Virus record (IMG/VR): IMGVR_UViG_3300027971_004105 | DNA: 64,000 nucleotides | Strand: one strand, 5' to 3' | From: a virus | Lineage: Duplodnaviria; Caudoviricetes | In this document: positions 1 through 64,000 of the stretch, piece after piece | How positions within the stretch are numbered: the first letter of the stretch is position 1 | Layout: every line of letters starts with the position of its first letter | The notes under the pieces: generated by a model | What the model was told of the DNA's origin: nothing | Seen by the model: only the letters and a program-made list of their open reading frames with translations | The model's database searches: none | Position numbers and translations under genes: made by a program

Positions 1-153
1 GTGGTGGCTAAAATTACAGATATACAAATGGACGATCATGGTCAACCAGTGATTTATACCAACAAAGGACCTAAAAAATTATTCAGTTGTAGATTGAGTA
101 AATTAACACCAGGGTCTAAGACACCCAAGCAGATACTGCAGGAGAAACGATGA
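1..153 (+). CDS. Hypothetical protein, 3' part (truncated by window start)
   Basis: Frame 1 open from base 1 (VVAKITDIQMDDHGQPVIYTNKG...) to TGA at 151-153, overlapping the next ATG (ATGA). Confidence 0.65.
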   Translation: MVAKITDIQMDDHGQPVIYTNKGPKKLFSCRLSKLTPGSKTPKQILQEKR

Positions 154-365
154 ATACTGATATCACACTGCTGATGGGCATAGTATTATTGCTGATGTTG
201 GGTGCTTTAATCGGTTGGTATCTGAGTGAAAGATGGTATTCCCAAAGACTTTTTATCATACTGGAAGAGTGCAAAAAATTAAATGCAGCCACTATCACAC
301 TGTGGCAAGACATACTCAAACACAAAGAAAAAAATCTTCAAGATCAAGACAATTTACCTAAATAG
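150..365 (+). CDS. Small membrane protein
   Basis: N-terminal hydrophobic stretch LLMGIVLLLMLGALIGWYL; coupled to upstream stop. Confidence 0.6.
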   Translation: MNTDITLLMGIVLLLMLGALIGWYLSERWYSQRLFIILEECKKLNAATITLWQDILKHKEKNLQDQDNLPK

Positions 366-374
366 GTTGATTTT

Positions 375-1244
375 ATGTTCAAATGGCTATATAGCTGTTA
401 TAGCATGAATGATACCGCAGAAAAATATCGTCCTAGCATACAGGATAGAATCGCAGAGAGAGTGCGTGAAATAGTTGTGCCAGTGGAAGACTGGTTGGAT
501 CGATTGATCACCATGCCAGATAGATTTAATCCTGAAACATTCCAATTGATAGAACATTTCAAAAAAGAAAAAGTGGGTGGCGTGCATGCCCGTAAGATTA
601 TAGAAATGTACGAAACTCAATACAAAGAATACAAGGATCTATTGGAACTGAGAAAAAAGAATTTAAAATTTAAAGAGATTGACGAAGAAGGAGAAGGTGA
701 TTCTGAAGAAAGACAACTGTTGGAATCATACGAAGACGTCAGCAATGAAGTGATAGAAAAAGGTATCAAAGCTCATGATAACATATTCAAAGCCTGCGAT
801 TATATGATAGATATTGCCAATGCCAATCGTAAACCACGCAAGAAGAAACTCATCAGCAAAGAAAAAATGGTATCCAAATTACAATATTGTGTGGAAGACA
901 CCAAGTACAATTTAAAAAGCATTGATCCCAAAGATATTATCACAGCCGAACAGGTATGGGTGTTCAATACAAAAACTAGAAAATTAGGCATATATGTGGC
1001 CAGTGTGTTGGATCCCAGAGGACTCAACAGAGAGGGCACAGGATTGAGTGTGAAAGGTGCCAGCATACAAGGATTTAACCCAGAAAAAAGCATACAAAAG
1101 ACCCTTAGAAAGCCTGAACTGCAACTGAATGAATTTATGAAGTGTGGCCCAGTTAAATCCAAGACCTTTTTCACAGAGATCAACAGCATGGAAATTGCCC
1201 TCTCAGGACGCATTAATTCGGACACCGTATTATTAAAAGTTTAG
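375..1244 (+). CDS. Conserved-looking phage hypothetical protein
   Basis: 289 aa ORF with genome-typical codon usage; no recognisable catalytic motif. Confidence 0.6.
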   Translation: MFKWLYSCYSMNDTAEKYRPSIQDRIAERVREIVVPVEDWLDRLITMPDRFNPETFQLIEHFKKEKVGGVHARKIIEMYETQYKEYKDLLELRKKNLKFKEIDEEGEGDSEERQLLESYEDVSNEVIEKGIKAHDNIFKACDYMIDIANANRKPRKKKLISKEKMVSKLQYCVEDTKYNLKSIDPKDIITAEQVWVFNTKTRKLGIYVASVLDPRGLNREGTGLSVKGASIQGFNPEKSIQKTLRKPELQLNEFMKCGPVKSKTFFTEINSMEIALSGRINSDTVLLKV

Positions 1245-1245
1245 A

Positions 1246-1253
1246 TATAAATA
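1246..1253 (+). promoter_or_regulatory. T4-type late promoter TATAAATA
   Basis: Exact T4 late consensus 7 nt upstream of ATG 1261; the (A/C)TAAATA core recurs before many structural genes. Confidence 0.75.
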
Positions 1254-1260
1254 GTAGTGT

Positions 1261-2151
1261 ATGTCAAAATCCATTGAACGCAATATAGCATCAGTTAATA
1301 AAGGAGCAGACGATTTTACCACTGGTTTAAAACAGTTGGCACAATCTGCAGCAGATGCCATCAACAACAAGCATATTCAAGAGAAACCCATTGAGTTCAT
1401 GGGCACTGCTGACAATGGTATCTACGGCAAAGGACTACAGTGGACCGGAGTTGGACAAACCAAATATCTAGTGCTGCAGGCCACTCCAGACAGAATTTGG
1501 AGCAACGTCAACATAGATTTAAAACCAGAGAATCATTACAGCATTGACAACACATCAGTATTGAGTGCCAATGAGTTGGGCAAAACCGTGACCAAGAGCA
1601 ATCTACGTCAGGTGGGCACATTGAATAATCTGGTGGTGTCAGGCAATTTAAACGTGAGTCAATTTGTTATTTTTGATTCGGGCATGAACAGACTGGGCGT
1701 GGGCACAGAAACTCCCAATGCCACATTATCAGTGGCCAGCAACACTGTGGAATTTATTGTGCAACCAGGTGTGTCTGCAGCAGACATAGGCACTCATACC
1801 AACAGTGGTCTTAATATTAAAACTGACAACACAGATAGAATTTCAATCACAGCCAATGGCCATATCACTTTGGGATTGAAAGGCAACACTGAAACTAAAA
1901 TTAATATGTACGGCAGAGTGGGTATTGGTGTTACCAGTGTGGAATCAGATGTGAGTCTCAGCACTTCAGGAGCAGTAAAATTCCAAAACAAAAAATTTGA
2001 AATTGGCAACAGTGAGCCTTTAGCAGGATCTTACACTCAGGGTGATGTGGTATGGAACAGTGCACCAACTCCAGGCAACGTAATAGGTTGGGTGTGTGTG
2101 TTGACCGGCACTCCAGGACAGTGGAAATCATTCGGCGCAATAGCCAATTAA
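1261..2151 (+). CDS. Virion structural / tail-fibre-like protein
   Basis: Late promoter; G/T/N-rich beta repeats (RLGVGTETP, GRVGIG); C-terminal GDVVWNSAP...IGWVC...GQWKSFG module typical of phage fibre proteins. Confidence 0.6.
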   Translation: MSKSIERNIASVNKGADDFTTGLKQLAQSAADAINNKHIQEKPIEFMGTADNGIYGKGLQWTGVGQTKYLVLQATPDRIWSNVNIDLKPENHYSIDNTSVLSANELGKTVTKSNLRQVGTLNNLVVSGNLNVSQFVIFDSGMNRLGVGTETPNATLSVASNTVEFIVQPGVSAADIGTHTNSGLNIKTDNTDRISITANGHITLGLKGNTETKINMYGRVGIGVTSVESDVSLSTSGAVKFQNKKFEIGNSEPLAGSYTQGDVVWNSAPTPGNVIGWVCVLTGTPGQWKSFGAIAN

Positions 2152-2152
2152 T

Positions 2153-2674
2153 CTAAGTACTCATCACATCTTTGAGATATTTCTTATTCCAATATTTGTA
2201 ATAATTCTTTGATCGCAAGAATTTTCTAGCAGACTCTAATTTGGATCTTTTTTGACACAGTATAAGATTGTACAAACCGTTGTTGGTTCTCACGTTTTTA
2301 ATTTGAGTTTCTTCATCCCAATGATCAGCTAGGAATACATATTCCTTATGAGTATCATTCAATTGATCGCACAACTCATACATGTCTTTCTTTTTCATGC
2401 GAAATTCTTTGAGATACAACAGCACGTCCAAGGTTTCCAACAGTGTTTGGTCTTTTTCAAATCTAATCTTTTTGCGTACTCTGTCTAGGATCTTATATCG
2501 GGCACGGACAGCATAAGGACACACTGCCAACCCTCCCAATTCTGATTGAACCATGCTGAGATGTTTGGTCCAGAGCTTGATGTGTGATTTCATAGACATA
2601 TATGTGTATTTAATAAATATAGACATGTTTGTAATAGGCAACGGTGAAAGTCGAAAGCACATAAACCTCGACAA
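2153..2674 (-). CDS. Hypothetical protein (true start probably near 2596-2602)
   Basis: ORF fills the gap between two + genes; TAAATA motif on the - strand just upstream of MSMKSH. Confidence 0.55.
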   Translation of the reverse strand: MSRFMCFRLSPLPITNMSIFIKYTYMSMKSHIKLWTKHLSMVQSELGGLAVCPYAVRARYKILDRVRKKIRFEKDQTLLETLDVLLYLKEFRMKKKDMYELCDQLNDTHKEYVFLADHWDEETQIKNVRTNNGLYNLILCQKRSKLESARKFLRSKNYYKYWNKKYLKDVMST

Positions 2675-3209
2675 AATTAATCAAACCAAGATAGGCTGCA
2701 ATGCTGTGTTTAGAGATTGGCAAATGGATCATCTAGTTTGTTGTGATCGCAAGATGGTGTTGGAAGCTCTGCATGAAACCAATCCAGACCTTACCAAAAT
2801 ACACACCAGAGCTGAATATATCAGTATGGATTCAAGATTGAGTTGTGTGCCAGATTTGCCTTATGAGAGCAAACTGAGACAGGATCAACCCATTCATTGG
2901 GGCAGTGGTCCTTATGCTGTGCTGTTGGCCATAAAACTTATTCATTCCGATGAAACCATCCACCTGTTGGGATTTGATCTATATGGCACCGGAGAGAGAA
3001 TCAATAATGTGTACAAAGACAGTGTGGGTTATAAAAAATCGCATGAAAGAGCAGTGGATCCTAGATATTGGATACATCAGTTGCACCAGTTGTTTGAATT
3101 GCATCCAAACATAAAATTTGTGATGCATGTGACAGAATCTTTCGTCAAACCCACTGAATGGCATCATACCAATTTAGAATATCAGAGCTTGACAATGCTG
3201 CGGCAATAA
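2625..3209 (+). CDS. Glycosyltransferase/MptE(DUF115)-like Rossmann-type protein
   Basis: Start reassigned to ATG 2625 (MFVIGNGESR), after ATAAATA at 2613-2619; IGNGxS, GCNA, SGxxAV and LLGFD motifs. Confidence 0.5.
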   Translation: MFVIGNGESRKHINLDKINQTKIGCNAVFRDWQMDHLVCCDRKMVLEALHETNPDLTKIHTRAEYISMDSRLSCVPDLPYESKLRQDQPIHWGSGPYAVLLAIKLIHSDETIHLLGFDLYGTGERINNVYKDSVGYKKSHERAVDPRYWIHQLHQLFELHPNIKFVMHVTESFVKPTEWHHTNLEYQSLTMLRQ

Positions 3210-3218
3210 TGTAATAAT
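3189..3218 (+). promoter_or_regulatory. sigma70-like promoter for queD
   Basis: TTGACA 3189-3194 followed 17-18 nt later by TAATAA/AATAAT. Confidence 0.55.
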
Positions 3219-3251
3219 ATATGATGTTTGTAATTTATGACAATTACACAT

Positions 3252-3310
3252 AGAGGACTTGGTATAATCCCTCTTTAAAAATTCTTCTACCATATTAAAC
3301 AATAGGAGAT
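3252..3310 (+). ncRNA. preQ1-I-like riboswitch candidate (H-type pseudoknot with anti-SD)
   Basis: P1 AGAGG 3252-56/CCUCU 3270-74 preceded by C3269, A-rich tail, P2 UGGUA 3260-64/UACCA 3288-92; lies in the 5' UTR of queD. Confidence 0.65.
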
Positions 3311-3313
3311 AAT

Positions 3314-3841
3314 ATGGTGAAATATTACAGTACAAAAACATACGGCAACGACCGAGGTTTGAGTTGTTGTTTTAGACAGTGGCAGAGCACTCATTCACAC
3401 TGTTCTTTGCTGCATGGTTACAGCATAGGTATTAAATTAACTTTTGAATCAGAGACTCTGGATGATCGCAATTGGGTCATGGACTTTGGTGGATTGAAAG
3501 CATTCAAAGAATGGAGTGAACACATGTTTGATCACACATTGGTGGTGGCTGAAAATGATCCACACCTAGACAAATTTAAAGCATTGGCAGCATTGGGATT
3601 AAATTCAGTGGGCGGCATCTGTGATCTACGCATAGTGCCAGCAGTGGGCTGTGAAAAATTCAGCGAGTTGGTTTACAATGAGATGAACAAGATATTGAAA
3701 ACTTTTCAGTCAGGCAAGACTTACAAGTTGCCCAACGGTAAAGGATTTGATTGCAGGTATCCTGTGGGTCAAGGAGTCAAATTGCATTCAGTGGAAGTGT
3801 TTGAACACGCAGGGAATTCGGCCATATATCAAGCACAATAA
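3314..3841 (+). CDS. queD: 6-carboxy-5,6,7,8-tetrahydropterin synthase
   Basis: SHCSLLHGY (CxxxHG) motif, MDFGGLK, FDH, E-K-F and V-E-V-F-E motifs of the T-fold PTPS/QueD family; SD AGGAG. Confidence 0.88.
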   Translation: MVKYYSTKTYGNDRGLSCCFRQWQSTHSHCSLLHGYSIGIKLTFESETLDDRNWVMDFGGLKAFKEWSEHMFDHTLVVAENDPHLDKFKALAALGLNSVGGICDLRIVPAVGCEKFSELVYNEMNKILKTFQSGKTYKLPNGKGFDCRYPVGQGVKLHSVEVFEHAGNSAIYQAQ

Positions 3842-3853
3842 ATACTCCTGACC

Positions 3854-4558
3854 ATGTCTAACAATTATGTGTTGTGTCTCAAACACGGCAACAAATACAG
3901 TGCTGAATATGTGAATGTGTTAAAAAAAATGACACAACGCAATCTCACAGTGGCACATGAATTTGTGTGTTTCACTGAAGATCCCAAAGGCATAGATCCA
4001 GACATCAGAATATTGCCACTGCCTGCAGTTGTTCTCAAAGGATGGTGGTACAAAACCATGCTGTTCAATCCCCACTTGCCCATACAAGGCACCCTGCTGT
4101 TCATTGATTTGGATGTGATTATTTTTAAAAACATAGACAAATTGTTCACCCACAAGCCTGGAGAATTCTGTGTGTGCAGAGACTTCAACAGATGTTTTCA
4201 ACCCAACTGGCAGAAGATGAACAGTTCAGTGGTGCGTTGGAGCACAGGACAACACCCACAGATTTACAACAATTTTATCAAAGATCCACACACCATCAGC
4301 AAGAGATTTCATGGAGATCAAGACTGGTTGTTTGATCAGGTCAAAAAACACTATCAGTTCTGGCCTGATGAATGGATACAATCCTACAAGTGGGAGATGC
4401 GTGGCAATCCCAAATTGGTGAGACAGAAGACAGGTTTCAAAAACTTCACATCACCTGGTGAGCCCAAAATTAAATCAGACACTGCTGTGGCTGTGTTTCA
4501 CGGTGATCCCAATCCTAGAGAATGCGTGGATCCTTGGTGTCAAACCCATTGGAAATAG
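3854..4558 (+). CDS. GT-A fold glycosyltransferase
   Basis: LFIDLDVII (DxD), NSSVV, GDQDW, VFHGDPNP; ATAAATA at 3838-3844. Confidence 0.72.
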   Translation: MSNNYVLCLKHGNKYSAEYVNVLKKMTQRNLTVAHEFVCFTEDPKGIDPDIRILPLPAVVLKGWWYKTMLFNPHLPIQGTLLFIDLDVIIFKNIDKLFTHKPGEFCVCRDFNRCFQPNWQKMNSSVVRWSTGQHPQIYNNFIKDPHTISKRFHGDQDWLFDQVKKHYQFWPDEWIQSYKWEMRGNPKLVRQKTGFKNFTSPGEPKIKSDTAVAVFHGDPNPRECVDPWCQTHWK

Positions 4559-4572
4559 CCATTGAATCCACA

Positions 4573-4601
4573 TTGACTGCAGTCAAAATATCGCATATAC
4601 T
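4573..4601 (+). promoter_or_regulatory. sigma70-like promoter for uvsE, with a 14-bp palindrome on the -35 box
   Basis: TTGACT 4573-78, 17-nt spacer, TATACT 4596-4601; TTGACTGCAGTCAA 4573-4586 is a perfect palindrome. Confidence 0.7.
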
Positions 4602-4607
4602 AATAGT

Positions 4608-5660
4608 ATGATCAAAAGAATAGGTTTTTGCTGTCAATGGTTTCATCATGATAGAACTCTTAAAAAGAAACAACTGGAAGAATTAGAACGTCCTTACAAT
4701 ACCAGAGCTACCACTGTGCGTTGGTTGAACGAACACAAGGAACAAGCCGAAGAAAAACTGGCATTTGTGTTCAAACACAACATAGATGGCATCAAGAATT
4801 TAATATTAAAAGTGTCTGAACTGCCTGTGAGCAGAAGAATGTGCAGAATATCATCACCCATACTGCCAGTGGCCACTGAAAACACTTGGAGATACTATTG
4901 GGACAAGCCAGACATAATCAAGTATTGCGAACAACACTTTGCTGAAGCAGGCGATTTGGCTCGCAAACACAATGTTAAAGTATCTTTTCATCCAGGACAA
5001 TTCACGGTGTTGGCATCGGATAATCCAGACATAGTGGAAAGAAGCATAGACGAATTTGAATATCATGTGCGTATGGCGAAAATGATGGGGTTTGGTAAGA
5101 AATGGCAGGATGGTTGTAAAATCAATGTACACATATCAGGTCGTCAAGGTCCAGAAGGTATCATAAAAGCATTGCCTAGATTATCACCTGAAGCACGCAA
5201 TCTTATCACCATAGAGAATGATGAAATGAGTTGGGGATTGGATGCCACACTCCAGTTGGAAAAACATGTGGCATTGGTGCTGGACATACATCATCACCTT
5301 ATACGAGATGAAGAATACATACGTCCCACTGATGACAGAGTCAAAAGAGTCATAGACAGTTGGAGAGGCGTGCGACCCACCATGCATTATTCTTATTTTA
5401 GAGATGAAGCTTTAATGCCAGCATTTGATGCTGACACACAGCACATGATGCATAAAAATATGTTGCCCATGAAAGACTTAATAACGTTGGGCTGTCAAAA
5501 GGTAAAATTGAGATCTCACAGTGATCTGTTGCCCAATGCAGCACACAATGAATGGGCACTGTCATTTTTAGAATGCATGGACATTCAGGTGGAAGCAAAG
5601 GCCAAGAACTTGGCAGCTGAACAACTGCACAATCAGGCACAAGCTCTGGGTCTACTGTAA
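4608..5660 (+). CDS. uvsE: UV DNA damage endonuclease (UvsE/UvdE)
   Basis: RIGFCC N-terminus, RISS, SFHPGQF, INVH, IENDE, LDIHHH, HYS, HSD, EAKAKNLA. Confidence 0.9.
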   Translation: MIKRIGFCCQWFHHDRTLKKKQLEELERPYNTRATTVRWLNEHKEQAEEKLAFVFKHNIDGIKNLILKVSELPVSRRMCRISSPILPVATENTWRYYWDKPDIIKYCEQHFAEAGDLARKHNVKVSFHPGQFTVLASDNPDIVERSIDEFEYHVRMAKMMGFGKKWQDGCKINVHISGRQGPEGIIKALPRLSPEARNLITIENDEMSWGLDATLQLEKHVALVLDIHHHLIRDEEYIRPTDDRVKRVIDSWRGVRPTMHYSYFRDEALMPAFDADTQHMMHKNMLPMKDLITLGCQKVKLRSHSDLLPNAAHNEWALSFLECMDIQVEAKAKNLAAEQLHNQAQALGLL

Positions 5661-5671
5661 TAAATACTGCC

Positions 5672-6241
5672 ATGCAAGACATGAAGCAGTGGATCGAATT
5701 GTTCGAAACCAAACAAAAACGTGAAAAAACCCTAGTGTTGGAAACATTGCCTTATGGCATGGGTGATTTGGATCCTGTGCTGAGCCGTGCCAATGTGGAA
5801 TATCATTATGGAGTATTGAGCCGAGGTTATGTGAATCGATACAACACAGGAGAAGGTGATCCTGATTTCAATTATGGTGGTGCTAAATTGCACAATTTAT
5901 TTTGGGCTCAATTGCAAGCACCCCGAGGCAGCAATCTTCCTCAAGGCACAATAAAAGAATTCATAAACGAACATCATAAAGATTATGACAGTTTTAAAGA
6001 AACGTTACTTTTGACCACTATGAAACTGCAAGGATCTGGATGGGTGTACTTGTCTCGATCAGGAGAGATCAAAACCACTCCCAATCAAACATATCGAACT
6101 GATATTTTAATGCCCATAGATATGTGGGAACATTCATTTATGGATTATGTGCCGGCAAAAGATGCCAAGAAACGCTACATTACAAATATTTTTAAAATAA
6201 TCAATTGGTCTACAATCAACGACCGTTTGAACACAAAATAA
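5672..6241 (+). CDS. sod: Fe/Mn superoxide dismutase with N-terminal leader
   Basis: LPY...L.P, EYHYG, LHNLFW, QGSGW, DMWEH: all four metal ligands present; late motif at 5660-5666. Confidence 0.85.
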   Translation: MQDMKQWIELFETKQKREKTLVLETLPYGMGDLDPVLSRANVEYHYGVLSRGYVNRYNTGEGDPDFNYGGAKLHNLFWAQLQAPRGSNLPQGTIKEFINEHHKDYDSFKETLLLTTMKLQGSGWVYLSRSGEIKTTPNQTYRTDILMPIDMWEHSFMDYVPAKDAKKRYITNIFKIINWSTINDRLNTK

Positions 6242-6529
6242 TCACAATTCATCTATAGGTGTATCACTGCTGACATTCATGTCCAGTATTTTGCGTTGCC
6301 GCACACCTTGTTGCTGTGCAAAACGCTTGGGATCACATGCACCGCACACATGCTTGTAATCATTGCTGATGCGTTTGATGGCTATGCTGCCTTTCTCCCT
6401 TTCAAACAGTGCATTGCAACTGTCACACTGGAACCTATAGTAGGTTTTGTGACGCACACAGGTGTGTTTTGTGCCCAGTTTACTGATGCGTTCAGTAAGA
6501 TGTTGTTTCACAACTTTTTCTAAAAACAT
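6242..6529 (-). CDS. Hypothetical protein with two CxxC pairs
   Basis: CDSC and CGAC; GTAAATA on the - strand upstream. Confidence 0.6.
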   Translation of the reverse strand: MFLEKVVKQHLTERISKLGTKHTCVRHKTYYRFQCDSCNALFEREKGSIAIKRISNDYKHVCGACDPKRFAQQQGVRQRKILDMNVSSDTPIDEL

Positions 6530-6592
6530 ATACTTGTATTTACATTAGGATTTGTGTTTTTTTAATAAATAATTGAAACAGAACGGAAACAC

Positions 6593-6940
6593 ATGGCTGT
6601 AATCACTGTCACTGAAAGAGCAATCGAAAAGATCAAAGAGTTGTGTCATCACAACAACAAATATGCTGTGAGACTCAGCATCAAAGGTGGTGGGTGTGCA
6701 GGTTATTCCTACGATTGGGGATTTGCTGATCAATCAGAAATTGCACCTGCAGATGAGCTGTTAAACTTTGGCAATGGAGCCAAGTTCACTATAGATGCTG
6801 CCAGTGTGATGTATATTCTAGGCACTGAGTTGGATTATGTGACTGAAGTGTTTGGATCACATTTTGACATTCGCAATCCCAATGCCAAGAGCGCATGTGG
6901 TTGTGGTGAGAGCATCAGTTTTGAAAAGGAGACAGCATAA
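6593..6940 (+). CDS. iscA: A-type Fe-S cluster carrier (HesB/IscA/SufA)
   Basis: GGGCAGYSY, LDYVTEVFGSHF, NPNAKSACGCGESI. Confidence 0.92.
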   Translation: MAVITVTERAIEKIKELCHHNNKYAVRLSIKGGGCAGYSYDWGFADQSEIAPADELLNFGNGAKFTIDAASVMYILGTELDYVTEVFGSHFDIRNPNAKSACGCGESISFEKETA

Positions 6941-6943
6941 CAC

Positions 6944-9900
6944 ATGGCCAAACAGAATATCAATATCGGAGTGGAAGGTAACGACGGTACCGGCGATAGT
7001 ATTCGCGATGCGTTTAGGAAAGCGAATGAAAACTTCACGGAACTTTATGCAGTTTTTGGACAAGGTGGACAGATTGCTTTCACATCACTGAGTGACACTC
7101 CTGACACACTGGGCATATTCAAACTGCCTATCAGCAACAGCACCGGCACAGAATTAGAAATGAGATCATTGTCTGGTGGTGTGGGTATCTCTGTGAGTTT
7201 AGCCACAGCAGGTCAGATTGTGATCAGCAACACCGGCAGTGAGTTGGTGGATGACCTTTCACCCAGTCTAGGAGGTCCGCTCAATGCCAATGGGTTTGCA
7301 GTGGGCAACGCAGAAGTCACCAGCCAAGCAGTGAGCAATTTTAATTCCACACATGGAACCAACATCACCATAGATGAATTATTAATCACCAAAGGCTACG
7401 CAGATCAAAGATATTTAAAATTAAGTGGTGGCGGCAGTGGAACTGCTGGACAAATACGAGTGAGAGATGAACCACCAAATGCATCAGAATACACCATCAC
7501 CATTGCCAGCTACAGTGCCGGCAATGCTGTGATCACTGCACATGGTTTTGACACCAGTGCCAATGGTATTGCCTACATCTACAACAGCACAGGCACTCCA
7601 GCTGTGGGATTGAGCAATGGTGTTACATATTACTTGCGTTTTGTAAATGTGAATCAGATGAGCATGCATGCTTCGTTTGCTCAAGCCACCAATGACGATG
7701 ACAGCACCAGAGTAAAAATCACTGTGTCAGGTGGCACAGGCACACAGACTTTGTTGGATGCTGACTATGATGACGCATTGGCAGGATATTTCTTAAGCAC
7801 AGAAGCCATGCCAAGAAAATCCATTGTGAGACGTCAAGGAGACACCATGACTGGTGCTCTTTATCTGCATGACCATCCAGGAGATTTGGCAGGTGAAGGC
7901 ACTCCCAACGGTGTGGATGATCTTCAAGCAGCCACAAAATTTTATGTGGACAACACCAGCTTCAGTTCTCAGGTTAATTTATATGTGGCCACCTCAGGTG
8001 ATGACAGTATGCAAGGAGTTCCACCAGGCAAAGAAGGCAGAGCTCTCAATTATGCTTATAAATCAATCAATGCTGCAGCTCGCAAAGCAGAAGAATTAAT
8101 ATTGACCACTCCTGTGGCACTAGGACCTTACACACAAACCATTACCTACAATACAGGAGCCAGCAATTCATTGGTGGTGTCTGAAGGAGTCACCAGCAGC
8201 AGTGGATACAACAATGTAAAATTGTTGATAGATGCCAATAGAACTTTCATAATCAAACAGATGATTGGTTTCATCAATACCACTTATCCTGATTTCATCT
8301 ATGATGAAGCAATCTGTGAACGTGATTTGGGTTTAATTTTGGATGGTATTGTGATAGATGTGTTGGCCAGTGTGAACTCCAACGTGAGATCACTGCAGGC
8401 AGGATTGAGATACTACAGCAATGTGAGTGCTGCCACTGCTATCAACCAACAGTTGACACAGACATTGGCTGGCATCAACTATGCCAAAAGCATCACCAAC
8501 ACTATTTTGCAAAATTTAACAGTGACTCCCACTTATGATGCAGGTTTTACGCAGACCATTGACGCACCCAGCACAGTGGATTCAACTGGCAGAGCTTCAG
8601 TGGCTGCCAAGTTCGATATCATTACCAACATCATCAGCAATGGTCCCACATCAGCTGCTCCTGAAGTGGAAGGCAGTACCTACACCATCACCATCAGCAA
8701 TGGCAGTTTTGGATTTGTGGATCAGAACAATCCCAACAATCAAGATTTAATTCCAGGCAAATTGATCAGAGGCAAGCAGAGCAATGCACTGGGCCGTGTG
8801 GTGAGCATCCTAGCAGGTGGTGCTGTGGACACTGTGCGAATGATACTGGTAGAGCCAAGAGAATTTGATGTGGGTGAGGAATTAGAATTTGCTGCTCCAA
8901 TAAAAAATCAGAACATAACCATTAGAGTGGAAAGTGGCACATACTTGGAAGATTATCCCATAAAAGTGGTCAACAATGTTTCTATCAAAGGAGATGAATT
9001 CCGTCGAGTGATTATTAGACCCAAAAATAGAATTTCACAATCACCTTGGGCTGACATTTATTTCTACAGAGATTTAACCATAGATGGATTAACCACTGCA
9101 ACCACAAACTTTGGTCGTCAATACTTGAATGATCCCACAGCTTTGAAGAATGTTGGATCTAGTTATACCAACGTAGGTGGATACACAGCAGCAGCTGAAC
9201 AAATTTTAGATGCCAAGCCCACCATTCAAACAGCAGTGGTGACCTACACCAATTCATTGCTGAGTCCCAGCTCGTTGAGTCCCACAGCGGAAGCTGCCAG
9301 CAGACGCGACACTGGATTGATTGTGGATGCAATTTACAATGATTTAATTCGAGGTGGCCGAGAAAATATTTTAGAAGTACAAGGTGGATTTTTTGGAGTG
9401 GCATTGAGCGCTCAACGCAAACAAGGAATTACCTATGTGGGTACATATATCAATGCTTCAGTGATCGCAGCTTTTTCAGCCACAATTAAAAGCATTGTGA
9501 CAAACATGCTCACATCAGTGAGTTTTGCTTTCAATGTATCTTATAATCCTCCCAAAAACAACAGACAGATGGATGTGTTTTTAATGGGAGAAGCTACCAT
9601 AATTAGAAATGTGACCTGTCAAGGCCACGGTGGATTCATGTGTGTGTTGGATCCTGAATCACAAGTTTTGAACAAATCACCCTACATACAAACAGCCAGC
9701 AGTTTTTCACAAAGCATCAATGCCAAAGCATTCCGAGGAGGTATGTTTGTGGATGGATCTTGTGGCAATGTGCCTGTCAATGTGCAGAATGTGGTGAGTG
9801 CATTTGAATTGGAAGTGGACAGCGATCCAGGAGAAGGATTGTTCATAAGAAAACCACTCACTCCCACAAGTTTCTACATCGGTGGACAAAGATATCAAGT

Positions 9901-12900
9901 GGATGCTGTGAGCAATTATGATGGACCAGCCGGCACTGCCACTCTATTACTGAACGCCAGCAGCAATGGTGGATTAGGATTCACCATCACCAGTCCCATA
10001 CCGTATCCATTGGTGTTGCAGACTGCAGGCAATAAATCTTTGTTGAGCAATGATTTCACTCAGGTGAATGATTTGGGTTATGGACTGTTGGCCACCAACG
10101 GTGCTTTGAGTGAACAAGTTTCCATGTTCACCTACTACTGTCATGTGGCTTATTATGCATTGAACGGAGCACAGATCAGATCATTGAACGGCAGCAATGC
10201 CAATGGTGTTTATGCATTGGTTGCAGAAGGATCAGATCCCAACGAACAACCAGATGATGTGACACTTTTCCACAACATGACGCAGGTGTGTAAAGTTTAC
10301 GACGATGGTGCAGTTTATGATCATCCTCTGTTGGCTCTCAGTGTGTATGTGTATGATCTGGAATATGTGCCTAACAACCGAGGAGAAATTGAAATAGATC
10401 ATGACACCCTTGATTCATCTTTACTTTTGGGTGTGGAAAGATATGAAATAGCCAGTGTGGAGTTGACTGATCCATTGGTCACTGTGGTTGGCCCTAGTGT
10501 GACTCGAGATGGCAGGGTGTACAAAATTAACCTCAGCACTGCCGGCACTCTTTCTGCTTCCACCACTGGAATCAAAGCAGTATTGAGCAACAATCAAACT
10601 GTGACCATCAGATCCAATTCAAACCATCGATTCAGCGGCGTGGGCAACGTGGCTCCCACAAGACCCAGCACTGCTTTGGTGTTCCCCAACGATTCAACCA
10701 CGGTGTACAGAACTGTGTCCTTCGGCATCAATGACGCTGTGGGCACTGCGTTGCCTGCCAACAACGTGATAGCAGGATTCGACACTGGATTCGACAATGT
10801 GAGATTGCAGGTGGCACCTGCGGCAGCATTAACAAGCACCCATGCAGGGGCTGGAACAACCATGGGAGCCACAGTGGGAGATGTGGTGATCGCCATTGAA
10901 CAATTGACTGAAGCTGCAGACATCACTAGAATCAACAACAACAACATGGCCTTTGGATGGGCAGGAGTGGTGCATGGAGTGAGCAATTATGTGGATCGCA
11001 CCACCTATGCCACTGTGCAGATCACCACATTGAACCATATTCACTCAGCTGGCTATGCAGGTGTTGGACTGTATGCACCAGTGGTGCGAGGAGCCGGCAC
11101 AGAAAATATTTCACTGCGTTGCGGACTGTTGTCTGGAGAAGACGCCAATATCACTATTAAAATATCCACATGCAGAGCCACTGGACATGATTTCTTGGAC
11201 ATAGGTTCAGGTGGATTCAACAGCAGCAATTACCCCAACTCTATTTTTGGTGAATCAGCCAACACACCTGTGCAGGACAATGAAGTGGAAGAACGCGGCA
11301 AGGGCAGAGTATTCTTTGTGAGCACAGACCAAGACGGAGTATTCCGTGTGGGAAGATTCTTCACAGTGGATCAAGGCACAGGATCTGTGACTTTTGCTGC
11401 TTCCATTGCATTGAGCAATCTGGACGGATTAGGATTCAAACGAGGTGTGGTGGCAGCAGAATTTTCAACAGATTCTGCCATGACTGACAATGCTTCAGAC
11501 ACAGTGCCCACAGAATCAGCTGTGAGAGGCTATGTGGATCGCAGATTACACTACACCGACGCAGGCACATTGGTGGCCAACCCTATAGGAGCAGGAGTCA
11601 TTGCCAGAGACGGCAGCACTTCATTCACTGCCAACATCAGTGCAGGCGGATTCAAACTGATCACATTGGGCGCTCCCACTTCATCACAAGATGCTGCCAA
11701 CAAAGCCTATGTGGATCAAACATTGTATGCCAGTGATCAGGTAGAAAATTTAAGAAATGTGGACATTGCAGGGTTTGCTGCCAATCAGATATTGGTGTTC
11801 AATGGCAGACTTAGAATATTCACCAATCCAGAAACAGGCGGAATATTTGTGGTGGGTAACACTATCACAGGCAGCAGCACAGGCACAGTGGCCACCATAG
11901 TAGATTATGAATCAGTGGTATTGCCGGGCGCATTGAATGCAAGACGCATAACTTTTGCATCAGTGTCAGGTCCTGGCTTCAGCACATTGGATTCTATCAG
12001 CACAGGTGGTGGAGTATCAGCACAAATAATTGATGGTCCAATGAATGAATTGGCCAATGGAGTGATGAGTGGCAGCACAGATATTTCAATCACAGCCACA
12101 AGAAGCACTGCACAAACAGATTTAAATTTACAAATAGTAGCTGGCAGCATCATCAATGCAGATGTGAACGCAGCCGCAGCCATTCAGCAGAGCAAGTTGG
12201 CCATGACAGCTGCCACCACCAGAGTGAACGCCACAGGCATCAGTCAGGCAGATCTTGGATTGGCCAGCTTTGATTCCAGCACTTTCACAGTGACCAACGG
12301 CTGGGTGCAGATTGATTCAGGTGATTTGGCCATCAGCAAGATTGAGAACATGGCCACTGACACAGTGATAGGTCGCAGTGCAGCTGGCACAGGAGCTCCC
12401 AGCGCCATAGCATTCAGCACAGTGATCAGTGATGGTGGAGGATTAGAAGATGGAGATTTTGCCACAGAATTACTGGCTGCATTGGATCCAGGAGAAGCAC
12501 TGATCAAAACAGGTGCCACTTCATATGCTCGAACCAATGTGAGCACCTCAGGCGAAGTGAACAGTATTATTAAATCAGATGCCACAGGCATTGTGGATGT
12601 GGCAGCATTGAAGTTGGATGGACAACTGTTGATAGACAGCAACACTGGCACCAACACTTCGCTGTTCTACACCAGAGGCAGCATCAATTTCTTACAAGCA
12701 GTGGGCAATACCACTGCCAACACCACACTCACATTCACAGGTAGAAAATTTCAATTTGGTGGCAGCACAGTGCCCAATTCACCCACTGCTGATGCACTGC
12801 AGAGCGCGGCATTGAATGAAGGCCGAGGCATAGCCACACCTCACTTGTTCACAAAATTCATTGAAACAGATTCAGTAGAGTCAGGCGGCACAGGTATAGC

Positions 12901-13501
12901 ACTGGGAGCAGGTGGCAGCACATTGGCTGGTGCAGGCAAGATCAGCATTGTGTTGGCAGGAGCAGTGCCATTCATATTTGCAGGTGACGCAGACGATTCC
13001 ACTATCACCACACCAGGAGTTTATCCTGACGCAACTGACACATACACCATTGGTAATGCTTCGGCCAGATACAAAACAATTTTTGCTGAAGTGTTTCACG
13101 GCACAGCAACCAACGCATTGTACGCAGATTTGGCAGAGAAATATTTGGCAGACCAGGAATATGATTCGGGCACTGTGTTGCAGTTTGGTGGCGACAAAGA
13201 AGTTACCATCACCACAGAAGCCAACACCAACAAGATAGCAGGTGTGGTGACCACAGCGCCAGCATTTTTGATGAATGATCAATTGAATGAAGAGAACACA
13301 GTGGCAGTGGCACTGCAGGGTCGTGTGCCATGCAAAGTGATTGGAAAAATTGCCAAAGGTGACATGCTGGTGGCCAGTGCAGTGCCAGGTGTGGCATGTG
13401 CAGCTGAAGGTGAAATTAAAATAGGCACCGTGATTGGTAAATCACTGGAGCATTATGATTCAGATCAGGTGGGTGTGATTGAGATTGCGATAGGTAGATA
13501 A
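6944..13501 (+). CDS. Giant baseplate/tail-associated virion protein (2185 aa)
   Basis: T4 gp9/gp10-like N-terminus (NIGVEGNDGTGDSIRDAFRKANENF), DAATKxYVD fibre motifs, C-terminal YADLAEKY...VALQGRVPCKV chaperone/autocleavage-like domain. Confidence 0.75.
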   Translation: MAKQNINIGVEGNDGTGDSIRDAFRKANENFTELYAVFGQGGQIAFTSLSDTPDTLGIFKLPISNSTGTELEMRSLSGGVGISVSLATAGQIVISNTGSELVDDLSPSLGGPLNANGFAVGNAEVTSQAVSNFNSTHGTNITIDELLITKGYADQRYLKLSGGGSGTAGQIRVRDEPPNASEYTITIASYSAGNAVITAHGFDTSANGIAYIYNSTGTPAVGLSNGVTYYLRFVNVNQMSMHASFAQATNDDDSTRVKITVSGGTGTQTLLDADYDDALAGYFLSTEAMPRKSIVRRQGDTMTGALYLHDHPGDLAGEGTPNGVDDLQAATKFYVDNTSFSSQVNLYVATSGDDSMQGVPPGKEGRALNYAYKSINAAARKAEELILTTPVALGPYTQTITYNTGASNSLVVSEGVTSSSGYNNVKLLIDANRTFIIKQMIGFINTTYPDFIYDEAICERDLGLILDGIVIDVLASVNSNVRSLQAGLRYYSNVSAATAINQQLTQTLAGINYAKSITNTILQNLTVTPTYDAGFTQTIDAPSTVDSTGRASVAAKFDIITNIISNGPTSAAPEVEGSTYTITISNGSFGFVDQNNPNNQDLIPGKLIRGKQSNALGRVVSILAGGAVDTVRMILVEPREFDVGEELEFAAPIKNQNITIRVESGTYLEDYPIKVVNNVSIKGDEFRRVIIRPKNRISQSPWADIYFYRDLTIDGLTTATTNFGRQYLNDPTALKNVGSSYTNVGGYTAAAEQILDAKPTIQTAVVTYTNSLLSPSSLSPTAEAASRRDTGLIVDAIYNDLIRGGRENILEVQGGFFGVALSAQRKQGITYVGTYINASVIAAFSATIKSIVTNMLTSVSFAFNVSYNPPKNNRQMDVFLMGEATIIRNVTCQGHGGFMCVLDPESQVLNKSPYIQTASSFSQSINAKAFRGGMFVDGSCGNVPVNVQNVVSAFELEVDSDPGEGLFIRKPLTPTSFYIGGQRYQVDAVSNYDGPAGTATLLLNASSNGGLGFTITSPIPYPLVLQTAGNKSLLSNDFTQVNDLGYGLLATNGALSEQVSMFTYYCHVAYYALNGAQIRSLNGSNANGVYALVAEGSDPNEQPDDVTLFHNMTQVCKVYDDGAVYDHPLLALSVYVYDLEYVPNNRGEIEIDHDTLDSSLLLGVERYEIASVELTDPLVTVVGPSVTRDGRVYKINLSTAGTLSASTTGIKAVLSNNQTVTIRSNSNHRFSGVGNVAPTRPSTALVFPNDSTTVYRTVSFGINDAVGTALPANNVIAGFDTGFDNVRLQVAPAAALTSTHAGAGTTMGATVGDVVIAIEQLTEAADITRINNNNMAFGWAGVVHGVSNYVDRTTYATVQITTLNHIHSAGYAGVGLYAPVVRGAGTENISLRCGLLSGEDANITIKISTCRATGHDFLDIGSGGFNSSNYPNSIFGESANTPVQDNEVEERGKGRVFFVSTDQDGVFRVGRFFTVDQGTGSVTFAASIALSNLDGLGFKRGVVAAEFSTDSAMTDNASDTVPTESAVRGYVDRRLHYTDAGTLVANPIGAGVIARDGSTSFTANISAGGFKLITLGAPTSSQDAANKAYVDQTLYASDQVENLRNVDIAGFAANQILVFNGRLRIFTNPETGGIFVVGNTITGSSTGTVATIVDYESVVLPGALNARRITFASVSGPGFSTLDSISTGGGVSAQIIDGPMNELANGVMSGSTDISITATRSTAQTDLNLQIVAGSIINADVNAAAAIQQSKLAMTAATTRVNATGISQADLGLASFDSSTFTVTNGWVQIDSGDLAISKIENMATDTVIGRSAAGTGAPSAIAFSTVISDGGGLEDGDFATELLAALDPGEALIKTGATSYARTNVSTSGEVNSIIKSDATGIVDVAALKLDGQLLIDSNTGTNTSLFYTRGSINFLQAVGNTTANTTLTFTGRKFQFGGSTVPNSPTADALQSAALNEGRGIATPHLFTKFIETDSVESGGTGIALGAGGSTLAGAGKISIVLAGAVPFIFAGDADDSTITTPGVYPDATDTYTIGNASARYKTIFAEVFHGTATNALYADLAEKYLADQEYDSGTVLQFGGDKEVTITTEANTNKIAGVVTTAPAFLMNDQLNEENTVAVALQGRVPCKVIGKIAKGDMLVASAVPGVACAAEGEIKIGTVIGKSLEHYDSDQVGVIEIAIGR

Positions 13502-13503
13502 AC

Positions 13504-14322
13504 ATGGCCAAAAAGACAGTGAACATAGGCACATCTGCGAACAAGGGCAATGGTGATCCTTTACGCACAGCGTTTGGAAAAATCAACGATAATTTTGATG
13601 AGATATATGGTGCCATAGGTGCTGATGGATCCATATTCAATCCACTCAGTGTGGATCAAAGTCTTGTGCCCACCACCACCAACACAGTGGATTTGGGTTC
13701 TGCCAGCAAACAATGGCGCAGTCTTTATGTGAGCAACAACACCATTTACATAGGTGGTGTGGCCATAGGAGTGGATGGCAATGGCAATTTGACCACAGGC
13801 GGCACAGTGGTTGGCAGCACACCAGCCTGGGCCAACATCACAGGCAAGCCCACATTTGCCACAGTGGCTACCTCAGGTGACTATGCTGATTTATCTGGAA
13901 AGCCAACTATACCAACTGTTGTTAATGCAAGTTTTCAGATCAATGATCAAAGTTTTACACCAGGAAGTGTTTATGCGGCAACACTTTATTCTATAACAGT
14001 GACACCTAGTTCAACTTCTGCTCCTGTTTCTGTAACTTTTAATCTTTCTATAGTTGCTAACCCAGGACAAGAAGATGCTGGATATGGATTTAAAATATAT
14101 GTAAATGGTTCACCAGTTGATTCTTCTGAACTTATAAACTATATTGATGATTCACCAACCAGTTACTCAGCATATCCTGCTACTTATACATTTAATTTTG
14201 TACCAGGAACAAATTCTTCAACAACTATAGCATTGTGGGCTAAAAAAACAGGCGGCAATGGTTGGAGATTCGTTCAAGGTGGAATATCGGCTAAACATGT
14301 AGTAACTGCTCTGGTATTTTAA
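13504..14322 (+). CDS. gp9/gp10-like baseplate/fibre protein with variable C-terminal domain
   Basis: NIGTSANKGNGDPLRTAFGKINDNF; GKPTF...GKPTIP hinge followed by an AT-richer C-terminal coding segment. Confidence 0.7.
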   Translation: MAKKTVNIGTSANKGNGDPLRTAFGKINDNFDEIYGAIGADGSIFNPLSVDQSLVPTTTNTVDLGSASKQWRSLYVSNNTIYIGGVAIGVDGNGNLTTGGTVVGSTPAWANITGKPTFATVATSGDYADLSGKPTIPTVVNASFQINDQSFTPGSVYAATLYSITVTPSSTSAPVSVTFNLSIVANPGQEDAGYGFKIYVNGSPVDSSELINYIDDSPTSYSAYPATYTFNFVPGTNSSTTIALWAKKTGGNGWRFVQGGISAKHVVTALVF

Positions 14323-14369
14323 AATGATATTAAAAAAATTTAAAAATAAATATTAAAAAGAAAAAAATT

Positions 14370-16463
14370 ATGGCAAATAGAATACCACTCATAGTAGACA
14401 CCGGAGACGGCAACAAGATCAAAGAGTTGCCCATAGGTGATAATTTAGATCTCACAGGCTCAGGCATCAGTGGTGCCAGCAGCATTCAAGCCAATTCCAT
14501 GGCCACTACCACTGGCAGCATTGGCACACTCACCAGCAATAATATCACTGTGAACACCACAGCTGATTTGGGCAATGTGTCAGGTCTCACCATAGAAGGT
14601 GGCACAGTGGGTCAGGTGTTGACCACAGATGGCACCGGAGTACTCAGCTGGAGCACATTGGGCAACTACGATCAAAGTCTCAACACCACTGACGATGTAG
14701 AATTTAATTTTATCAATGCTAGAAGATTGGAAGCACCCATCAATGTCACTGCTGAGATACGCACCAGCAGCACAGGCAGCGGTGTAAAAACTTGGCAATT
14801 CAGCAGCGTGGGCAATTTAACTCTGCCAGCGGGTGGTGACATACGCAACAGCGATGGAAATTCCATCATAGGTTACACCAGTATTCAATCAGATGTGATA
14901 GCAGACACCAACAACACCAGAGACATAGGATCCAGTGCAGTAAAATGGGCTGAAGGACATTTCACCAATCTATATGGCACACTCACAGGCAATGTGGTGG
15001 GCAATGTCACAGGCAATGTCACAGGAAATTTAATAGGCACAGCAGATGTGGCCAGCACAGTGGCACTGACAGCCACCAACACCACCAATGCCACTCATTT
15101 TCCCATTTTTGTGGACTCTGCCACTGGCAATGAATCCATCAGAACCGACACAAGTTATACCTACAATCCCAGCACAGGAGTGATCAGCAGCACTGGTGTG
15201 TCAGTCACAGATGCCACAGTGTCCGGCACTGCCTACAGTTTCAATATCAGTTCCACAGGCACTGCCAACTTGACCACAGTGAATGTGGGCAACACACTGT
15301 CAGTCACTGCAGGTATAGAAGGAGATCTCACAGGTTCTGTGTATTCAGACAATTCCACACAGATGATCAATGGTGTCACTGGCAAAGTGGTAGGACCCAT
15401 AGAAGTCAACATTGCCAACATCAGCATCACAGGAGGCACGCCCAACCAAGTGATCAAAACCAATGGTTCGGGAGTTTTGAGTTTTGTGGATCAAACAGGT
15501 GGTGGAGGTGGAGGCGCAGTGGTTTTGGATGATCTCACAGATGTCACTATCACTTCAGCAGCCAATGGACAGATTTTAAAATACAATGGAGCAGCCTGGG
15601 TCAACAGTGTGGTACCCATCAATACCTTTGGCATCATTGCCACCACAGGATCAGCAGTGACCATCACTCCCGCAACCTTGGGTGACACATTCACTTTCAC
15701 AGCAGGCACAGGTATAACCATCGCACCCACAGCATTGAGCAAGACTTTGACCATCACCAACTCTGCTCCCAATGTGACACAAAATGTATTCACTACCATA
15801 GCAGTGGCAGGACAATCATCAGTGGTGGCAGACACCAGCACAGACACATTAACATTGGTGGCTGGCAACAATGTGACCATTACCACCAGTGACAGCACAG
15901 ACACTGTGACCATCAATGCCACTCATCCCAACACATTCACCAACATTGCTGTGGCAGGACAGAATTCACTGCTGGCAGACAATGTGAATGACACACTGAC
16001 AATCGCAGCTGGTTCAGGCATCACTGTCACTACCAACGACAGCACAGACACCATCACCATTGCTGCCACAGCAGTGAGTGGATTGGAGAGCAGAAGCACA
16101 GCCGCAGGCACCACCAGTTCATTGGCCAACACAGCTTCAGCGGATTTAAACATCACAGGATTCAAAGGATATGCTCTTTTAAAAATTCAAACATCAGTGG
16201 CTGCCTGGGTAAGATTGTATACTGATACTGCCAGTCGTTCCTCAGATTCAAGCAGACTGGAAGGAGTTGATCCTTCTCCGGATGCAGGAGTGATAGCAGA
16301 AGTGATCACCACAGGTAATCAAACCATACTGATGTCACCAGCTGTGATGGGATTCAACAATGAAAATACTCCCACAACCACCATCCCTGTGAGAGTGACC
16401 AATAAGAGTGGCAGCACTGCTGCTATCACAGTGACATTGACCTTGATAAAATTAGAAGCATAA
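14370..16463 (+). CDS. Tail fibre-like protein
   Basis: T/G/S/N-rich, GNVT repeats, LDDLTDV motif, tandem ~45-aa repeats. Confidence 0.72.
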   Translation: MANRIPLIVDTGDGNKIKELPIGDNLDLTGSGISGASSIQANSMATTTGSIGTLTSNNITVNTTADLGNVSGLTIEGGTVGQVLTTDGTGVLSWSTLGNYDQSLNTTDDVEFNFINARRLEAPINVTAEIRTSSTGSGVKTWQFSSVGNLTLPAGGDIRNSDGNSIIGYTSIQSDVIADTNNTRDIGSSAVKWAEGHFTNLYGTLTGNVVGNVTGNVTGNLIGTADVASTVALTATNTTNATHFPIFVDSATGNESIRTDTSYTYNPSTGVISSTGVSVTDATVSGTAYSFNISSTGTANLTTVNVGNTLSVTAGIEGDLTGSVYSDNSTQMINGVTGKVVGPIEVNIANISITGGTPNQVIKTNGSGVLSFVDQTGGGGGGAVVLDDLTDVTITSAANGQILKYNGAAWVNSVVPINTFGIIATTGSAVTITPATLGDTFTFTAGTGITIAPTALSKTLTITNSAPNVTQNVFTTIAVAGQSSVVADTSTDTLTLVAGNNVTITTSDSTDTVTINATHPNTFTNIAVAGQNSLLADNVNDTLTIAAGSGITVTTNDSTDTITIAATAVSGLESRSTAAGTTSSLANTASADLNITGFKGYALLKIQTSVAAWVRLYTDTASRSSDSSRLEGVDPSPDAGVIAEVITTGNQTILMSPAVMGFNNENTPTTTIPVRVTNKSGSTAAITVTLTLIKLEA
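15003..15039 (+). repeat. 37-bp exact repeat, copy 1 (copy 2 at 63613-63649)
   Basis: AATGTCACAGGCAATGTCACAGGAAATTTAATAGGCA is identical in two fibre genes. Confidence 0.85.
15620..16075 (+). repeat. About three tandem protein repeats in the fibre (FTTIAVAGQ...DTLT..AG..IT.TT...TDT.TI)
   Basis: Visible in the translation of 14370..16463. Confidence 0.7.
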
Positions 16464-16466
16464 TTT

Positions 16467-18278
16467 ATGCCAAAAAAAATAATAGATGTAATTTTAAATA
16501 ATGATGTAAATAAACAACAATTTATTGATCAATTTAATAATGATAAAGTAGAACTATGGAACATTATGGAATCCATAGATAATTTAATTGTTGTCAATAT
16601 CGATGAAGATTATATAACAGAGTTTTCTAATAATTCTCAAATAAAAAATATAGATTTTAGATTATTCAAGCCAGTTCCTGCTTCACTACCTGATTTTTTT
16701 ACAACTACTAAAACTATTACTGCTGTTGCTCCTAGCACACTTTTAAGTGGTTCAAATTATATGCCCATGCAGTTTTATCTTGATACAGACATAATATATT
16801 CTTCGCAAAAATTAGGCAGTAATGATCCAGTTTCATCTTTAAATAATGCAACTTATTTTAATAGATGGACTGGAAAAAATGTGGATATAGTCAGTCTTGA
16901 AGTAGGACCTGTTAACAATACTTTGCAAGGAGTACATGCAACTCATCCAGATTTTTCAAATTTAGAATCTCCTGGAACTCCCAGAGTGATTGCTAAAAAT
17001 TGGACAGATTTAGAAGATACTAGCAATAATCAAATATCTTCCAATAGAGTTTTTAGTTCACATGCAATGGGAGTACTCAGTGCGGCTGCAGGAACCATAT
17101 GTGGTTTTGCTAAAAAATCTAATCTTTATGTTGCATATCTAACAGCCGAAGATGGAACGGTTGAATGTATCAATGCCATAATTTCTTGGCACAATAGTAA
17201 ACCTGTAAATCCTATCACAGGTGTTCCTAATCCTACCATCATGATAGGTGAATATCAGTATCTTGTAGATAGAAATTATGGAATTAAAATAGATGATATC
17301 AACAGTATAACTACTCCCAGTGGAACAGTTAATAGACCAGGAGCAAGTTGGGGAGTGGATTTAACTCCGTTCACATCAAGAAATATAATACCTTTTAGAA
17401 TTCAAGATCCTAACACATTAAATTTTGAATGGTGTGCAGTATTTCCTTACCCTTTACAAAACACTCCACTTAAAGTTGCCTTAGAAGCTGCTTGGGACGC
17501 TGGCATAGTCAATTTTAATGCAGCTGGAAACAATGGAGGAGTGTATGTGAAAGATTCTGATCCAAGATGGAGCGGCACTTTTTGTTCTTCCAGTGGTACA
17601 ATTATTAGATATGATATAAGTTATTCTAGTACCACAATTGTTACACGCACAACAACAAATCAAACCACAGCTTATCCTTTTAGAGCATATGGTCCGAATG
17701 GTTTAGATAAAAGTATAGATGTGGCTGCTGGACAAAATTCAGAAACATATCAAATACTTGATGCTTATTCCAATAGAGGTCCAGGAATAGATATTGTAGG
17801 ATTGGGAGAAAGTACCTGGACTGCATATCCACAGAGTACTTACGCTGATGGTAATAGTTGGGGAATGTTTAGTGGCACTAGTTGTGCTACTCCCACTGTG
17901 GTAGGTAAAGCAGCCTGTATGATGGAAAGATATTACTTTTATAATAATCAATGGCCTACGAATACGCAAATAAAAACTATATTACTTTCAGAAGCTAAAT
18001 CCGTGGTAGAGAATGTTGATAGTACTACATGGAACAACAGACCAGCTGCCTCTACTAACTATAGTGTCGCAGCATTTTATAACCTCAAAAGTTATGTAAA
18101 TTGGATTCAAAATAATTTTTTCTCTCCCAATGGAGGATTTCGATTAGGAGAACTGGCAGGAACCACTACGAAAAGAGCATTTTTTAATGCTCAAAGTTTT
18201 CAAAGAAATCAAACACAAGGTAAAAGACCTGTTTCAGGTGCTGCTTACCCCAGAACAAAGATCAGAAGATTTGGTTAA
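16467..18278 (+). CDS. Subtilisin-like S8 serine protease
   Basis: SSHAMGV (His), NAAGNNG (oxyanion Asn), YSNRGPGIDI, FSGTSCATP (Ser); the usual Asp position reads VSLEVG. Confidence 0.85.
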   Translation: MPKKIIDVILNNDVNKQQFIDQFNNDKVELWNIMESIDNLIVVNIDEDYITEFSNNSQIKNIDFRLFKPVPASLPDFFTTTKTITAVAPSTLLSGSNYMPMQFYLDTDIIYSSQKLGSNDPVSSLNNATYFNRWTGKNVDIVSLEVGPVNNTLQGVHATHPDFSNLESPGTPRVIAKNWTDLEDTSNNQISSNRVFSSHAMGVLSAAAGTICGFAKKSNLYVAYLTAEDGTVECINAIISWHNSKPVNPITGVPNPTIMIGEYQYLVDRNYGIKIDDINSITTPSGTVNRPGASWGVDLTPFTSRNIIPFRIQDPNTLNFEWCAVFPYPLQNTPLKVALEAAWDAGIVNFNAAGNNGGVYVKDSDPRWSGTFCSSSGTIIRYDISYSSTTIVTRTTTNQTTAYPFRAYGPNGLDKSIDVAAGQNSETYQILDAYSNRGPGIDIVGLGESTWTAYPQSTYADGNSWGMFSGTSCATPTVVGKAACMMERYYFYNNQWPTNTQIKTILLSEAKSVVENVDSTTWNNRPAASTNYSVAAFYNLKSYVNWIQNNFFSPNGGFRLGELAGTTTKRAFFNAQSFQRNQTQGKRPVSGAAYPRTKIRRFG

Positions 18279-18302
18279 AAACACAGAAAGATAAATACTG
18301 AT

Positions 18303-19004
18303 ATGCCCATAAGCAACATAAACATAGGAACCATTGCCAATGACGGCACAGGTGATGATTTACGCGAAGCGTTTATCAAAGTCAATAATAACTTTGCTGA
18401 ACTCAACGCAAGAGATCCTGAATCAACCACAGTCAGCAACAGACTCACAGACACCAACTCTATCAAAGGGGTATTTTATCAAAAATCAGGTGTGGATCTA
18501 CAATTCAAAAGTTTAGAAGCAGGCAGCAATATATCATTCACCAGCAACAATGACAAAATCACCATCACTTCATCAGGAGTGGTGAGCATATTGGTGTTTG
18601 GTGACACAGGCCCTCATTTGACCATCAACAGCGTGGGCATGTTGGAAGTGTTTGGCACCGGTGGTGCTGCCACAAGAACTCTCAGCAATGGAACCACTTT
18701 AGAAATAGAATCTTTGTTGGCCAATGAAAGTAATCCCACACTCAGTGCCACTCTTACAGGTGCTGGCAATGACATAGTGGGTATTGACAACATTCAAGCT
18801 GCCAATGTGGATGCATTGGTGTATGATATTGATGTGAGTGATAGAAATTCATTCATTGGTTTTGACATGGGTGAGATTCAACTGGATGCTGCCAACAATG
18901 AGAATATCACCAACTTATTAGATCTTTATTTCAGCCAAAATCCAGTGGACATGGGCACCATTGCATCTCCCAACGCCACTGTGTTTGACTTCGGCGCTAT
19001 ATAA
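18303..19004 (+). CDS. gp9/gp10-like baseplate protein
   Basis: NIGTIANDGTGDDLREAFIKVNNNF; ATAAATA at 18291-18297. Confidence 0.72.
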   Translation: MPISNINIGTIANDGTGDDLREAFIKVNNNFAELNARDPESTTVSNRLTDTNSIKGVFYQKSGVDLQFKSLEAGSNISFTSNNDKITITSSGVVSILVFGDTGPHLTINSVGMLEVFGTGGAATRTLSNGTTLEIESLLANESNPTLSATLTGAGNDIVGIDNIQAANVDALVYDIDVSDRNSFIGFDMGEIQLDAANNENITNLLDLYFSQNPVDMGTIASPNATVFDFGAI

Positions 19005-19025
19005 TTCTCTCGATAAATACAACAT

Positions 19026-21545
19026 ATGAGCAACTTGTGGACACAGCCAACCGGATATTCATTGGGCACTATTGCTGAAAGAACTGTAACCACCATCAGT
19101 TTGCCAGTGAACACAGTGGATTCCATACTTGTGATAGCAGGCACTTTGCCTGGTGGTTTGAGACTGCAGGGCACTGCTATTGTGGGCACCACAGTGGAGG
19201 TTGCTAGAACCACACAATCAAGATTTGTGCTGCGAGCTCGATTGGGTAACGATATTCAAGATAGAACCTACAGTATCACAGTGGCAGGACCAGATGATCC
19301 TGTTTGGATCACTCCATCAGGTCAATTGCCTGTGGGTGAAAACAATGCATTGTTTGTGTTGGACAGTGCTTACATAGATTATCAATTGGAAGCCACTGAT
19401 ACAGATCTTTCAGCTGGTGATGAATTGGAATATTATATTGCCCGAGGTGATGGAGAATTACCACCAGGCATCACACTCACCAAAACAGGCAGATTGACCG
19501 GAGTGATAGATCCTGTGTTGGCTTTGGACATAGCAGCCAGCAGTGGTCATTATGATGTCAATACTTTCAGTGCATTTCCTTATGATTTTGGATTGAGAAG
19601 TGCCAGTGGATTTGAAAGTTTTTATTATGACGTGGAATTTTATGATTATGCCATAGGCACCAGATCACCCAAAAAATTAAATCGTTATTATGAATTCACA
19701 GTGAGTGTGAGTGATGGTGACAGTGTAGTCAAACGCACTTTTAGAATATTTGTGGTGGGAGATGATTTTTTACGAGCAGACAACACCATATTACAAGTGG
19801 GTGGCGGAACATTCACTTCGGATGGCACTTATATCAGAACTCCACAGTGGCTCACTCCAAGAGATTTGGGCTACAGAAGAGCCAACAATTATGTCACACT
19901 GTATCTGGAACTGTATGACCCCAACACCCTCACAGGTTATGTGGCCTACACACTGAGACCCACCAATGATGACGCCACAGTGAGCACACTGCCTCCAGGT
20001 TGCACACTGGACAGCACTTCAGGTGAAGTGGCAGGTCGAGTGCCTTATCAACCAGCAGTGACCAAAGAATATAAATTCACTGTGAGAGCCACAAGATTTG
20101 GAGCCAACAATGAAAGTCTAGCCATCAAAGACAAAACATTTGTGGTGAAAGTACTGGGAGAAGTGGACAGTGTGATCACCTGGAACACTGACAGTGATTT
20201 GGGCAGTATCAATGCCAACTTTGTGAGCACTCTATTCATTGCAGCCACCACCACAGTGCCCAATGCTCAATTGAGATATGTGATCACTGCAGGTGCATTG
20301 CCCAACGGATTAACATTGGCATTGGACGGAGAAATATTAGGCAAAGTGAGACAGTTTCCTTTGAATGGATTATTGGGACTCACCACATTTGACAACAGAG
20401 ATTTAACTTTGGACAACAATCAAACCAGCGTGGACAGAACTTTTGTGTTCACAGTGGAAGCCAGAGATCAATTTGGATACAGTGCTACCACAAGAACTTT
20501 CACATTGAAAGTGATAGCTGCCAGTGATTTATTGTACAGCAATCTTTATGTGAGACCTTTTTTAAAAATTGATCAAAGAAATTCTTATCTAGCATTGATA
20601 GGAGATCCAGAAATTTTTAAACCCAGTTCCATATATAGACCCAATGACGAACTGTTTGGTATCCAAAAACAATTAAAAATGTTGGTGTATGCTGGTATTG
20701 AAACCAAGACCATCAATTATTACGTGGCTGCCACAGCAAAAAATCATCGCAGAAAAAGATATCAGTTGGGCTCAGTGAAGACTGCAGAGGCCAAGGAACC
20801 TGGCACCAACACAGTGCTGTATGAAGTGGTGTATGTGGAAATTGTGGATCCCCTGGATGATGCGTCACAGCAGATGGCCAGCAAGATCAAGATCAAAAAC
20901 AACAACATCATAACCATCAGCCAAACTGAAATTGAAGTGTTGGATGATGTGACCAAATTAAATGTGGGTGGCAATACCTATACATTGTATGCCAACAATA
21001 ATCTGCCCATTGCTGTGGGCACCATAGGCAACAATCTGCAGATCTATGCCCGAACAGGCAGTCTTATTTTAAACACAGTGACTGGCATATTGAGTGTGAC
21101 TCTACAGAATGGCACCGTGTTGAATGTGGGCACAGTGGTGAATAATCCCACAGACGCATTTAGATTCAGACCCAATCACAGTGTGATCAGAGTGGACAGC
21201 AACATATTAAACATTGCCAATCCCAATGACATCGAAAGATATGTGAGCAATACCACCAACATGCGTGCCAATCTTAAATTGATAGGTGAAACAGAATCAG
21301 AGTTTTTGCCCTTATGGATGCGTACAGCACAGAAAGGACAAACACAGCCATTGGGATATATCACAGCAGTGCCATTGTGTTATTGCAAACCAGGCACCAG
21401 TGCTGCCATTGTGACAGCATTAAAAAACAATGATTTTGATTTTAAACAGATAGATTTTGAAATAGACAGGTACATCATAGACAGCACCACTGAAAGCGGC
21501 ACAGAACAGTATGTTATGTTCCCCAATTATCAATATAACATTTAA
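19026..21545 (+). CDS. Baseplate wedge-like protein with Ig-like repeats
   Basis: LPGGLRL, LPPGITL...GRLTG, LPNGLTL..DGEILG Ig-like repeats; C-terminal PLWMRT...PLCYCKPG...FEIDRYII; late motif. Confidence 0.65.
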   Translation: MSNLWTQPTGYSLGTIAERTVTTISLPVNTVDSILVIAGTLPGGLRLQGTAIVGTTVEVARTTQSRFVLRARLGNDIQDRTYSITVAGPDDPVWITPSGQLPVGENNALFVLDSAYIDYQLEATDTDLSAGDELEYYIARGDGELPPGITLTKTGRLTGVIDPVLALDIAASSGHYDVNTFSAFPYDFGLRSASGFESFYYDVEFYDYAIGTRSPKKLNRYYEFTVSVSDGDSVVKRTFRIFVVGDDFLRADNTILQVGGGTFTSDGTYIRTPQWLTPRDLGYRRANNYVTLYLELYDPNTLTGYVAYTLRPTNDDATVSTLPPGCTLDSTSGEVAGRVPYQPAVTKEYKFTVRATRFGANNESLAIKDKTFVVKVLGEVDSVITWNTDSDLGSINANFVSTLFIAATTTVPNAQLRYVITAGALPNGLTLALDGEILGKVRQFPLNGLLGLTTFDNRDLTLDNNQTSVDRTFVFTVEARDQFGYSATTRTFTLKVIAASDLLYSNLYVRPFLKIDQRNSYLALIGDPEIFKPSSIYRPNDELFGIQKQLKMLVYAGIETKTINYYVAATAKNHRRKRYQLGSVKTAEAKEPGTNTVLYEVVYVEIVDPLDDASQQMASKIKIKNNNIITISQTEIEVLDDVTKLNVGGNTYTLYANNNLPIAVGTIGNNLQIYARTGSLILNTVTGILSVTLQNGTVLNVGTVVNNPTDAFRFRPNHSVIRVDSNILNIANPNDIERYVSNTTNMRANLKLIGETESEFLPLWMRTAQKGQTQPLGYITAVPLCYCKPGTSAAIVTALKNNDFDFKQIDFEIDRYIIDSTTESGTEQYVMFPNYQYNI

Positions 21546-21590
21546 AGCATGAAGCAAACAGATAAATAAGTACAAACAGTAAGGAAAAAT

Positions 21591-22154
21591 ATGCCCAGCA
21601 ACATCAACACAACCAGCATTGATCAGACATACCCTGTGGCAGGGCAGGACAACAACAGCCAAGGATTTAGAGATAATTTTACCACTATCAAAAGTAATTT
21701 TGTCACAGCCAAAGCAGAAATAGAAACATTACAAACCAATACTGCCAAACTGAATGCTGCCAATAATTTTGGCAACAACAGCATCACAGGTGCTAAATTT
21801 ATCAACAACACCACCACAGTGTACAGTGCAGGCACCATAACCACTGCACAAAATATCAGCATAGAGAATGGAAATTTTCAAACATTCATCGTGGGAGCAA
21901 ATTTAACACTGACTTTCACTGATTGGCCCACAGTAACCAATGGCTTGTCCAGCATCATTGTGGAATTAAAAAGTGATAGCACACTGAGAACTGTGGTATG
22001 GAGCACAGAGAACGCAGGATTGATCTACAAAGACTCAGATTTCCCCACACCATTCACAGTGCCTGCCAATCAAAATCCTTTGTATGTGGAATTTTGGACC
22101 TACAATCAGGGCGCCACAGTGTTTGGCAAATACTTGGGTTCATTCAGCAACTAA
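21591..22154 (+). CDS. Virion structural protein
   Basis: YPVAGQDNNSQGFRDNF N-terminus, late motif 21562-68, position in the structural block. Confidence 0.6.
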   Translation: MPSNINTTSIDQTYPVAGQDNNSQGFRDNFTTIKSNFVTAKAEIETLQTNTAKLNAANNFGNNSITGAKFINNTTTVYSAGTITTAQNISIENGNFQTFIVGANLTLTFTDWPTVTNGLSSIIVELKSDSTLRTVVWSTENAGLIYKDSDFPTPFTVPANQNPLYVEFWTYNQGATVFGKYLGSFSN

Positions 22155-22163
22155 TTCACTGTC

Positions 22164-22397
22164 ATGTTTCATCCACTCAGCGAGGATCTTAATCAGTACA
22201 GCATCAGTCAATTGGAATCCAAACTATCGGATTTACGTACCAAATATTTTCAAAGCCGCAATCCACAACTGCGTCAGCAGATTGGTGTGTTTGTGGAAGT
22301 GTACAATCAAGAGCTCAAACAGAGATTGGCAGCAGAACAATTGAAAATGGCAAAAGATACCGGAAAAGATCTTGACAATCTCATCAATATCGATTAA
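22164..22397 (+). CDS. Small coiled-coil hypothetical protein
   Basis: 77 aa, helical, tightly packed. Confidence 0.6.
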   Translation: MFHPLSEDLNQYSISQLESKLSDLRTKYFQSRNPQLRQQIGVFVEVYNQELKQRLAAEQLKMAKDTGKDLDNLINID

Positions 22398-22418
22398 TAT
22401 ACAGCATAATATTCCGTT

Positions 22419-22934
22419 ATGCGAACAGACAGTTTAGGTTTACCCATATTCGATCATCATGACGCTGTGGATTTAATTTACCAAAATAAATTATCAGTGC
22501 TCACAGATCTTCAGTTTGAATCTCATCAAGAAATCGATATTTTTAATCAATCAGCACAGCTCACAGGAGTGGGCACACCTTTGAGAGTGTACAAGTCCAT
22601 GCTGGTGGATGTGAAAGAATTTGACAAGTTGCTGCAGAGTGAATGGTTCATGCCAGACAGTGTGAAAAAATTTGACATTGAATCACACATATTAAACATT
22701 GCTCCCAAACATGCTCAGGCGAGAGTACAGGAAGAATTGGCAGCATTCAAACAACACAATTATTTGAATCTATTGAAATTTTTGCATTATTTGGTACAAA
22801 ACATGCGTGAGAACCAAATTCTTTGGGGAGTGGGTCGAGGCAGTTCAGTGGCATCCTATGTGCTGTATCTGTTGGGTGTACACAGAATTGATTCCATCCA
22901 ATATGGCTTGGACTGGCGAGAGTTCCTTAGATAA
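22419..22934 (+). CDS. Truncated DNA polymerase III alpha (DnaE)-like fragment
   Basis: RVQEEL..F, WGVGRGSSVASYVLYLLGVHRIDSIQYGLDWREFLR matches the DnaE GRGS region; stops before the PDxDxD motif. Confidence 0.7.
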   Translation: MRTDSLGLPIFDHHDAVDLIYQNKLSVLTDLQFESHQEIDIFNQSAQLTGVGTPLRVYKSMLVDVKEFDKLLQSEWFMPDSVKKFDIESHILNIAPKHAQARVQEELAAFKQHNYLNLLKFLHYLVQNMRENQILWGVGRGSSVASYVLYLLGVHRIDSIQYGLDWREFLR

Positions 22935-22961
22935 ATACACACATAATAGGAGACAACAAAT

Positions 22962-23261
22962 ATGGCTATCAAACAGAGTGGTAACAAAGTTTACAAGAGT
23001 ATGCAGGGCAAACAGATTGATATTGATCTGTTGAGACAACGCAACGAATTAACTCCAGCTGTGGGCAATGCTAGAGTGAATGCTCGCGGTGACGAATTAG
23101 GCGCTGGTGGAAAAATTGTTCGCAAACGTGAGGAAGTTTTGGCTGATTATTACAGAGATCATCCTAAGACTGTGCCTACCACAAGAGCAAAAGCAAAAGC
23201 AGACAACACCAATGAAGAGTGGGTGGAAGATGCTGAAGGTAATTTCGTTAAGAAAAAATAA
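22962..23261 (+). CDS. Hypothetical late protein
   Basis: ATAAATA 22931-37 and SD AGGAG. Confidence 0.6.
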   Translation: MAIKQSGNKVYKSMQGKQIDIDLLRQRNELTPAVGNARVNARGDELGAGGKIVRKREEVLADYYRDHPKTVPTTRAKAKADNTNEEWVEDAEGNFVKKK

Positions 23262-23264
23262 ACT

Positions 23265-23624
23265 ATGAGCTCATACAAGATTCTTGAGGGAGAATTGATT
23301 CCGATCAAGGATCGCGTGATTGTGAGCGACATGAGTTTCGATTCTATAACCACCAAAGGTGGCATCATATTGAATTCAGATGATGGCAAGGTGCATGGTA
23401 TCAAACCTAGATGGGCCAAAGTGTACGCCAAAGGTCGAGACAACACAGATGAATACACTGTGGGTGATTGGATTTTGGTGGAGCACGGCAGATGGACCAG
23501 AGGTGTCAAAATCAAAACCAACCACACAGAACAGGTGCTACAGATGGTGGAAGCCAAAAGTGTGATGATTTGGGCAAAAGAAAAACCAGAAGAATCCTAC
23601 GTGAACAAAGAAAATCAACTTTAA
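23265..23624 (+). CDS. groES: GroES-like co-chaperonin
   Basis: LIPIKDRVIV...TKGGIIL...VYAKG...VGDWILV. Confidence 0.82.
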   Translation: MSSYKILEGELIPIKDRVIVSDMSFDSITTKGGIILNSDDGKVHGIKPRWAKVYAKGRDNTDEYTVGDWILVEHGRWTRGVKIKTNHTEQVLQMVEAKSVMIWAKEKPEESYVNKENQL

Positions 23625-23629
23625 AATAC

Positions 23630-23658
23630 TTGACTTTCCACACAATCTGTCATATACT
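23630..23658 (+). promoter_or_regulatory. sigma70-like promoter
   Basis: TTGACT-17-TATACT; ATG at 23665. Confidence 0.7.
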
Positions 23659-23664
23659 GATGGT

Positions 23665-23832
23665 ATGAAATTTCCTGAAACTAGAAATCCTGGATTAAAC
23701 ACCACTGGTGTGTTGGGTATCACATTGATGATATTGCATATCACAGGATATCTTATGGGATGGTGGTGGGTGTTGATATACATACCTTTGATACTATCAG
23801 GCATGGGACAAGAATTTTTAAAAAGGAGCTAA
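23665..23832 (+). CDS. 55-aa membrane protein (not in the ORF track)
   Basis: MKFPETRNPGLNTTGVLGITLMILHITGYLMGWWWVLIYIPLILSGMGQEFLKRS; stop overlaps the clamp loader ATG. Confidence 0.65.
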   Translation: MKFPETRNPGLNTTGVLGITLMILHITGYLMGWWWVLIYIPLILSGMGQEFLKRS

Positions 23833-24749
23833 TGAAAGAACTTTGGACAGAAAAATACAGACCTAAAACACTGGATCAATATGTGTTTAGAGATGAACAT
23901 CAGAAAAAACAAATTCAAACTTGGGTCAAAGATAAGAGCATTCCTCATTTGTTGTTCAGCGGCAATGCTGGCATAGGCAAAACCACATTGGCCAAGATAC
24001 TATTGAATGAATTACAAGTGAATGATCTGGATGTGTTGGAAATCAACGCCAGCAGAACAAACTCTGTGGATGATGTCAGAGCTAAAATTGTTAACTTTGT
24101 GCAGATGATTCCGTTTGGTGATTTTAAAGTGGTATTATTGGATGAAGCAGACTATCTATCTCCCAACGCACAGGCAGCACTGCGTGGTGTGATGGAAGAA
24201 TATCACACAACATCAAGGTTTATATTAACTTGCAACTATCCCAACAGAGTTATACCAGCATTACACAGCAGATGTCAAGGATTCCACATTGAACGTGTGG
24301 ATCAAACAGAATTCACAGCCAGAGTGGCTGAAATATTAATGAAAGAAGGAGTAACTCCAGATTTAGAAACATTGGACACTTATGTTAAAGCCACATATCC
24401 AGATCTTCGAAAGTGTATCAATGTGGTACAAATGAACGCACAGAATGGCGTGTTATTAAAACCACAAAAAAGCGACACAGGAGAATCAGATTACAAACTG
24501 GGCATGGTAGAATTATTCAAAGCAGGTAAAATCACTGAAGCAAGAAAGTTGGTATGCAGTCAAGTGAGACCCGATGAAGTGGAAGACATTTACAAATGGA
24601 TGTATGATAATATCACATTGTTTGGTAATGACACACGCCAAGAAAAAGCTATTATAATCATAAAACAAGGACTAGTGGATCATACACTGGTGGGAGATCC
24701 TGAAATAAATCTTGCTGCCACCATGATCAAACTTTCCCATATGGAATAA
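23832..24749 (+). CDS. gp44: Sliding clamp loader ATPase subunit (RFC/T4 gp44-like)
   Basis: Start reassigned to MKELWTEKYRP; GNAGIGKT, INAS, LLDEAD, SRC. Confidence 0.92.
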   Translation: MKELWTEKYRPKTLDQYVFRDEHQKKQIQTWVKDKSIPHLLFSGNAGIGKTTLAKILLNELQVNDLDVLEINASRTNSVDDVRAKIVNFVQMIPFGDFKVVLLDEADYLSPNAQAALRGVMEEYHTTSRFILTCNYPNRVIPALHSRCQGFHIERVDQTEFTARVAEILMKEGVTPDLETLDTYVKATYPDLRKCINVVQMNAQNGVLLKPQKSDTGESDYKLGMVELFKAGKITEARKLVCSQVRPDEVEDIYKWMYDNITLFGNDTRQEKAIIIIKQGLVDHTLVGDPEINLAATMIKLSHME

Positions 24750-24750
24750 C

Positions 24751-25062
24751 ATGTACAGAGCCAGTCATATATTAATCGGTTATCAAGGTGCAATGAGATA
24801 CACAGGTCCTAGAACACAGGAAGAAGCCATGTTTGAAACTGCAAGAATAAGAAATGAAATTGCTCAAGGTGTGATCACATTTGAAGATGCTGCTGTGAAA
24901 TACAGTGATTGTCCCAGCAAACAGAATCAAGGAAATTTAGGCACATTCAAACCCAGCACAATGGATCAAGATTTTATTGCTTTTATTGACACATTACAAG
25001 TGTCTGAAGTCAGTGGAGTTTGTCCCACTGTGTACGGATATCATATTATCCGAAAAAATTAA
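24751..25062 (+). CDS. Parvulin-type peptidyl-prolyl isomerase
   Basis: ASHILI, FEDAAVKYSDCPS...GNLG.F, YGYHII. Confidence 0.88.
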   Translation: MYRASHILIGYQGAMRYTGPRTQEEAMFETARIRNEIAQGVITFEDAAVKYSDCPSKQNQGNLGTFKPSTMDQDFIAFIDTLQVSEVSGVCPTVYGYHIIRKN

Positions 25063-25778
25063 TCTCCGTAAATATCCAACACTTCTTTCACAGCAGGATG
25101 ACGTTCAATGTCCCCTTTGTGAAAACTCACTATATCAATGCGTTGAGCTTTGTCTGTTTTATTTAATTTTTCTATAAAATCCAACAATCCATTATCGTGC
25201 TGTCTGTCTGCTTGATTTAAATCACCTGTCACAGCCATTTTAGATCCTTGACTCAAACGTGTGAGCAACATCTTCATTTGACTGTGTGTGGTATTTTGAC
25301 ACTCATCTGCCACTATGAATGCTCGTACAAAATTCCTGCCTCGCATGAATGCCAAAGGTGCTATTTCAATCACGCCTTCATACATCATACTTCTAAGATC
25401 TTCTGTGCGAAAGTATTCTTGAAACACATCAAATATAGGACGTGTCCATGGTGCCATTTTTTCTTCCAGTGTGCCAGGTAAAAAACCAATGTCTTCATCC
25501 ACACTCACTGCTGGTCTGGTGATGATGATGCGATCCACCTGTCTTTGTTTGAACATTTTGATGGCCACCTGAACTGCCAGCAATGTTTTGCCTGTGCCAG
25601 CAGGTCCCACACCGAATACAATGTCTTTGCTGGGGTCTAACAGTTTGATTAGGTAGGATTCTTGATTCTTATTGCGGGGTATTATTTGGACATCTTTTTG
25701 TTTTTCTATTTGATATTGATTAATTTTGAGTACATTATTGTGCTTGGATTGCTTTTTGAAAGCATTTTTTGAACCCAT
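25059..25778 (-). CDS. phoH: PhoH-like ATPase
   Basis: GPAGTGKT, RPAV, AFMRGR, DECQN, GDLNQ, RHP; start at 25778 after SD AAGGAG; ATAAATA on the - strand at 25810-16. Confidence 0.92.
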   Translation of the reverse strand: MGSKNAFKKQSKHNNVLKINQYQIEKQKDVQIIPRNKNQESYLIKLLDPSKDIVFGVGPAGTGKTLLAVQVAIKMFKQRQVDRIIITRPAVSVDEDIGFLPGTLEEKMAPWTRPIFDVFQEYFRTEDLRSMMYEGVIEIAPLAFMRGRNFVRAFIVADECQNTTHSQMKMLLTRLSQGSKMAVTGDLNQADRQHDNGLLDFIEKLNKTDKAQRIDIVSFHKGDIERHPAVKEVLDIYGD

Positions 25779-25890
25779 CGACGCTCCTTGGTTAATGGTA
25801 ATGTACAAGTATTTATGGAGATTAAGTGTCTATAAAACTACCATGTTATACCTATTGCTATGGCTAAATAATGTATATCAGGGATATAAT

Positions 25891-26400
25891 ATGCACGATA
25901 CAGCAGATATTTTAAAAAATATAGAAAGCATCTACAGCAATGATAATGCTTTTGCTATTATTAAAGATTTTGAAAGAGTACTGGACGAATTGGATCTATA
26001 TGTGTATGCCAATTGGCAGGATGGTGAATTGATTGAAGGACCAATCATGACCAAACATTATGTGTCCTGTAAATTTATGTGGCCTATGCTGCAAATGCCA
26101 GACCCCATGGGCGGCAAAAGATTATTGGATTATGACTGCCGAGTAACTTATAAAAAAGATCAATTGGTCACTGCTAGAAAAATTGTGGAACCTGATGATG
26201 TGAGACCAGGCACTAAAAAAGGCAAGTTGGACACTGTGCCTGTGTGGATTGTGGAAATCACCATGCCAATTAATCTTATGAAAAATATATTTGATGGCAT
26301 GCAAAATCAAGTGGACTTTAATCAAGAGCCAACCAAGAACAATACTATCACTGATATTCAAGACACTGCTGCAGTTCAACCCATAGATCCAGAAATATAG
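25891..26400 (+). CDS. Hypothetical protein
   Basis: Start reassigned to MHDTADIL; CTAAATA at 25864-70. Confidence 0.6.
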   Translation: MHDTADILKNIESIYSNDNAFAIIKDFERVLDELDLYVYANWQDGELIEGPIMTKHYVSCKFMWPMLQMPDPMGGKRLLDYDCRVTYKKDQLVTARKIVEPDDVRPGTKKGKLDTVPVWIVEITMPINLMKNIFDGMQNQVDFNQEPTKNNTITDIQDTAAVQPIDPEI

Positions 26401-26401
26401 T

Positions 26402-27112
26402 ATGTCACTCAAAACAGGAGATCTTCAATACTGCGTGGATGATATTTTTGAAGTGGATTCATATCAATCCAAAATGGGCATGGATGACAAGATTGTGGTG
26501 TTGAGTTTCAGAGTCAAACCCACACAAGCAGCAGAAGATTTGGTAAATTTTATTGAAAAAGGTTACGACTTTGTGTTGGATGCAGACAAAACCAGTGGTG
26601 AACAATCTGATGGTTACTACAGAGTATTTGTGGAGATTGAAAGAAGCAAAAAGATTGGTGCGCAAATTATGGAAGTACTGGATGGTGTAAAAAAATTATC
26701 AGATTTGAAAGAATTTAAATTTAGATACTACAAAAATTTTAGAAGTCAACCAGCAGATCAGGCCACACTGGAAAACATTGTGCCCAAGGATGGCAATGAG
26801 TACAGCATACGCAAAAATGAAACTGCAATGGAAAATTACAAAAACTTTTTTGCCAACAGCTATGTGGATGAAGTGATAATGGAAGGCGATCACATTGTGT
26901 TCAGTAAAAAATATGCTGAGCCATTAAGATTTAGATTTGTGGATTTTGGTATCACAGTGGACAAACTGCAAGAGCTCAAAGAAGGTTATAATTTGAACAA
27001 ATTTCCTGAAATACTCTATCTCAGCAAGTACATGGGAAATTACAACATAAGTATCTATGGCAACAAATACATATTTGAAAATGATAACAAATGTGTGATA
27101 CTGGAAAAATAA
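26402..27112 (+). CDS. Hypothetical protein
   Basis: 236 aa, coupled to neighbours. Confidence 0.6.
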   Translation: MSLKTGDLQYCVDDIFEVDSYQSKMGMDDKIVVLSFRVKPTQAAEDLVNFIEKGYDFVLDADKTSGEQSDGYYRVFVEIERSKKIGAQIMEVLDGVKKLSDLKEFKFRYYKNFRSQPADQATLENIVPKDGNEYSIRKNETAMENYKNFFANSYVDEVIMEGDHIVFSKKYAEPLRFRFVDFGITVDKLQELKEGYNLNKFPEILYLSKYMGNYNISIYGNKYIFENDNKCVILEK

Positions 27113-27113
27113 C

Positions 27114-27581
27114 ATGAATCTATCAGAAAATTTTACCGTGACAGAATTTACCAAAAGTCAAACAGCAGCTCGTCTGGGTATAGACAACATGCCCACACCT
27201 GAGCATTTGGAAAATGCCAAAAGATTATTTGAAAATGTGGTACAGAGAGTGCGAGATCACTTTGGTGCCACCACTATTAACTCTGGATACAGAGGCGCAG
27301 CACTGAACAAAGCAGTGGGCGGTGCATCCACCAGTCAACATTGCAACGGTGAAGCAGCTGATATAGAAGTGCCTGGAGTGGCCAACTATGATGTGGCACT
27401 ATGGATTGAACAAAATTGTGAATATGATCAACTGATACTGGAAGCAGCCAAAAAAGATGATCCAGCAGCAGGTTGGGTGCATGTGAGCTACAAAGAAGGC
27501 AAGAATAGAAAACAAAGTCTCACAGCAGTGTTTGTGAATGGCAAACCCATCTACAGCAACGGATTAGGAGTGTACGAATAA
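27114..27581 (+). CDS. Endolysin, peptidase M15A family
   Basis: LSENFT..EF..S, NSGYR...N..VGGA.TSQH..GEAAD, WVHVSY. Confidence 0.85.
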   Translation: MNLSENFTVTEFTKSQTAARLGIDNMPTPEHLENAKRLFENVVQRVRDHFGATTINSGYRGAALNKAVGGASTSQHCNGEAADIEVPGVANYDVALWIEQNCEYDQLILEAAKKDDPAAGWVHVSYKEGKNRKQSLTAVFVNGKPIYSNGLGVYE

Positions 27582-28066
27582 TGTTTGGATTGTTTGGATC
27601 AGCCAAATTAATCATGATAGGCATCATGGTGATAGGATTGTCTGGAGGAGTTAGTTATGTGTACAAACTCAAAGCGGACAATGCCACACTCAAAGGCAAT
27701 CAGGTCAAGATGGAACAGGCCTTGGAAACACAGACCAAGTTCATCGAAGATCAAAAGAGAGACTTTGAGGCTATTATGAAAGCCAATCAAGAAGTGAACA
27801 AATTGGTGGGCACACTGAAAAAAGATATCGATGATTTGGACAAAAGATTCAACAAAGGCACCAGAGACTTGGGCAAGACAGCAATGGAAAGACCCGAAGC
27901 CATGGAAAGAATTATCAACAAAGCATCAGACAAAGCACTGAGATGTGTGGAGATCGCAGGTGGTGCCAAACTGACAGAAGCAGAAAAAACAGCCACTAAA
28001 AAATCAGAGATCAATTCCGAGTGTCCAGCCATAGCCAACCCGGCTTACAAGCCATACAACGAATAA
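27581..28066 (+). CDS. Inner-membrane spanin (Rz-like)
   Basis: N-terminal TM helix then long coiled coil, C-terminal Cys; directly after the endolysin. Confidence 0.7.
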   Translation: MFGLFGSAKLIMIGIMVIGLSGGVSYVYKLKADNATLKGNQVKMEQALETQTKFIEDQKRDFEAIMKANQEVNKLVGTLKKDIDDLDKRFNKGTRDLGKTAMERPEAMERIINKASDKALRCVEIAGGAKLTEAEKTATKKSEINSECPAIANPAYKPYNE

Positions 28067-28067
28067 T

Positions 28068-28430
28068 ATGATTAAAATAATTTCCGTGATAGCTTTGAGT
28101 TTGTTGCTGACCAATTGCAGCATCCTTGGAGAAAAAGTGATCAAAGTATTGACACAAGAACAGTCTCGTGAAAATCTTAATCTCAAGACTCCCACACTGG
28201 AAGAGATGGAGAAGCTGAGATGGATAGTGATCACCAGCAACAATGCCACAGAAGTATTTGCCAAAATGAAAGCAGAAGGATTGGATCCTGTGCTGTTTGG
28301 TTTGAGTGATGAAGACTATGAGCTGTTGGCTAAAAATTTTGCACAAATTCGCAGCACTCTAAAACAGACCCAGGACATACTGGAACGCTACAAAGAATAC
28401 TATGAAGGAAAAAATAAAACAAATAATTAA
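28068..28430 (+). CDS. Outer-membrane lipoprotein spanin (Rz1-like)
   Basis: Signal peptide with lipobox LLTNC; follows the i-spanin. Confidence 0.68.
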   Translation: MIKIISVIALSLLLTNCSILGEKVIKVLTQEQSRENLNLKTPTLEEMEKLRWIVITSNNATEVFAKMKAEGLDPVLFGLSDEDYELLAKNFAQIRSTLKQTQDILERYKEYYEGKNKTNN

Positions 28431-28776
28431 TTCCACAGTTGTCGTTGCCAAAAATGCATGGCCTTGTGTGAAGAATTTCAGTACACAAGCATACAGCCAA
28501 TGCAAAATTTTATTTTGTGCAATTTACAAATATTCTGTAATAATCTTCAAAAATACTTGGTCTGGCATGATGTGGATCTACAACATCATAGCAGACATGT
28601 TTCGAAAAGTGCCAGCAGAATTGACCTATTGGCATGATGGAGTACAGAATGTGGTGCAGGTGGATGATTTTGTGGAATTGGCTCCCAATATGATACAGTA
28701 TGAAGACACAGACACCAAAAAAAGAGTCAAAGTAAAAGCCGAATATCCCATCAAATATATCTTGAAAGAAAAATAA
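28402..28776 (+). CDS. Hypothetical protein
   Basis: 124 aa overlapping the o-spanin end; moderately hydrophobic centre. Confidence 0.5.
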   Translation: MKEKIKQIINSTVVVAKNAWPCVKNFSTQAYSQCKILFCAIYKYSVIIFKNTWSGMMWIYNIIADMFRKVPAELTYWHDGVQNVVQVDDFVELAPNMIQYEDTDTKKRVKVKAEYPIKYILKEK

Positions 28777-28789
28777 ACCTTTCAATCAC

Positions 28790-28819
28790 TTGACTTTTTA
28801 TCAAAATACACTATATTAT
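28790..28819 (+). promoter_or_regulatory. sigma70-like promoter for dnaJ
   Basis: TTGACT 28790-95, then TATATT/TATTAT at 16-18 nt; ATG at 28825. Confidence 0.55.
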
Positions 28820-28824
28820 AGCAT

Positions 28825-29661
28825 ATGGATCCATACAAAGTTTTAGGTGTTGATCGCAACATCAACGAAAACGATTTGAAAAAAGCCTACAAGAGCAAGG
28901 CCATGAAACATCATCCTGACAGAGGTGGTGATGAAAACAAATTTAAAGAACTAAACGAAGCCTACGACATACTGAAAGATCCACAAAAAAAAGCTGCCTA
29001 TGACAGATACGGCACTGCAGATCCCAATCAAATGAATTCACAAAATTTTAATTTTAATGGTGATATCAATGATGTGTTCAACACATTCTTTGGTGGTGGT
29101 TTCAATAGAGCAAACAGTGCGAGACACAGACCTCGCAACGCCGACATAAACATAGAAGCCACATTGGATTTAGTAGATGTGCAAAATGGAAAATCCTTAA
29201 TTGCCAGTTATAGATTACCCAACGGTCGACAGGAGAGTGTGAACATTGACATTCCGCCAGGAGTGGAACACAACAACATGATCAAATTTAATGGTTTGGG
29301 TTCTGATTCAGTGAGCAATGCTCCCAGAGGAGATTTGATTGTGAGAGTAAAAATTCTAAGACATAAAACATGGGAAAGAGATGGCCCTCATCTACTCACA
29401 AGAATAAAAGTCAATATATTGGATTTGATATTGGGCACAAAGGAAGAAATACACACACTGTCTGGCAAGAACCTTTCAATCAGCATACCCAAAGGCACTC
29501 AGAACGGCACAGTGTTCAATGTCACAGGAGAAGGATTGCCCAATGTGCATAATCCTAGACAGAAAGGCAACATCTATGTCACAGTGCAGGCAGATACGCC
29601 ACGAGTGGATGACGCAGAATTATTACAAAAAATAAAAAATTTAAAAGATGAACTTAATTAA
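28825..29661 (+). CDS. dnaJ: DnaJ/CbpA-type co-chaperone (no Zn finger)
   Basis: DPYKVLGV, HHPDRGG (HPD), G/F linker, C-terminal GEGLP...GNIYV. Confidence 0.92.
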   Translation: MDPYKVLGVDRNINENDLKKAYKSKAMKHHPDRGGDENKFKELNEAYDILKDPQKKAAYDRYGTADPNQMNSQNFNFNGDINDVFNTFFGGGFNRANSARHRPRNADINIEATLDLVDVQNGKSLIASYRLPNGRQESVNIDIPPGVEHNNMIKFNGLGSDSVSNAPRGDLIVRVKILRHKTWERDGPHLLTRIKVNILDLILGTKEEIHTLSGKNLSISIPKGTQNGTVFNVTGEGLPNVHNPRQKGNIYVTVQADTPRVDDAELLQKIKNLKDELN

Positions 29662-30142
29662 ATATCCTGATCAGAGACTGCAACAGACTGTAAAAGATTT
29701 TGATTTCAATTCTTTGGATGCTAAAAAAATAGAGCATGAGATGATTCAAACCATGCAAACAGAAATGGGCATTGGTCTGTCTGCCAATCAGGTTGGATTG
29801 GATGCCAAAATATTTGTGATGCAACCACACAGTGTGCTTGGAAAAACCAAACCATTTGCAGTGATAAATCCTGTGATACAGGAAGCTTCCACAGATTTGG
29901 TTCTGATGGAAGAAGGCTGTTTGAGCTTTCCAAAATTATATCTTAAAATACTCAGACCAAACACCATAGTGGTTAAATATATTGACAGTGATCAAAAAGA
30001 ATGTATAATAAAATTAGATAGAATAAATGCTAGAATTTTTTTACATGAATTTGATCATTTGTACGGTATCAACTTTATCGACAGAGTCAGCAAGTTAAAA
30101 TTAGATATGGCCCTTAAGAAACAACAGAGATTGCTAAAATAA
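29648..30142 (+). CDS. def: Peptide deformylase
   Basis: GIGLSANQVG, EGCLS, HEFDH. Confidence 0.93.
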   Translation: MNLIKYPDQRLQQTVKDFDFNSLDAKKIEHEMIQTMQTEMGIGLSANQVGLDAKIFVMQPHSVLGKTKPFAVINPVIQEASTDLVLMEEGCLSFPKLYLKILRPNTIVVKYIDSDQKECIIKLDRINARIFLHEFDHLYGINFIDRVSKLKLDMALKKQQRLLK

Positions 30143-30143
30143 T

Positions 30144-32402
30144 ATGGTAGAACCCAGCGACGAACTACAACGCATATTTGACAAAGCAGTAGAAAATGCT
30201 GCCAAACTCAAACATGAATACATCACAGTGGAACATCTGTTGTTCTCCATGCTGTGCTATGATAAATTTGTGAAAACTTTGTCTGACTTTGGCTCAGATG
30301 CTGAATCAATCAAAAAAAATCTTGAAAAATATCTTAAGGACAATCTAAAAGAGATTGAACTGTTGGAAGTGCCTGTAAAATTCAAACCCAAAAAGACTGT
30401 GGCTGTGGAGCGAGTGCTCAACAGAGCATTCACACAGGTGTTGTTCAGTGGTCGTCAACAGATTGAACTGACTGATGTATTTTTAAGCATGATGAGTGAA
30501 AAGAAGAGCTGGAGTTATTATTACATTGCCAAAAGCAACATCAGCAAAGACAAATTTGCTGATTTTTTAAACAGTGAATTAGAAACTGACTATGAAGCAG
30601 AAGAAAACAGTTCTGCCACTCAAAGAGCATTGAATCTATACACCACAAATTTGAACGCAGAAGCAAAAAAAGAAAAAATAGATCCCGTGATAGGTCGACA
30701 TGCTGAGTTGGACCAAATTGCATTGGCTTTGGGTCGTAGAATGAAAAACAATGTGATATTAGTGGGTGATCCAGGAGTGGGTAAAACTGCCATAGCAGAA
30801 GGATTGGCATTGAACATTGTGACCAATAAGGTTCCAGACTTTTTAAAAGAGTATCAGGTGTATAATTTAGACATTGGTGCTATGTTGGCTGGTAGCAAAT
30901 ACAGAGGAGACTTTGAAGAAAGATTCAAAATGGTGTTGCAAGCACTAAAGAAAAAAGGCAAAACCATTGTGTTCATAGACGAAGCACACAATATCAGCGG
31001 AGCAGGAGCAGGTGGTGGAGACAAAGGATCCAATGATTTAGCAAATTTATTAAAACCAGTGCTGACCAAAGGCACACTAAAAGTTGTGGCCAGTACCACT
31101 TGGGAAGAATACAGAAAATACTTTGAAAAAGATCGTGCTCTTATGAGAAGATTCCAAAGAATCACTGTGGATGAGCCCAGTCAATCAGTGGCCATAGACA
31201 TATTGAAAGGTCTTAAAAAATATTATGAAAATTATCACAAAGCTGAAATCACAGATGCAGCCATTGAAACAGCAGTAAAATTAAGTTGCAAATATCAAAC
31301 TGATAAGAAATTACCTGACAAGGCCATTGATTTAATAGATCTATCTGGCAGTAGATTCAATATCAGTCCCAAAGAAAATCGTAAGATTGATGTGGCTGAA
31401 GTAGAATTTGAATTAAGTAAACTGATCACCATGCCTGTGGAAAACATTCAACAGAGAGAGAACAGCAACTTGGTACATCTTGAAAAAAATTTAAAATCTG
31501 AAGTGTACGATCAGGATGAAGCTATTGACAATATTGTGGACAAAGTGTTCATTGCTCAAGCAGGATTGAAAGCAGAAAATAAACCCATAGGTTCATTTAT
31601 ATTCATGGGACCAACTGGATGTGGTAAAACAGAGACAGCCAAGCAACTCAGCAAACATTTGGGAGTAAAATTGATAAGATTTGACATGAGTGAATATCAA
31701 GAAAAACACAGTATCAGCAAACTGATTGGATCCCCTCCAGGTTATGTGGGCTATGAAGAAAATGCTGGATCATTGATTACAAAATTACAAGAATCACCCA
31801 ACTGTGTGTTACTGTTGGATGAAATAGAAAAAGCACATCCTGATATTTCACAAATATTGCTTCAGATTATGGATGAAGGCACAGTGACTGGCAGCAACGG
31901 CAAAGTAGCTGACTGCAGGAACATTATGTTGATATTAACCACCAATCTTGGTGCTGAACAGGCAGAAAAAGGCAGTATAGGTTTTGCTCAGTACATGGAT
32001 GAAGCATATTCTGACACAGCATTAAAAAAATTCTTCACGCCTGAATTTAGAAACAGATTGGATGCTGTGGTCACATTCAAAAAATTAGGCAAACCTACCA
32101 TGATCAAAATTGTGGGCAAATTCTTGACCGAATTAAAAAAATTCTTAACTGAAAAAAATATTCAAGTAACAGTGTCTGATGAAGCCATTGATTATCTTGT
32201 GGACAAAGGATTTGATCCTAAAATGGGTGCTAGACCCATGCAGAGAACCATTGACAGAGAAATTAAAAAACCATTGTCAAGAGAACTGCTGTTTGGTGCT
32301 TTAAAAAAGGGTGGAAAACTTGTGATCAATGCCAAAGACAATAAAATAGTATTAGAAGTGTCGAATTCGTCGCAGACCATAGAAATCGCCACAAACATCT
32401 AA
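30144..32402 (+). CDS. clpA: ClpA-like AAA+ unfoldase
   Basis: Clp-N domain, GDPGVGKT, KYRGDFEER, GPTGCGKT, FDMSEYQEKH, LIGSPPGYVG, LLDEIEKAH. Confidence 0.92.
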   Translation: MVEPSDELQRIFDKAVENAAKLKHEYITVEHLLFSMLCYDKFVKTLSDFGSDAESIKKNLEKYLKDNLKEIELLEVPVKFKPKKTVAVERVLNRAFTQVLFSGRQQIELTDVFLSMMSEKKSWSYYYIAKSNISKDKFADFLNSELETDYEAEENSSATQRALNLYTTNLNAEAKKEKIDPVIGRHAELDQIALALGRRMKNNVILVGDPGVGKTAIAEGLALNIVTNKVPDFLKEYQVYNLDIGAMLAGSKYRGDFEERFKMVLQALKKKGKTIVFIDEAHNISGAGAGGGDKGSNDLANLLKPVLTKGTLKVVASTTWEEYRKYFEKDRALMRRFQRITVDEPSQSVAIDILKGLKKYYENYHKAEITDAAIETAVKLSCKYQTDKKLPDKAIDLIDLSGSRFNISPKENRKIDVAEVEFELSKLITMPVENIQQRENSNLVHLEKNLKSEVYDQDEAIDNIVDKVFIAQAGLKAENKPIGSFIFMGPTGCGKTETAKQLSKHLGVKLIRFDMSEYQEKHSISKLIGSPPGYVGYEENAGSLITKLQESPNCVLLLDEIEKAHPDISQILLQIMDEGTVTGSNGKVADCRNIMLILTTNLGAEQAEKGSIGFAQYMDEAYSDTALKKFFTPEFRNRLDAVVTFKKLGKPTMIKIVGKFLTELKKFLTEKNIQVTVSDEAIDYLVDKGFDPKMGARPMQRTIDREIKKPLSRELLFGALKKGGKLVINAKDNKIVLEVSNSSQTIEIATNI

Positions 32403-32427
32403 CAGCATACAAGGACTAAATATACGT

Positions 32428-32790
32428 ATGCCAGCATACAGCGAAACAATATTAACAGCACAAAACCATCCCAATGACAGCACATCCACCACTGTCACAG
32501 GACAGCAATACAAAGGCGACGGATACTATGGTCGCAGTGATGGATTTCACACAGTGCAGTTGACTGTGACTGATTTTGTGGGTACCATAGTGATACAAGC
32601 CTCATTGGCCACTGAACCCACTGCCACAGATTGGTTTGATGTCACAGGCACTGCACACACCAGCACCAACAATGCTCATGCAAATGCTGATGGTAGTTTT
32701 TTTTATAATTTTACCGGTAATTTTGTGTGGATCAGAGCCAAAGTGGTGTACACAGCAGGCGATATAGCATCAATCAAACTGAATCACTAA
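32428..32790 (+). CDS. Virion structural protein
   Basis: CTAAATA 32416-22; T-rich beta protein. Confidence 0.55.
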   Translation: MPAYSETILTAQNHPNDSTSTTVTGQQYKGDGYYGRSDGFHTVQLTVTDFVGTIVIQASLATEPTATDWFDVTGTAHTSTNNAHANADGSFFYNFTGNFVWIRAKVVYTAGDIASIKLNH

Positions 32791-32791
32791 T

Positions 32792-33379
32792 ATGCAACAT
32801 TTTTTCAGCATCATAGGCAAAGACATCAATCCAGAATCATTGTTGAACACAGCAATGAGCGAGAGCGCTATTGGATTGTTGGAAGACCAAACCACATATG
32901 AGATTTTTGAGGATGAAGATGACAATCAGGTATTGCGAGTGGAACTGCACAGATCATTGGATTCGACTGAAGCAGATGAATTGGCAGAAAGTTTAAACGA
33001 AAAACTGAAAGCCATGGGATTGAATGAATTTGACATTGAAATCAGCACTGACGAAACATTGGATGAAGAAACACTGGAAGGTGACGATTTTCATTCAGCC
33101 TATGATGTGATGTGGTTCAATGAAGATGAAAATTTAGATGAAGCAGAATACAGAGGACGCAAAGTGCCTTTGGGTAAACCCATGCAGGGAGACGTAAAAA
33201 AGTTTAAAGTGTATGTGCGAAAACCCAACGGCAATGTGGTCAAAGTGAACTTTGGTGATCCCAACATGAGAATTAGAAAATCCAATCCAGCAAGACGTAG
33301 AAGTTTTAGAGCAAGACACAACTGTGCTAACCCAGGTCCAAGAACAAAGGCCCGTTATTGGAGTTGTCGCAAATGGTAA
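32792..33379 (+). CDS. Bipartite protein: acidic N-part plus very basic C-terminal module
   Basis: D/E-rich up to DENLDE, then AEYRGRK...RRRSFRARHNC...RYWSCRKW. Confidence 0.6.
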   Translation: MQHFFSIIGKDINPESLLNTAMSESAIGLLEDQTTYEIFEDEDDNQVLRVELHRSLDSTEADELAESLNEKLKAMGLNEFDIEISTDETLDEETLEGDDFHSAYDVMWFNEDENLDEAEYRGRKVPLGKPMQGDVKKFKVYVRKPNGNVVKVNFGDPNMRIRKSNPARRRSFRARHNCANPGPRTKARYWSCRKW

Positions 33380-33564
33380 AAATTACAGATTACAAAACTC
33401 ATAAAAAAACTATCTCCAAGGAAGATCAAGAAGTATTCGATTGGATTGGACAGCAATTACAAGATGTTTATGATGGCAAGAATGTATATCTTTCAGATGA
33501 GTCAGTGGAGAAAGATAAACAAGCATGGTTAAAAACACAAATCACAACAGAGGAGATCAAATAA
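33373..33564 (+). CDS. Small hypothetical protein
   Basis: Start reassigned to MVKITDYK. Confidence 0.55.
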   Translation: MVKITDYKTHKKTISKEDQEVFDWIGQQLQDVYDGKNVYLSDESVEKDKQAWLKTQITTEEIK

Positions 33565-33565
33565 C

Positions 33566-33841
33566 ATGTGGGAAATGATTGAAAGAATGGTAGGAGATCG
33601 TCTGTGGATATACACAGGCATAATGGGTTCAATATTTGGTGCATTGTTTCTGACCTATATCAAAGACACTCGCATTGGCTTATGGGTGTACAGCAAGTGG
33701 GACGGAGCCATTGATTTCTTGCGTGATAGATATGGTTGGACTTGGTTAAATCAAGATCCAGATGCTTGGAAAAAATCAAATCCTGGTGCGGCCAAAAAGA
33801 TAGACGAATTAGAAGCAAGAATTAAAAGATTGGAAAAATAA
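33566..33841 (+). CDS. Small membrane protein
   Basis: TM segment LWIYTGIMGSIFGALFL; SD AGGAG. Confidence 0.6.
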   Translation: MWEMIERMVGDRLWIYTGIMGSIFGALFLTYIKDTRIGLWVYSKWDGAIDFLRDRYGWTWLNQDPDAWKKSNPGAAKKIDELEARIKRLEK

Positions 33842-33843
33842 TC

Positions 33844-34170
33844 ATGGTCAAGATGAAAGATTTCACAGCAATTACCAGAGACAACATGGGATATGATGTG
33901 GTAGAGGACATATATCAATTCATGTTGAATGACAGTGTTTTTTTTAGGAAACATTTCTTTCCAGTGGCCAAACAAGTCACAGACAATCATATGATTGAAA
34001 AAGATGTCAACATGTGGAGCAATTGTGTGGAAAATGCCATCCAAGAATATTTTAAAAAATTTAAAATCAAAGCCAAACCAGAAAAAATAATCAATGCAGA
34101 TGATCGCGTGAATCTTGTGGGCAAGATTACCAAAGGGTTGGCACAACATCCGGTCAAGAATGCACAATGA
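33844..34170 (+). CDS. Hypothetical protein
   Basis: 108 aa, coupled. Confidence 0.55.
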   Translation: MVKMKDFTAITRDNMGYDVVEDIYQFMLNDSVFFRKHFFPVAKQVTDNHMIEKDVNMWSNCVENAIQEYFKKFKIKAKPEKIINADDRVNLVGKITKGLAQHPVKNAQ

Positions 34171-34733
34171 GACTCATAGAAATAAGTCAGCCAGCGCCTA
34201 AAATTGCCGCATTTGCTTACGGCAGAATGAATCCACCCACCACAGGTCATAAAAAATTAGTGGATACCATTGCGTCTCAGCCAGGAGATCATTTTTTATT
34301 TTTAACACACACTCAAGATGCCAAAACAAATCCTTTGAGTTTTGAAGACAAAGTGCTGTATGCTCAAAAAATGTTCCCCACAGTCACAGTGGGAGATGCA
34401 GGAGTTAAAACCATCATTGATGCCATGAAGAAATTACAAGGCATGGGCTACCGAGATATCATATATGTGGCAGGTTCAGACAGAGTACAACAATTTGATC
34501 AATTGCTGAGCAAATACAATGGCAAAGATTATCAGTTTGACAGTATTAGAACTGTGAATGCTGGCATGAGAGATCCAGATGCCGAAGGTGCTGCAGGTGT
34601 GAGTGCCAGCAAAGCCCGTGAATATGCTGTGCAAGGTGCTAGACGCAGCTTTTTAAGCACCATTCCCGCAGATGAAAAAATTGGCAACGAGATATATCAA
34701 AAAATACGTCAAAACCTAAAGCAAACAGCATAA
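34167..34733 (+). CDS. HIGH-superfamily nucleotidyltransferase (cytidylyltransferase/NMNAT-like) with leader MRLIEIS
   Basis: YGRMNPPTTGH (HxGH variant), NPLSFEDK, VAGSDR, VSASK. Confidence 0.75.
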   Translation: MRLIEISQPAPKIAAFAYGRMNPPTTGHKKLVDTIASQPGDHFLFLTHTQDAKTNPLSFEDKVLYAQKMFPTVTVGDAGVKTIIDAMKKLQGMGYRDIIYVAGSDRVQQFDQLLSKYNGKDYQFDSIRTVNAGMRDPDAEGAAGVSASKAREYAVQGARRSFLSTIPADEKIGNEIYQKIRQNLKQTA

Positions 34734-34740
34734 ATATTGT

Positions 34741-34959
34741 ATGAACGAGATTGATAAATTAAAAAAACTGGCAGGCATAGACACTCTTTCACACACAATG
34801 CCATCAGTGGAAAATATCAGTCACACAGCACAGGCATTAAAAGACAAAGAAAAAAAATTAGGCTTGAAACCAGGTGATCCAGATTGGTTCAAACTGTGGT
34901 TCAGTCTGCCACACATGACTGGTTCAGTAGACAGTAAATTTAGAGGAAGAAAGAAATGA
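34741..34959 (+). CDS. Small late protein
   Basis: ATAAATA 34730-36; MNEIDKLKKLAGI. Confidence 0.6.
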   Translation: MNEIDKLKKLAGIDTLSHTMPSVENISHTAQALKDKEKKLGLKPGDPDWFKLWFSLPHMTGSVDSKFRGRKK

Positions 34960-35825
34960 AGCTAAGACACATCATCAACGAAATGGGTTCTAGAATGCCA
35001 TCATCTATGGTAAAAACTAAATCTAAACTGGACATGATGAATCCAGATGAGATTAGAGCGTTCTTTAAAAATAGAGAAGATTTTGCAGCACAACACAGAG
35101 GCGGAAAGATAGCACCAGGATTTTCAGCCAAAGAATTAGCACAGAGACAGGAGTTCAGCTATGGCAGAGAATTTGCCAAAGGTCGTCCTTACTCTAAACA
35201 TTTTGAAAGCACAGAATTAGACGAAGGTTTAAAAGATTGGTTACAAAAAATGGCTGTGGCTGGAATTATTGTGGGCAGTGTGGCAGGCATAGGTTCCATC
35301 AATAATGCCATCAATAATAATGTGCCAGTGATACAAGCCATGAACAAAGCATTAGATGTTGCTAATCAAAAAGGCGACAAACAATTGATACAGAACATAA
35401 AACAAGATATTGATGTGGCTAAAATAAGTTTGGATTCAGGCAAAGATTTGAATACTGTAAAGCAATTACAAGATAGATATGCAAAATTTATGCCAGCTGA
35501 TTATAAACCTTCTACTCCTAAGACAGTGGGCGAAGAAGTGTCTAAAACAGACACACTGACCATAGACATACCTATGTTTATTAGATTGATGGAATATGCC
35601 AGAGAAGATGCCAAGACTGATATGGATCTACACAATGTTACCACAAATTTATTAAAGATCAAAGACAAAACTATCAGCATGGCTGATTATGATCAAGTGG
35701 TTCAGTCCACAGATGTTGACACTGCTGACGAAAGTTTCAAAGATAAAATTGCTAAAAAAATTGTTCAACCCATAAAAGATTACAACAAAGACAAAGATAA
35801 AGAGCAAGAACCAAAAAAATCTTAA
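34956..35825 (+). CDS. Multi-module putative internal head protein (leader MKLRHIINE)
   Basis: Segments separated by E-rich junctions (ELDE, VGEE, TADE); hydrophobic stretch MAVAGIIVGSVAGIGSI. Confidence 0.55.
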   Translation: MKLRHIINEMGSRMPSSMVKTKSKLDMMNPDEIRAFFKNREDFAAQHRGGKIAPGFSAKELAQRQEFSYGREFAKGRPYSKHFESTELDEGLKDWLQKMAVAGIIVGSVAGIGSINNAINNNVPVIQAMNKALDVANQKGDKQLIQNIKQDIDVAKISLDSGKDLNTVKQLQDRYAKFMPADYKPSTPKTVGEEVSKTDTLTIDIPMFIRLMEYAREDAKTDMDLHNVTTNLLKIKDKTISMADYDQVVQSTDVDTADESFKDKIAKKIVQPIKDYNKDKDKEQEPKKS

Positions 35826-35829
35826 TCAT

Positions 35830-35991
35830 ATGATCAAAGAAAAACCATACTGTGTCAACTGCGGTGGGTCAACTCATTGTGGTAAAACTTTCAAAAGAAA
35901 AGAGAGCGAAACTGTCAATAACAAAGTCACACGTGAATGGACCATAGAAGTATGCCGCAATTGTTGTTGTTCAAAATGTGACAAAGAGTAA
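35830..35991 (+). CDS. 53-aa Cys-rich putative zinc-binding protein (not in the ORF track)
   Basis: MIKEKPYCVNCGGSTHCGKT...VCRNCCCSKCDKE; stop overlaps the next ATG. Confidence 0.6.
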   Translation: MIKEKPYCVNCGGSTHCGKTFKRKESETVNNKVTREWTIEVCRNCCCSKCDKE

Positions 35992-36710
35992 TGAAAATAG
36001 CCGAAATCACACATACCAAAATAACACTTGATTTGCACAACGAAAAGTTGTATAATAATACTTGCATGACAGAACAAAATCAAGTGAGACCCACTGTGTA
36101 TTTGGACATGGATGGTGTGATTGCTGACTTTTTTGGTGGAGTGGAGAAATTGTACGGTGTGGATCACTGGAAACAATTGACTTCTGACAAAACCAAAGAT
36201 CTCAAACAAGAAGTGATAGACAGAATAGCCGGCACAGATTTCTTTGCTAATCTGCCTAAATTTCCCACAACTGACACACTGATTGAAATGATTAAAAAAT
36301 TCACTGGTGGAAAATACAGCATACTAACATCTCCATTGAGAGGTGACACTGAAAACAGTGGATATTACAAAAAGATTTGGATAGGTAAAAACATAGTCAA
36401 GCCTGATGAGATTATTGTTACAGGCAGCAAAGAAGGTTGGGCCACAAAGAATGGTGTGAGCAACATATTGATTGACGATAGACCTATCAATATTGAAAAG
36501 TGGCGTGCCAAAGGTGGATATGGCATACTGTATCAAGCCAACAAAGATCCATTGAGCAAAGTCACACAAGCATTTGAAAATTATCATAAAAAACAATTGG
36601 AACCTGTGGAAGATGCAGCAGGCGTGGGCATCATTACCAAACAAAATACCACTCGAGATGTCAAACCAGGTGAGATCCGCAGACAAGCAAAAAAATTAAA
36701 ACTGGTTTAA
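35991..36710 (+). CDS. HAD-family 5'(3')-deoxyribonucleotidase-like protein with leader MKIAEIT
   Basis: VYLDMDGVIADF, ILTSP, LIDDRPINI..W...GG.GI. Confidence 0.78.
   Translation: MKIAEITHTKITLDLHNEKLYNNTCMTEQNQVRPTVYLDMDGVIADFFGGVEKLYGVDHWKQLTSDKTKDLKQEVIDRIAGTDFFANLPKFPTTDTLIEMIKKFTGGKYSILTSPLRGDTENSGYYKKIWIGKNIVKPDEIIVTGSKEGWATKNGVSNILIDDRPINIEKWRAKGGYGILYQANKDPLSKVTQAFENYHKKQLEPVEDAAGVGIITKQNTTRDVKPGEIRRQAKKLKLV
36028..36056 (+). promoter_or_regulatory. Internal sigma70-like promoter inside the leader-coding region
   Basis: TTGATT 36028-33, 17 nt, TATAAT 36051-56; in-frame ATG at 36066. Confidence 0.7.
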
Positions 36711-36714
36711 TACC

Positions 36715-36918
36715 ATGAAGATTCGTGAAGTAACAGAAAATTTTGCAGATGGCAAAGGTCCAGGCAAACCAGGTGACAGCAAGCGAGCAGGCATACCCAA
36801 AGGTGCTACCATCACACAATTAAAAAAGATACGCAGTTCTAAAACAGCATCCGCACGCAAGAAACAACTGGCACACTGGCAAATAAACATGCGCCAAGGT
36901 CGCAAACGCACTAAATAA
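36715..36918 (+). CDS. Small basic putative internal head protein
   Basis: MKIREVTE then NFADGKGPGKPG...; K/R-rich. Confidence 0.65.
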   Translation: MKIREVTENFADGKGPGKPGDSKRAGIPKGATITQLKKIRSSKTASARKKQLAHWQINMRQGRKRTK

Positions 36919-36925
36919 TAGTGCT

Positions 36926-37105
36926 ATGAAAATCAACGAAATTTTTAATTGTTCACTGTGTGGTAATCCCAGTTATCTAACACTGTCTGAATCTGAAAAA
37001 CAAAAAGGTGTGGACGGCAAAGTGTGTTGGAAAGGCTACAAACGCATGGGCACCAAAATGAAAGGTGGCAAACGTGTAGATAATTGTGTGCCATCAGGCA
37101 AATAG
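36926..37105 (+). CDS. 59-aa putative internal head protein (not in the ORF track)
   Basis: MKINEIFNCSLCG...SESEKQKGVDGKVCWKGYKRMGTKMKGGKRVDNCVPSGK; CTAAATA 36911-17. Confidence 0.65.
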   Translation: MKINEIFNCSLCGNPSYLTLSESEKQKGVDGKVCWKGYKRMGTKMKGGKRVDNCVPSGK

Positions 37106-37297
37106 ATGAAAATCAAAGAAATTACCGAATCCCGAGCAGATTATCATTACGGCATTGATCCAGCACAGTTGAGCTACACATTCAAAGTGGGCGATATATA
37201 CGGTCCAAAAAATCTCAAAGTACCACACGCAAGACTGTACAAAGGTGGCAAAGCAGTGAAAAAGCTGGGCATCACTGTGCCCAAAGTTCACAAATAA
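37106..37297 (+). CDS. Small putative internal head protein
   Basis: MKIKEITE leader. Confidence 0.62.
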   Translation: MKIKEITESRADYHYGIDPAQLSYTFKVGDIYGPKNLKVPHARLYKGGKAVKKLGITVPKVHK

Positions 37298-37335
37298 TCC
37301 CAAACACCACATAAATACAGCATAGGCGAAACACA

Positions 37336-37536
37336 ATGAAAATAAGAGACATCATAAGAGAAGTGGCATCTGTAGGATCCACATCTGCGGGCAATATTGC
37401 CAGCATAGCCAATCCACACGTGACCAATCCTTATGCTCACAAAAGTGCCAAAGCCAAACCCAAAAAACAAAAACCCACTGATAATGCACTGGACATGAAA
37501 AACGTCAGCATATTCGGCGGCCCATTAAAAAGATAA
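37336..37536 (+). CDS. Small putative internal head protein
   Basis: MKIRDIIRE leader; ATAAATA 37311-17. Confidence 0.62.
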   Translation: MKIRDIIREVASVGSTSAGNIASIANPHVTNPYAHKSAKAKPKKQKPTDNALDMKNVSIFGGPLKR

Positions 37537-37544
37537 ATACTCAT

Positions 37545-37922
37545 ATGAAATACAAACAGATCAAAGAAGGTTTAGGAGATGCAGCTCACAAAGCTGAGTT
37601 GGATCACGAAGTTCAAATGGCTCGTGCTGACCTATACAAGTTGGCCAAATACAGCATCAAACTGCATGAGTTGTTAAAGAACGTTTCGGAAGCAGAAGGT
37701 CTGGAAGGTTGGGTTCAAGCCAAGATCACTAAAGCTGCTGATTACATCAGTTCTGTGTATCATTACATGGATTATGATGAAAAATTTGATCAAGCTGAAA
37801 TTGACAGCATACCTGTGCAAGACATTGCGAAACAATCCGATGGCAAAATAGAAACCTACGAAGAGATTCTTTTTAAAATCTTAAATAAAAAAGTCACAGA
37901 GAAGAAAAATAACAAAAAATAA
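37545..37922 (+). CDS. Putative internal head protein
   Basis: MKYKQIKE leader; ATAAATA 37533-39. Confidence 0.62.
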   Translation: MKYKQIKEGLGDAAHKAELDHEVQMARADLYKLAKYSIKLHELLKNVSEAEGLEGWVQAKITKAADYISSVYHYMDYDEKFDQAEIDSIPVQDIAKQSDGKIETYEEILFKILNKKVTEKKNNKK

Positions 37923-37939
37923 AAAATTGGAGTGCTGGA

Positions 37940-38458
37940 ATGAAAATTAATGAAATAGTTTCAGAAGCACCTTTTGTCAAAGCATTAAAAAGTTTCCCTG
38001 CTCAAGCAACCAAAGCCATAAAAAATTTCCCCAATCAAATAAAGCAAGGCGCCAAAGACGTTAAACAAACAGTAAAAAACTTTCCAGGAAGTGTTCAAAA
38101 TTATTTGTCAAAAGACGACAATATGTCTAAAATAGCCACTGATATTTCCACCATAGGTGGTGGCCCAGGTCTTAAAGACTATGGAGCTGGTGACAAATCA
38201 TCAGATGCACAATTTCAGGATCTGTTAAATGTGCTACAGGATAAATCCTTGAGCAAAAAAATTGACAAGCAAAAAATTACCACAGCAATGACAAACATGT
38301 ATCAATCAGATAGACAACTTCCCACTGATAGACAGTATTTTATAAATGCAATCAAGCATTTATCCGCAACACACCCAGAGATCACGCCAGACAAAATATA
38401 CAGCGAGTATAAACCAATATTCAAAAGATATCAAATCAATCCTAACGAAATAAAATAA
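37940..38458 (+). CDS. Putative internal head protein
   Basis: MKINEIVSE leader; K(S/N)FP motif repeated three times. Confidence 0.6.
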   Translation: MKINEIVSEAPFVKALKSFPAQATKAIKNFPNQIKQGAKDVKQTVKNFPGSVQNYLSKDDNMSKIATDISTIGGGPGLKDYGAGDKSSDAQFQDLLNVLQDKSLSKKIDKQKITTAMTNMYQSDRQLPTDRQYFINAIKHLSATHPEITPDKIYSEYKPIFKRYQINPNEIK

Positions 38459-38478
38459 TTGATTGATAACTATTGTGT

Positions 38479-39129
38479 ATGAATTTCGTAGTGAACACGC
38501 CATACATTCAAGCCTACATCAAAAAAGAATATCTGTATGACTTTCAAAAAGGTCATGGAGAATTTGTGCCTTGCAATTGGGTCACATTAAAGTCTATTCC
38601 TCGCAGAGCATTCTACATAGAAGCATATCTACCAGAATATGGTGCACTGTATGACAAATTGCCTTTGAGTGCATTTGTTTGGCGCACAGATATCAAACCA
38701 GAAGAACAGTTGCCTTTGGATTACTTGCAACTGTGGGATGGCTTCAGCTATCATATCACCATCATTGAGAAACAATATCTACAGTACAGCCGAGTGGATG
38801 TGATTCTCAAAGATGGCAAAAAGATGTCAGGGGTATATCTGTTCACAGTGGACAGTGCTCATTCAGATCCCAACACTCCCAATGTGACTGAATCAGAAGT
38901 GCCATCTGAACACAAAGGACACAACATAGGCCAATTGGACAATGGTCAATTTTTTGCTCAGCCCAACAATAGAATGATCTGGCATGAATCCAGTGCCAAT
39001 CCAGGCAAGTTAAAAACACCCGATTTCAAAGTGAGTACCAAATATTGGCACTGTGAACAGAATGCCAAATGGGTGTTTGGTGATTCTGATGAATATTTTT
39101 ACAAAGAATCCAAAAAAGAAGACAAATAA
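38479..39129 (+). CDS. Hypothetical protein
   Basis: ATG 38479 preferred; no recognised motif. Confidence 0.6.
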   Translation: MNFVVNTPYIQAYIKKEYLYDFQKGHGEFVPCNWVTLKSIPRRAFYIEAYLPEYGALYDKLPLSAFVWRTDIKPEEQLPLDYLQLWDGFSYHITIIEKQYLQYSRVDVILKDGKKMSGVYLFTVDSAHSDPNTPNVTESEVPSEHKGHNIGQLDNGQFFAQPNNRMIWHESSANPGKLKTPDFKVSTKYWHCEQNAKWVFGDSDEYFYKESKKEDK

Positions 39130-39132
39130 ACC

Positions 39133-39161
39133 TTGACAATTGCGTGATAATCGATTACAAT
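39133..39161 (+). promoter_or_regulatory. sigma70-like promoter
   Basis: TTGACA-17-TACAAT. Confidence 0.7.
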
Positions 39162-39190
39162 ACAACAATCTAAATCAAAGGAGAAATAAA

Positions 39191-39448
39191 ATGGCAAGAA
39201 CATATGGCCCAGAAGAACAAGCCAAACTGAAAAAAATAGTGGATGAAGGTGTTAATGTGCTTTCAGAAATTGAAGATTTAAGCACAGGTTTGAAAGACAC
39301 TATCAAAGCAGTGGCAGAAGAATTAGAAATTAAACCAGCCATCATCAACAGAGCAATCAAAATTGCTCAAAAAGGTGATTGGAACAAAGTTGCTGAAGAG
39401 TTTGACAATTTAGAAAACTTGGTGATAGCAGTAGGCAAAGACAAGTAA
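39191..39448 (+). CDS. dsDNA-binding protein (T4 DsbA/GapR-like)
   Basis: Start MARTYG after SD; LKDTIKAVAEELEIKPAIINRAIKIAQK helical pattern. Confidence 0.6.
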   Translation: MARTYGPEEQAKLKKIVDEGVNVLSEIEDLSTGLKDTIKAVAEELEIKPAIINRAIKIAQKGDWNKVAEEFDNLENLVIAVGKDK

Positions 39449-39457
39449 TCTATTAAG

Positions 39458-39682
39458 ATGATTAGATGGGTCGCAGCAGGGTTTGGTATCACAGCAGCCA
39501 CCATTCATGCCACGGCCATCATCTCCCTACAATGGTTGGGTTGGCTGATCTGCCTAGCATCCATATCCTTATGGTATTATATTGCCATACTGGACAAAGA
39601 CAGAGCTAGACAAACTCAACAGATATATTTTCTTATCATTGCTGTGATAGCAGTGTACAATTGGTCAAAACACATTTGGTAA
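39458..39682 (+). CDS. Small membrane protein
   Basis: Three hydrophobic segments. Confidence 0.6.
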   Translation: MIRWVAAGFGITAATIHATAIISLQWLGWLICLASISLWYYIAILDKDRARQTQQIYFLIIAVIAVYNWSKHIW

Positions 39683-39686
39683 TCCT

Positions 39687-39980
39687 ATGAAGTACATCAT
39701 TGACATTGACAACACAATTTGCTATAATAAAGACAGCGATTATGTCAACAGTACACCTGACATCACACGCATAGCCCGAGTTAATCAGTTGTATGATGAT
39801 GGACACGAGATTCATTATTACACAGCAAGAGGTGGCAACTCCGGCAAAGACTGGAGTGAGTTAACTCGTCAACAGTTGACTGAATGGGGGTGCAAATTCC
39901 ATTCAGTAAATTTGGGCAAACCAGTGTATGATGTTTGGGTGGATGACAGAGCAGTAAACGCAAAGGATTTTTTTAAATGA
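39687..39980 (+). CDS. Minimal HAD phosphatase (capsule-biosynthesis-phosphatase-like)
   Basis: IIDIDNTI, YYTARG, GKP.YDVWVDD. Confidence 0.75.
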   Translation: MKYIIDIDNTICYNKDSDYVNSTPDITRIARVNQLYDDGHEIHYYTARGGNSGKDWSELTRQQLTEWGCKFHSVNLGKPVYDVWVDDRAVNAKDFFK

Positions 39981-41035
39981 GAATAGATTATAACATATAT
40001 TTGGATTACGCAGACGTACTATTAAAACCCAAAAGATCCACACTGAGTTCAAGACGTGATGTGGACATGACTAGAGATTTCACATTTCGTAACAGCAAAC
40101 AGCAGATCTCATTTGTGCCTGTGGTTGCCAGCAACATGGATGGTGTGGGCACATTCAGTATGGCCAGAGTATTACAAGAATATAAACTTTTAACTGTGTT
40201 AAGAAAACATTACACCATTGCGGATTGGGACAGAGCAATAGGCACAGGATTAAAATTACAATATGTGAGTGCGTGTACAGGCACAGGAGCCATGTGGGAC
40301 AACAATTCACCAGACTATCAAACTTTAAAAAAAGTTATGGAGAAATATCCAGATGTGAGCATGATTACCATAGATGTGGCCAATGCTTATCATGAACAGT
40401 TTGTGGACTTTGTTAAGAGAATAAGATCTGAATTTCCCGACAAGACCATCATAGCAGGCAATGTGGTATCACCAGAGATGGTGGAAGAATTAATCATCAA
40501 TGGAGCAGACGTGGTCAAAGTGGGCATAGGTCCAGGATCAGTGTGTACCACTCGTACACAAACAGGAGTGGGAGTGCCACAGTTTTCTGCCATCATAGAA
40601 TGTGCTGATGCTGCCAACGGAGTGGGTGGACACATCATTGCTGATGGTGGTTGCACACAGCCAGGAGACATAGCCAAAGCATTGGCTGCAGGTGCTCACA
40701 TGGTGATGTTGGGTGGCATGCTGGCAGCACATGATGAATCAGAATTAGAATTGAAAGATGGCAAAAGAGTATTCTACGGCATGAGTTCCGAATCAGCATT
40801 TGAAAAACACGGCGCAAGAAAAGATGGCTACAGAGGCACTGAAGGCAAAACAGTAAAATTAGACAACAAAGGTCCTGTGAAAGACACTGTGGAACAGATA
40901 TTGGGCGGAGTCAGAAGCACTTGCACTTATATAGGAGCAAGAAGAATCAAAGACATGCCCAAGTGTGCTCACTTCGTGAGAGTGAACAATGTGATCAACA
41001 GAGTTTTTGACAGATATGAAACAAATAAAAATTGA
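39977..41035 (+). CDS. guaC: GMP reductase
   Basis: LDYADVLLKPKRS, ASNMD, IDVANAY, KVGIGPGSVCTTR, ADGG, FYGMSS, ILGGVRSTCTYIGA. Confidence 0.93.
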   Translation: MRIDYNIYLDYADVLLKPKRSTLSSRRDVDMTRDFTFRNSKQQISFVPVVASNMDGVGTFSMARVLQEYKLLTVLRKHYTIADWDRAIGTGLKLQYVSACTGTGAMWDNNSPDYQTLKKVMEKYPDVSMITIDVANAYHEQFVDFVKRIRSEFPDKTIIAGNVVSPEMVEELIINGADVVKVGIGPGSVCTTRTQTGVGVPQFSAIIECADAANGVGGHIIADGGCTQPGDIAKALAAGAHMVMLGGMLAAHDESELELKDGKRVFYGMSSESAFEKHGARKDGYRGTEGKTVKLDNKGPVKDTVEQILGGVRSTCTYIGARRIKDMPKCAHFVRVNNVINRVFDRYETNKN

Positions 41036-41255
41036 TCTAATTCTCAAATGGATAGCCACAGCCATATTGATTGTGGGCACATTTGTTAATGCTGGATTTC
41101 CAGAACTATATCCCGTGGGACCAATACTGTTGGCCTTGGGTGGAGTATTTTGGTTGGTAGTTTCATTGATTTGGCGAGAACCTGCACTGATTGTGACCAA
41201 CATTGTGTTGACATGTGTGGGCTTTGGTGGTATAATACTATATTACATTAGATAA
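41007..41255 (+). CDS. Small membrane protein
   Basis: Three hydrophobic helices. Confidence 0.6.
   Translation: MTDMKQIKIDLILKWIATAILIVGTFVNAGFPELYPVGPILLALGGVFWLVVSLIWREPALIVTNIVLTCVGFGGIILYYIR
41208..41236 (+). promoter_or_regulatory. Consensus sigma70 promoter for the DNA polymerase
   Basis: TTGACA 41208-13, 17 nt, TATAAT 41231-36 with extended -10 TG. Confidence 0.82.
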
Positions 41256-41307
41256 GGCATAATCGGCCATAAGCGATTATTTGGTATGTGTCAGCCTTAA
41301 ATGACAC
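41253..41307 (+). ncRNA. Pseudoknotted 5' UTR element of the DNA polymerase gene
   Basis: UAAGGC 41253-58/GCCUUA 41294-99; AUAAUCG 41259-65/CGAUUAU 41274-80; GUGUCA 41288-93/UGACAC 41302-07. Confidence 0.65.
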
Positions 41308-41319
41308 GGATTGGAACAT

Positions 41320-43992
41320 ATGAGTTACATAGACGCATTCTTCGATAGAAATCAAGATTTTATTCGTGTGGTAGAACGCAAAGAAGGCAAAAGAATCTAC
41401 AAAGAATATCCCATTAGATACACATTCTTTTATGAAGATGCCAATGGCAAATTCAAAAGCATATATGGCAATTCTCTCAGCAGAATTGTCAGCAAGAGCA
41501 CCAAAGACTTTCATAAAGAATTAGCCATCAATAGAAACAAAAAATTATTTGAATCCGATATCAATCCCATATTTCAATGTCTCAGTGCCAACTACCTCAA
41601 TCACGATGCTCCCAAACTGAATGTGGCATTTTTTGATATAGAAGCAGACTTTGATCCTGAAAAAGGATTCGCTGATCCCTCAGATCCGTTCATGCCAGTC
41701 ACAGCTATCACTGTGTATCTGCAATGGATAGACAGCATGGTGACTTTTGCACTGATTCCTAAAACCTTAACACTTCAACAAGCCAAGGATCAGACCAAAG
41801 ACACAAAGAATTTATATCTGTATGAGCGTGAAGCAGACATGTTGCAGGCATTTTTAGACATAATAGAAGATGTGGATGTGTTGAGCGGTTGGAACTCAGA
41901 AGGTTATGACATGCCTTATCTAGTGAATAGAGTCAGCAAAGTATTGAGTAAAGATGACACTAGACGTTTTTGTTTATGGTCACAGATGCCTAAAAAAAGA
42001 ACATTTGAAAAGTATGGCAGAGAACAAGAAACTTATGATTTAATAGGCAGAGTACACATAGACAGTTTGGAACTGTATAGAAAATATACCTATGAAGAAC
42101 GCCACACATACAGACTGGATGCCATAGGAGAAATTGAATTGGGAGAAACAAAAACTGTGTATGAAGGCACGTTGGATCAACTGTACAACAATGACTTTAA
42201 AACTTTTATAGAATACAACAGACAAGACGTGCAACTGTTGAACAACTTGGATAAAAAACTTAAATTTTTAGATCTCAGCAATGAACTAGCTCATGCCAAC
42301 ACAGTGCTGATGCAGACCACTATGGGTGCTGTGGCAGTGACCGAACAAGCCATCATCAATGAAGCACACAAAAGAGGATTGCAGGTTCCCAATAGACCAC
42401 ACAGATCCGATGAAGAAAACACCACAGCAGCAGGTGCCTATGTGGCATTTCCCAAAAAAGGACTGCATGATTGGATAGGATCCATGGACTTGAATTCACT
42501 GTATCCAAGTGTGATCAGAGCTCTAAACATGGCTCCTGAATGTGTGGTGGGGCAATTGCGTAACACCTACACAGAATCATTTCTACAGGATCAAATAAAT
42601 CTACAAGGCAAATCATTTGCGGCAGCATGGGAGAATAAGTTTGGCAGTTTGGAGTATGAATATGTGATGACTCAAAGACGAGACATGCCTATCACAATAG
42701 ATTGGGAGAATGGTACCACAGAAGAAAAAAGTGGCGCAGAGATTTACAAGATGATATTTGACAGCCACAAGCCCATCATGATCAGTGCCAATGGCACCAT
42801 GTTTACCACAGAGTTTGAAGGTGTGATTCCTGGATTATTAAAAACATGGTATCAAGAAAGAACTGAGATGCAGGCCATGAAAAAGAAAGCACAAAGTGCC
42901 AGCAATCAAGCAGAGATAGAATTTTGGGACAAAAGACAATTGGTTAAAAAAATTAATTTGAACTCACTGTATGGTGCCATACTTAATCCAGGCTGTAGAT
43001 TCTTTGACAAACGCATAGGACAATCAACCACACTCACAGGTAGAACCATCAGCAAACACATGGCAGCAAAAATAAATGAAGTGATCACAGGCACATACGA
43101 TCATTTGGGAGATGCTGTGATATATGGTGATACAGACTCTGCTTATTTCAGTGCTTATAAAGTTTTAAAGAAAGACATTGATGCTGGATTGATTCCATGG
43201 ACCAAAGAGAGTGTGATCAAACTGTATGATCAAGTGGCTGAAGAAGTCAACAACAGTTTTAAAGCATTCATGGGTGAAGCATTTCATTGTCCCAAAACAA
43301 GAGCAGAAGTGATTCAAGCAGGACGTGAATCCATCAGTGAAACAGGATTGTTTATCACTAAAAAAAGATATGCTGTGTTGATATATGAATTGGAAGGCGA
43401 TCGTATGGATGTGAATGGTAAACCAGGCAAGGTAAAAGCCATGGGATTGGATCTTAAACGTTCAGACACTCCGGTGTTTGTGCAGGATTTTTTAAGTGAA
43501 ATATTACTGATGGTGCTGACCAAATCAGACGAAAAAGCAGTATTGGAAAGAATCAGCACATTTAGAAATGAATTTAAATTGCGTCCAGGTTGGGAAAAAG
43601 GTTCTCCCAAACGTGCCAACAATGTGGCAGATTATCAAAGAAAAGAAAAAGCACAAGGCAAAGCCAACATGCCAGGACACGTGCGAGCTTCAATCAATTG
43701 GAACACATTAAAACGTATGAACAATGATCGTTACAGTTTGGAAATTGTGGATGGCATGAAAGTGATTGTGTGTAAACTCAGAAACAATCCTTTGGAGTAC
43801 ACCAGTGTGGCCTATCCCACAGATCAATTGAGAATACCTCAATGGTTTAAAGAATTACCTTTTGATCACTCAGCCATGGAAACCACAGTGATCGATAGTA
43901 AATTGGGCAACCTGTTGGGAGTGCTGGATTGGGATATTCAAAGCACAGAAACAGGCAACACATTCAACACATTATTTGACTTTGGAGATTAA
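41320..43992 (+). CDS. gp43: Family B DNA polymerase (T4 gp43-like)
   Basis: FFDIEAD (ExoI), GWNSEGYD, DLNSLYP, KINLNSLYG, YGDTDS, KKRYA; start MSYID at 41320. Confidence 0.95.
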   Translation: MSYIDAFFDRNQDFIRVVERKEGKRIYKEYPIRYTFFYEDANGKFKSIYGNSLSRIVSKSTKDFHKELAINRNKKLFESDINPIFQCLSANYLNHDAPKLNVAFFDIEADFDPEKGFADPSDPFMPVTAITVYLQWIDSMVTFALIPKTLTLQQAKDQTKDTKNLYLYEREADMLQAFLDIIEDVDVLSGWNSEGYDMPYLVNRVSKVLSKDDTRRFCLWSQMPKKRTFEKYGREQETYDLIGRVHIDSLELYRKYTYEERHTYRLDAIGEIELGETKTVYEGTLDQLYNNDFKTFIEYNRQDVQLLNNLDKKLKFLDLSNELAHANTVLMQTTMGAVAVTEQAIINEAHKRGLQVPNRPHRSDEENTTAAGAYVAFPKKGLHDWIGSMDLNSLYPSVIRALNMAPECVVGQLRNTYTESFLQDQINLQGKSFAAAWENKFGSLEYEYVMTQRRDMPITIDWENGTTEEKSGAEIYKMIFDSHKPIMISANGTMFTTEFEGVIPGLLKTWYQERTEMQAMKKKAQSASNQAEIEFWDKRQLVKKINLNSLYGAILNPGCRFFDKRIGQSTTLTGRTISKHMAAKINEVITGTYDHLGDAVIYGDTDSAYFSAYKVLKKDIDAGLIPWTKESVIKLYDQVAEEVNNSFKAFMGEAFHCPKTRAEVIQAGRESISETGLFITKKRYAVLIYELEGDRMDVNGKPGKVKAMGLDLKRSDTPVFVQDFLSEILLMVLTKSDEKAVLERISTFRNEFKLRPGWEKGSPKRANNVADYQRKEKAQGKANMPGHVRASINWNTLKRMNNDRYSLEIVDGMKVIVCKLRNNPLEYTSVAYPTDQLRIPQWFKELPFDHSAMETTVIDSKLGNLLGVLDWDIQSTETGNTFNTLFDFGD

Positions 43993-44532
43993 ATGGCAAG
44001 ATACGGCATGGTAGATTTGGAAACATTAGGCACAAGACCAGATGCTGCCATATTGACTGTGGGTGCTATCAAGTTTGATCCACATTCAGACTCAGAACCC
44101 TACGAAGGTAGATATTGGAGATTAAATGTAGATGAACAAACAGCATTGGGTAGAACAGTGGACGAAGGTACCATTGAATGGTGGGGCCGACAGGCACCTG
44201 AGATACGTGATGAGGCATTGGGAGACACAGATCGTGTGATCATAGCAGACTTTGCCAAAGAATTCAACAAATGGTGTGTGGGATTGGATCAGCTGTGGTG
44301 TCAAGGTCCATTGTTTGATTATGCCATCATACAAAATTTATATGACCAAGCTCGCACTCCTGTGCCTTTCAACTATTGGCAAATCAGAGACAGTCGCACA
44401 CTGTTTGATTTGATGCCACAGGATCCTAGAAAGAGCATACAGAGCAGTCTACACAACGCATTGGCTGATTGTTACTATCAAGCCAAATGTGTGCAACAAG
44501 TTTTTAAACATTTAGGAGTAAAGAAAAAATGA
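43993..44532 (+). CDS. DEDDh 3'-5' exonuclease (DexA-like)
   Basis: MVDLETLG, WCQG..FD, RDSRT, HNALADC. Confidence 0.85.
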   Translation: MARYGMVDLETLGTRPDAAILTVGAIKFDPHSDSEPYEGRYWRLNVDEQTALGRTVDEGTIEWWGRQAPEIRDEALGDTDRVIIADFAKEFNKWCVGLDQLWCQGPLFDYAIIQNLYDQARTPVPFNYWQIRDSRTLFDLMPQDPRKSIQSSLHNALADCYYQAKCVQQVFKHLGVKKK

Positions 44533-45260
44533 AAATATTATTGACAGGACATCTAGGGTTTATAGGCAGTGCTTTGTACAATGAACTGATCAAAGAACAC
44601 ACAGTGATAGGCATAGACATCAAAGATGGCAAAGATTTATTAACTTGTGATTTGAATTACACAGTGGATCTTGTGATACATTTGGCAGGATTGGCACAAG
44701 TAAGAGAGAGTTTAAAAAATCCTACCAAGTATTGGGACATAAATGTGATAGCATCTAAAAGATTATTTGATGCATTTCCTCATACAAAAATAATATATGC
44801 CAGTTCTAGTTCAGCATACGAACCAGAAAAAAATCCTTATGCTTTTAGTAAATTTGCCATGGATAAGATTGCTCCAGCACACAGTTTAGGTTTAAGATTT
44901 ACCACTGTATGGTGTGAAGGCGGTAGAGATGGTATGTTTATGACCAAACTATTTGAGAATGACATCAGTTATATCACTGAGCATACTAGAGATTTTGTAC
45001 ATGTGTCTGACATAATATCTGCAATCAAATTATTAATGAACACTTCAATAACAGGAGTGATAGATGTGGGTACCGGAATCAGCAACAATTTGAAAACTTT
45101 GGTAGATTTGGCTGGCATTAAAAATTATAAGTTTGAATCTGGCAATGTATATGAAAGAATGGACAACTGTGCCAATATCAAAGAATTAAGAGATTTAGGT
45201 TGGGAACCAAAAGTTAATGTGATTGATTACATAAAAAACAAATATCACTTGACTTCTTAG
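44529..45260 (+). CDS. NAD-dependent epimerase/dehydratase (SDR)
   Basis: TGHLGFIG, HLAG, ASSSS, YAFSK (YxxxK), RDFVHVSD. Confidence 0.85.
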   Translation: MKILLTGHLGFIGSALYNELIKEHTVIGIDIKDGKDLLTCDLNYTVDLVIHLAGLAQVRESLKNPTKYWDINVIASKRLFDAFPHTKIIYASSSSAYEPEKNPYAFSKFAMDKIAPAHSLGLRFTTVWCEGGRDGMFMTKLFENDISYITEHTRDFVHVSDIISAIKLLMNTSITGVIDVGTGISNNLKTLVDLAGIKNYKFESGNVYERMDNCANIKELRDLGWEPKVNVIDYIKNKYHLTS

Positions 45261-45277
45261 CCAGGCCTAAATATAAT
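45249..45277 (+). promoter_or_regulatory. sigma70-like promoter for the sliding clamp operon
   Basis: TTGACT-17-TATAAT. Confidence 0.75.
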
Positions 45278-45301
45278 GCATATAACACAACGGAGAACAA
45301 A

Positions 45302-46030
45302 ATGAAAGACATCTTACAAGACGTGGTAGCACACACTCATCAACTGGGGTTTTTGAGTCTAGTGAAAGTTACCAATGAAGAACAAACTAAAATTGAAAGC
45401 ATGGCTGAAGACAGATCAGTTATTCTTTCAGCAACAACCAACAAAAAAGTATCTGAATTTACAGGTACATTTGGTATGCCTAACTTGGACAAACTATCAT
45501 TACACTTGAAATGTCCTGAGTATCAAAAAGACGCCAAATTAAATGTGGTCAAAGCCACACGCAATGGAGTGGAAATTCCCACACACATTCACTTTGAAAA
45601 TGCATCGGGTGATTTCCAAAATGATTACAGATTTATGAACACTGAGATTATCAATGAAAAATTGAAATCAATCAAATTCAAAGGTACATCTTGGAACATT
45701 GAATTTGAACCAGCTCTTGCTAGTATTCAAAGATTAAAACTGCAAGCGGCAGCACACACAGAAGAAACTGTTTTCACAGTTAAAACTGAAAATAAAAATT
45801 TAATGTTTTACTTTGGTGATGCAAACTCTCATGCAGGAAGTTTTACTTTTCAAGCCAATGTGGTAGGTGAATTAAAACAAGGTTGGAGTTGGCCTATTCA
45901 ACAAGTGATTAGTATATTAAATCTTGATGGCAAAATCAAAATGAAGATTAGTGATCAAGGTGCTATGCAAATTTCTGTGGATAGCGGTATTGCTGAATAC
46001 AATTACATATTGCCAGCACAGACCAAATAA
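45302..46030 (+). CDS. Putative sliding clamp (gp45/PCNA-like)
   Basis: 242 aa, near the polymerase; C-terminal GAMQISVDSGIAEYNYILPA strand pattern. Confidence 0.6.
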   Translation: MKDILQDVVAHTHQLGFLSLVKVTNEEQTKIESMAEDRSVILSATTNKKVSEFTGTFGMPNLDKLSLHLKCPEYQKDAKLNVVKATRNGVEIPTHIHFENASGDFQNDYRFMNTEIINEKLKSIKFKGTSWNIEFEPALASIQRLKLQAAAHTEETVFTVKTENKNLMFYFGDANSHAGSFTFQANVVGELKQGWSWPIQQVISILNLDGKIKMKISDQGAMQISVDSGIAEYNYILPAQTK

Positions 46031-46048
46031 ATTAAGGCAAGTAAAATT

Positions 46049-47512
46049 ATGCACACTGACTTAACAGCACAGCAAAAAGACTATTCAGTATTTCTGCCGG
46101 CGTTGAGCAGTTTCTATGCAAGAGATTTGGGCAAGGCCAGACATGAGAAGGATTATATCCTGCCTCACAGAATTCCGGCTGCTTTTAATCATGGCATAGA
46201 AGGCATGAATTATCTTGTGCCCACCAACACATATTTTCATTACAGATGGCATTTGTACAGTGCAGGTCATGCTGACTTGAACATGGACAAATTTAGTGCC
46301 AGAGATGACATCATAAGAAACCGAGATAGAAAAACCAGTTTTGTACTGGGTGATTCAGGAGGGTTTCAGATTGGTAAAGGAGTATGGGAAGGCAATTGGA
46401 AAGATCCCACTTGTCCTCGAGCCAAGAAGAAGCGAGAACAGGTGCTCACTTGGATGGATGCCAACATGGACTATGGTATGATATTGGATATTCCAGCATG
46501 GGTTTCACGTTCTCCAGAAGGTGCCAAAGCCAGCAATATCAACTCCTATCAGGAAGCAGTGGATGGCACAAGAATCAATAATGATTACTTCATGAAGACT
46601 AGAACAGGTGCTTGTAAGTTTTTAAATGTGCTGCAAGGTGAAAACTTTCAACAAGCAGATGATTGGTATCAGCAGATGAAAGATTACTGCGATCCTAAAA
46701 AATATCCCACAACTCACTTTAATGGTTGGGCAATGGGTGGTCAGAACATGTGTGATGTGCATCTTATATTGAAAAGATTAGTGGCATTAAGATTTGATGG
46801 TTTATTAGAAAAAGGCATTCATGATTGGATGCACTTTTTAGGCACATCCAAACTGGAATGGGCAGTACTATTGACAGACATCCAAAGAGCAGTAAGAAAA
46901 TATCACAATCCAAACTTTACTGTGTCATTTGATTGTGCTTCACCTTTCTTAGCATCAGCCAATGGACAAATTTACACAGAAGTGGATGTCAGAGACAAAC
47001 AAAAATGGTCATATAGAATGGCTGCCAGCATAGATGATAAAAAATATGCCGGTGACACCAGAGCATTTAGAGATGCTGTGTTACAAGAAAAGATATTTGA
47101 CAATTTTCAAGACAGTCCTATCAGTAAAAGATTACAGTTGAAAGATGTCACTTGTTATGCTCCAGGAGATAAAAACAAAGTGGGCGGTGATCCCAAAACA
47201 TCTTGGGATTCATTCAGTTATACCTTACAAATGGCACACAATGTTTGGACACACATCAATGCTGTGCAAGAAGCCAACAGACAGTATGATGCAGGATTAA
47301 CTCCACGCATGTTGGTGGAAGAAAAGTTTGATAAAGTGGCATTCAAAGACATAGTGGAAGCAATATTTGCCACAGACAACAGAGACACAGCAGAAGCAGT
47401 GATTGAGGAATACAGCAGATTTTGGATGAGTATCATAGGTACCAGAGGCGCCACAGGCAAAAAAACAGTGAATGCTTCAACACAGTTTTCTAACTTATTT
47501 GAGGAGGTATAA
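46049..47512 (+). CDS. dpdA: TGT-superfamily transglycosylase, probably DNA-acting (DpdA-like)
   Basis: GDSGGFQIG, MILDIP, LNVLQG, GWAMGG, HFLG, SFDCASP; no CxCxxC Zn motif seen; clustered with folE/queE. Confidence 0.68.
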   Translation: MHTDLTAQQKDYSVFLPALSSFYARDLGKARHEKDYILPHRIPAAFNHGIEGMNYLVPTNTYFHYRWHLYSAGHADLNMDKFSARDDIIRNRDRKTSFVLGDSGGFQIGKGVWEGNWKDPTCPRAKKKREQVLTWMDANMDYGMILDIPAWVSRSPEGAKASNINSYQEAVDGTRINNDYFMKTRTGACKFLNVLQGENFQQADDWYQQMKDYCDPKKYPTTHFNGWAMGGQNMCDVHLILKRLVALRFDGLLEKGIHDWMHFLGTSKLEWAVLLTDIQRAVRKYHNPNFTVSFDCASPFLASANGQIYTEVDVRDKQKWSYRMAASIDDKKYAGDTRAFRDAVLQEKIFDNFQDSPISKRLQLKDVTCYAPGDKNKVGGDPKTSWDSFSYTLQMAHNVWTHINAVQEANRQYDAGLTPRMLVEEKFDKVAFKDIVEAIFATDNRDTAEAVIEEYSRFWMSIIGTRGATGKKTVNASTQFSNLFEEV

Positions 47513-47513
47513 T

Positions 47514-47708
47514 ATGAGTAAGAAAAATAAAAGTTTAAAGAAATTAGAACATGAGTTTGATTACTATCATAGAAAAACTGAAGAAATGGAACAAGAGCGA
47601 GAACATGATAGAAGTTGGGAGAGTAAAGCATTATTAAAGAATTATAAGAAAATTAAACTGGCAATCAAAACACAGATAGAAGAATACAGAAAACAATTAA
47701 AAGCATGA
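47514..47708 (+). CDS. Small coiled-coil protein
   Basis: SD GAGGAGG then ATG 47514 (MSKKNK). Confidence 0.6.
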   Translation: MSKKNKSLKKLEHEFDYYHRKTEEMEQEREHDRSWESKALLKNYKKIKLAIKTQIEEYRKQLKA

Positions 47709-48592
47709 AAACATTGGTTATAGGATTGGGTATTGGACAATTGTATGTTAGAGTCTTAACACAGTTGGGTCATACAGTATTCACAGTGGATCCTGATCAA
47801 AACAAACAAGCCACATTCACAAATTTAAAAACAGCTCTATTGGCTCATCCCAAATTGGATGCAGTGTTCATATGCACTCCTAATTATACACATGATTCAA
47901 TAGCTCAAACAGTTGCACCACACAGTAGAGTGGTATTTGTAGAAAAACCAGGAGTGCTTAATTCTAAAAGATGGCAGAGTCTTCAACTCACATATCCAAA
48001 CGCTAAATTTATCATGATGAAAAACAATATGTGGCGCACAGTGGAAGAAGAAATGCGTATTAGAATAGATGATGCTGAAGAAGTACACATTAACTGGATC
48101 AATCGCAACAGAGTGCCAGCACCAGGCAGCTGGTTTACTGATAAGAAATTATCATTTGGTGGAGTCAGCAGAGATCTTATGCCACATTTATTGAGTATGT
48201 TCATCTGGTTGAATCCTGATACATATTCTCAATATCAAATAGTTTCTTCCAATCGTAAACAAAATTGGAAATTAAGTGATCTTACTGATACAGAATATGG
48301 TGCAGTAAATTTAGATGGCACATATGATGTGGATGATTGGGCTGAAATGGTGTTCAATAACGGTAAAAAAACATTCAAACTTACTGCTGATTGGCGCAGT
48401 ATGGACAAAGATGACAGAGCACTGCACTGTTATAAAAGAGAAAAATTAATTAAAAGTTTTGAACTAGGATTATGTCCTGAATCAGCTTATGCTGCAATGA
48501 TTCAAGATGTTTTCAATAATATTAACCATGAAGAGTTTTGGAATCAACACAAGCAGTATGATGTGTGGATTCATAATTTAATCAATGACTGA
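47705..48592 (+). CDS. Gfo/Idh/MocA-family oxidoreductase
   Basis: VIGLGIG, VFICTPNYTH, FVEKP, GGVSRDLMPH. Confidence 0.85.
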   Translation: MKTLVIGLGIGQLYVRVLTQLGHTVFTVDPDQNKQATFTNLKTALLAHPKLDAVFICTPNYTHDSIAQTVAPHSRVVFVEKPGVLNSKRWQSLQLTYPNAKFIMMKNNMWRTVEEEMRIRIDDAEEVHINWINRNRVPAPGSWFTDKKLSFGGVSRDLMPHLLSMFIWLNPDTYSQYQIVSSNRKQNWKLSDLTDTEYGAVNLDGTYDVDDWAEMVFNNGKKTFKLTADWRSMDKDDRALHCYKREKLIKSFELGLCPESAYAAMIQDVFNNINHEEFWNQHKQYDVWIHNLIND

Positions 48593-49493
48593 AACTAAAC
48601 TGTTATACACCAAAGGAGATGGCATGTTTCATGAAGGAACCATTGACATTCCTGCAGTGAAAGATAATCAGATTCAAGTAAAAAATATCATGACAGGAGT
48701 ATGTCGCAGTGATGTGGACATGATGTTGGGCAAATTCAAAACATTACCATTAAACATGCAAGGTCATGAAGGATTGGCTCAGGTCACACAAGTGGGTGCT
48801 CATGTGCGAGATGTTCAGGTGGGAGATCATGTGGCTACCAGAGGTGAACCTGCTTATGCTGATATTTACAATTGTGATTTTGAAACTTATGTTAAAGTTC
48901 CCACAGCAGATCCCAAATACATTGTGGAACCTGTGGCATGTGGCATTAATGTGATCAAACAATTTGAAACTGCCATTGCTCACAAAGCCAACTACAACAG
49001 CAGACTGCTGCTGATAGGCAGTGGATTTTTATCCTATGTGGTTTACACCTATCTAAAAATAAAAAATTATCATTTTGATATCACTGTGTTGGGCAATCAC
49101 AACAAACAGTTTTGGGGAGATAAACTCACTCACAATGCTGAAGGCGTGTTTGATGTTATTATAGATTTGAACAACAGATCAGAGGTGTTTGACAAGAACA
49201 TGTTCAACACTGAAGCATTGTTGATACTGGCTGCTGAAAAAACAGAATCTATTCGCACTAATTTTGCTGATTTATTATGGAATGCTGTAACAGTAGGCTT
49301 TCCAAGTCCTAGAAATAAAAAATTTATAGAGTGCATGCGTGAAGCAGTGGAATTAATCTCTGCAGGCAAACTAGATGTGTCCAATTTTTGGACCAAAGGT
49401 TACAGCAGAAGCACAGAGTGGAACAATGCATTTGCAGATGCTACAAATAGAAAAAATGGCTATGCCAGAGGGTATATAGATTGGAGAAAATAA
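48585..49493 (+). CDS. MDR (Zn-alcohol/sugar dehydrogenase-like) oxidoreductase
   Basis: GVCRSD, GHEGLA.V..VG, VGDHV, VEPVACG, IGSG. Confidence 0.82.
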   Translation: MTETKLLYTKGDGMFHEGTIDIPAVKDNQIQVKNIMTGVCRSDVDMMLGKFKTLPLNMQGHEGLAQVTQVGAHVRDVQVGDHVATRGEPAYADIYNCDFETYVKVPTADPKYIVEPVACGINVIKQFETAIAHKANYNSRLLLIGSGFLSYVVYTYLKIKNYHFDITVLGNHNKQFWGDKLTHNAEGVFDVIIDLNNRSEVFDKNMFNTEALLILAAEKTESIRTNFADLLWNAVTVGFPSPRNKKFIECMREAVELISAGKLDVSNFWTKGYSRSTEWNNAFADATNRKNGYARGYIDWRK

Positions 49494-50014
49494 TGTTGGA
49501 CACACAATCGAGAAAAAAAGTAAAATTTTTCATAGGCAAAGAAGTGGAGAACACTGCTATGAAACATCAAATAACTTTATTTGTGGTGGGTGTACAAAAC
49601 GTGGTGGACATTGTGAGGTATACTCAAAAAACTGCTGTGGCACACGTGTATTTAGGCACCAGTCAAAGTTTTACTCCAGAGACAGAAGAAGATTGGAGAG
49701 ATTGGAACAATATTATTAACAAATTATTAGATTTGGGTCTTTGGGTCACATTGGATTATGATGTGCAATATGCAGAAATGGTATCAAGAATGAATTGGCA
49801 TAAGAACCATCATTTTATCAATATGATATCTGTGAAAATACCCAACATCAAAACATTCAACTCAAACACAGTGATCAAACTGGATGACGTCACGTGGGGT
49901 GCTACCAATACAGGAGTTTGGACACATGATTTGGACAAATTGATGACCAAAAAAACCTATACAGATTGGAGTGAATACAAGGGCGATTATCCTGTGGACA
50001 TTGACAAGCATTGA
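49493..50014 (+). CDS. Hypothetical protein in the modification cluster
   Basis: Coupled start (TAATG); FFIGKEVE, VKIPNI, KLDD. Confidence 0.6.
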   Translation: MLDTQSRKKVKFFIGKEVENTAMKHQITLFVVGVQNVVDIVRYTQKTAVAHVYLGTSQSFTPETEEDWRDWNNIINKLLDLGLWVTLDYDVQYAEMVSRMNWHKNHHFINMISVKIPNIKTFNSNTVIKLDDVTWGATNTGVWTHDLDKLMTKKTYTDWSEYKGDYPVDIDKH

Positions 50015-50042
50015 AAAGGTTGTTATACTATAAACCTAAATA
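50001..50042 (+). promoter_or_regulatory. Tandem sigma70-like and late-type promoters
   Basis: TTGACA 50001-06, 17 nt, TATACT 50024-29; CTAAATA 50036-42. Confidence 0.65.
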
Positions 50043-50051
50043 CTGAAACAC

Positions 50052-50453
50052 ATGAGCATTATGAAATCTAAAATTTGGGTAACATTTCGCAGAGAAGGCA
50101 CGCACAAATATCCTGCAGCATTAACAGATCCAAAATTAAAAACTGGTGACGAATATGATGTGAGTTTTTTGGGTTATCCTCACAGACACATATTTCATTT
50201 TCGAGTGGCTATTGAAGTATTTCATGATGACCGAGACATTGAGTTTATACAGTTTAAAAGATGGTTGGAAAACTTATATGGCAAAGGCACATTAGAGTTG
50301 GATTATAAAAGTTGTGAAATGATTGGCGCTGATCTTTATCAACAGATCAATTCAAGATATCCCAATAGAGAAGTCACAATAGACGTGAGCGAAGATGGTG
50401 AGAACGGTGCCACAATGACGTGGGCAGCCAATTCATCCATAACAATCAACTAG
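50052..50453 (+). CDS. dpdL: QueD-like T-fold protein (DpdL-like)
   Basis: LGYPHRHIF (LxxxHRHxF) in place of CxxxHGH; DRDIEF, SCEMI, VSEDGENG. Confidence 0.6.
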   Translation: MSIMKSKIWVTFRREGTHKYPAALTDPKLKTGDEYDVSFLGYPHRHIFHFRVAIEVFHDDRDIEFIQFKRWLENLYGKGTLELDYKSCEMIGADLYQQINSRYPNREVTIDVSEDGENGATMTWAANSSITIN

Positions 50454-50461
50454 GGCGGGCC

Positions 50462-51553
50462 ATGAAGATTTACATTGTGGATCTAGAAGAAGTAGAAACT
50501 AGATATACCAAACAATGGAAAAAATATCTACCCATTCAATTAAAAAGACACACCAATAATGAAATCCAAGTGATCAGCGGAGGAGATGCTGTGAAAAGTA
50601 CCACCCCGGGTGCTTTTTTAAACTTTGGATTCACCAACATGTACAAAAGCAGACAATTAGAACAGATTGCTGAAATGTTCTGTGCGGGAGATATCAAAGA
50701 TGGTGATTATTTCTTATACACTGATGCTTGGAATCCCACAGTACTGCAACTCAAGTACATGGCAGAATTATTAAATGTAAAAATTAAAATAGGTGGCATG
50801 TGGCACGCAGGATCATATGATCCACAAGACTTTTTGGGCAGACTGATAGGTGATAAACCTTGGGTGCGTCTGGCTGAACGCAGCATGTTTGAATCATTTG
50901 ATCACAATTACTTTGCCACTGATTTTCATATTGATATGTTCTTACACAATTTGATGGATCTAGGCAGACTGGCTGACAAAGAAACAGTAGCAGAAATGTT
51001 TCACACAGGCAAAATAGTGAGATCGGGATGGCCTATGGAATATTTGGATGCTGACTTGACTGGTTATAAAAATATTGAAAAAAAGAATATTATTCTTTTC
51101 CCGCATAGATTGGCTCCGGAAAAACAACACAACATATTTCAAGATTTGGCAAAAGAAATGCCACAGTATGAATTTGTCACTTGTTTGGATCGTTGCCAGT
51201 CAAAAAATGACTATCACAATCTTTTAGCAGAAGCCAAATTGATTTTCAGTGCTAATTTACAAGAAACATTAGGAATCAGTTGGTATGAAGGTGCAGTATT
51301 AGGAGTTATTCCAATGATTCCTGATCGTTTAAGTTACAAAGAAATGGCTCAAGAAGAATTCAAATATCCTTCGGAATGGACAGAATCTTTTGAACTGTAT
51401 AAGAAACACAAAGATTTGTTAAAAGCAAGAATAGATGACTACATGATCAACTACAAAAAGTATGCTCCATTGGTACACAAACAAAAAATATCATTGGCAG
51501 AAAACTTTTTTAGTGGCAAACAACTTTACCAAAGGATTACAAATGGAAAATAA
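50462..51553 (+). CDS. GT-B fold glycosyltransferase
   Basis: Start MKIYIVDLE; MWHAG, FPHRLAPEK, ETLGISWYEG, PDRLSY.E. Confidence 0.75.
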   Translation: MKIYIVDLEEVETRYTKQWKKYLPIQLKRHTNNEIQVISGGDAVKSTTPGAFLNFGFTNMYKSRQLEQIAEMFCAGDIKDGDYFLYTDAWNPTVLQLKYMAELLNVKIKIGGMWHAGSYDPQDFLGRLIGDKPWVRLAERSMFESFDHNYFATDFHIDMFLHNLMDLGRLADKETVAEMFHTGKIVRSGWPMEYLDADLTGYKNIEKKNIILFPHRLAPEKQHNIFQDLAKEMPQYEFVTCLDRCQSKNDYHNLLAEAKLIFSANLQETLGISWYEGAVLGVIPMIPDRLSYKEMAQEEFKYPSEWTESFELYKKHKDLLKARIDDYMINYKKYAPLVHKQKISLAENFFSGKQLYQRITNGK

Positions 51554-51914
51554 AACTTTAGAACAAAATCAACCAGACAGCACAACGTATAAAGTAGATA
51601 TAAACTATCAAGCAAATGTGGGCACAAATAACATTGTGGCCAGCACAGTGAGCGTGCCATATGGATTTGGTGGATCAGGCAATGGTGTTACTACCACAGG
51701 CATAGATTTTGAAGCAGATGCAATGAAAGGTATAAACTTTGAGGATTACAAACTGCCTATTATGTTTGAGGATATCATGCCTGAAATGCACAAAATAAAA
51801 GAAATGTGTGAGTTGTATCCGTCATTGGATATTGCTTTTCAAAAATTTAAAAATGTTTACAATATTGTGATAGATGATTATGACAATAAAATGCAACTGA
51901 AAATGCCTTTTTAA
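51543..51914 (+). CDS. Hypothetical protein
   Basis: Start reassigned to MENKTLEQ. Confidence 0.55.
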   Translation: MENKTLEQNQPDSTTYKVDINYQANVGTNNIVASTVSVPYGFGGSGNGVTTTGIDFEADAMKGINFEDYKLPIMFEDIMPEMHKIKEMCELYPSLDIAFQKFKNVYNIVIDDYDNKMQLKMPF

Positions 51915-51915
51915 T

Positions 51916-52371
51916 ATGGAAACAGCCAATAAAAATTATTTTACCATGATCCAGATGCGTGCAGCTCTGCTGAATATACATCAGCAATTGACTGAACAAC
52001 AATGGCAACCTCAGGTAATATTAGGATTAAACAGAGGAGGATGTATTCCTGCTATCTATTTGTCACACAAATTGGATGTTCCTCATCATGTGTTAAATGT
52101 AAGTTTACGAGATCATGCTGATACTCCTGATTTACACACATTGGAAAAAGTATATGCTTGGCAAAAAAGAGTATTGATAGTGGATGATATCAATGATACA
52201 GGTGCCACATTTAATTATATTATGAATAACTTTGGCAAACCAGAAAGATTAAAGTTTGCTGTGATATTGCACAACACAGTGAGCACCTACAAAGATATAG
52301 ATTACAAAGGTTATGAAATCAACAAACTGGAAGATCCACGTTGGATAGTGTTTCCTTGGGAGCAATGGTAG
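51916..52371 (+). CDS. Purine phosphoribosyltransferase (type I PRTase)
   Basis: ILGLNRGG, VLIVDDINDTGAT (PRPP loop), WIVFPWE. Confidence 0.85.
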   Translation: METANKNYFTMIQMRAALLNIHQQLTEQQWQPQVILGLNRGGCIPAIYLSHKLDVPHHVLNVSLRDHADTPDLHTLEKVYAWQKRVLIVDDINDTGATFNYIMNNFGKPERLKFAVILHNTVSTYKDIDYKGYEINKLEDPRWIVFPWEQW

Positions 52372-52372
52372 T

Positions 52373-52750
52373 ATGGAAAAAATTGACACTTTGAATCAAG
52401 CTCAAAAAGAAGGCAGAACTCCTTGGACCAAAGTGATATATGATTTGAAAGATTGTGTGTGGTATGAGGATGGATATCCTGTGACAGAAGGACATGCATT
52501 GTTGGTACCCAAACAAGCCAGTCAAAATATGATTGTGAAATGTTTTGAATTAGCATTGAAAATTGGCAATGAAAATATTGCCAAAGGGTTGATTGACGGC
52601 TACAACATAGGTATCAACATGGGCGAGGCAGCAGGTCAAACTGTTCCTTATCCGCATGTTCATTTGATTCCAAGACGCAAGGGTGACATGGAAGATCCTA
52701 GGGGTGGTGTGCGTCATGTGATCCCTCACAAAGGAAATTATAAAAAATGA
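52373..52750 (+). CDS. HIT-family nucleotide hydrolase
   Basis: YPVTEGHALLVPK, YNIGINMGEAAGQTVPYPHVHLIPR. Confidence 0.9.
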   Translation: MEKIDTLNQAQKEGRTPWTKVIYDLKDCVWYEDGYPVTEGHALLVPKQASQNMIVKCFELALKIGNENIAKGLIDGYNIGINMGEAAGQTVPYPHVHLIPRRKGDMEDPRGGVRHVIPHKGNYKK

Positions 52751-53574
52751 GCAGAGCACTTTTCATAGGAGACAGTCACACTTGTGGATATGTCACTGTG
52801 CCTAACAAAACAGGTCCAGGCAGTTATACCTATTGGAATGATAACAACTATGCTGAAATTTACAACACAGTGAACGATAAACCCGTGAGTATCTATGCAC
52901 ATGCTGGAACAACTAATAGAATGTACACTGATTGGATGAAACACATGTTTAACACATTTCCAGACACCGATGAAGTTTTTCTTTGTTTGGCTCCATTGAA
53001 TAGATTTGTGTTGGCTTTTGATGAGAAACTCACAGATGAAGCACTGCCTTTGGATTATTTTGTGCATGAATGTGTGGAAAGCACACCCACAGTAAAAAAG
53101 TATATGGATCTATTGGTCAAAGAAGGCAGAGTGCAATTGTACAACAAACCCACAGCAGAAGATTATGAAAAGTTTCCAGGTTTAAAAATTTCTGAAACAG
53201 ATGGATTGCAACAACCAGACGTAAGAAAAAACACATTTATGGAGATAAAATTATTTTTTGAATTGAACACACATTTGGAAAGACGTGATTTTTTATTGAA
53301 TGTGTTTGCTTGGGATAGAATCTGTGCTGAAAACAATGCCAAACTTTATGTGTTTAATTTTATGAATAGATTGAAATGGCCCAAGAGTTTGGAATATTAC
53401 GGTGCATTAAAAAATACCACAGTAGCAGAAAAAACTGTTGAGCAATATATGTTGGACAATGGTATTGATCCTCAAAAATATTTGCTGCATGACAAAGAAC
53501 ATTACAATACAGAATATCACAAAACGATTGTGGAAAAATACATACCATGGATAAAAAATCAAAAAAAATCCTAA
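52747..53574 (+). CDS. SGNH/GDSL-like protein
   Basis: FIGDSH, AGTTN, C-terminal DKEHY. Confidence 0.5.
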   Translation: MSRALFIGDSHTCGYVTVPNKTGPGSYTYWNDNNYAEIYNTVNDKPVSIYAHAGTTNRMYTDWMKHMFNTFPDTDEVFLCLAPLNRFVLAFDEKLTDEALPLDYFVHECVESTPTVKKYMDLLVKEGRVQLYNKPTAEDYEKFPGLKISETDGLQQPDVRKNTFMEIKLFFELNTHLERRDFLLNVFAWDRICAENNAKLYVFNFMNRLKWPKSLEYYGALKNTTVAEKTVEQYMLDNGIDPQKYLLHDKEHYNTEYHKTIVEKYIPWIKNQKKS

Positions 53575-54164
53575 TCATTGGTGATAGTTTTGCTTGTGAG
53601 TGGCCCAATGGCCTTGCTGGATGGCCCGCTCAGTTGGCTCAACAACATGATGTGACCAATTTGGCTCAGGCAGGTGTGGGCGAATATAAAATATTAAGAC
53701 AACTGCTAAACTTTACCAAAGAAAATCCTTGGTGGCAGCATGACTATGATTGTGTGATTGTGTGTCATACCAGTCCCAGCAGAGTACACACTCCCGTTCA
53801 TCCCATACACAAACAAGGACTGCACAAAGATTGTGATCTCATATGGAATGACATTGAATCTCGCAACAGTTGGTTCAATAAAAGTTTAGACACTGCTAAA
53901 AATTGGTTCAAGTATCACTATGATGATCAATACCAAAAAGACATCTACAGATTGATACGCAGAGATATCAACAGAAAACTGGAGCAAATCACCAGTTTAC
54001 ACATAGATAATTTTGGTATCAGTAACCATTTTGTTGAGGAACAGAATCTGTTGGACTTCAGTATGATCTGGCCTAACTACAGAGGAGAAATTAATCATTA
54101 CAATGATGAAGGAAACCAAATTGTTTTGGCACAAATCATTGACAAACTGGAACAAATCTGTTAA
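53547..54164 (+). CDS. SGNH/GDSL-like protein
   Basis: IIGDSF, TNLAQAGVG, NHY..EGN. Confidence 0.55.
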   Translation: MDKKSKKILIIGDSFACEWPNGLAGWPAQLAQQHDVTNLAQAGVGEYKILRQLLNFTKENPWWQHDYDCVIVCHTSPSRVHTPVHPIHKQGLHKDCDLIWNDIESRNSWFNKSLDTAKNWFKYHYDDQYQKDIYRLIRRDINRKLEQITSLHIDNFGISNHFVEEQNLLDFSMIWPNYRGEINHYNDEGNQIVLAQIIDKLEQIC

Positions 54165-54167
54165 AAT
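54139..54167 (+). promoter_or_regulatory. sigma70-like promoter for folE-queE
   Basis: TTGACA-17-TAAAAT. Confidence 0.65.
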
Positions 54168-54187
54168 AATACAATATAAGGAGTATA

Positions 54188-54874
54188 ATGAAAGTATCAG
54201 AAAAGATTAAACAAAGACTGATTGCGGCTGGCGTGAACTATCATGCTGATGACAATATTTCAGCCTACATCGAAAAAGATGAATTGTCTCTGCTGGAACA
54301 AGAATTAACAGAATCATTCCGATCTGTGCTAAACAGTCTTGTGATTGATACTGACAATGATCCTAATAGTAAAAACACAGCACATAGATTGGCCAAAATG
54401 TATTTGACAGAAATCATGAGCGGAAGATATGAATCTAGACCCGATGCCACAGCATTTCCCAATGTGGGAGGAAATGCTTACACAGGCATGTTGGTGGTGC
54501 GTAGTGAATTAAAATCTATCTGCAGTCATCATCATCAACCAGTGAGCGGTGTGGCGTATATTGGAATCATACCCAATGGCAAAGTGATAGGATTGAGCAA
54601 ATACACAAGAATAGCACAATGGTGTGCTAGAAGAGGCACACTGCAAGAGTCTTTGTGCAATGACATAGCACATGAAATTGAAATGGCCACTGGCAGCAGA
54701 AACATAGGTGTTTACATACAAGCCACACATGGCTGTTGTGAAAACCGAGGCATAATGGCACACAGTTCATTGACTCAGACCACTGTGTTAAAAGGTGCTT
54801 TCAAAGATGATGCTGGCACTAAAAAAGAATTTATGGATAATATTAACCTGCAACAACAATTTGCACCAAGATAG
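54188..54874 (+). CDS. folE: GTP cyclohydrolase I
   Basis: TAHRLAKMY, SICSHH, GLSKYTR, LQE, HGCCENRG. Confidence 0.93.
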   Translation: MKVSEKIKQRLIAAGVNYHADDNISAYIEKDELSLLEQELTESFRSVLNSLVIDTDNDPNSKNTAHRLAKMYLTEIMSGRYESRPDATAFPNVGGNAYTGMLVVRSELKSICSHHHQPVSGVAYIGIIPNGKVIGLSKYTRIAQWCARRGTLQESLCNDIAHEIEMATGSRNIGVYIQATHGCCENRGIMAHSSLTQTTVLKGAFKDDAGTKKEFMDNINLQQQFAPR

Positions 54875-54883
54875 GAGACACAG

Positions 54884-55087
54884 ATGACCAATAAAGAAGG
54901 ACCATTTTACGCAGCATTCGGAGGTGATACCACAGGTATTATCAAACAAGAATTAATCACTTACAAAGTTAAAGATGGTGTGCTGTACAAAGAAACAGTG
55001 AAGAGAGATTATCACAGCCAAGGAGATTACATTGATTCATGTGAGTCAATTCCTTTGAAAGAAAACAAACATGAACATACAGCCTAA
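54884..55087 (+). CDS. Small hypothetical protein
   Basis: SD AGGAG; 67 aa. Confidence 0.6.
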   Translation: MTNKEGPFYAAFGGDTTGIIKQELITYKVKDGVLYKETVKRDYHSQGDYIDSCESIPLKENKHEHTA

Positions 55088-55238
55088 AGACACCAGTAAA
55101 GGTCATTTCTATGTGTCACTAATCAAGAGTGCATTTAGAATCATTGCAGGCATTAGTTTAATATTTGGTAACTTTATTACTGCTGGATTTTTATTCATAC
55201 TGGCAGAATTATTAGGAGTGGTAGAGGAATTAGTATAA
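55071..55238 (+). CDS. 55-aa membrane protein (not in the ORF track)
   Basis: MNIQPKDTSKGHFYVSLIKSAFRIIAGISLIFGNFITAGFLFILAELLGVVEELV; stop overlaps the queE ATG. Confidence 0.62.
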   Translation: MNIQPKDTSKGHFYVSLIKSAFRIIAGISLIFGNFITAGFLFILAELLGVVEELV

Positions 55239-56098
55239 TGAGCAAAATTAAAATAGCAGAATTATTTTACAGCATACAAGGAGAAGGCAGGTACATGGGT
55301 GTGCCTTCAGTGTTCTTGAGAACATTTGGCTGCAACTTTACTTGTGCTGGCTTTGGTTTGCCTCGAGGCATGCGTAGTGATGAGAATGACAAAGTATTTG
55401 AACAGCACAAACAATTTCCTTTTAAAAGCTATGAAGAATTGCCATTGGTGAACACAGGCTGTGATTCGTATGCATCTTGGGATCCTCGATTCAAAGATTT
55501 ATCTCCCATGCTGACATCAGATGCTATTGTGGAAAGAACAATGGAAATATTGCCACACAAACAATGGGTGGATGAACATTTTATATTCACAGGCGGTGAA
55601 CCATTGCTGGGTTGGCAACGTGCTTATCCAGATGTATTGGAACATGCAAAGATGCAGGCTTTAAAAGAGATCACTTTTGAAACCAATGGCACACAAAAAC
55701 TACACAAAGATTTTAAAGATTATTTGACTCAATGGAATCAGAAGAATGGTAGAACTAAAGAATCCATATCATTCTCTGTGAGTGCAAAATTAAGTGTGAG
55801 CGGAGAAAAACGTGAAGAAGCTATACTGCCTGAAGTGGTGGCAGAATATGGAGATGTAGGGCATGTGTATTTGAAATTTGTGGTGGCCACCAAGGAAGAT
55901 GCTGATGAGGCATTCCAAGCAGTGGCTGATTATCGTAAAGCAGGATTCTCGGGATCAGTTTATTTGATGCCTGTGGGTGGAGTAGAAAGTGTCTATCATA
56001 TGAACAATAGAACAGTGGCAGAACTGGCAATGAAGATGGGATATAGATACAGTGATAGATTACAGGTGCCATTGTTTAAAAACGCATGGGGTACATAA
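55238..56098 (+). CDS. queE: 7-carboxy-7-deazaguanine synthase (radical SAM)
   Basis: ELFYSIQGEG, FLRTFGCNFTC...GCDS, FTGGEP, ETNG, SVSAK, RLQV. Confidence 0.88.
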   Translation: MSKIKIAELFYSIQGEGRYMGVPSVFLRTFGCNFTCAGFGLPRGMRSDENDKVFEQHKQFPFKSYEELPLVNTGCDSYASWDPRFKDLSPMLTSDAIVERTMEILPHKQWVDEHFIFTGGEPLLGWQRAYPDVLEHAKMQALKEITFETNGTQKLHKDFKDYLTQWNQKNGRTKESISFSVSAKLSVSGEKREEAILPEVVAEYGDVGHVYLKFVVATKEDADEAFQAVADYRKAGFSGSVYLMPVGGVESVYHMNNRTVAELAMKMGYRYSDRLQVPLFKNAWGT

Positions 56099-56487
56099 TG
56101 GAGAAAAAAGATATGGGAATATTTGATAAAGTTAAAAAAATATTTAAAAAAGAAGACACAACAGAAAACAAAAGCGAATCACATCAAGCATTGTTGCGTG
56201 AAAAAGAAGCAGCAACCAAAGAAGGCAAGCCTTGGGTGGCAGTGTTGGAGACTCACGTGAACAAAGAAAACATCAGAAATGGATTTTTTGAACTGGATTG
56301 GAACAATGCTTTCATAGAGGATTTATTAGATGCAGGTTACAAAGGTGAAACCAATGAAGAAATAGTGGAAGGTTGGTTTAGAGAAGTCACTAGAAACGTG
56401 CTGAAGGATCAAGGACAGGACGCCACACGTGATGCTGGATACATCAATGTGAACAAATTAGGAAAAGATAGATCGGAAATCAGTTAA
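56098..56487 (+). CDS. Hypothetical protein
   Basis: Coupled start; GFFELDWN motif. Confidence 0.6.
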   Translation: MEKKDMGIFDKVKKIFKKEDTTENKSESHQALLREKEAATKEGKPWVAVLETHVNKENIRNGFFELDWNNAFIEDLLDAGYKGETNEEIVEGWFREVTRNVLKDQGQDATRDAGYINVNKLGKDRSEIS

Positions 56488-57488
56488 TGACCTACTTGCT
56501 TGTGGATTTAGCCAATGTATTTTTTAGATCACGTCACGTAACTGACGGAAGTCTTAATGATAAGATTGGTATGGCTCTACATATTACTCTTAACGGTGTA
56601 AGAAAAGTATGGAAAGATTTCAAAGGAGACCATGTGGTATTCTGTTTGGAAGGACGCAGTTGGCGCAAAGATTATTATCTTCCATACAAACGCAATAGAT
56701 CTGATGCTCGTGCAGCACTCACAGCCAAAGAAAAAGAAGAAGAAACAATATTTTGGGAAACTTTTGATAATTTTAAAGAATTTATACAAACTAAGACCAA
56801 TTGCACAGTGTTGCAAAATCCAAGATTAGAAGCAGATGATTTAATCTCTGCTTGGATACAAGCTCATCCCAAAGACCAGCACGTGATCATCAGCACAGAC
56901 AGTGATTTTGCACAATTGATTGCTCCCAATGTGAAACAATACAATGGTATTTCAGAAGTGACCATCACTGATAAAGGTTATTTTGATCAAAAAGGTAATC
57001 CTGTAAAAGATAAAAAAACAGGTGAAAACAAAACAGCACCTGAACCAGAATGGCAATTGTTTGAAAAATGTGTGCGTGGAGACAGCACAGACAATATATT
57101 TTCTGCTTTTCCAGGAGTAAGAACCAAAGGAACCAAGACCAAAGTAGGATTGCGTGAAGCATATGAAGATAGAAAAAATAAAGGATTCAACTGGAACAAC
57201 ATGATGTTGCAACGTTGGATGGATCATGAAGGAGTAGAGCACAGAGTATTGGATGATTACAATAGAAATGTTATATTGTGCGATTTACGAGCACAACCAG
57301 ATGAAATAAAACAAATTATGGCTCAAACTGTGGCAGAAGCAGCCAACCCCAAAGCAGTGGAACAAGTGGGAATCAAATTGATTAGATTTTGTGCCAAATG
57401 GGACATGCAAAGAATTGTGGATCAAGCACAGAGTTATGCTGAGCCATTGAATGCCAAATATAAAATAACAGAAGAGGTCACAGCATGA
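56487..57488 (+). CDS. rnh: RNase H / 5'-3' flap exonuclease (T4 rnh-like)
   Basis: LVDLAN, EGRSWRK.Y..YK.NR, EADD, STDSD, GDSTDNI. Confidence 0.9.
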   Translation: MTYLLVDLANVFFRSRHVTDGSLNDKIGMALHITLNGVRKVWKDFKGDHVVFCLEGRSWRKDYYLPYKRNRSDARAALTAKEKEEETIFWETFDNFKEFIQTKTNCTVLQNPRLEADDLISAWIQAHPKDQHVIISTDSDFAQLIAPNVKQYNGISEVTITDKGYFDQKGNPVKDKKTGENKTAPEPEWQLFEKCVRGDSTDNIFSAFPGVRTKGTKTKVGLREAYEDRKNKGFNWNNMMLQRWMDHEGVEHRVLDDYNRNVILCDLRAQPDEIKQIMAQTVAEAANPKAVEQVGIKLIRFCAKWDMQRIVDQAQSYAEPLNAKYKITEEVTA

Positions 57489-57991
57489 CAGTGATTGCCA
57501 AACCCATATTGGATGGTAAGTTTTGGATATTGGAATCTGAAGGTATCAAACTGGGCACACTGTGCCGTCAGGAAGATCACAGATACATGTTCAGTTGTGC
57601 CTCAGGCAGTCGCATGTTTGACAATGAGCAACAATTGAGACAGGAATTCAAAGGAGATTGGCTGTGGGGAAATACCACTGTGACTGTGTCACAAGATCCT
57701 GCTGTGGATGCAAACTCTGTGTATGGATATCCCACTAAATTTGAACCTTGTAATCCTGTGTTTGATGTGCAAAAAAAATTACCATTGTTTACCAAAAGTA
57801 AAAAATCCAAATCATTGTATTGTGCTGGATATTATGTTATTAAATTTGAAAAAGGATGGGTCAAAAGTTTCTGTCCCAAACTGCTCACCATAGACAGGTA
57901 TCCCAACAAAGGACCATTCAGAACATTGCTGGAGATGAAACAGGAACTCAGCAGTGCCAACAAACAAGAAGGACACATAACAAATGAGTAA
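57485..57991 (+). CDS. Hypothetical protein
   Basis: 168 aa, coupled. Confidence 0.6.
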   Translation: MTVIAKPILDGKFWILESEGIKLGTLCRQEDHRYMFSCASGSRMFDNEQQLRQEFKGDWLWGNTTVTVSQDPAVDANSVYGYPTKFEPCNPVFDVQKKLPLFTKSKKSKSLYCAGYYVIKFEKGWVKSFCPKLLTIDRYPNKGPFRTLLEMKQELSSANKQEGHITNE

Positions 57992-58214
57992 TGCACCTAT
58001 TAACACAGCACCCATACAGCAATTGATACAACAGATCAAAGTGGCTGATCTGAGCAATCAAAAAGAAGTAAAAATTGATATTGCCACTGCCAAAAATGTG
58101 GCCTACACATTGGGCATTGTGATGAGCAGATTGGCTGGAAATTACGAAGATTTACTCAGCAAGAAAGACAAGGAAGAAGTGATTCAGGTACAAATGGATG
58201 GGGGCAAACTGTGA
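57984..58214 (+). CDS. Hypothetical protein
   Basis: 76 aa, coupled. Confidence 0.58.
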   Translation: MSNAPINTAPIQQLIQQIKVADLSNQKEVKIDIATAKNVAYTLGIVMSRLAGNYEDLLSKKDKEEVIQVQMDGGKL

Positions 58215-58423
58215 GCATCACTGACAAAGAAATAGAACAAATAGCCAGTACCAATCTGCCCAACAACCATTTCAATCCCTACATGACTGCTCCTGAATAC
58301 TTCCAACAAGAGGGTGAAAACATGTGGATTAGATTCAAATTAAAGGCGTTTTACCCACTGCTTTGTGTGAGCCTGCTGTCTACACTTGCCCTGCTGTGTG
58401 TGCTGATATATACCCTATTTTAG
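58211..58423 (+). CDS. Small protein with C-terminal TM helix
   Basis: GTG start overlapping the upstream stop; hydrophobic C-terminus. Confidence 0.52.
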   Translation: MSITDKEIEQIASTNLPNNHFNPYMTAPEYFQQEGENMWIRFKLKAFYPLLCVSLLSTLALLCVLIYTLF

Positions 58424-58515
58424 CACTGATCCATTAGGGTTCCTTTCATTCAACCAAAAAATAAACTTACCAAAAGGCATAAATATACATGCTTAATCAT
58501 TTTTACAAGGAACAC

Positions 58516-58806
58516 ATGAGCAGACCCAAACCCATTATCCTTTTGGAGAATGTTAATAAAAAGGACTACAAATCTGAACAGGTTTTGGATGCAGAAGCCA
58601 TATGGGCCGTATTTTACAAAAATAAACCTTTCAATTTAAAGTCATCCAACATGACCACCAACTATCCAGGACCCAAATACAAGAAAGTTTCTTTCAGCAA
58701 TCCAGGCCATGCTTTTAACCTTGCTAAAAAACTCAACACACTGTTCAACGTTCAAGACTTTGCAGTGGTGAAATTAACTCAGGGCGAAACCGTCACTGAA
58801 AAATAA
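58516..58806 (+). CDS. Hypothetical late protein
   Basis: ATAAATA 58479-85; SD AAGGA; MSRPKPIILLE. Confidence 0.6.
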   Translation: MSRPKPIILLENVNKKDYKSEQVLDAEAIWAVFYKNKPFNLKSSNMTTNYPGPKYKKVSFSNPGHAFNLAKKLNTLFNVQDFAVVKLTQGETVTEK

Positions 58807-59192
58807 TGGACTGGAAAACTACCTATACTAAAATATTCCTTCAACAGGCAAACATTTCCGTGAACGATAATACCATGAAAGAATATCTACCCATATGGTG
58901 GAAAAATAGTCGTATCAAAACAGAAGGTGGATTGAGACTCACTGAAGAAGGTCTTAAATTTGTTCAAGAAAAATTAGAATTACAGACTTATGATGTGCCA
59001 TTTCCATTGGAATTCACCATAACCACACAGATATTGATATTTTTAGACAAGTTTATAGATTGTCCATATTACTTGGCTGCTGATGGTATTATCGTGACCA
59101 ATGAAAAGAAGGCCATGGAACTTCACTTATTTTCAGGTGATATACGCAAATATGGTTTGACCAAAGCCATGAGTAGACCCTTCGAACAGTAA
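58806..59192 (+). CDS. Hypothetical protein
   Basis: Coupled; GGLRLTEEG motif. Confidence 0.6.
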   Translation: MDWKTTYTKIFLQQANISVNDNTMKEYLPIWWKNSRIKTEGGLRLTEEGLKFVQEKLELQTYDVPFPLEFTITTQILIFLDKFIDCPYYLAADGIIVTNEKKAMELHLFSGDIRKYGLTKAMSRPFEQ

Positions 59193-59257
59193 AGATATCC
59201 ACAATTATCAAGCATTTTAAGCCATTGAAATCAACGACTTTTTTGATTCAAAACCAA

Positions 59258-59286
59258 TTGACTTCTTTTTTCACAGATGCTATTAT
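59258..59286 (+). promoter_or_regulatory. sigma70-like promoter
   Basis: TTGACT-17-TATTAT. Confidence 0.65.
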
Positions 59287-59331
59287 GTATATAACACTAA
59301 GGCACTGAAACAAACTTAAAAGGAGTACAAC

Positions 59332-60435
59332 ATGGCCAAAGCAGACAAAGACAGTTTAGCAGTTAGACAGGTCAGTCCTAACAATGCTAAAAGTAGCATA
59401 ACACACGCAATCAACAAAAAACGTCCATTATTTTTATGGGGAGCACCTGGTATTGGTAAATCAGATGTGGTACATCAAATTGCTGCCAGCATTGATGCTC
59501 ATGTGATCGACATAAGATTAAGTCTATGGGAACCCACAGATATCAAAGGTATTCCATACTACAACATGAAAGAAAACAACATGATTTGGGCCGCCCCAAG
59601 TGAACTGCCCAATGAAGAATTTGCTAAAAAACACAAAAAAATTATATTGTTTTTGGATGAAATGAATTCAGCCGCACCATCAGTTCAAGCGGCAGCATAT
59701 CAATTGATCCTAAACAGAAGAGTGGGCACATACAGGCTGCCTGACAATGTGGTTATTATTGCCGCTGGTAATAGAGAAGCGGACAGAGGTATCACATACA
59801 GAATGCCTGCGCCATTGGCCAATAGATTTATCCATATAGAAATGAAAGTGGATTTTGATGATTGGTTTCAGTGGGCTGTACAGAACAACATGCACAAAGA
59901 TGTGGTGGGGTTCTTAACATTCAGCAAGAAAGATTTATACGATTTTGAACCCAAGAGTTCAGGCAGATCGTTCGCAACTCCAAGATCTTGGGCATTTGTC
60001 AGTGAATTATTGTCTGACGAAGTGGATGAGAATACCACAGCCGATCTAGTTAGTGGAGCAGTAGGCGAAGGATTAGCAGTAAAATTCATGGCTCACAGAA
60101 AAGTGGCTAAGGACCTACCAAATCCGTCTGACATTTTGTCAGGGAAGGTAGAAAAAATGAAGACTAAAGAAATCAGTGCCATGTATTCCTTAACAGTCTC
60201 CCTTTGCTACGAACTGAAAGACGCATGTGATAAGAAAGACAAGAAGTTTAATGATAAAGTCAATAAATTTCTTAGATTTTCTATGGATAATTTCGATACT
60301 GAAATTGTTGTGATGGGCATTAAACTTGCTCTTACGCAATATCAATTACCGATTGATCCAGACAGTATCAAATGTTTCGATGAGTTTCATGAAAAGTACG
60401 GCAAGTATGTTATTGCCGCACAAAAGGTTGCTTAA
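59332..60435 (+). CDS. MoxR-like AAA+ ATPase
   Basis: WGAPGIGKS, DIRLS, LFLDEMN, AAGN, PLANRF, TPRSW. Confidence 0.88.
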   Translation: MAKADKDSLAVRQVSPNNAKSSITHAINKKRPLFLWGAPGIGKSDVVHQIAASIDAHVIDIRLSLWEPTDIKGIPYYNMKENNMIWAAPSELPNEEFAKKHKKIILFLDEMNSAAPSVQAAAYQLILNRRVGTYRLPDNVVIIAAGNREADRGITYRMPAPLANRFIHIEMKVDFDDWFQWAVQNNMHKDVVGFLTFSKKDLYDFEPKSSGRSFATPRSWAFVSELLSDEVDENTTADLVSGAVGEGLAVKFMAHRKVAKDLPNPSDILSGKVEKMKTKEISAMYSLTVSLCYELKDACDKKDKKFNDKVNKFLRFSMDNFDTEIVVMGIKLALTQYQLPIDPDSIKCFDEFHEKYGKYVIAAQKVA

Positions 60436-60446
60436 CTGTGACCATT

Positions 60447-60472
60447 CACAGGGCATTTTCGAGTGCCCTGTG
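60447..60472 (+). other. Stable RNA hairpin with UUCG loop
   Basis: CACAGGGCATT-TTCG-AGTGCCCTGTG, 11 bp including one GU; no U-tract. Confidence 0.7.
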
Positions 60473-60489
60473 TACAAATAAAGATTCTT

Positions 60490-61728
60490 ATGACTACTAA
60501 AAAACAAGAAAAATTAAACAAATTACAAGAAGAAGTATTGGATAAAATTATTGTGGCAAGAGTAGGATTGTTGTTGAGACATCCTTTCTTTGGCAACATG
60601 GCCACTAGATTGGGCATTCAAGAATGTGATGAATGGTGTCCCACAGCAGCCACTGATGGAAGAAATCTTTATTATAATACAAAATTCTTTAGCAAACTTT
60701 CTGCTAGAGAAATCGAATTTGTGATAGCACATGAAATACTTCATTGTGTGTTTGATCACATTGGCAGAAATGAACAGAGAGATAGACAGATATACAATGT
60801 GGCTTGTGATTACATTGTGAACAACACATTGGTGCGAGACAACATTGGTGAAAAACCCAAAGACATTCCCATATTTCAAGACTTCAAATATGAAGGTTGG
60901 AGTTCTGAAAGAGTGTATGATGAAATTTATAAAAAATATGATGAAAAACAATTGCAAAAATTAGGTCAATTGTTGGATGAACATTTGGATTGGGACAAGG
61001 ACGAAAACGGCGGCGGTAAAGATAAAAAAGACGGCAAAGAAGGTGACCAACAAAAAAGACCAGCATACAGCAAAGAAGAATTGAGAAAAATTAGAGATGA
61101 GATCAAAGATTCCATACTGCAATCAGCACAAGCCACAGGCGCTGGTAATCTTCCCAAAGAAGTGGAAAGAATCATAAAAAATATGACCAATCCTAAAATG
61201 AATTGGAGAGAAATATTACAGACTCAGATACAGAGTACCATCAAAAGTGATTACAGTTTTATGAGACCCAGTCGCAAAGGTTGGCACACAGGCGTGGTAT
61301 TGCCAGGTTCACAGTTTGAACAGACCATTGATTTGGCTGTGGCCATTGATGCCAGTGGATCCATTGATGAAAAAAAATTGAGTATATTCTTAGGCGAAAT
61401 CAAATCCATCATGGATCAATACAAAGATTATAGAATTAAAGTGTGGACTTTTGACACAGAAGTGTACAATGAACAAGACTATGGTCCCACAGATGGTGAC
61501 ATTAGCCAGTATGAAATCACCGGTGGTGGTGGCACAGATTTCATGTGCAACTGGGAGTACATGAAAAAGAATGACATTCAACCAAAAAAATTCATCATGT
61601 TCACAGACGGATACACATTTGACAGCTGGGGAGATCCTCACTACTGTGACACCGTGTTTGTGATACACAACAATCACAACGAAAGAATTGAATCACCGTT
61701 TGGTATCACTACCAAATACGAAGACTAA
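60490..61728 (+). CDS. HExxH metallopeptidase-like plus VWA domain protein (DUF2201-type)
   Basis: TAATDG, AHEILH, DASGS (MIDAS), GGGGTDF, FTDG. Confidence 0.85.
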   Translation: MTTKKQEKLNKLQEEVLDKIIVARVGLLLRHPFFGNMATRLGIQECDEWCPTAATDGRNLYYNTKFFSKLSAREIEFVIAHEILHCVFDHIGRNEQRDRQIYNVACDYIVNNTLVRDNIGEKPKDIPIFQDFKYEGWSSERVYDEIYKKYDEKQLQKLGQLLDEHLDWDKDENGGGKDKKDGKEGDQQKRPAYSKEELRKIRDEIKDSILQSAQATGAGNLPKEVERIIKNMTNPKMNWREILQTQIQSTIKSDYSFMRPSRKGWHTGVVLPGSQFEQTIDLAVAIDASGSIDEKKLSIFLGEIKSIMDQYKDYRIKVWTFDTEVYNEQDYGPTDGDISQYEITGGGGTDFMCNWEYMKKNDIQPKKFIMFTDGYTFDSWGDPHYCDTVFVIHNNHNERIESPFGITTKYED

Positions 61729-62012
61729 TGTTGCAGAAAACTGGAGAACCCAATCCTTTAAACTTTTTTGGTATTAGAAAAGTTCAAAAACCACTGCCGC
61801 ATTTCACATATTTGGAAATCAAATTCGATTATGGCATGGAAGACAAGATCAATAATTGGATTAGAATCAATTTAAAAAGTAGATATTTTTTGGAAAAAAC
61901 AATCAAAAGCTCTCATGAACACAAAGTGGAGTATGTGATAAAAATTGGTTTTGAAGAAGCCAAAGAACTCACCATATTCACTTTGAGTTGTCCTTATGTG
62001 AATCGAAGTTAA
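61728..62012 (+). CDS. Hypothetical protein
   Basis: Coupled. Confidence 0.55.
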   Translation: MLQKTGEPNPLNFFGIRKVQKPLPHFTYLEIKFDYGMEDKINNWIRINLKSRYFLEKTIKSSHEHKVEYVIKIGFEEAKELTIFTLSCPYVNRS

Positions 62013-62044
62013 ATAATTTCGTATATACAACAAGGAGAACATAC

Positions 62045-62335
62045 ATGAACGAAGAAACTAAAAAAACTGCCACAGCCAGCACTGCTGCACCAAAAGCTGC
62101 AGCACCAGAAGCTGATTTAAAATCAGGAGATTTAACTGTGCAGGATTTAAACACTATCAAAGCTATCATTGACGTGGCATCACAGAGAGGTGCTTTCAAA
62201 GCCAATGAGATGCAAGCCGTAGGAACAACCTACAACAAACTTGAATCTTTTTTGAATGCCATTCAAGCTCAACAAGCGGCAGCAGCTAAATCTGCTCCAG
62301 CAGCAACAGCAGCACCTGTGGGAGATAAAAAATAA
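62045..62335 (+). CDS. Hypothetical protein
   Basis: SD AAGGAG then MNEETKK; Ala-rich termini. Confidence 0.62.
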   Translation: MNEETKKTATASTAAPKAAAPEADLKSGDLTVQDLNTIKAIIDVASQRGAFKANEMQAVGTTYNKLESFLNAIQAQQAAAAKSAPAATAAPVGDKK

Positions 62336-62913
62336 TGTCTGAAGTGAAACATTTGGGTAGATTCAAAGACACCAAAGAAGTGGTGGGAGTGGTCTACAGA
62401 GTATTGCCCAGTGATCCAGAACATGCATTGGTGGTACCCACCAGCGGTTTGGATGCAGATGAACATGCAAGACTGATGGATTTAATTCACAGTGCTGCCA
62501 GTCAAACTTCATATGAACTAGCAGAAGCTATGGCCCGTGCCCCGTTGGGTGATGGTTCCATCATGCTGGCTAGATTCCATGTGAAAAAATTGATGAAAAA
62601 AGTCAAGAGCAATCAAATAGAAATGACTCCCAATCAATTCACCACTATCAGTTTGGATGCATTGAATGCTGCCATAGCACAACAAAAAGGTTTAAAAATT
62701 GCTGAACTGGCCATCACTGCCAGCAACGATACACCAGCAAACACACAGGCCAGAAACATAGTGAATCCCATTGTGGAATCTGTGAAAAACGAGTCTGTGT
62801 TGACCGATGAACAATTGGCTGCAAAATTAAGAAGTGATGCAGACAGATTGTACAAAGAAGCAGCACGATTGAGAAAACAAGCAGACGAGTTAAAAACTAA
62901 GTCAGCAGAATAA
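62335..62913 (+). CDS. Hypothetical protein
   Basis: Coupled; C-terminal coiled coil. Confidence 0.6.
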   Translation: MSEVKHLGRFKDTKEVVGVVYRVLPSDPEHALVVPTSGLDADEHARLMDLIHSAASQTSYELAEAMARAPLGDGSIMLARFHVKKLMKKVKSNQIEMTPNQFTTISLDALNAAIAQQKGLKIAELAITASNDTPANTQARNIVNPIVESVKNESVLTDEQLAAKLRSDADRLYKEAARLRKQADELKTKSAE

Positions 62914-62919
62914 TCAATT

Positions 62920-63234
62920 ATGGTCATTTTTGGCAAAAAATCACTGCCCAAAAATGTTGTGGATCATTGGCCAGAAGTGTTCAATGATGTCACAGTGAAT
63001 GCCATACCTATTGAGTACCTATTGGCCATAAAAGTAACATTTAATGATGGCAAAAAATGGGAAATCAAAGTCAAAAACAGTCATAAAAAAATGACCAACA
63101 GTAGGCTGGAACAAACACTGAATGAACTGTTCAAAAACTACACCAACAGCATCAAGAATGTGGATTTTAGGCTGGATACTGAAAAGGTCAAAAAGGACAT
63201 TGAAAAACACACCAAAAAGTTCTTTAAAAAATAA
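62920..63234 (+). CDS. Hypothetical protein
   Basis: 104 aa. Confidence 0.58.
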   Translation: MVIFGKKSLPKNVVDHWPEVFNDVTVNAIPIEYLLAIKVTFNDGKKWEIKVKNSHKKMTNSRLEQTLNELFKNYTNSIKNVDFRLDTEKVKKDIEKHTKKFFKK

Positions 63235-63265
63235 AACTTTTAAGTGATGAATACTGTTAATTCAG

Positions 63266-63273
63266 TATAAATA
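63266..63273 (+). promoter_or_regulatory. T4-type late promoter TATAAATA
   Basis: Exact consensus; overlapped by the inverted repeat ATACTG-TTAATT-CAGTAT. Confidence 0.72.
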
Positions 63274-63306
63274 CACAGTAATAAGACATTAGGAGCAACG
63301 CACAAT

Positions 63307-64000
63307 ATGGCATTCAAAATAAGACGTGGCACAAACGCACAAAGATTACTGATAACTCCAGCAGAAGGAGAATTAATCTACACTACAGACACCAAAAAAC
63401 TGTTCACAGGTGATGGTACAACTTTGGGTGGTGTGGCTGTGGACACAGGCACTGTGGCGTTTTCAGGCATTGCATCAGATGTTACTCCAGATGTGGACAG
63501 CACAAGAGACATTGGTGCCACAGGCAACAGATGGGCCGAAGGTTGGTTTGACAATGTGTATGGTGCATTCACAGGTGCTCTTACAGGCAATGTCACAGGA
63601 AATTTAAGTGGTAATGTCACAGGCAATGTCACAGGAAATTTAATAGGCAATGTGTCAGGTGATGTCACAGGAGATCTCAACGGTTCAGTGTTTGCAGATG
63701 ACTCCACAGCAATGTTGGATGCCATACAAAAAAGAATCAAAGCAGATGTGTACAGCACAGCAGGCACATTATTATTGAGCACCAACCCTGCTACCAATGT
63801 GGTCAGCAACGGTGATGTGGTAATCACAGACAACGTGGTGACTCTGTTGAACGGATTAGACAACATACAATTAGGCACCAACACTTCAGCATTAGGAGTA
63901 GGGTTAAGAATTAAATCGCCTGTGCTTACTAACAAATCTATTGAAATTAATTCATTAACAAATGGTATTGTTGGTGACAGTTTTGAAATTCAAGTATCCA
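63307..64000 (+). CDS. Tail fibre protein, 5' part (truncated by window end; not in the ORF track)
   Basis: MAFKIRRGT...PAEGELIYTTDTKKLFTGDG.T.GG (Mtd-N/hyaluronidase-like N-terminus), GNVT repeats; SD AGGAG. Confidence 0.8.
   Translation, partial: MAFKIRRGTNAQRLLITPAEGELIYTTDTKKLFTGDGTTLGGVAVDTGTVAFSGIASDVTPDVDSTRDIGATGNRWAEGWFDNVYGAFTGALTGNVTGNLSGNVTGNVTGNLIGNVSGDVTGDLNGSVFADDSTAMLDAIQKRIKADVYSTAGTLLLSTNPATNVVSNGDVVITDNVVTLLNGLDNIQLGTNTSALGVGLRIKSPVLTNKSIEINSLTNGIVGDSFEIQVS
63613..63649 (+). repeat. 37-bp exact repeat, copy 2 (copy 1 at 15003-15039)
   Basis: Identical sequence. Confidence 0.85.

Follow-up and report, generated by a model that had tools for sequence, protein, structure and literature searches.

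A covarying pseudoknot in the leaders of phage queD-like genes as a candidate phage-restricted riboswitch class

The leader of a queD-like gene in an uncultured phage probably holds (we would put this at roughly 60%) the pseudoknot aptamer of a riboswitch class that is restricted to phages and so far undescribed, together with an expression platform that works by strand exchange. Comparative analysis indicates that P1 (3252-56/3270-74) and P2 (3260-64/3288-92) are the two helices of a real H-type pseudoknot, and judging from the sequences this small pseudoknot is common to hundreds of uncultured phages, with compensating base changes. The proposed aptamer would be made of a 5-bp P1, an L1 with an invariant C and U, a P2 of five variable pairs followed by a U.C mismatch and two more pairs, a 2-nt junction ending in an invariant unpaired C, and an L3 of 10 nt in which three invariant A alternate with other bases before a closing U-C. 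The DNA analysed, referred to here as the window, is one stretch of 64 kb, and the phage from which it comes is a freshwater jumbo phage.

The leader and the gene that follows it

On re-reading, the letters of the leader agreed with the layout that a first-pass annotation had given for it: AGAGG at 3252-3256, then ACUUGGUAUAAUC at 3257-3269 and CCUCU at 3270-3274, followed by UUAAAAAUUCUUC at 3275-3287, UACCA at 3288-3292, the Shine-Dalgarno sequence (SD) AGGAGA at 3304-3309 and the ATG at 3314. The features are as follows.

3189-3218, plus strand: sigma70-like promoter (TTGACA 3189-94, 18-nt spacer, TG 3210-11, AATAAT 3213-18)
3229-3248, plus strand: P0 hairpin, read from the sequence (UGUAAUU 3229-35 with AAUUACA 3242-48, loop UAUGAC)
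3252-3256, plus strand: P1 5' strand AGAGG, pairing with 3270-74
3257-3259, plus strand: L1, ACU; first base variable in the family, C and U invariant
3260-3264, plus strand: P2 5' strand UGGUA, pairing with 3288-92 and overlapping the -10 look-alike TGGTATAAT at 3260-68
3265-3267, plus strand: U3265 (U.C mismatch with C3287) and the P2 extension A3266, A3267
3268-3269, plus strand: junction U3268 and the unpaired invariant C3269, candidate ligand-pairing base
3270-3274, plus strand: P1 3' strand CCUCU, with covariation
3275-3284, plus strand: L3, UUAAAAAUUC; family pattern N-U-A-N-A-N-A-Y-U-C
3285-3292, plus strand: extended P2 3' strand (U3285 and U3286 extension, C3287 mismatch, UACCA 3288-92), with covariation
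3288-3297, plus strand: sequestering helix 5' strand UACCAUAUUA, of which 3288-92 is common to P2
3304-3309, plus strand: Shine-Dalgarno AGGAGA, within the loop of the sequestering hairpin
3310-3319, plus strand: sequestering helix 3' strand UAAUAUGGUG, including the start codon 3314-16
3314-3841, plus strand: divergent PTPS/QueD-like gene, 175 aa (Pfam PF01242, E 1.2e-14; PHROG 2389, QueD-like)

The sigma70-like promoter proposed earlier upstream of the motif is well formed, with 11 of 12 consensus matches and a TG before the -10, and it is kept throughout the window clade (L001-L013); transcription is predicted to start from it near 3225. The promoter of other clades is TTGACA-17-TATAAT, and some 7 nt separate its end from P1. 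The P0 hairpin is specific to the window clade, where relatives show UGUGAU/AUUGCA or UGCGAU/AUUGCA in the same place, including a few compensatory changes. It is absent from other clades and does not appear in the minimum free energy (MFE) fold of the whole leader.

The gene at 3314-3841 encodes a protein of the PTPS superfamily (PF01242), presumably an active enzyme. Alignment to the E. coli QueD structure 4ntm placed its active-site motif as C-x3-H-G-Y (HCSLLHGY) and not C-x3-H-G-H, the last H being replaced by Y, and its score of 38.2 bits with the NCBIfam QueD model (TIGR03367) lies below the equivalog cut-off of 89.25. It is 80% identical to the QueD-like protein of the related locus L027, whose gene adjoins QueE, FolE and a TGT-like gene. 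The window itself also encodes FolE, a QueE-like protein and a purine PRTase. There is no second copy of the aptamer before FolE or QueE; at 54875-55237, a gap of 363 nt, small ORFs are present and the motif is not. The first-pass annotation had seen the leader as tuning precursor supply for the phage's own DNA modification. This is not supported, as neither QueC nor TGT/DpdA was detected in a 99%-complete relative. The TGT-like protein of the L027 type was not found in relatives G002-G006 either, in a search that had no positive control and whose empty answer shows little.

The motif was found in about 190 distinct versions upstream of PTPS/QueD-family genes in uncultured phages. A gene of the PTPS family lies within about 0.8 kb downstream of 190 of 192 motifs (all those with enough downstream sequence), always in sense, and many loci have a promoter directly upstream. 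The motif thus has the general marks of a riboswitch: a structured and conserved 5'-leader element, in sense, with a consistent gene association. The downstream PTPS genes belong to at least four sub-families, and QueE or a YhhQ/Vut_1 transporter is often the next gene. If the protein regulated its own synthesis, a tie to a single protein family would be expected as well.

Covariation and distribution of the motif

An H-type pseudoknot closed by a 5-bp P2 had been proposed from the window alone, with covariation in related leaders suggested as a check, and both helices do covary in shuffle tests. In a MAFFT alignment of all 147 versions (A1), P2 was out of register in a third of the rows, and P2 was therefore counted on two register-consistent sub-alignments and with an anchor-based script. 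In sub-alignment A2 (n=56, window included), 90.4% of cells were paired versus 79.8 +/- 1.0% in shuffles, none of 500 shuffles reaching as high. The corresponding values in A3 (n=91) were 95.3% and 81.5 +/- 0.7%, with 118 versus 30 cells changed on both sides, and slid registers of A3 were 30-55% paired. In A3 every one of the five P2 columns covaries, and in A2 four do; 81-91% of their cells are paired, versus 26-55% in shifted registers. The anchor-based count, which used no pairing information, gave 87% paired for P2 versus 54 +/- 2%. P1 is paired in 99-100% of cells, its five pairs being AU/UA, GC/CG/UA, CG/AU/UA, GC and GC across the family.

P2 runs on by two further pairs beyond an invariant U.C mismatch, an extension that is new relative to the first-pass annotation. 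Among 89 sequences, collected via the protein and not via the motif, the mismatch is present in 88. The pair between L2 position 2 and L3 position 12 is CG in 85, AU in three (the window clade) and UA in one, and that between L2 position 3 and L3 position 11 is AU in 86 and GC in three. These amount to three independent compensatory events and no broken pairs.

The first position of L1 is U in 69, A in 64 and C in 57 of the 190 versions (36%, 34% and 30%), whereas the second is C in all 190 and the third U in 189. No version lacks the unpaired C before the P1 3' strand (190 of 190), and three alternating A as well as the final U and C of L3 are invariant across the family. In all, this RNA of 40 nt contains fifteen unpaired positions with little or no variation.

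Single-sequence folding of the aptamer was no better than that of shuffled sequences (z +0.6), and P1 was missing from the MFE predictions of some relatives. Since such folding is uninformative for the aptamer, the case for the pseudoknot rests on the comparative data. The aptamer core is invariant within the window clade, and for this reason support for P2 of the window itself comes only through the family. A covariance model from which the window clade was left out, and whose paired part was P2 plus its extension, scored 3249-3297 at 37.0 bits (E about 2e-6), with seven of seven pairs standard in the alignment. This was the sole real match in the 64 kb, the next best scoring 12 bits. With the full model the single copy in the window reached 43.2 bits, and each of four related phage records holding the motif gave one strong match; the fragment G001 gave none.

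A 23-nt pattern drawn from the 3' half occurred in at least 120 IMG/VR stretches, and the whole motif was present in all 80 that were inspected. The same pattern had 69 matches in 596 Gb of prokaryote genomes, which is about the number expected by chance (our own estimate), and six of these 69 held the whole motif. The motif thus appears to be phage-restricted and essentially absent from the 185,579 prokaryote species genomes. A blastn search of the phage GenBank collection gave no match. We found no description of the motif in the full-text literature; subscription journals were outside this coverage, and an earlier description is possible.

The loop of the window reads TGGTATAAT at 3260-68, a perfect extended -10 (TGnTATAAT) that could serve as an internal promoter. 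If it were a working promoter with a start near 3275, the transcript would lack the aptamer and the structure in the window would be incidental. The weak -35-like ATGACA at 3237-42 might speak for this, though it is 20 nt distant. We consider it very improbable. The TGGTATAAT sequence occurs only in the window clade, and the corresponding P2 strands of other clades covary and are quite different; a strong promoter (3189-3218) is found upstream of the aptamer; and a transcript starting at 3275 would retain only the hairpin that sequesters the AUG, and would be poorly translated. To a lesser extent, lake RNA libraries also argue against it, as contigs from three studies (3243-3996, 3247-3404 and 3155-3305) cross 3252-3275. 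These contigs give a weak hint that the aptamer is transcribed; being assembled, they cannot show the start or the absence of a transcript, nor exclude carry-over of DNA. They leave gaps within 2900-4700 (for example 4364-4700), and two of them begin at 3243 and 3247.

The sequestering hairpin and the direction of control

A 10-bp helix between 3288-97 and 3310-19 buries the AUG and competes with P2. The region 3283-3325 has an MFE of -9.0 kcal/mol (z -2.5), and the helix is also present in the MFE fold of the whole leader. Its counterpart in the relative L003 pairs UACCAUAUU with AAUAUGGUA. Equivalent sequestering helices were found in 92% of 154 leaders, their MFE structures using the P2 3' strand, and the helix of this strand with the SD or the AUG has a mean length of 6.8 bp versus 4.6 bp with shuffled partners. 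The platform hairpin has a mean of -9.1 kcal/mol versus -4.2 kcal/mol for the P2 duplex. In several leaders the covariation is three-way, as in GACUU...AAGUC...AUGACUU, in UGUCAUC with GAUGGCA or GAUGACA, and in CCUAUG/CAUAGG versus CCUAUA/UAUAGG.

Comparative analysis thus shows two alternative structures that exclude each other, with an expression platform that overlaps the aptamer (in the window at 3288-92). Because the equivalent helices covary with P2 in relatives, a stabilised pseudoknot should turn translation on. The ON logic of the first-pass annotation is therefore upheld, as P2 cannot coexist with a helix in which the initiation region is sequestered, whereas the competitor that it had named was another one. 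UCUUCUA (3283-89) is able to pair with UAGGAGA (3303-09) in the window, and this anti-SD helix was rejected: it is absent in L003-L013, and thus not conserved even among the closest relatives, and it is not chosen by MFE folding.

We propose that by default the message would be closed, with the AUG buried in the 3288-97/3310-19 hairpin (about -9 kcal/mol), which is predicted to be more stable than P2. A ligand would lock the pseudoknot and so withdraw 3288-92 from the hairpin, freeing the start codon and switching on translation of the QueD-like enzyme. A small molecule would presumably have to bind the pseudoknot and stabilise it over the hairpin. A compact pseudoknot about 11 nt 5' of the SD could also hinder the ribosome itself, which would blur the ON reading. 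It would be unusual for an ON switch to govern the enzyme that commits a biosynthetic route, and the known preQ1 riboswitches repress (PMC10907184).

The two-state architecture is silent on what tips the balance. Instead of a metabolite, the switch could be set by a protein (autoregulation by the QueD-like protein, or a phage or host factor), by co-transcriptional folding kinetics or by temperature, and the tie of the motif to one protein family in every case is the pattern of autoregulatory leaders. We regard this as unlikely, though the most serious of the alternatives. The PTPS sub-families, at least four in number and including a canonical C-x3-HGH QueD in L173, are only 35-45% identical, which makes a shared protein-RNA interface less likely, and RNA binding is not known for PTPS enzymes. 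The fifteen invariant or nearly invariant unpaired nucleotides in 40 nt, among them a lone C at the helix junction, also argue against it. Many such nucleotides are typical of pseudoknot aptamers for small ligands (preQ1-I, SAM-II, guanidine-III), and a metabolite-binding aptamer remains our preferred reading.

Known riboswitches, the ligand and the meaning for the phage

No family of Rfam 15 fits the motif, either at the gathering score (the whole window and 20 relatives) or at E<=10 (three leaders). Weak matches to psm_mec, snoRNA, Oskar_OES and freshwater-2, and a preQ1-II match of 14 bits in the SD region of L015, were rejected as chance. The leader had first been described as a preQ1-I-like variant, to be checked by an Infernal search with the Rfam preQ1-I model (RF00522, gathering threshold 39 bits). 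This model gave no match in the window at the gathering score or, on 3150-3400, at E<=10; none in the 20 relatives at the gathering score or on the L029 and L015 leaders at E<=10; and none at E<=1 on the leaders of the four related motif-bearing phage records. In a run of RF00522 alone on five phage records, the B. subtilis positive control scored over the cut-off. The motif is therefore not detectable as a member of preQ1-I, and what stands is a resemblance in layout.

This resemblance is considerable. As in preQ1-I (for example B. subtilis queC and T. tengcongensis), the motif is a minimal H-type pseudoknot of about 35-45 nt with a 5-bp P1, a P2 between the P1 loop and the 3' tail, an invariant unpaired C that directly precedes the 3' strand of P1, and an L3 rich in A and placed along the P1 minor groove, and it lies before genes of the 7-deazaguanine route (QueD, QueE, YhhQ). 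The window's AGAGG/CCUCU is identical to P1 of B. subtilis queC. In preQ1-I the ligand plane is completed by two conserved bases, a U with which L1 begins and an A with which L3 ends. The phage motif differs at both places, with a variable first base of L1 and a longer L3 that ends in invariant U-C. Its P2 has eight layers (5 bp, the U.C mismatch and 2 bp), versus 3-4 bp in preQ1-I; its aptamer excludes the SD; a separate hairpin competes with P2, so that the predicted logic is ON and not OFF; and it occurs in phages and not in cellular genomes.

The motif could still be a divergent true preQ1-I that binds preQ1 or preQ0 and represses queD, the pseudoknot itself blocking the ribosome. The shared layout (5-bp AGAGG/CCUCU P1, invariant C, A-rich L3, downstream P2) and the genes QueD-like, QueE and YhhQ, which are those of the bacterial preQ1 regulon, would agree with this, and compact preQ1-I pseudoknots can attenuate translation with the ribosome binding site up to 10 nt away (PMC10907184). 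We find it distinctly improbable, since RF00522 detects B. subtilis yet scores no leader at E<=10 or E<=1, the position of the ligand-contacting U in L1 is variable, and L3 and P2 depart in length, ending and number of layers. Moreover, a covarying helix that sequesters the AUG or the SD would be pointless if the pseudoknot were the repressed state.

Other known systems share single traits with the proposed class. The Vibrio vulnificus add adenine riboswitch is likewise a translational ON switch by strand exchange, in which the SD and AUG are hairpinned without ligand and a ligand-stabilised aptamer pairing takes one strand and opens the initiation region (PMC10907184); its aptamer is a purine-class three-way junction and not a pseudoknot, and its ligand and genes differ. 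PreQ1-II, SAM-II/SAM-V and guanidine-III are, like the phage motif, small H-type pseudoknots with conserved pocket-forming loop nucleotides and translational control. However, they have no sequence or model match to the motif in Rfam 15, the SD of preQ1-II and SAM-II/SAM-V lies inside the aptamer and their action is mostly repression, and guanidine-III has other conserved nucleotides and other genes. The c-di-GMP-I riboswitches of C. difficile prophages and the glutamine riboswitches of cyanophages are also phage-encoded cis-regulatory RNAs before auxiliary metabolic genes; those are rare copies of bacterial classes (PMC5473149), whereas the present motif is abundant in phages.

A change of ligand had been argued from A3257 and U3282. 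This argument does not hold, as position 3257 varies across the 190 versions and the family asks no more of 3282 than a pyrimidine. C3269 may pair with the ligand, as C17 does in preQ1-I. Our best guess is a heterocycle with a guanine-like face, from the route leading from GTP to 7-deazaguanine, read by this invariant C; it could be dihydroneopterin triphosphate (the pterin substrate), CDG, preQ0, preQ1 or guanine.

A survey of all riboswitch classes found in phages two c-di-GMP-I copies (prophages) and two glutamine aptamers (cyanophages), and its authors asked whether phages employ classes still undiscovered (PMC5473149). The motif is a concrete and abundant candidate for such a class. Its length suits direct biochemistry and crystallography, its gene association is clear, and natural compensatory variants already map its helices. 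If the ligand were found, the motif would show a virus timing or dosing a pathway that competes with folate synthesis for a GTP-derived pterin, extend the preQ1-like aptamers by a translational pseudoknot of the rare ON type and offer a new part for compact sensors. Among the genes of these jumbo phages are FolE, QueD-like and QueE-like genes and a purine PRTase, with no recognisable QueC or DpdA. Perhaps, at somewhat less than even odds, this is the first phage-native riboswitch class, carried by something of the order of a thousand uncultured freshwater phages, a pterin or 7-deazapurine sensor (for example of dihydroneopterin triphosphate or CDG) that turns on the first committed step towards 7-deazaguanine in a pathway that, without QueC and DpdA, may feed an undescribed route.

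The queD leader and its pseudoknot

The first-pass annotation had described the leader exactly: all motif segments, the SD and the ATG were found where it had placed them.

Features around queD in the window
3189-3218, + strand, sigma70-like site upstream of the motif (TTGACA at 3189-94, 18 nt, TG-n-AATAAT ending at 3218)
3252-56, + strand, P1 5' strand AGAGG
3257-69, + strand, loop stretch ACUUGGUAUAAUC
3270-74, + strand, P1 3' strand CCUCU
3275-87, + strand, L3 and the 3' side of the P2 extension UUAAAAAUUCUUC
3288-92, + strand, P2 3' strand UACCA
3304-09, + strand, SD AGGAGA
3314, + strand, ATG start codon of the queD-like gene
3314-3841, + strand, PTPS/QueD-family ORF (PF01242, E 1e-14; PHROG 2389 'QueD-like')
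3854-4558, + strand, glycosyltransferase-like gene directly after queD (PHROG 1962, no Pfam match)
4608-5660, + strand, UvdE UV endonuclease
5672-6241, + strand, Fe/Mn superoxide dismutase
6593-6940, + strand, HesB/IscA-like Fe-S assembly protein
6944-13501, + strand, 2185-aa ORF following the HesB/IscA-like gene

The genes around queD, all on the + strand, also encode baseplate and tail-fibre proteins and a Lon-like protease. Because related contigs reach 343 kb and the closest database record is only a 13%-complete fragment, the source is an uncultured jumbo phage; the sequencing runs containing this stretch are freshwater and lake metagenomes.

The proposed pseudoknot was borne out by the relatives, in which homologous leaders are conserved and both helices covary. 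P1 is paired in 99-100% of cells, with covariation at pairs 1 (AU/UA), 2 (GC/CG/UA) and 3 (CG/AU/UA). For P2, a count blind to pairing, which set the five bases preceding the conserved 5-nt L2 against the five that follow UCUGC, gave 87% paired and 50 different strand combinations, versus 54 +/- 2% with shuffled tails and 26-48% in other registers. Pair counting in register-consistent alignments gave 90.4% versus 79.8% shuffled (56 sequences, window included) and 95.3% versus 81.5% (91 sequences); in both, none of 500 shuffles was as high, and slid registers gave 30-60%.

P2 was newly seen to extend by two further pairs beyond a U.C mismatch that is itself invariant (in the window, U3265.C3287). 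The first pair reads C-G in 85 sequences; the window clade has A-U instead, and locus L319 has U-A. For the second, 86 sequences show A-U, and loci L307, L316 and L317 have G-C; no case of either is broken. The extension accounts for two substitutions of the window clade at positions that are invariant elsewhere (UCAUC to UAAUC, and UCUGC to UCUUC): each compensates for the other. Across 190 versions L1 begins N-C-U, L3 is 10 nt of the pattern N-U-A-N-A-N-A-Y-U-C, and the unpaired junction of 2-3 nt ends in an invariant C (190/190; C3269 in the window). A covariance model made from sequences outside the window clade, its paired part being P2 plus the extension, scored 37.0 bits at 3249-3297, its only match in the window, with 7/7 pairs standard.

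Known RNA families and distribution

The motif lies outside known RNA families. Rfam 15 gave zero matches at gathering score over the whole window, and relaxing the threshold to E<=10 for 3150-3400 brought up no preQ1-type match. Twenty related loci were likewise without a match, and two further leaders searched at E<=10 had none of relevance. The preQ1-I model RF00522, searched alone on five related phage records, matched no queD leader (best 16 bits, elsewhere; gathering score 39), although in the positive control B. subtilis scored above the cut-off. The element is a candidate riboswitch of the small pseudoknot kind, with preQ1-I as its nearest layout, and the membership in preQ1-I that had been proposed could not be demonstrated.

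IMG/VR contains 430 relatives of the window's QueD-like protein, and most of the 80 loci retrieved carry the same motif, with evident compensating changes, in the 130 nt upstream. A 23-nt pattern of the motif's 3' half was found in at least 120 viral stretches, with the complete motif in 80 of the 80 inspected, and a second sampling that used no pattern, starting from a paralogous PTPS protein with at least 590 relatives, recovered it in 76 of 80 loci; about 190 distinct versions were collected. By the full model the window has a single copy, and each of four motif-holding related records has one strong match, always before a PTPS gene; the fragment G001 gave none.

The pattern matched 69 times in 596 Gb of prokaryote genomes, about the chance expectation by our own estimate. 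Only six of these matches hold the full motif. Their contigs (L209, L226, L221, L249, L246 and L264; 5.5 to 32 kb) all come from MAGs, which include Bacteroidetes YR_bin-4742, Rickettsiales MED657, Crocinitomicaceae and Chitinophagales. These contigs are probably mis-binned phage DNA and could hint at the phages' hosts.

A predicted ON switch

The competitor of P2 put forward in the first-pass annotation, UCUUCUA (3283-89) with UAGGAGA (3303-09), can form in the window sequence. It is not conserved in the nearest relatives, L003 of the same clade having GAAAGGUAAAAUAUG at that place. The conserved competitor is a helix of the P2 3' strand with the initiation region. The window's version joins UACCAUAUUA (3288-97) and UAAUAUGGUG (3310-19) over 10 bp, with the whole AUG inside and the SD in a 12-nt loop, and this hairpin is the MFE structure (-9.0 kcal/mol, z -2.5). 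Counterparts in other clades are UGUCAUC/GAUGGCA, UGCCAUC/GAUGGCA, UGUCAUC/GAUGACA, AAGUCAUC/GAUGACUU and GUCAUUGUU/AACAAUGGC, and helices in the SD region are CCUAUG/CAUAGG and, in locus L161, CCUAUA/UAUAGG. Covariation is three-way: in leaders with a GACUU/AAGUC P2 the reading frame opens with AUGACUU, so that the start region mimics the P2 5' strand. In 154 leaders the mean energy is -9.1 kcal/mol for the platform hairpin and -4.2 for the P2 duplex, and the hairpin's MFE takes up the P2 3' strand in 92% of them.

Since the P2 3' strand is shared with the start-sequestering helix, the start would by default be hidden in the hairpin and would be exposed in the pseudoknot state; anything stabilising the pseudoknot would turn translation on. 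The leader is a real pseudoknot switch, probably with the ON logic first suggested, although through a different helix. The add riboswitch uses strand exchange of the same type as the ON logic predicted here (review PMC10907184), whereas the known preQ1-I switches have the opposite regulatory logic.

Assembled RNA contigs that three studies obtained from lake metatranscriptomes span the aptamer into queD (3243-3996, 3247-3404 and 3155-3305); they are a weak sign of its transcription, as DNA carry-over is possible and the contigs show no ends. Within the aptamer, TGGTATAAT at 3260-68 (P2 5' strand and L2) is a perfect extended -10, present in the window clade only, and could conceivably be an internal promoter. 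A transcript from it would keep the closed hairpin only, and the RNA contigs argue, weakly, against transcription starting only there; the match is probably coincidental. In type-A leaders (loci L015, L019, L035 and others) the SD-sequestering hairpin CCUAUG...CAUAGG often has UGCUAUAAU or UGCUAAAAU as its loop, as at L015:2965-2995. These sequences are extended -10-like and could represent either another promoter, free of the riboswitch, or just an AU-rich loop.

Regulated genes, pathway and candidate ligand

A PTPS-family gene lies within about 0.8 kb downstream of 190 of 192 motifs, that is, of every motif with enough downstream sequence. It belongs to the window's QueD-like group in 125 instances and to a paralogous group of two sizes in 63; locus L173 has a canonical C-x3-HGH QueD, and L089 and L109 a further variant. 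The window's protein, at 38 bits against a QueD equivalog cut-off of 89 and with HGY in place of HGH, is a divergent family member. Among the products of the next genes are QueE, a YhhQ/Vut_1 transporter (of the queuosine-precursor transporter family), glycosyltransferase-like proteins, UvdE, a KdsA-like protein, an epimerase, a methyltransferase and a cupin. The PHROG 1962 gene immediately follows queD in 74 of the 192 motif loci, usually with UvdE next. At about five distinct motif loci, among them L197 (transporter gene at 1068-1688), the transporter gene comes right after the PTPS gene. At L021:2429-3525 a single motif copy precedes tandem PTPS paralogues of 168 and 174 aa, in that order, which share about 35% identity.

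The window holds a second cluster, at a distance of about 50 kb from queD, in which the motif is absent.

Cluster at 51916-56098
51916-52371, xanthine/HG-PRTase-like protein
52373-52750, HIT protein
54188-54874, FolE
55238-56098, QueE-like radical-SAM protein

FolE and QueE occur in 5/5 large relatives. QueC and TGT had no match in these five, including a 99%-complete 343-kb genome, the sole trace being 17 bits to the QueC N-terminus, and the encoded pathway would therefore stop at 7-carboxy-7-deazaguanine (CDG). Contigs of the type of L027 have a weak TGT-like gene beside QueE, QueD (80% identity with the window protein), PRTase and FolE (L027:312-4430) and are without the RNA motif; motif-bearing phages are without that TGT-like gene. 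The cluster and the missing QueC and TGT suggest a route ending at CDG, perhaps with base-to-nucleotide salvage. The same absence leaves the claim that the phage modifies its own DNA unsupported, though such modification is possible.

An altered ligand had been argued from A3257 and U3282; across the family the base at 3257 varies and the one at 3282 is just a pyrimidine, and this argument falls. The lone invariant C at the P1/P2 junction, together with the QueD/QueE/YhhQ regulon, points to a candidate ligand with a guanine-like pairing face, for which pterins (which include QueD's substrate), 7-deazaguanines and guanine are all suitable. An end product would fit the ON logic less well than a substrate or a supply signal would.

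Follow-up and report, generated by a model that had tools for sequence, protein, structure and literature searches.

A candidate T4-like capsid-targeting leader on diverse late proteins of an uncultured jumbo phage

Why do neighbouring genes whose products have little else in common begin with the same few residues? In a late-gene block of an uncultured freshwater jumbo phage, nine consecutive genes on the + strand (34167-38458) share a start of the form M-[KR]-h-x-[ED]-h, h being a hydrophobic residue. They lie in the window, which is the whole stretch of DNA analysed here (64,000 nucleotides). The original prediction had listed nine such starts; all are present as written, and the same ORF lengths are given by JGI gene calls for a contig that is about 90% identical. 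We consider it probable, on comparison of sequences, that this locus is expressed late and encodes cargo proteins of the head interior, which are targeted by the shared tag and trimmed by a protease.

The array and its late promoters

The features of the locus are listed in the order of the DNA; a slash marks the predicted cleavage point after Glu.

32416-32422 (+): CTAAATA resembling a T4-type late promoter, 12 nt 5' of the 120-aa gene that follows clpA
32792-33379 (+): 195-aa acidic protein, start MQHFFSIIGKD
33373-33564 (+): 63-aa protein, MVKITDYKTH, leader in the T4 register (h4, D6, Y7)
33844-34170 (+): 108-aa protein, MVKMKDFTAI; compare T4 IPI, MKTFKEFTS
34167-34733 (+): HIGH-motif nucleotidyltransferase of the cyanophage 'cytidylyltransferase' family T4-GC190, leader MRLIEIS
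34730-34736 (+): late-promoter-like ATAAATA, 11 nt 5' of 34741
34741-34959 (+): 72-aa protein, MNEIDKLKKLAGI, without the standard leader
34956-35825 (+): 289-aa helical protein, leader MKLRHIINE/M, hydrophobic stretch at about residues 99-115
35830-35991 (+): 53-aa Cys-rich protein without leader
35991-36710 (+): 5'-deoxyribonucleotidase (NT5C/HAD), leader MKIAEIT
36715-36918 (+): 67-aa protein, pI 11.7, leader MKIREVTE, then module A (NFADGK...HWQINMRQGRKR)
36911-36917 (+): late-promoter-like CTAAATA, 15 nt 5' of 36926
36926-37105 (+): 59-aa basic Cys-rich module B (CxxCGNPS...CWKGYKRMG...NCV), leader MKINEIF
37106-37297 (+): 63-aa basic protein, leader MKIKEITE/S
37311-37317 (+): late-promoter-like ATAAATA, 25 nt 5' of 37336
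37336-37536 (+): 66-aa protein, pI 10.4, leader MKIRDIIRE, then module D (VASVGSTSAGNIASIANP)
37533-37539 (+): late-promoter-like ATAAATA, 12 nt 5' of 37545
37545-37922 (+): 125-aa module C (GLGD..DHEVQMAR..KYSIKLH), leader MKYKQIKE/G
37940-38458 (+): 172-aa protein, leader MKINEIVSE/AP, about 75 disordered variable residues, then a helical domain

The late motif [AC]TAAATA occurs 21 times on the + strand of the window and twice on the - strand, and 18 of the 21 + strand copies sit 10-35 nt before a + strand start, tail-fibre genes among them. It is this bias in strand and position that makes the late-promoter signal, and not the raw count of plain ATAAATA, which shows no excess over chance in the window. 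Five copies serve the array, in keeping with the earlier statement that several tagged genes have their own (A/C)TAAATA motif. Judged by the promoter motif alone, the array would be expressed late, alongside structural genes. Its neighbours are clpA, dnaJ and def and not head genes, an observation that speaks against a head-cargo reading.

Two of the payloads are enzymes with intact catalytic motifs. The nucleotidyltransferase matches phrog_3041 (2e-48), its catalytic domain begins at about residue 14, and orthologues start with MLITEIVEAP, MFLRELFEAP or MRLRELFESP. In the deoxyribonucleotidase, PF06941 covers residues 33-183, and the 30-residue N-terminal extension is conserved in orthologues. 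Metabolic enzymes are unusual capsid cargo, with T4 Alt and the S-SM1 enzyme as precedents. Several other payloads are peptides of 50-60 residues with a pI of 9.5-11.7. The 289-aa protein, all-helical in a low-confidence model, keeps its leader in homologues (MKLRDIINE, MKLRHIISE); the helical domain of gene 37940 gave a confident model, which matched none of the known folds compared. Orthologues of gene 32792 begin with MEHFVRIVME, a 10-mer in the T4 register that ends in V-M-E, and the basic C-terminal module of this protein is phrog_7595. Gene 34741 has an N-terminal K-x-LAGI motif matching the C-terminal tail of the relatives' scaffold protein. No match to an internal-virion-protein family was obtained when ten proteins were compared with Pfam and PHROG.

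Selection and spread of the leader

The motif scan that the original prediction had called for was run across the window genes. The strict pattern ^M[KR][ILV]x[ED][ILV] is found in seven of the nine array genes, where the N-terminal composition of the remaining window genes predicts 0.07, and in none of those approximately 85 genes. A looser two-register pattern adds gene 33373 (MVKITDY) and is matched outside the array by just two ORFs, both doubtful. Six of the nine leaders are closed by h-x-E at residue 8 or 9. In MRLIEISQP, MKIAEITHTK and MKINEIFNCS there is no Glu at positions 8-10, and the sole I/L-x-E lies at residues 3-5; save for these three, the proposal of a T4-like, protease-removed packaging leader on a diverse payload agrees with every comparative test run. 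The tag is selected as a peptide and not as RNA, since the codons at leader positions vary freely (AAA/AAG/AGA/CGT at one, ATA/ATT/TTA/CTA/GTA at another). In the DNA upstream of the leaders a Shine-Dalgarno signal is conserved and nothing further.

The bodies of the nine genes had been called unrelated. By BLASTP this is the case apart from a weak match of 36715 to 37106 (E=0.005), but this does not make them independent inventions: they are members of a pool of shuffling modules, several of which are fused in other combinations in related phages.

Many families carry the tag at their start, both in about 75 related phage contigs and among metagenome homologues. The set of related loci comprised 83, of which 80 were fetched via clpA and three via the 172-aa gene. 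The leader is present in 120 of their 2018 crude ORFs, always on the + strand; where clpA served as the anchor, every leader ORF lies downstream of it. Single-linkage clustering places the 99 strict-pattern proteins in 14 clusters, among which is a mosaic cluster of 250 proteins. Among 158 non-redundant leaders the conserved positions are 3, 6, 7 and 8/9; these leaders were chosen by pattern, and positions 3 and 6 (I/L/V/F) define that selection. Position 7 is outside the selection criterion and is F/I/L/V in 59% of the leaders; 31% of them have Glu at position 8 and 27% at position 9. Some starts follow the T4 register instead (MEHFVRIVME, MVKMKDF). Metagenome homologues keep the leader and vary in the following 40 or so residues; the first 38 residues of three homologues (P0009-P0011) are identical to gene 37940, with little shared thereafter. 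Gene content differs strongly between close relatives.

Module junctions, head genes and competing explanations

In relatives, module A forms the C-terminal residues (about 55) of larger proteins, and in all 35 such proteins it stands behind h-x-E. Among 28 distinct internal contexts, E precedes the module in 28 and P3 is I/L/V/M in 25, against a background of 23% (p=3e-13); P2 and P4-P8 vary. The Glu ahead of modules A, C and D could belong to the modules themselves, but the hydrophobic P3 disfavours this for module A, the only one to which the argument applies. Genes of the window array are mostly single modules. Relatives fuse them, as in a 615-aa protein that joins a HAD-like module, an HExxH module and module A (L042_16566) and in a fusion of NT5C with module A (L020_5355). 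Homologues of module C lie inside large modular proteins near the gene for the terminase large subunit in cyanophage S-SM2 and Flavobacterium phage immuto.

The same hxE signature marks the maturation site of the capsid protein. In relatives its YLAE/SATAG aligns to FLTE65/A66 of T4 gp23, the site at which 65 residues are removed (PMC9958956). The site YLxE/[ST]AxxGATSAGN is kept across 79 capsid proteins of the clade, 73 of which have the exact GATSAG core. Gene 37336 reads MKIRDIIRE/VASVGSTSAGNIA and is similar to the capsid protein at E=5e-5; its module D is a copy of the N-terminus predicted for the mature major capsid protein of the clade, with the site E/xAxxGATSAGN. In the literature searched, neither this copy nor the fission and fusion of hxE-bounded modules is described for T4.

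A prohead protease of the gp21 family (PF03420, 91 bits) is encoded in all three large related records. The complete relative, G003, has the order portal, protease, scaffold and gp23-type capsid protein (PF07068, 329 bits), in which the portal-like and scaffold-like ORFs were assigned by position and sequence, without a family match; a 275-aa protein starting MKISDITNE adjoins this head module. Protease, scaffold and capsid evidence is thus drawn from relatives with 65-70% ClpA identity.

The leader M-[KR]-h-x-[ED]-h-h-x-E, short and amphipathic, would be the counterpart of the T4 capsid-targeting sequence (CTS). During prohead construction, its hydrophobic residues would attach the protein to the scaffolding core. 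Cleavage by a gp21-type prohead protease behind the Glu of the final hydrophobic-x-Glu would follow, so that the leader is lost and the mature payload stays in the head together with the DNA. This payload would consist of very basic peptides, two nucleotide-handling enzymes and helical proteins, with modules freely exchanged. In relatives the fused modules are joined by the same hydrophobic-x-Glu sites, so that one leader could load several modules and the protease could separate them. Targeting, cleavage and presence in the virion are what we infer from these patterns. Packing of the tagged proteins into the capsid is most likely, because the T4 CTS pattern, the protease of relatives, the copied capsid site, the junctions, the late promoters and the S-SM1 orthologue described below together support it well. 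Injection into the host and a role in anti-defence or host takeover, which had also been proposed, go a step beyond packaging and are unsupported.

Proteins that are built into the prohead and processed there may instead serve head assembly or DNA condensation, as core accessories or as peptide counterions of the DNA. The module D protein would then act as a decoy substrate or imitate the N-arm of the capsid protein. The small, very basic payloads and the copied capsid N-terminus fit such a role, and so does an 82-aa gene of the complete relative that begins MILRELF at the position of T4 gp67; the T4 core proteins gp67 and gp68 are also processed by gp21. The two enzymes, however, have no obvious role in assembly, and a gene content so variable among close relatives is unlike that of essential assembly parts. 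We regard this explanation as unlikely.

Still less probable is a role of the leader in recognition by the phage ClpA/ClpS/ClpP or by the chaperones encoded just upstream, by which degradation or unfolding would be timed. The tagged genes do lie directly downstream of dnaJ-def-clpA in 80 related loci, but this synteny is partly due to the sampling of loci by clpA, and the complete relative has further clusters of tagged genes at 327, 347-357 and 114-121 kb, of which the last adjoins the head genes. Moreover, the motif matches the T4 CTS and the gp21 site, and the hxE junctions and the capsid-site copy would be left unexplained. We know of no degron that matches the leader motif.

A leader recognized by a modifying enzyme, as in RiPPs, has the general precedent that one enzyme can serve many precursors with a common leader; it is very improbable here, as the arrays of about 75 related loci are accompanied neither by a radical-SAM-type CxxxCxxC enzyme nor by any other conserved candidate, the CxxxCxxC search having given four matches only, all of them Cys-rich cargo modules. 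Lys most often occupies position 2 in the remaining ORFs of these loci, and the 38 residues shared by P0009-P0011 and gene 37940 point to recombination just behind the leader, but a nucleic-acid feature (translation-initiation context or recombination joint) or chance, without peptide function, is the least credible account and is largely refuted by codon variation and unconserved upstream DNA: replacements are conservative through unrelated codons (AGA or CGT for Arg, many for Ile/Leu/Val/Phe), positions 4 and 7-9, which are unconstrained, are still informative, and seven matches stand against the 0.07 expected.

We return to head-internal cargo. Should the tag act as it does in T4, the genome sequence would directly show which proteins are injected with the phage DNA; these proteins are the first to act in host takeover and counter-defence. 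The reading would hold for a group of uncultured jumbo phages that is large and common in the environment and, to go by the N-termini of S-SM1, Syn9 and HTVC008M, for cyanophages and pelagiphages as well. Candidates from the array are a nucleotidyltransferase, a 5'-deoxyribonucleotidase, the basic peptides and the helical domains without known fold, and the leaders also supply a cleavage rule that can be tested. It is tempting, if speculative, to see here a general cargo system of the whole clade of abundant freshwater and marine jumbo phages, in which any module behind hydrophobic-x-Glu, the capsid-site mimic included, rides in on one 9-residue address and is freed by the head protease. The mimic peptide might, tentatively, be a decoy, a timer or a ligand of the inner surface, and a second address, K-x-LAG-[IL], may have been borrowed from the C-terminal tail of the scaffold. 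Genes could then split or fuse without a change in the mature products, the injected proteome of uncultured T4-related phages would be predictable from sequence alone, and nucleotidyltransferase and deoxyribonucleotidase would be delivered before any phage gene is expressed.

Comparison with known systems

The leaders of T4 (NC_000866) are MKTYQEFIAE/A in IPII and IPIII and MKTFKEFTS...ITE/A in IPI; residues 4 and 7 serve targeting, 8 and 10 processing (PMC9026906). Our leader closely resembles this CTS, which gp21 removes from IPI, IPII, IPIII and the Alt propeptide, in a pattern over about nine residues and not by demonstrable homology. Alike are the short N-terminal peptide on otherwise unrelated proteins, the h-x-E-h-h-x-E pattern (closed by hydrophobic-x-Glu in six of our nine leaders), late expression (predicted here from the promoter motif), a gp21-family protease with a gp20/21/22/23-type head module (here known from relatives), and a payload of small basic proteins and enzymes that varies between related phages. 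The T4 leader has 10 residues, whereas the usual register here is 9, and T4 has 3-4 tagged genes, compared with at least 9-12 in this one array. The payloads have no similarity to IPI-III, so that the likeness is one of function and not of family membership. Here, modules are split and fused around internal hxE sites, and a capsid maturation site is copied by a payload. The T4 CTS is known by experiment, ours from sequence.

An indirect link to virions comes from cyanophages. Gene 34167 is homologous to T4-GC190 (S-SM1 SSM1_190, Syn9 gp184; 36-45% identity, E ~1e-30 to 1e-37), and the S-SM1 and Syn9 orthologues begin with MKKFSAFLNE/A, in the T4 CTS register. For the S-SM1 protein, mass spectrometry showed presence in purified virions, in a paper that does not discuss a targeting leader (PMC3037559). 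Unlike gene 34167, the cyanophage proteins are about 385 residues long and include a 70-residue linker as well as a C-terminal domain. No leader of any kind is present in the orthologues of P-HM2 and Yersinia phage fHe-Yen9-03.

In phiKZ-like giants (phiKZ, 201phi2-1, SPN3US), ejection and inner-body propeptides are cut by a gp21-related protease at A/S/G-x-E; as here, many head-internal proteins are processed after Glu, and paralogues have conserved N-termini (PMC5694885). Their propeptides are mostly >100 residues long with a small P3 (A/S/G), whereas ours have 8-10 residues and, like T4, I/L/V at P3. Polyvalent proteins, known from phages and conjugative elements (Iyer et al. 2017, PMC5512222), join unrelated activities in one polypeptide, as do the fusions in our relatives (nucleotidyltransferase or HAD nucleotidase, HExxH metallopeptidase-like module, basic tails), and are likewise predicted to be packaged and processed. 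They differ in carrying a built-in peptidase; in our array most modules are small genes of their own, each headed by a leader, and processing would be by the head protease at hxE.

A putative late gene array downstream of clpA

The window derives from an uncultured freshwater jumbo phage. The family-B DNA polymerase it encodes is of the T4 type and, among cultured phages, comes closest to those of Sinorhizobium phage Phosso (48% identity) and Agrobacterium phage Atu_ph07 (45%). A dense run of + strand genes follows dnaJ, def and clpA; nine of them (34167-38458; named by their start) carry a short N-terminal leader. The original prediction had listed nine start peptides on unrelated bodies; all nine are present as written, and BLASTP found the bodies unrelated to one another. 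The strict pattern ^M[KR][ILV]x[ED][ILV] is found in seven array genes, against 0.07 expected, and in none of the other ~85 genes of the window. The same ORFs appear in the independent JGI gene calls for a contig that is ~90% identical.

The motif [AC]TAAATA has 21 copies on the + strand of the window and two on the - strand. Eighteen of the former lie 10-35 nt before a start, including those of four tail-fibre genes, and the array is served by five. Counted overall, ATAAATA is no more frequent than expected by chance and the signal is one of strand and position bias only, a placement that would fit a T4-type late promoter.

Two payloads are enzymes, four are peptides (59-67 residues, pI 9.5-11.7) and three are proteins of unknown family. 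The body of 34167 is a HIGH-motif nucleotidyltransferase (phrog_3041, 2e-48); no result supports reading it as an NMN adenylyltransferase. Gene 35991 encodes an NT5C/HAD 5'-deoxyribonucleotidase whose domain begins at residue 33. An in-frame Met lies directly before its HAD motif. Orthologues conserve the amino-acid sequence of the 30-residue N-terminal extension (35991-36066; ...NKRLYNE[DN]M...), and the long form is therefore translated. Searching PDB by sequence gave marginal matches only, to phosphopantetheine adenylyltransferase (E about 0.6) and to mitochondrial 5'-nucleotidase (E 0.003). No match was obtained for the array in a nucleotide search of cultured phages, for 37940 and 36715 in protein searches of the cultured-phage collection, or for five proteins in NCBIfam.

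The C-terminal domain of 37940 was modelled confidently and had no structural match in PDB or BFVD. Three metagenome homologues (P0009-P0011) are identical to the protein of 37940-38458 over the first 38 residues, with an overall identity of about 43-45%, which points to recombination directly behind the leader. The model of 34956 was poor (pLDDT 54). Its 289-aa tagged product (34956-35825) contains a hydrophobic stretch, AVAGIIVGSVAGIGSI, at about residues 99-115, a possible membrane helix; the mature part of the SPN3US ejection protein gp47 has likewise been noted to contain a hydrophobic helix (PMC5694885).

Selection on the leader peptide

Related loci were collected via clpA (80 loci, 65-70% identity) and via gene 37940 (three near-identical loci). 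In these 83 loci the leader is present on 120 of 2018 crude ORFs, on proteins of 56 to 551 residues. None of the 120 is on the - strand and, where the locus was collected via clpA, every one lies downstream of that gene. Among 158 non-redundant leaders, positions outside the selection pattern are also biased, with Arg/Lys at position 4 in 42%, F/I/L/V at position 7 in 59%, and Glu at position 8 in 31% or at position 9 in 27%. The codons are varied, in unrelated sets, with AGA or CGT for Arg and many codons for Ile, Leu, Val and Phe; this rules out an RNA-level or translation-context signal, and a Shine-Dalgarno sequence is the sole signal in the DNA upstream. In metagenome homologues of 37940 and 34956 the leader shows little or no change, while the next ~40 residues are rich in changes and indels. 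Because unselected positions are informative, codons are diverse and the leader is kept over a variable body, chance is excluded as well. Selection acts on the tag as a peptide.

The leader glutamate and the modules behind it

What the peptide does is read from sequence comparison, and we regard capsid targeting plus cleavage, as originally predicted, as its probable function, with moderate confidence. In the capsid protein of relatives, YLAE/SATAG (a slash marks the proposed cut) aligns with FLTE65/A66 of T4 gp23, where maturation removes exactly 65 residues at E65/A66 (PMC9958956). The site YLxE/[ST]AxxGATSAGN[VI]ATLN is kept in all 79 clade capsid proteins read; its GATSAG core is exact in 73 and carries one or two substitutions in the other six. 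Gene 37336 reads MKIRDIIRE/VASVGSTSAGNIASI and matches this capsid site at E=5e-5. Its body, module D, is preceded by hydrophobic-x-Glu (hxE) in other proteins too, at N-terminal and internal positions. The 66-aa protein (37336-37536) reproduces both the predicted maturation site and the N-terminal arm of the clade's major capsid protein, E/xAxxGATSAGN[IV]A, and could be a decoy substrate, a head-protease regulator or an inner-surface ligand. The strongest alternative to a delivered cargo is packaging without delivery: the peptides may belong to the core or condense DNA, with module D as a decoy or as a mimic of the N-arm of the capsid protein.

Module A, the body of 36715 (NFADGK...HWQINMR), recurs in 35 larger proteins as their C-terminal ~55 residues. 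In its 28 distinct upstream contexts, counting back from the proposed cut, P1 is Glu in all 28 and P3 is I/L/V/M in 25 (background 23%, p=3e-13); P2 and P4-P8 are variable. Nucleotidase and module A are a single ORF in two related loci (L016 and L020) and separate genes in the window, where module A has a leader to itself that ends V-T-E. Processing at hxE would yield the same mature products from the fused ORF and from the separate genes.

In some leader-bearing proteins of relatives, an HExxH module (...TLAHELVHRKQNE...) separates an N-terminal HAD-like domain from a C-terminal basic module A; the HExxH module has a weak match to DUF6782 'putative metallopeptidase' (E=0.0014). Homologues of module C, from gene 37545, occur in large modular proteins whose genes lie near the terminase large-subunit gene. 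SSM2_109 also has DUF192, DUF6321, a CW-x-GY-K module and a WPSAYASGALVKCRK module; immuto gp079 has a leader-like start, MKKLIRIVEAG.

Related loci with HExxH or module C proteins
L042:16566-18413, HExxH-containing leader protein
L007:16539-18284, HExxH-containing leader protein
L047:20801 onward, HExxH-containing leader protein
L090:3698-5824, module C homologue, cyanophage S-SM2 SSM2_109
L091:3071-5596, module C homologue, Flavobacterium phage immuto gp079

Head proteins, a virion enzyme and the T4 leader

Evidence on the head module was drawn from relatives and not from the window's own genome. A gp21-family protease (PF03420, 91 bits) is present in 3/3 large related records. The complete 357-kb relative G003 has the T4 order of portal-like gene, small core gene, protease, scaffold-like gene and gp23-type capsid protein (PF07068, 329 bits). 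Its 82-aa gene at the position of T4 gp67 starts MILRELF, and a 275-aa MKISDITNE protein flanks the module. A genome-wide scan of G003 gave some 11 strict leaders, grouped in a few clusters. A degron for ClpA or a chaperone is suggested only by the adjacency of the array to clpA, and in G003 tagged genes cluster elsewhere too, including beside head genes. A tag for a radical-SAM or RiPP-like enzyme is rejected, as about 75 loci have no partner enzyme near the arrays.

A second motif, [KR]-x-LAG-[IL], stands at the very end of the gp22-like scaffold in G003 (...IKRLAGLN) and in a second relative, G004 (...IVRLAGLK), and terminates two other G003 proteins. It immediately precedes module D inside two larger proteins. 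The family of gene 34741, conserved and 72 aa long, has it at the N-terminus, with the start M[ND]IxDLK[KR]LAGI in some 20 orthologues. The motif may serve as a further capsid-binding address, in the manner of a scaffold tail.

Sites of [KR]-x-LAG-[IL]
34741-34959, + strand, window
110536-111630, - strand, G003 (L087:8537-9631)
L028:16570-17451, related locus

Gene 34167 is a member of T4-GC190, the cyanophage 'cytidylyltransferase' family (563 phage records), and is 36-45% identical to the cyanophage members; the S-SM1 protein of this family was detected in purified virions by Sullivan et al. (PMC3037559). SSM1_190 and Syn9 gp184 start MKKFSAFLNE/A, in the T4 register, and the Pelagibacter phage HTVC008M orthologue starts MKTLKELLRK. 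A leader is missing from the orthologues of P-HM2 and Yersinia phage fHe-Yen9-03; the same enzyme therefore exists tagged and untagged, and a tagged form is found in virions (S-SM1).

Both the T4 capsid-targeting sequence (CTS) and the variety of internal proteins among T-even phages are established knowledge. The searchable literature yielded no account of leaders of the CTS type in cyanophages or this jumbo-phage clade. New are the 9-residue register, module fission and fusion around hxE sites, a payload that copies the capsid maturation site, and the connection with a virion enzyme verified by MS. T4 IPII and IPIII start MKTYQEFIAE/A and IPI starts MKTFKEFTS...ITE/A (read from NC_000866); residues 4 and 7 of the CTS serve targeting, and residues 8 and 10 processing (PMC9026906, a review of the work of Mullaney and Black). 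In T4, exchanging the Glu for Asp stops processing and leaves targeting intact. Six of the nine window leaders close in hydrophobic-x-Glu, and three have no terminal Glu. The clade consensus, M-[KR]-[IL]-x-E-[LI]-[FI]-x-E, has the h-x-E-h-h-x-E pattern (h, hydrophobic) in common with the T4 CTS but is shorter by one residue, and leaders in the T4 register (MEHFVRIVME, MVKMKDFTA) occur as well.

Follow-up and report, generated by a model that had tools for sequence, protein, structure and literature searches.

A replicative DNA polymerase that regulates itself by way of its own mRNA has been characterised in no more than a few T4-type coliphages, and a structure of the polymerase-RNA complex has yet to be solved (PMC3014915). 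The loop of the gene 43 operator carries UAAC in T4 and RB69, UAAA in RB49 and CAAC in a SELEX variant (PMC3014915). The RB69 operator reads AGAC-AAUAACUC-GUCU, lies directly 5′ of AAAGGA and has a loop that ends 16 nt from the AUG, and the T4 operator reads AGCCU-AAUAACUC-GGGCU, with a loop end 23 nt from the AUG. The gene 32 operator of T4, T2 and RB69, which controls the SSB gene, combines a true pseudoknot of two helices with an unstructured A/U-rich tract on its 3′ side.

The locus compared here with these systems is the polymerase leader of the window, a 64,000-nt stretch of an uncultured virus (Caudoviricetes; IMG/VR record IMGVR_UViG_3300027971_004105). From this sequence alone, the leader had been predicted to be filled by a compact pseudoknot acting as an autogenous operator or nucleotide-sensing RNA more complex than that of T4. 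Comparison with relatives indicates that hundreds of uncultured water phages keep both hairpins of this leader solely at the polymerase gene, and the hairpins thus probably form a control site like that by which the T4 polymerase limits its own synthesis.

Polymerase leader of the window

The family B DNA polymerase gene (polB; 41320..43992, plus strand; PF00136 and PF03104) encodes an 890-aa enzyme of the T4/RB69 gp43 type, homologous to RB69 gp43 over its full length (849 aa aligned at 27% identity, E 7e-64). Its upstream neighbour (41016..41255, plus strand) encodes a small DUF6552 membrane protein of 79 aa (PF20189, E 6.9e-07). Embedded in the final codons of this neighbour is a sigma-70-type promoter (41208..41236, plus strand), consisting of TTGACA (41208-13), a 17-nt spacer and a TG-extended TATAAT (41231-36). 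Only two perfect TTGACA-17-TATAAT matches occur in the 64 kb, this promoter being one of them, compared with a chance expectation of 0.04. Transcription is predicted to start at about 41243-44, approximately 7 nt past the -10 element, giving a leader of 76-77 nt; the consensus promoter of the original prediction is present, and its leader of about 75 nt agrees with this start. Promoter-like sites (score of at least 10 of 12) are present in 27% of the relatives' leaders, as opposed to 0.2% of control windows within polB; their -10 element mostly ends 22-25 nt 5′ of the first hairpin, and the hexamers are retained while the spacer sequence changes. Contigs from four lake RNA metatranscriptome libraries lie over parts of 40400-42400, one covering 40631-41420 and another starting at 41257; as transcript ends and DNA origin are not distinguishable in these contigs, no inference was drawn from them.

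The leader contains two similar units, in each of which a flank precedes a hairpin. In unit A, the 5′ flank AAGGC (41254..41258, plus strand) is overlapped by the DUF6552 stop codon TAA (41253-55) and holds a conserved GGY (41256-58) 7 nt before the loop GCC. Hairpin A (41259..41280, plus strand) pairs AUAAUCG (41259-65) with CGAUUAU (41274-80), of which 41261-65/41274-78 form the conserved stem core, and closes the 8-nt loop GCCAUAAG (41266-73). In unit B, the 5′ flank UGGUAU (41282..41287, plus strand) holds a conserved GGU (41283-85) 8 nt before the loop GCC, and hairpin B (41288..41307, plus strand) pairs GUGUCA (41288-93) with UGACAC (41302-07) around the 8-nt loop GCCUUAAA (41294-41301), with an optional extra pair U41287-G41308. 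As predicted, hairpin B ends 12 nt before the ATG at 41320, and the ribosome-binding stretch between them, GGAUUGGAACAU (41308..41319, plus strand), is a degenerate, weak Shine-Dalgarno sequence; most relatives have AGGAG at the same place. A third perfect helix claimed for the leader, crossing hairpin A between UAAGGC (41253..41258, plus strand) and GCCUUA (41294-99) in the loop of hairpin B, is also found in the sequence. The folding energy of the leader is no better than that of shuffled sequences (MFE -15.3 kcal/mol, z = -0.44), and the significance of the leader therefore rests on comparison with relatives. Neither hairpin is followed by a U-tract, which rules out a terminator or attenuator.

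Conserved modules and the crossing helix

Approximately 200 polB loci from IMG/VR, with polB 68-99% identical, were compared. Both hairpins covary across these leaders: 85.6% of the cells are paired, double changes occur at 12 of 14 pairs, and the covariation score is 0.421, compared with 0.188 for shuffles (0/500 as high) and 0.05-0.17 for slid controls. RNAalifold recovers both hairpins independently. In the start-proximal units (101 distinct sequences), the four core pairs are 98-100% paired even as the pair types vary, for example CG 43, UA 40 and GC 16. The covariation expected of a conserved structured RNA is thus present for hairpins A and B. G-U pairs (35 of 587) are compatible with the mRNA strand only, and together with the strand-specific loops and the fixed start-codon distance they rule out a DNA-level element such as an origin or cruciform.

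The stems (4-8 bp in 109 distinct leaders) are free in sequence, and the loops are not. The loop consensus is GCCAYAAR in hairpin A and GCCNNAAR in hairpin B, with G1, C2, C3, A6 and A7 fixed across the 101 distinct sequences; loop size is 8 nt in 94 of the 109 distinct leaders and 9 nt in the other 15. GGY precedes the loop GCC by 6-9 nt in nearly every module, and in unit A of two-unit leaders by 7 nt in most and 6 nt in some. The element of the relatives usually comprises either a pair of modules or a single module accompanied by another conserved hairpin, and in some leaders (L108-L113, L120 and L121) the tandem modules are near-identical. Invariant loops on covarying stems suggest sequence-specific recognition rather than mere stability. 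This bears on the explanation that the leader is purely structural and has no specific binder, protecting the 5′ end from RNase E-type decay or serving ribosomes as a standby or enhancer platform. About 15 nt separate the predicted 5′ end from the hairpins, the flank AAGG can be read as resembling the 5′ half of a full Shine-Dalgarno sequence, and the element keeps its place at the operon head after gene insertion, all of which would fit such a role. However, stability needs neither five invariant loop bases nor an invariant GGY, the stems change freely and the folding energy does not exceed the shuffled level; a purely structural leader is hence considered unlikely.

The original prediction joined the helices into a single compact pseudoknot: across hairpin A, UAAGGC (41253-58) would be base-paired to the hairpin B loop (41294-99). 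The crossing helix is perfect over 6 bp in the window (-6.4 kcal/mol as a duplex), and 5-6 bp recur in 8 of 52 two-unit leaders, all of them with GCCUUAAR in loop B. The remaining 44 have only 3-4 bp, since the helix exceeds this length only if loop B happens to place UU across from the constant AAGG. Of 36 relatives, 16-25 lack pairing at the three outer positions, and even in relatives with polB 92-95% identical (L005-L009 and L025) the loop reads GCCUCA or GCCCCA, leaving 3-4 bp and no compensating change. Single-module leaders are unable to form the crossing helix at all. Judged from the usual loop lengths of H-type pseudoknots, a 2-nt bridge (41300-01) over a 6-bp helix with hairpin B formed also appears sterically implausible. 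The 6-bp helix is peculiar to the subclade of the window and, by this comparison, is not conserved beyond GGY:GCC, and the compact pseudoknot is largely refuted by the relatives and now seems very improbable.

What persists of the crossing helix is the invariant GGY:GCC core, whose sole change is Y as U or C opposite G, giving no covariation signal either way. Because the core never varies, its constancy neither supports nor opposes pairing. Other partners for the loop GCC (the flank of its own module, the flank of the other module, and GCCA/UGGU) likewise showed no compensating change. A fourth pairing that had been proposed, GCCA (41266-69) with UGGU (41282-85), is present in the window, but UGGU changes to AGGU in relatives with no matching change in loop A.

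Position and specificity of the element

The element is specific to one operon and keeps a narrow distance from the start codon. In 108 of the 109 distinct leaders, 14-21 nt separate the end of the start-proximal loop from this codon, and a Shine-Dalgarno-like word lies 3′ of the element in 92. A single-unit model (R2) scores 39.2 bits at hairpin B and at most 12.6 bits elsewhere in the 64-kb window. A complete 357.6-kb genome and contigs of 326.7, 119, 116 and 107 kb each carry the element once, at polB in every case. In a context-free pattern scan of IMG/VR, 79 of the 80 loci listed are at polB operons: in 68 of these, the match is 14-23 nt from the start of polB, and in 11 polB lies about 620 nt beyond it, with one inserted gene between; the remaining locus is a chance match within a coding region. 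When a gene is inserted ahead of polB, the element relocates to the start of the inserted gene and polB remains in the operon; polB is therefore the sole product always linked with the element.

Among cultured phages, the polB leaders of the jumbo relatives Phosso, Atu_ph07, XbC2 and GAP32 (polB 42-48% identical) are without the element, an observation that counts against an autogenous operator. Model R2 gave no match at these four loci or at the T4 locus, nor at that of Vibrio phage 2.275.O, where the annotated gene start may be wrong. The Rfam search was likewise negative: the window leader had no match at E up to 10 and the loci of six relatives had none at E up to 1, the comparison covering preQ1-I, -II and -III and guanidine-II. 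The main text of a survey of candidate structured RNAs in IMG/VR (PMC10690425) never mentions polymerase, and the element may be among its 8,495 unnamed models.

Candidate readers of the element

The leader is best explained as a cis-acting translational operator of the polymerase operon, most likely bound by the polymerase itself, an explanation to which a probability of about one half is given. It is supported by the invariant loops and by hairpins that covary down to about 68% polB identity, by the tightly fixed start-codon distance with a Shine-Dalgarno-like word in between, and by the specificity for polB, a layout matching the RB69 and T4 operators and a polymerase homologous to gp43. 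The mRNA would start at an early-type promoter and fold at once into two modules, each having a single-stranded GGY ahead of a 4-7-bp stem of free sequence, which closes an 8-nt loop where G1, C2, C3, A6 and A7 are fixed, the second module adjoining the ribosome-binding site. A protein would recognise the invariant loops and GGY flanks and, when bound, keep the 30S subunit off the neighbouring Shine-Dalgarno sequence and start codon. The likeliest reader would be free DNA polymerase, limiting its own synthesis to the need of replication, as do the gp43 proteins of T4 and RB69. The presence of a binder, its identity with the polymerase and the repression of translation on binding are all predicted steps.

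Several features are shared with the gene 43 operators of T4, RB69 and RB49. The element follows an early sigma-70-type promoter and is part of the 5′ leader of a family B polymerase gene of the gp43 type. As in T4 and RB69, a short hairpin (with a 4-5-bp stem in those phages) and an 8-nt loop adjoin the Shine-Dalgarno sequence on its 5′ side; the loop end is 14-21 nt from the start codon here, compared with 16 nt in RB69 and 23 nt in T4. A pyrimidine-A-A word stands in the loop (YAAR here; UAAC, UAAA or CAAC there), and there is one element per genome. The likeness is one of layout, with binding and repression predicted. Homology to the T4 operator is not detectable in sequence, and unlike the gene 43 operators, the loop reads GCCNYAAR rather than AAUAACUC or a UAAC/UAAA core, YAA occupies loop positions 5-7 instead of 3-5, an invariant GGY stands 6-9 nt 5′ of the loop, and the element usually has two modules, or one and another conserved hairpin, in place of one hairpin. 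Its two hairpins, together with their invariant loops and GGY flanks, do make it more complex than the T4 operator. Autogenous control, as originally suggested, is the best available reading, given the gp43 homologue and the RB69/T4-like layout; the loop and the register of its YAA word speak against it. To the gene 32 operator the likeness is that of a structured leader of a phage replication gene, autoregulatory there and putatively so here; the gene is different and the crossing helix is not conserved here. As further background, some T4-like polymerases are without autoregulation (PMC3014915), which counts against an autogenous operator.

Two modules with GGY flanks are not obviously needed by a monomeric polymerase and would be better matched to a protein dimer or to a sensor that binds ligand in tandem. 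The first of these leads to an operator for another trans-acting protein, encoded by the phage or its host, for example a small RNA-binding protein dedicated to repression or activation. Invariant loops and flanks demand a specific reader, and two similar modules would suit a dimer; such a regulator, however, would serve one target only (one site per 357-kb genome), whereas a general repressor, T4 RegA for example, acts at many sites (PMC3014915). No candidate gene consistently adjoins the element either, the upstream gene encoding a small membrane protein and the inserted genes being variable. Another protein as the reader is thus regarded as a rather improbable solution.

A tandem ligand sensor would take the form of two mini-pseudoknots. 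Each GGY and loop GCC would form a 3-bp helix stacked on the stem, with the AYAAR strand in the minor groove, and a small ligand (a nucleotide or 7-deazaguanine precursor) would stabilise the fold and alter access to the adjoining Shine-Dalgarno sequence. The preQ1-I riboswitch resembles such a module of about 25 nt, with a possible 3-bp flank-loop helix and an A-rich strand, and guanidine-II (mini-ykkC) resembles the pair, as two hairpins of similar build follow one another immediately 5′ of the Shine-Dalgarno sequence. The invariance and fixed spacing of GGY and GCC in nearly every module fit this arrangement, the implied loops (L1 2-3 nt, L2 0 nt, L3 5 nt) would suit an H-type pseudoknot, and the near-identical tandem modules recall cooperative riboswitches. 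QueD (PF01242) homologues in three motif-bearing genomes do not discriminate between the readings, and the TGT family (PF01702), with no match in five relatives' contigs, gives no read-out on a 7-deazaguanine link. A riboswitch class is normally found ahead of several genes that share a pathway. The element, by contrast, is tied to one gene, differs from preQ1-I and guanidine-II in its conserved nucleotides and matches no Rfam model; its loops are also unable to kiss (GCC against GCC). In addition, GGY:GCC never varies and shows no covariation, the 3-bp helix is weak alone (-1.2 to -2.6 kcal/mol as a duplex), and the present data indicate no ligand. This ligand-stabilised fold is accordingly held to be improbable, and the specific proposal that each GGY-stem-GCCNYAAR module is an H-type mini-pseudoknot aptamer, the pair gating polymerase translation on a small molecule, is decidedly improbable.

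If the partner is a small molecule, the element would represent a new riboswitch class, and tandem mini-pseudoknots would be among the smallest riboswitches known and would subject the replication of phage DNA to direct metabolic control. The leader is also a cautionary case, since a pseudoknot helix of 6 perfect base pairs in one genome vanishes on comparison with relatives. As a putative polymerase operator, it would be a second example, unrelated in sequence to the first and much better sampled, with hundreds of natural variants and clear rules on which bases can change, from a clade of abundant uncultured giant phages of lakes and the sea. Both the RNA and its candidate protein partner are defined, which makes them accessible to binding and structural studies, and the element would be usable as a marker for the start of the polymerase operon in metagenomic contigs.

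The polB leader, its promoter and its neighbours

The leader lies on the plus strand between a DUF6552 membrane-protein gene (41016-41255, +, 79 aa) and the gene for a family B DNA polymerase (polB; ATG at 41320, stop at 43992, +, 890 aa), a full-length RB69 gp43 homologue (27% identity, 849 aa, E 7e-64). The start of the small DUF6552 gene is overlapped for 20 nt by an IMPDH/GMP-reductase-family gene (39977-41035; PF00478, E 2.7e-70), and polB is directly followed by a gene for an Rv2179c-like 3'-5' exoribonuclease-fold protein (43993-44532, +, 179 aa; PF16473, E 9.9e-36). In distant relatives, too, the gene immediately 5' of the element is DUF6552-like (e.g., 477-731 in locus L180; L-numbers denote relatives' polB loci from IMG/VR).

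Every feature listed in the original prediction was located in the window sequence: a promoter (TTGACA at 41208-13, a 17-nt spacer and a TG-extended TATAAT at 41231-36, +) giving a predicted leader of ~76 nt, hairpin A (stem 41259-65/41274-80, loop GCCAUAAG), hairpin B (stem 41288-93/41302-07, loop GCCUUAAA), the crossing complement UAAGGC/GCCUUA (41253-58/41294-99) and an optional pairing GCCA/UGGU (41266-69/41282-85). The promoter is one of two perfect promoters in the 64 kb, against 0.04 expected; the other TG-extended TTGACA-17-TATAAT lies at 39700-39728 (+), ~250 nt 5' of the IMPDH/GMP-reductase-family gene. A promoter-like site (at least 10/12) precedes the element in 27% of leaders, versus a frequency of 0.2% in control windows inside polB; most such sites end 22-25 nt 5' of the first stem. 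Because of this enrichment, and because the hexamers are kept among relatives while the spacer sequence varies, the proposed promoter is credible. The folding energy of the window leader is unremarkable against shuffles (z = -0.44), and an Rfam search with this leader matched no family.

Two conserved hairpins and the crossing helix

Hundreds of polymerase relatives are present in IMG/VR, and ~200 loci at 68-99% identity were taken for comparison; a 47.8-kb record is identical to the window across the leader (501 bases compared, 41000-41500). The closest cultured phages are the jumbo phages Phosso, Atu_ph07, XbC2 and GAP32 (42-48% identity), and a complete 357.6-kb genome is found among the uncultured relatives, so that the window belongs to an uncultured aquatic jumbo-phage clade.

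Aligned leaders revealed that most relatives retain the same design. Over the 37 leaders with two hairpins, 85.6% of cells are paired and both-sided changes occur in 12 of 14 pairs, with a covariation score of 0.421 versus 0.188 for shuffles (reached by 0/500) and 0.05-0.17 for controls in which partners were slid by 1-3 columns. Both hairpins are therefore supported by covariation in related polB leaders, and RNAalifold independently predicts them. Among start-proximal units (101 distinct sequences), pairing at the four core positions of the stem reaches 98-100% even as the pair types vary (e.g., CG 43, UA 40 and GC 16, or AU 59 and GC 38), and the G-U pairs (35/587) are compatible with the mRNA strand only. 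The stems vary; loop positions G1, C2, C3, A6 and A7 are instead invariant in 101/101 units, the most frequent loops being GCCAUAAG, GCCAUAAA, GCCACAAG and GCCACAAA. A purely structural stabiliser is possible, but such a role fits poorly with invariant loops.

The compact pseudoknot originally proposed, built on a 6-bp crossing helix, is not supported, since the helix is not conserved: the outermost three pairs are missing from 16-25 of 36 relatives. Relatives with a 92-95% identical polymerase carry GCCUCA or GCCCCA in loop B and still have UAAGGC as the 5' strand. Of 52 two-unit leaders, 35 allow a crossing helix of 3 bp, 9 one of 4 bp and 8 one of 5-6 bp; the longer ones coincide exactly with loop B sequences that have UU facing the constant AAGG. 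The full helix in the window was judged implausible, as 2 nt (41300-01) would have to bridge 6 bp beside hairpin B. In leaders with a single unit, a crossing helix is impossible. "Twin-hairpin leader with matching loops" is a better description than pseudoknot.

A GGY lies 5' of either hairpin at a set spacing (7 nt to the loop GCC in the upstream unit A, 8 nt in the start-proximal unit B). Pairing between the invariant GGY and GCC might take place inside a module, with plausible loop lengths of 2-3, 0 and 5 nt, or between modules, or the two words might stay unpaired; covariation is uninformative here, since neither word ever varies, and the energy of a 3-bp duplex is just -1.2 to -2.6 kcal/mol. 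This geometry, the tandem modules and the presence of QueD in three motif-bearing genomes make a tandem mini-pseudoknot riboswitch an attractive alternative, although the association with a single gene argues against it and no evidence indicates a ligand. GGY (41256-58, 41283-85) is also a glycine codon and GCC (41266-68, 41294-96) a tRNA-Gly anticodon; this match is probably a coincidence. The U-turn context that an anticodon loop would have is missing here.

Architectures and restriction to the polymerase operon

The element family comprises three forms: unit A with a unit B of the UGGUAU type, the form present in the window; two AAGGU-type units; and a different conserved hairpin followed by CAUGUAGAAGGU and a single unit. 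The shared core consists of RRGGU, 2-3 nt, a 4-6 bp stem, GCCAYAAR, the returning stem, 0-4 nt and a Shine-Dalgarno sequence. Among 109 distinct leaders, the loop end lies 14-21 nt from the start codon in 108, a Shine-Dalgarno-like word follows the element in 92, and polB starts with TTG in 18. In the window subclade (L002-L010, L025, L036), GGAUUGGAACAU or AGAUUGAGACAU replaces the usual AGGAG (window 41308-41319), leaving the polymerase gene an unusually weak Shine-Dalgarno sequence. The other upstream hairpin of single-unit leaders (L160 1440-1500; the same region in L171, L183, L192, L208 and L211; L092 ~1300-1370) appears as AGAGUCG-YUC-ACUUUAC-GAR-C, GUUG-CCUUAAG-CAAC or a CGCC...GGC stem, with the conserved CAUGUAGA after it. 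Its stem covaries (GCUC/GAGC, GUUC/GAAC, GUCC/GGAC), and pairing of GUAGA with the loop UUUAC is possible in some of these leaders and not in others.

A two-hairpin search model, run with filters off, scored 76.6 bits at 41251-41310 and no higher than 10 bits over the rest of the window; a single-unit model scored 39.2 bits at the leader versus at most 12.6 bits elsewhere. The former (E below 0.001) picked out the polB leader alone in each of three 64-119 kb contigs and had no hit in the 145-kb L069 contig, whose leader lacks the element; the latter (E up to 1) found a single site, the polB leader, in contigs of 357.6 (complete), 326.7, 119, 116 and 107 kb. Several loci seemingly without the element carry it ~620 nt upstream, directly 5' of an inserted gene for 207-236 aa (L149 738-1361; L180 804-1514; also L024, L052, L060, L073, L076, L151 and L154), whose end the polB start directly overlaps or abuts; the L149 product weakly matches a 2OG-Fe(II) oxygenase (PF13759), below the Pfam curated cut-off. 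L115, L116 and L129 have a 41-aa ORF there instead. A context-free scan of IMG/VR (CATGTAGANGGT, 6-7 nt, GCCAYAA), for which we estimate about six chance matches, listed 80 loci, with a polB start 14-23 nt downstream in 68 and ~620 nt downstream in 11; the pattern was taken from this same clade, and exclusivity applies within it rather than to all phages. The remaining locus is a stemless chance match within a coding region. The element is absent from the cultured jumbo relatives.

A candidate translational operator

Stems of free sequence combined with unchanging loops and flanks, a position held constant relative to the ribosome-binding site, and a single copy in each genome mark the element as a putative specific operator; no product other than the polymerase is linked with it throughout. 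An operator for a different dedicated protein is possible. The known gp43 operators share this layout: in RB69, AGAC[AAUAACUC]GUCU stands directly 5' of AAAGGA and 16 nt separate the loop end from AUG, and in T4, which has AGCCU[AAUAACUC]GGGCU, that distance is 23 nt. Loops of gp43 operators are reported to contain UAAC (T4, RB69), UAAA (RB49) and CAAC (a SELEX variant), and autoregulation is absent in some T4-like polymerases (PMC3014915). Loops here end in YAAR, but in a different register and with GCC, and sequence homology is lacking; the element is therefore classed as gp43-operator-like in its working, outside that family.

An IMG/VR intergenic-region survey may include the same element among its thousands of unnamed models (PMC10690425). 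A structured leader that had not been characterised before and is restricted to the polB operon is well supported, and its function is most likely that of a candidate T4-like translational operator, which would work like the gp43 operator without being a member of its family.
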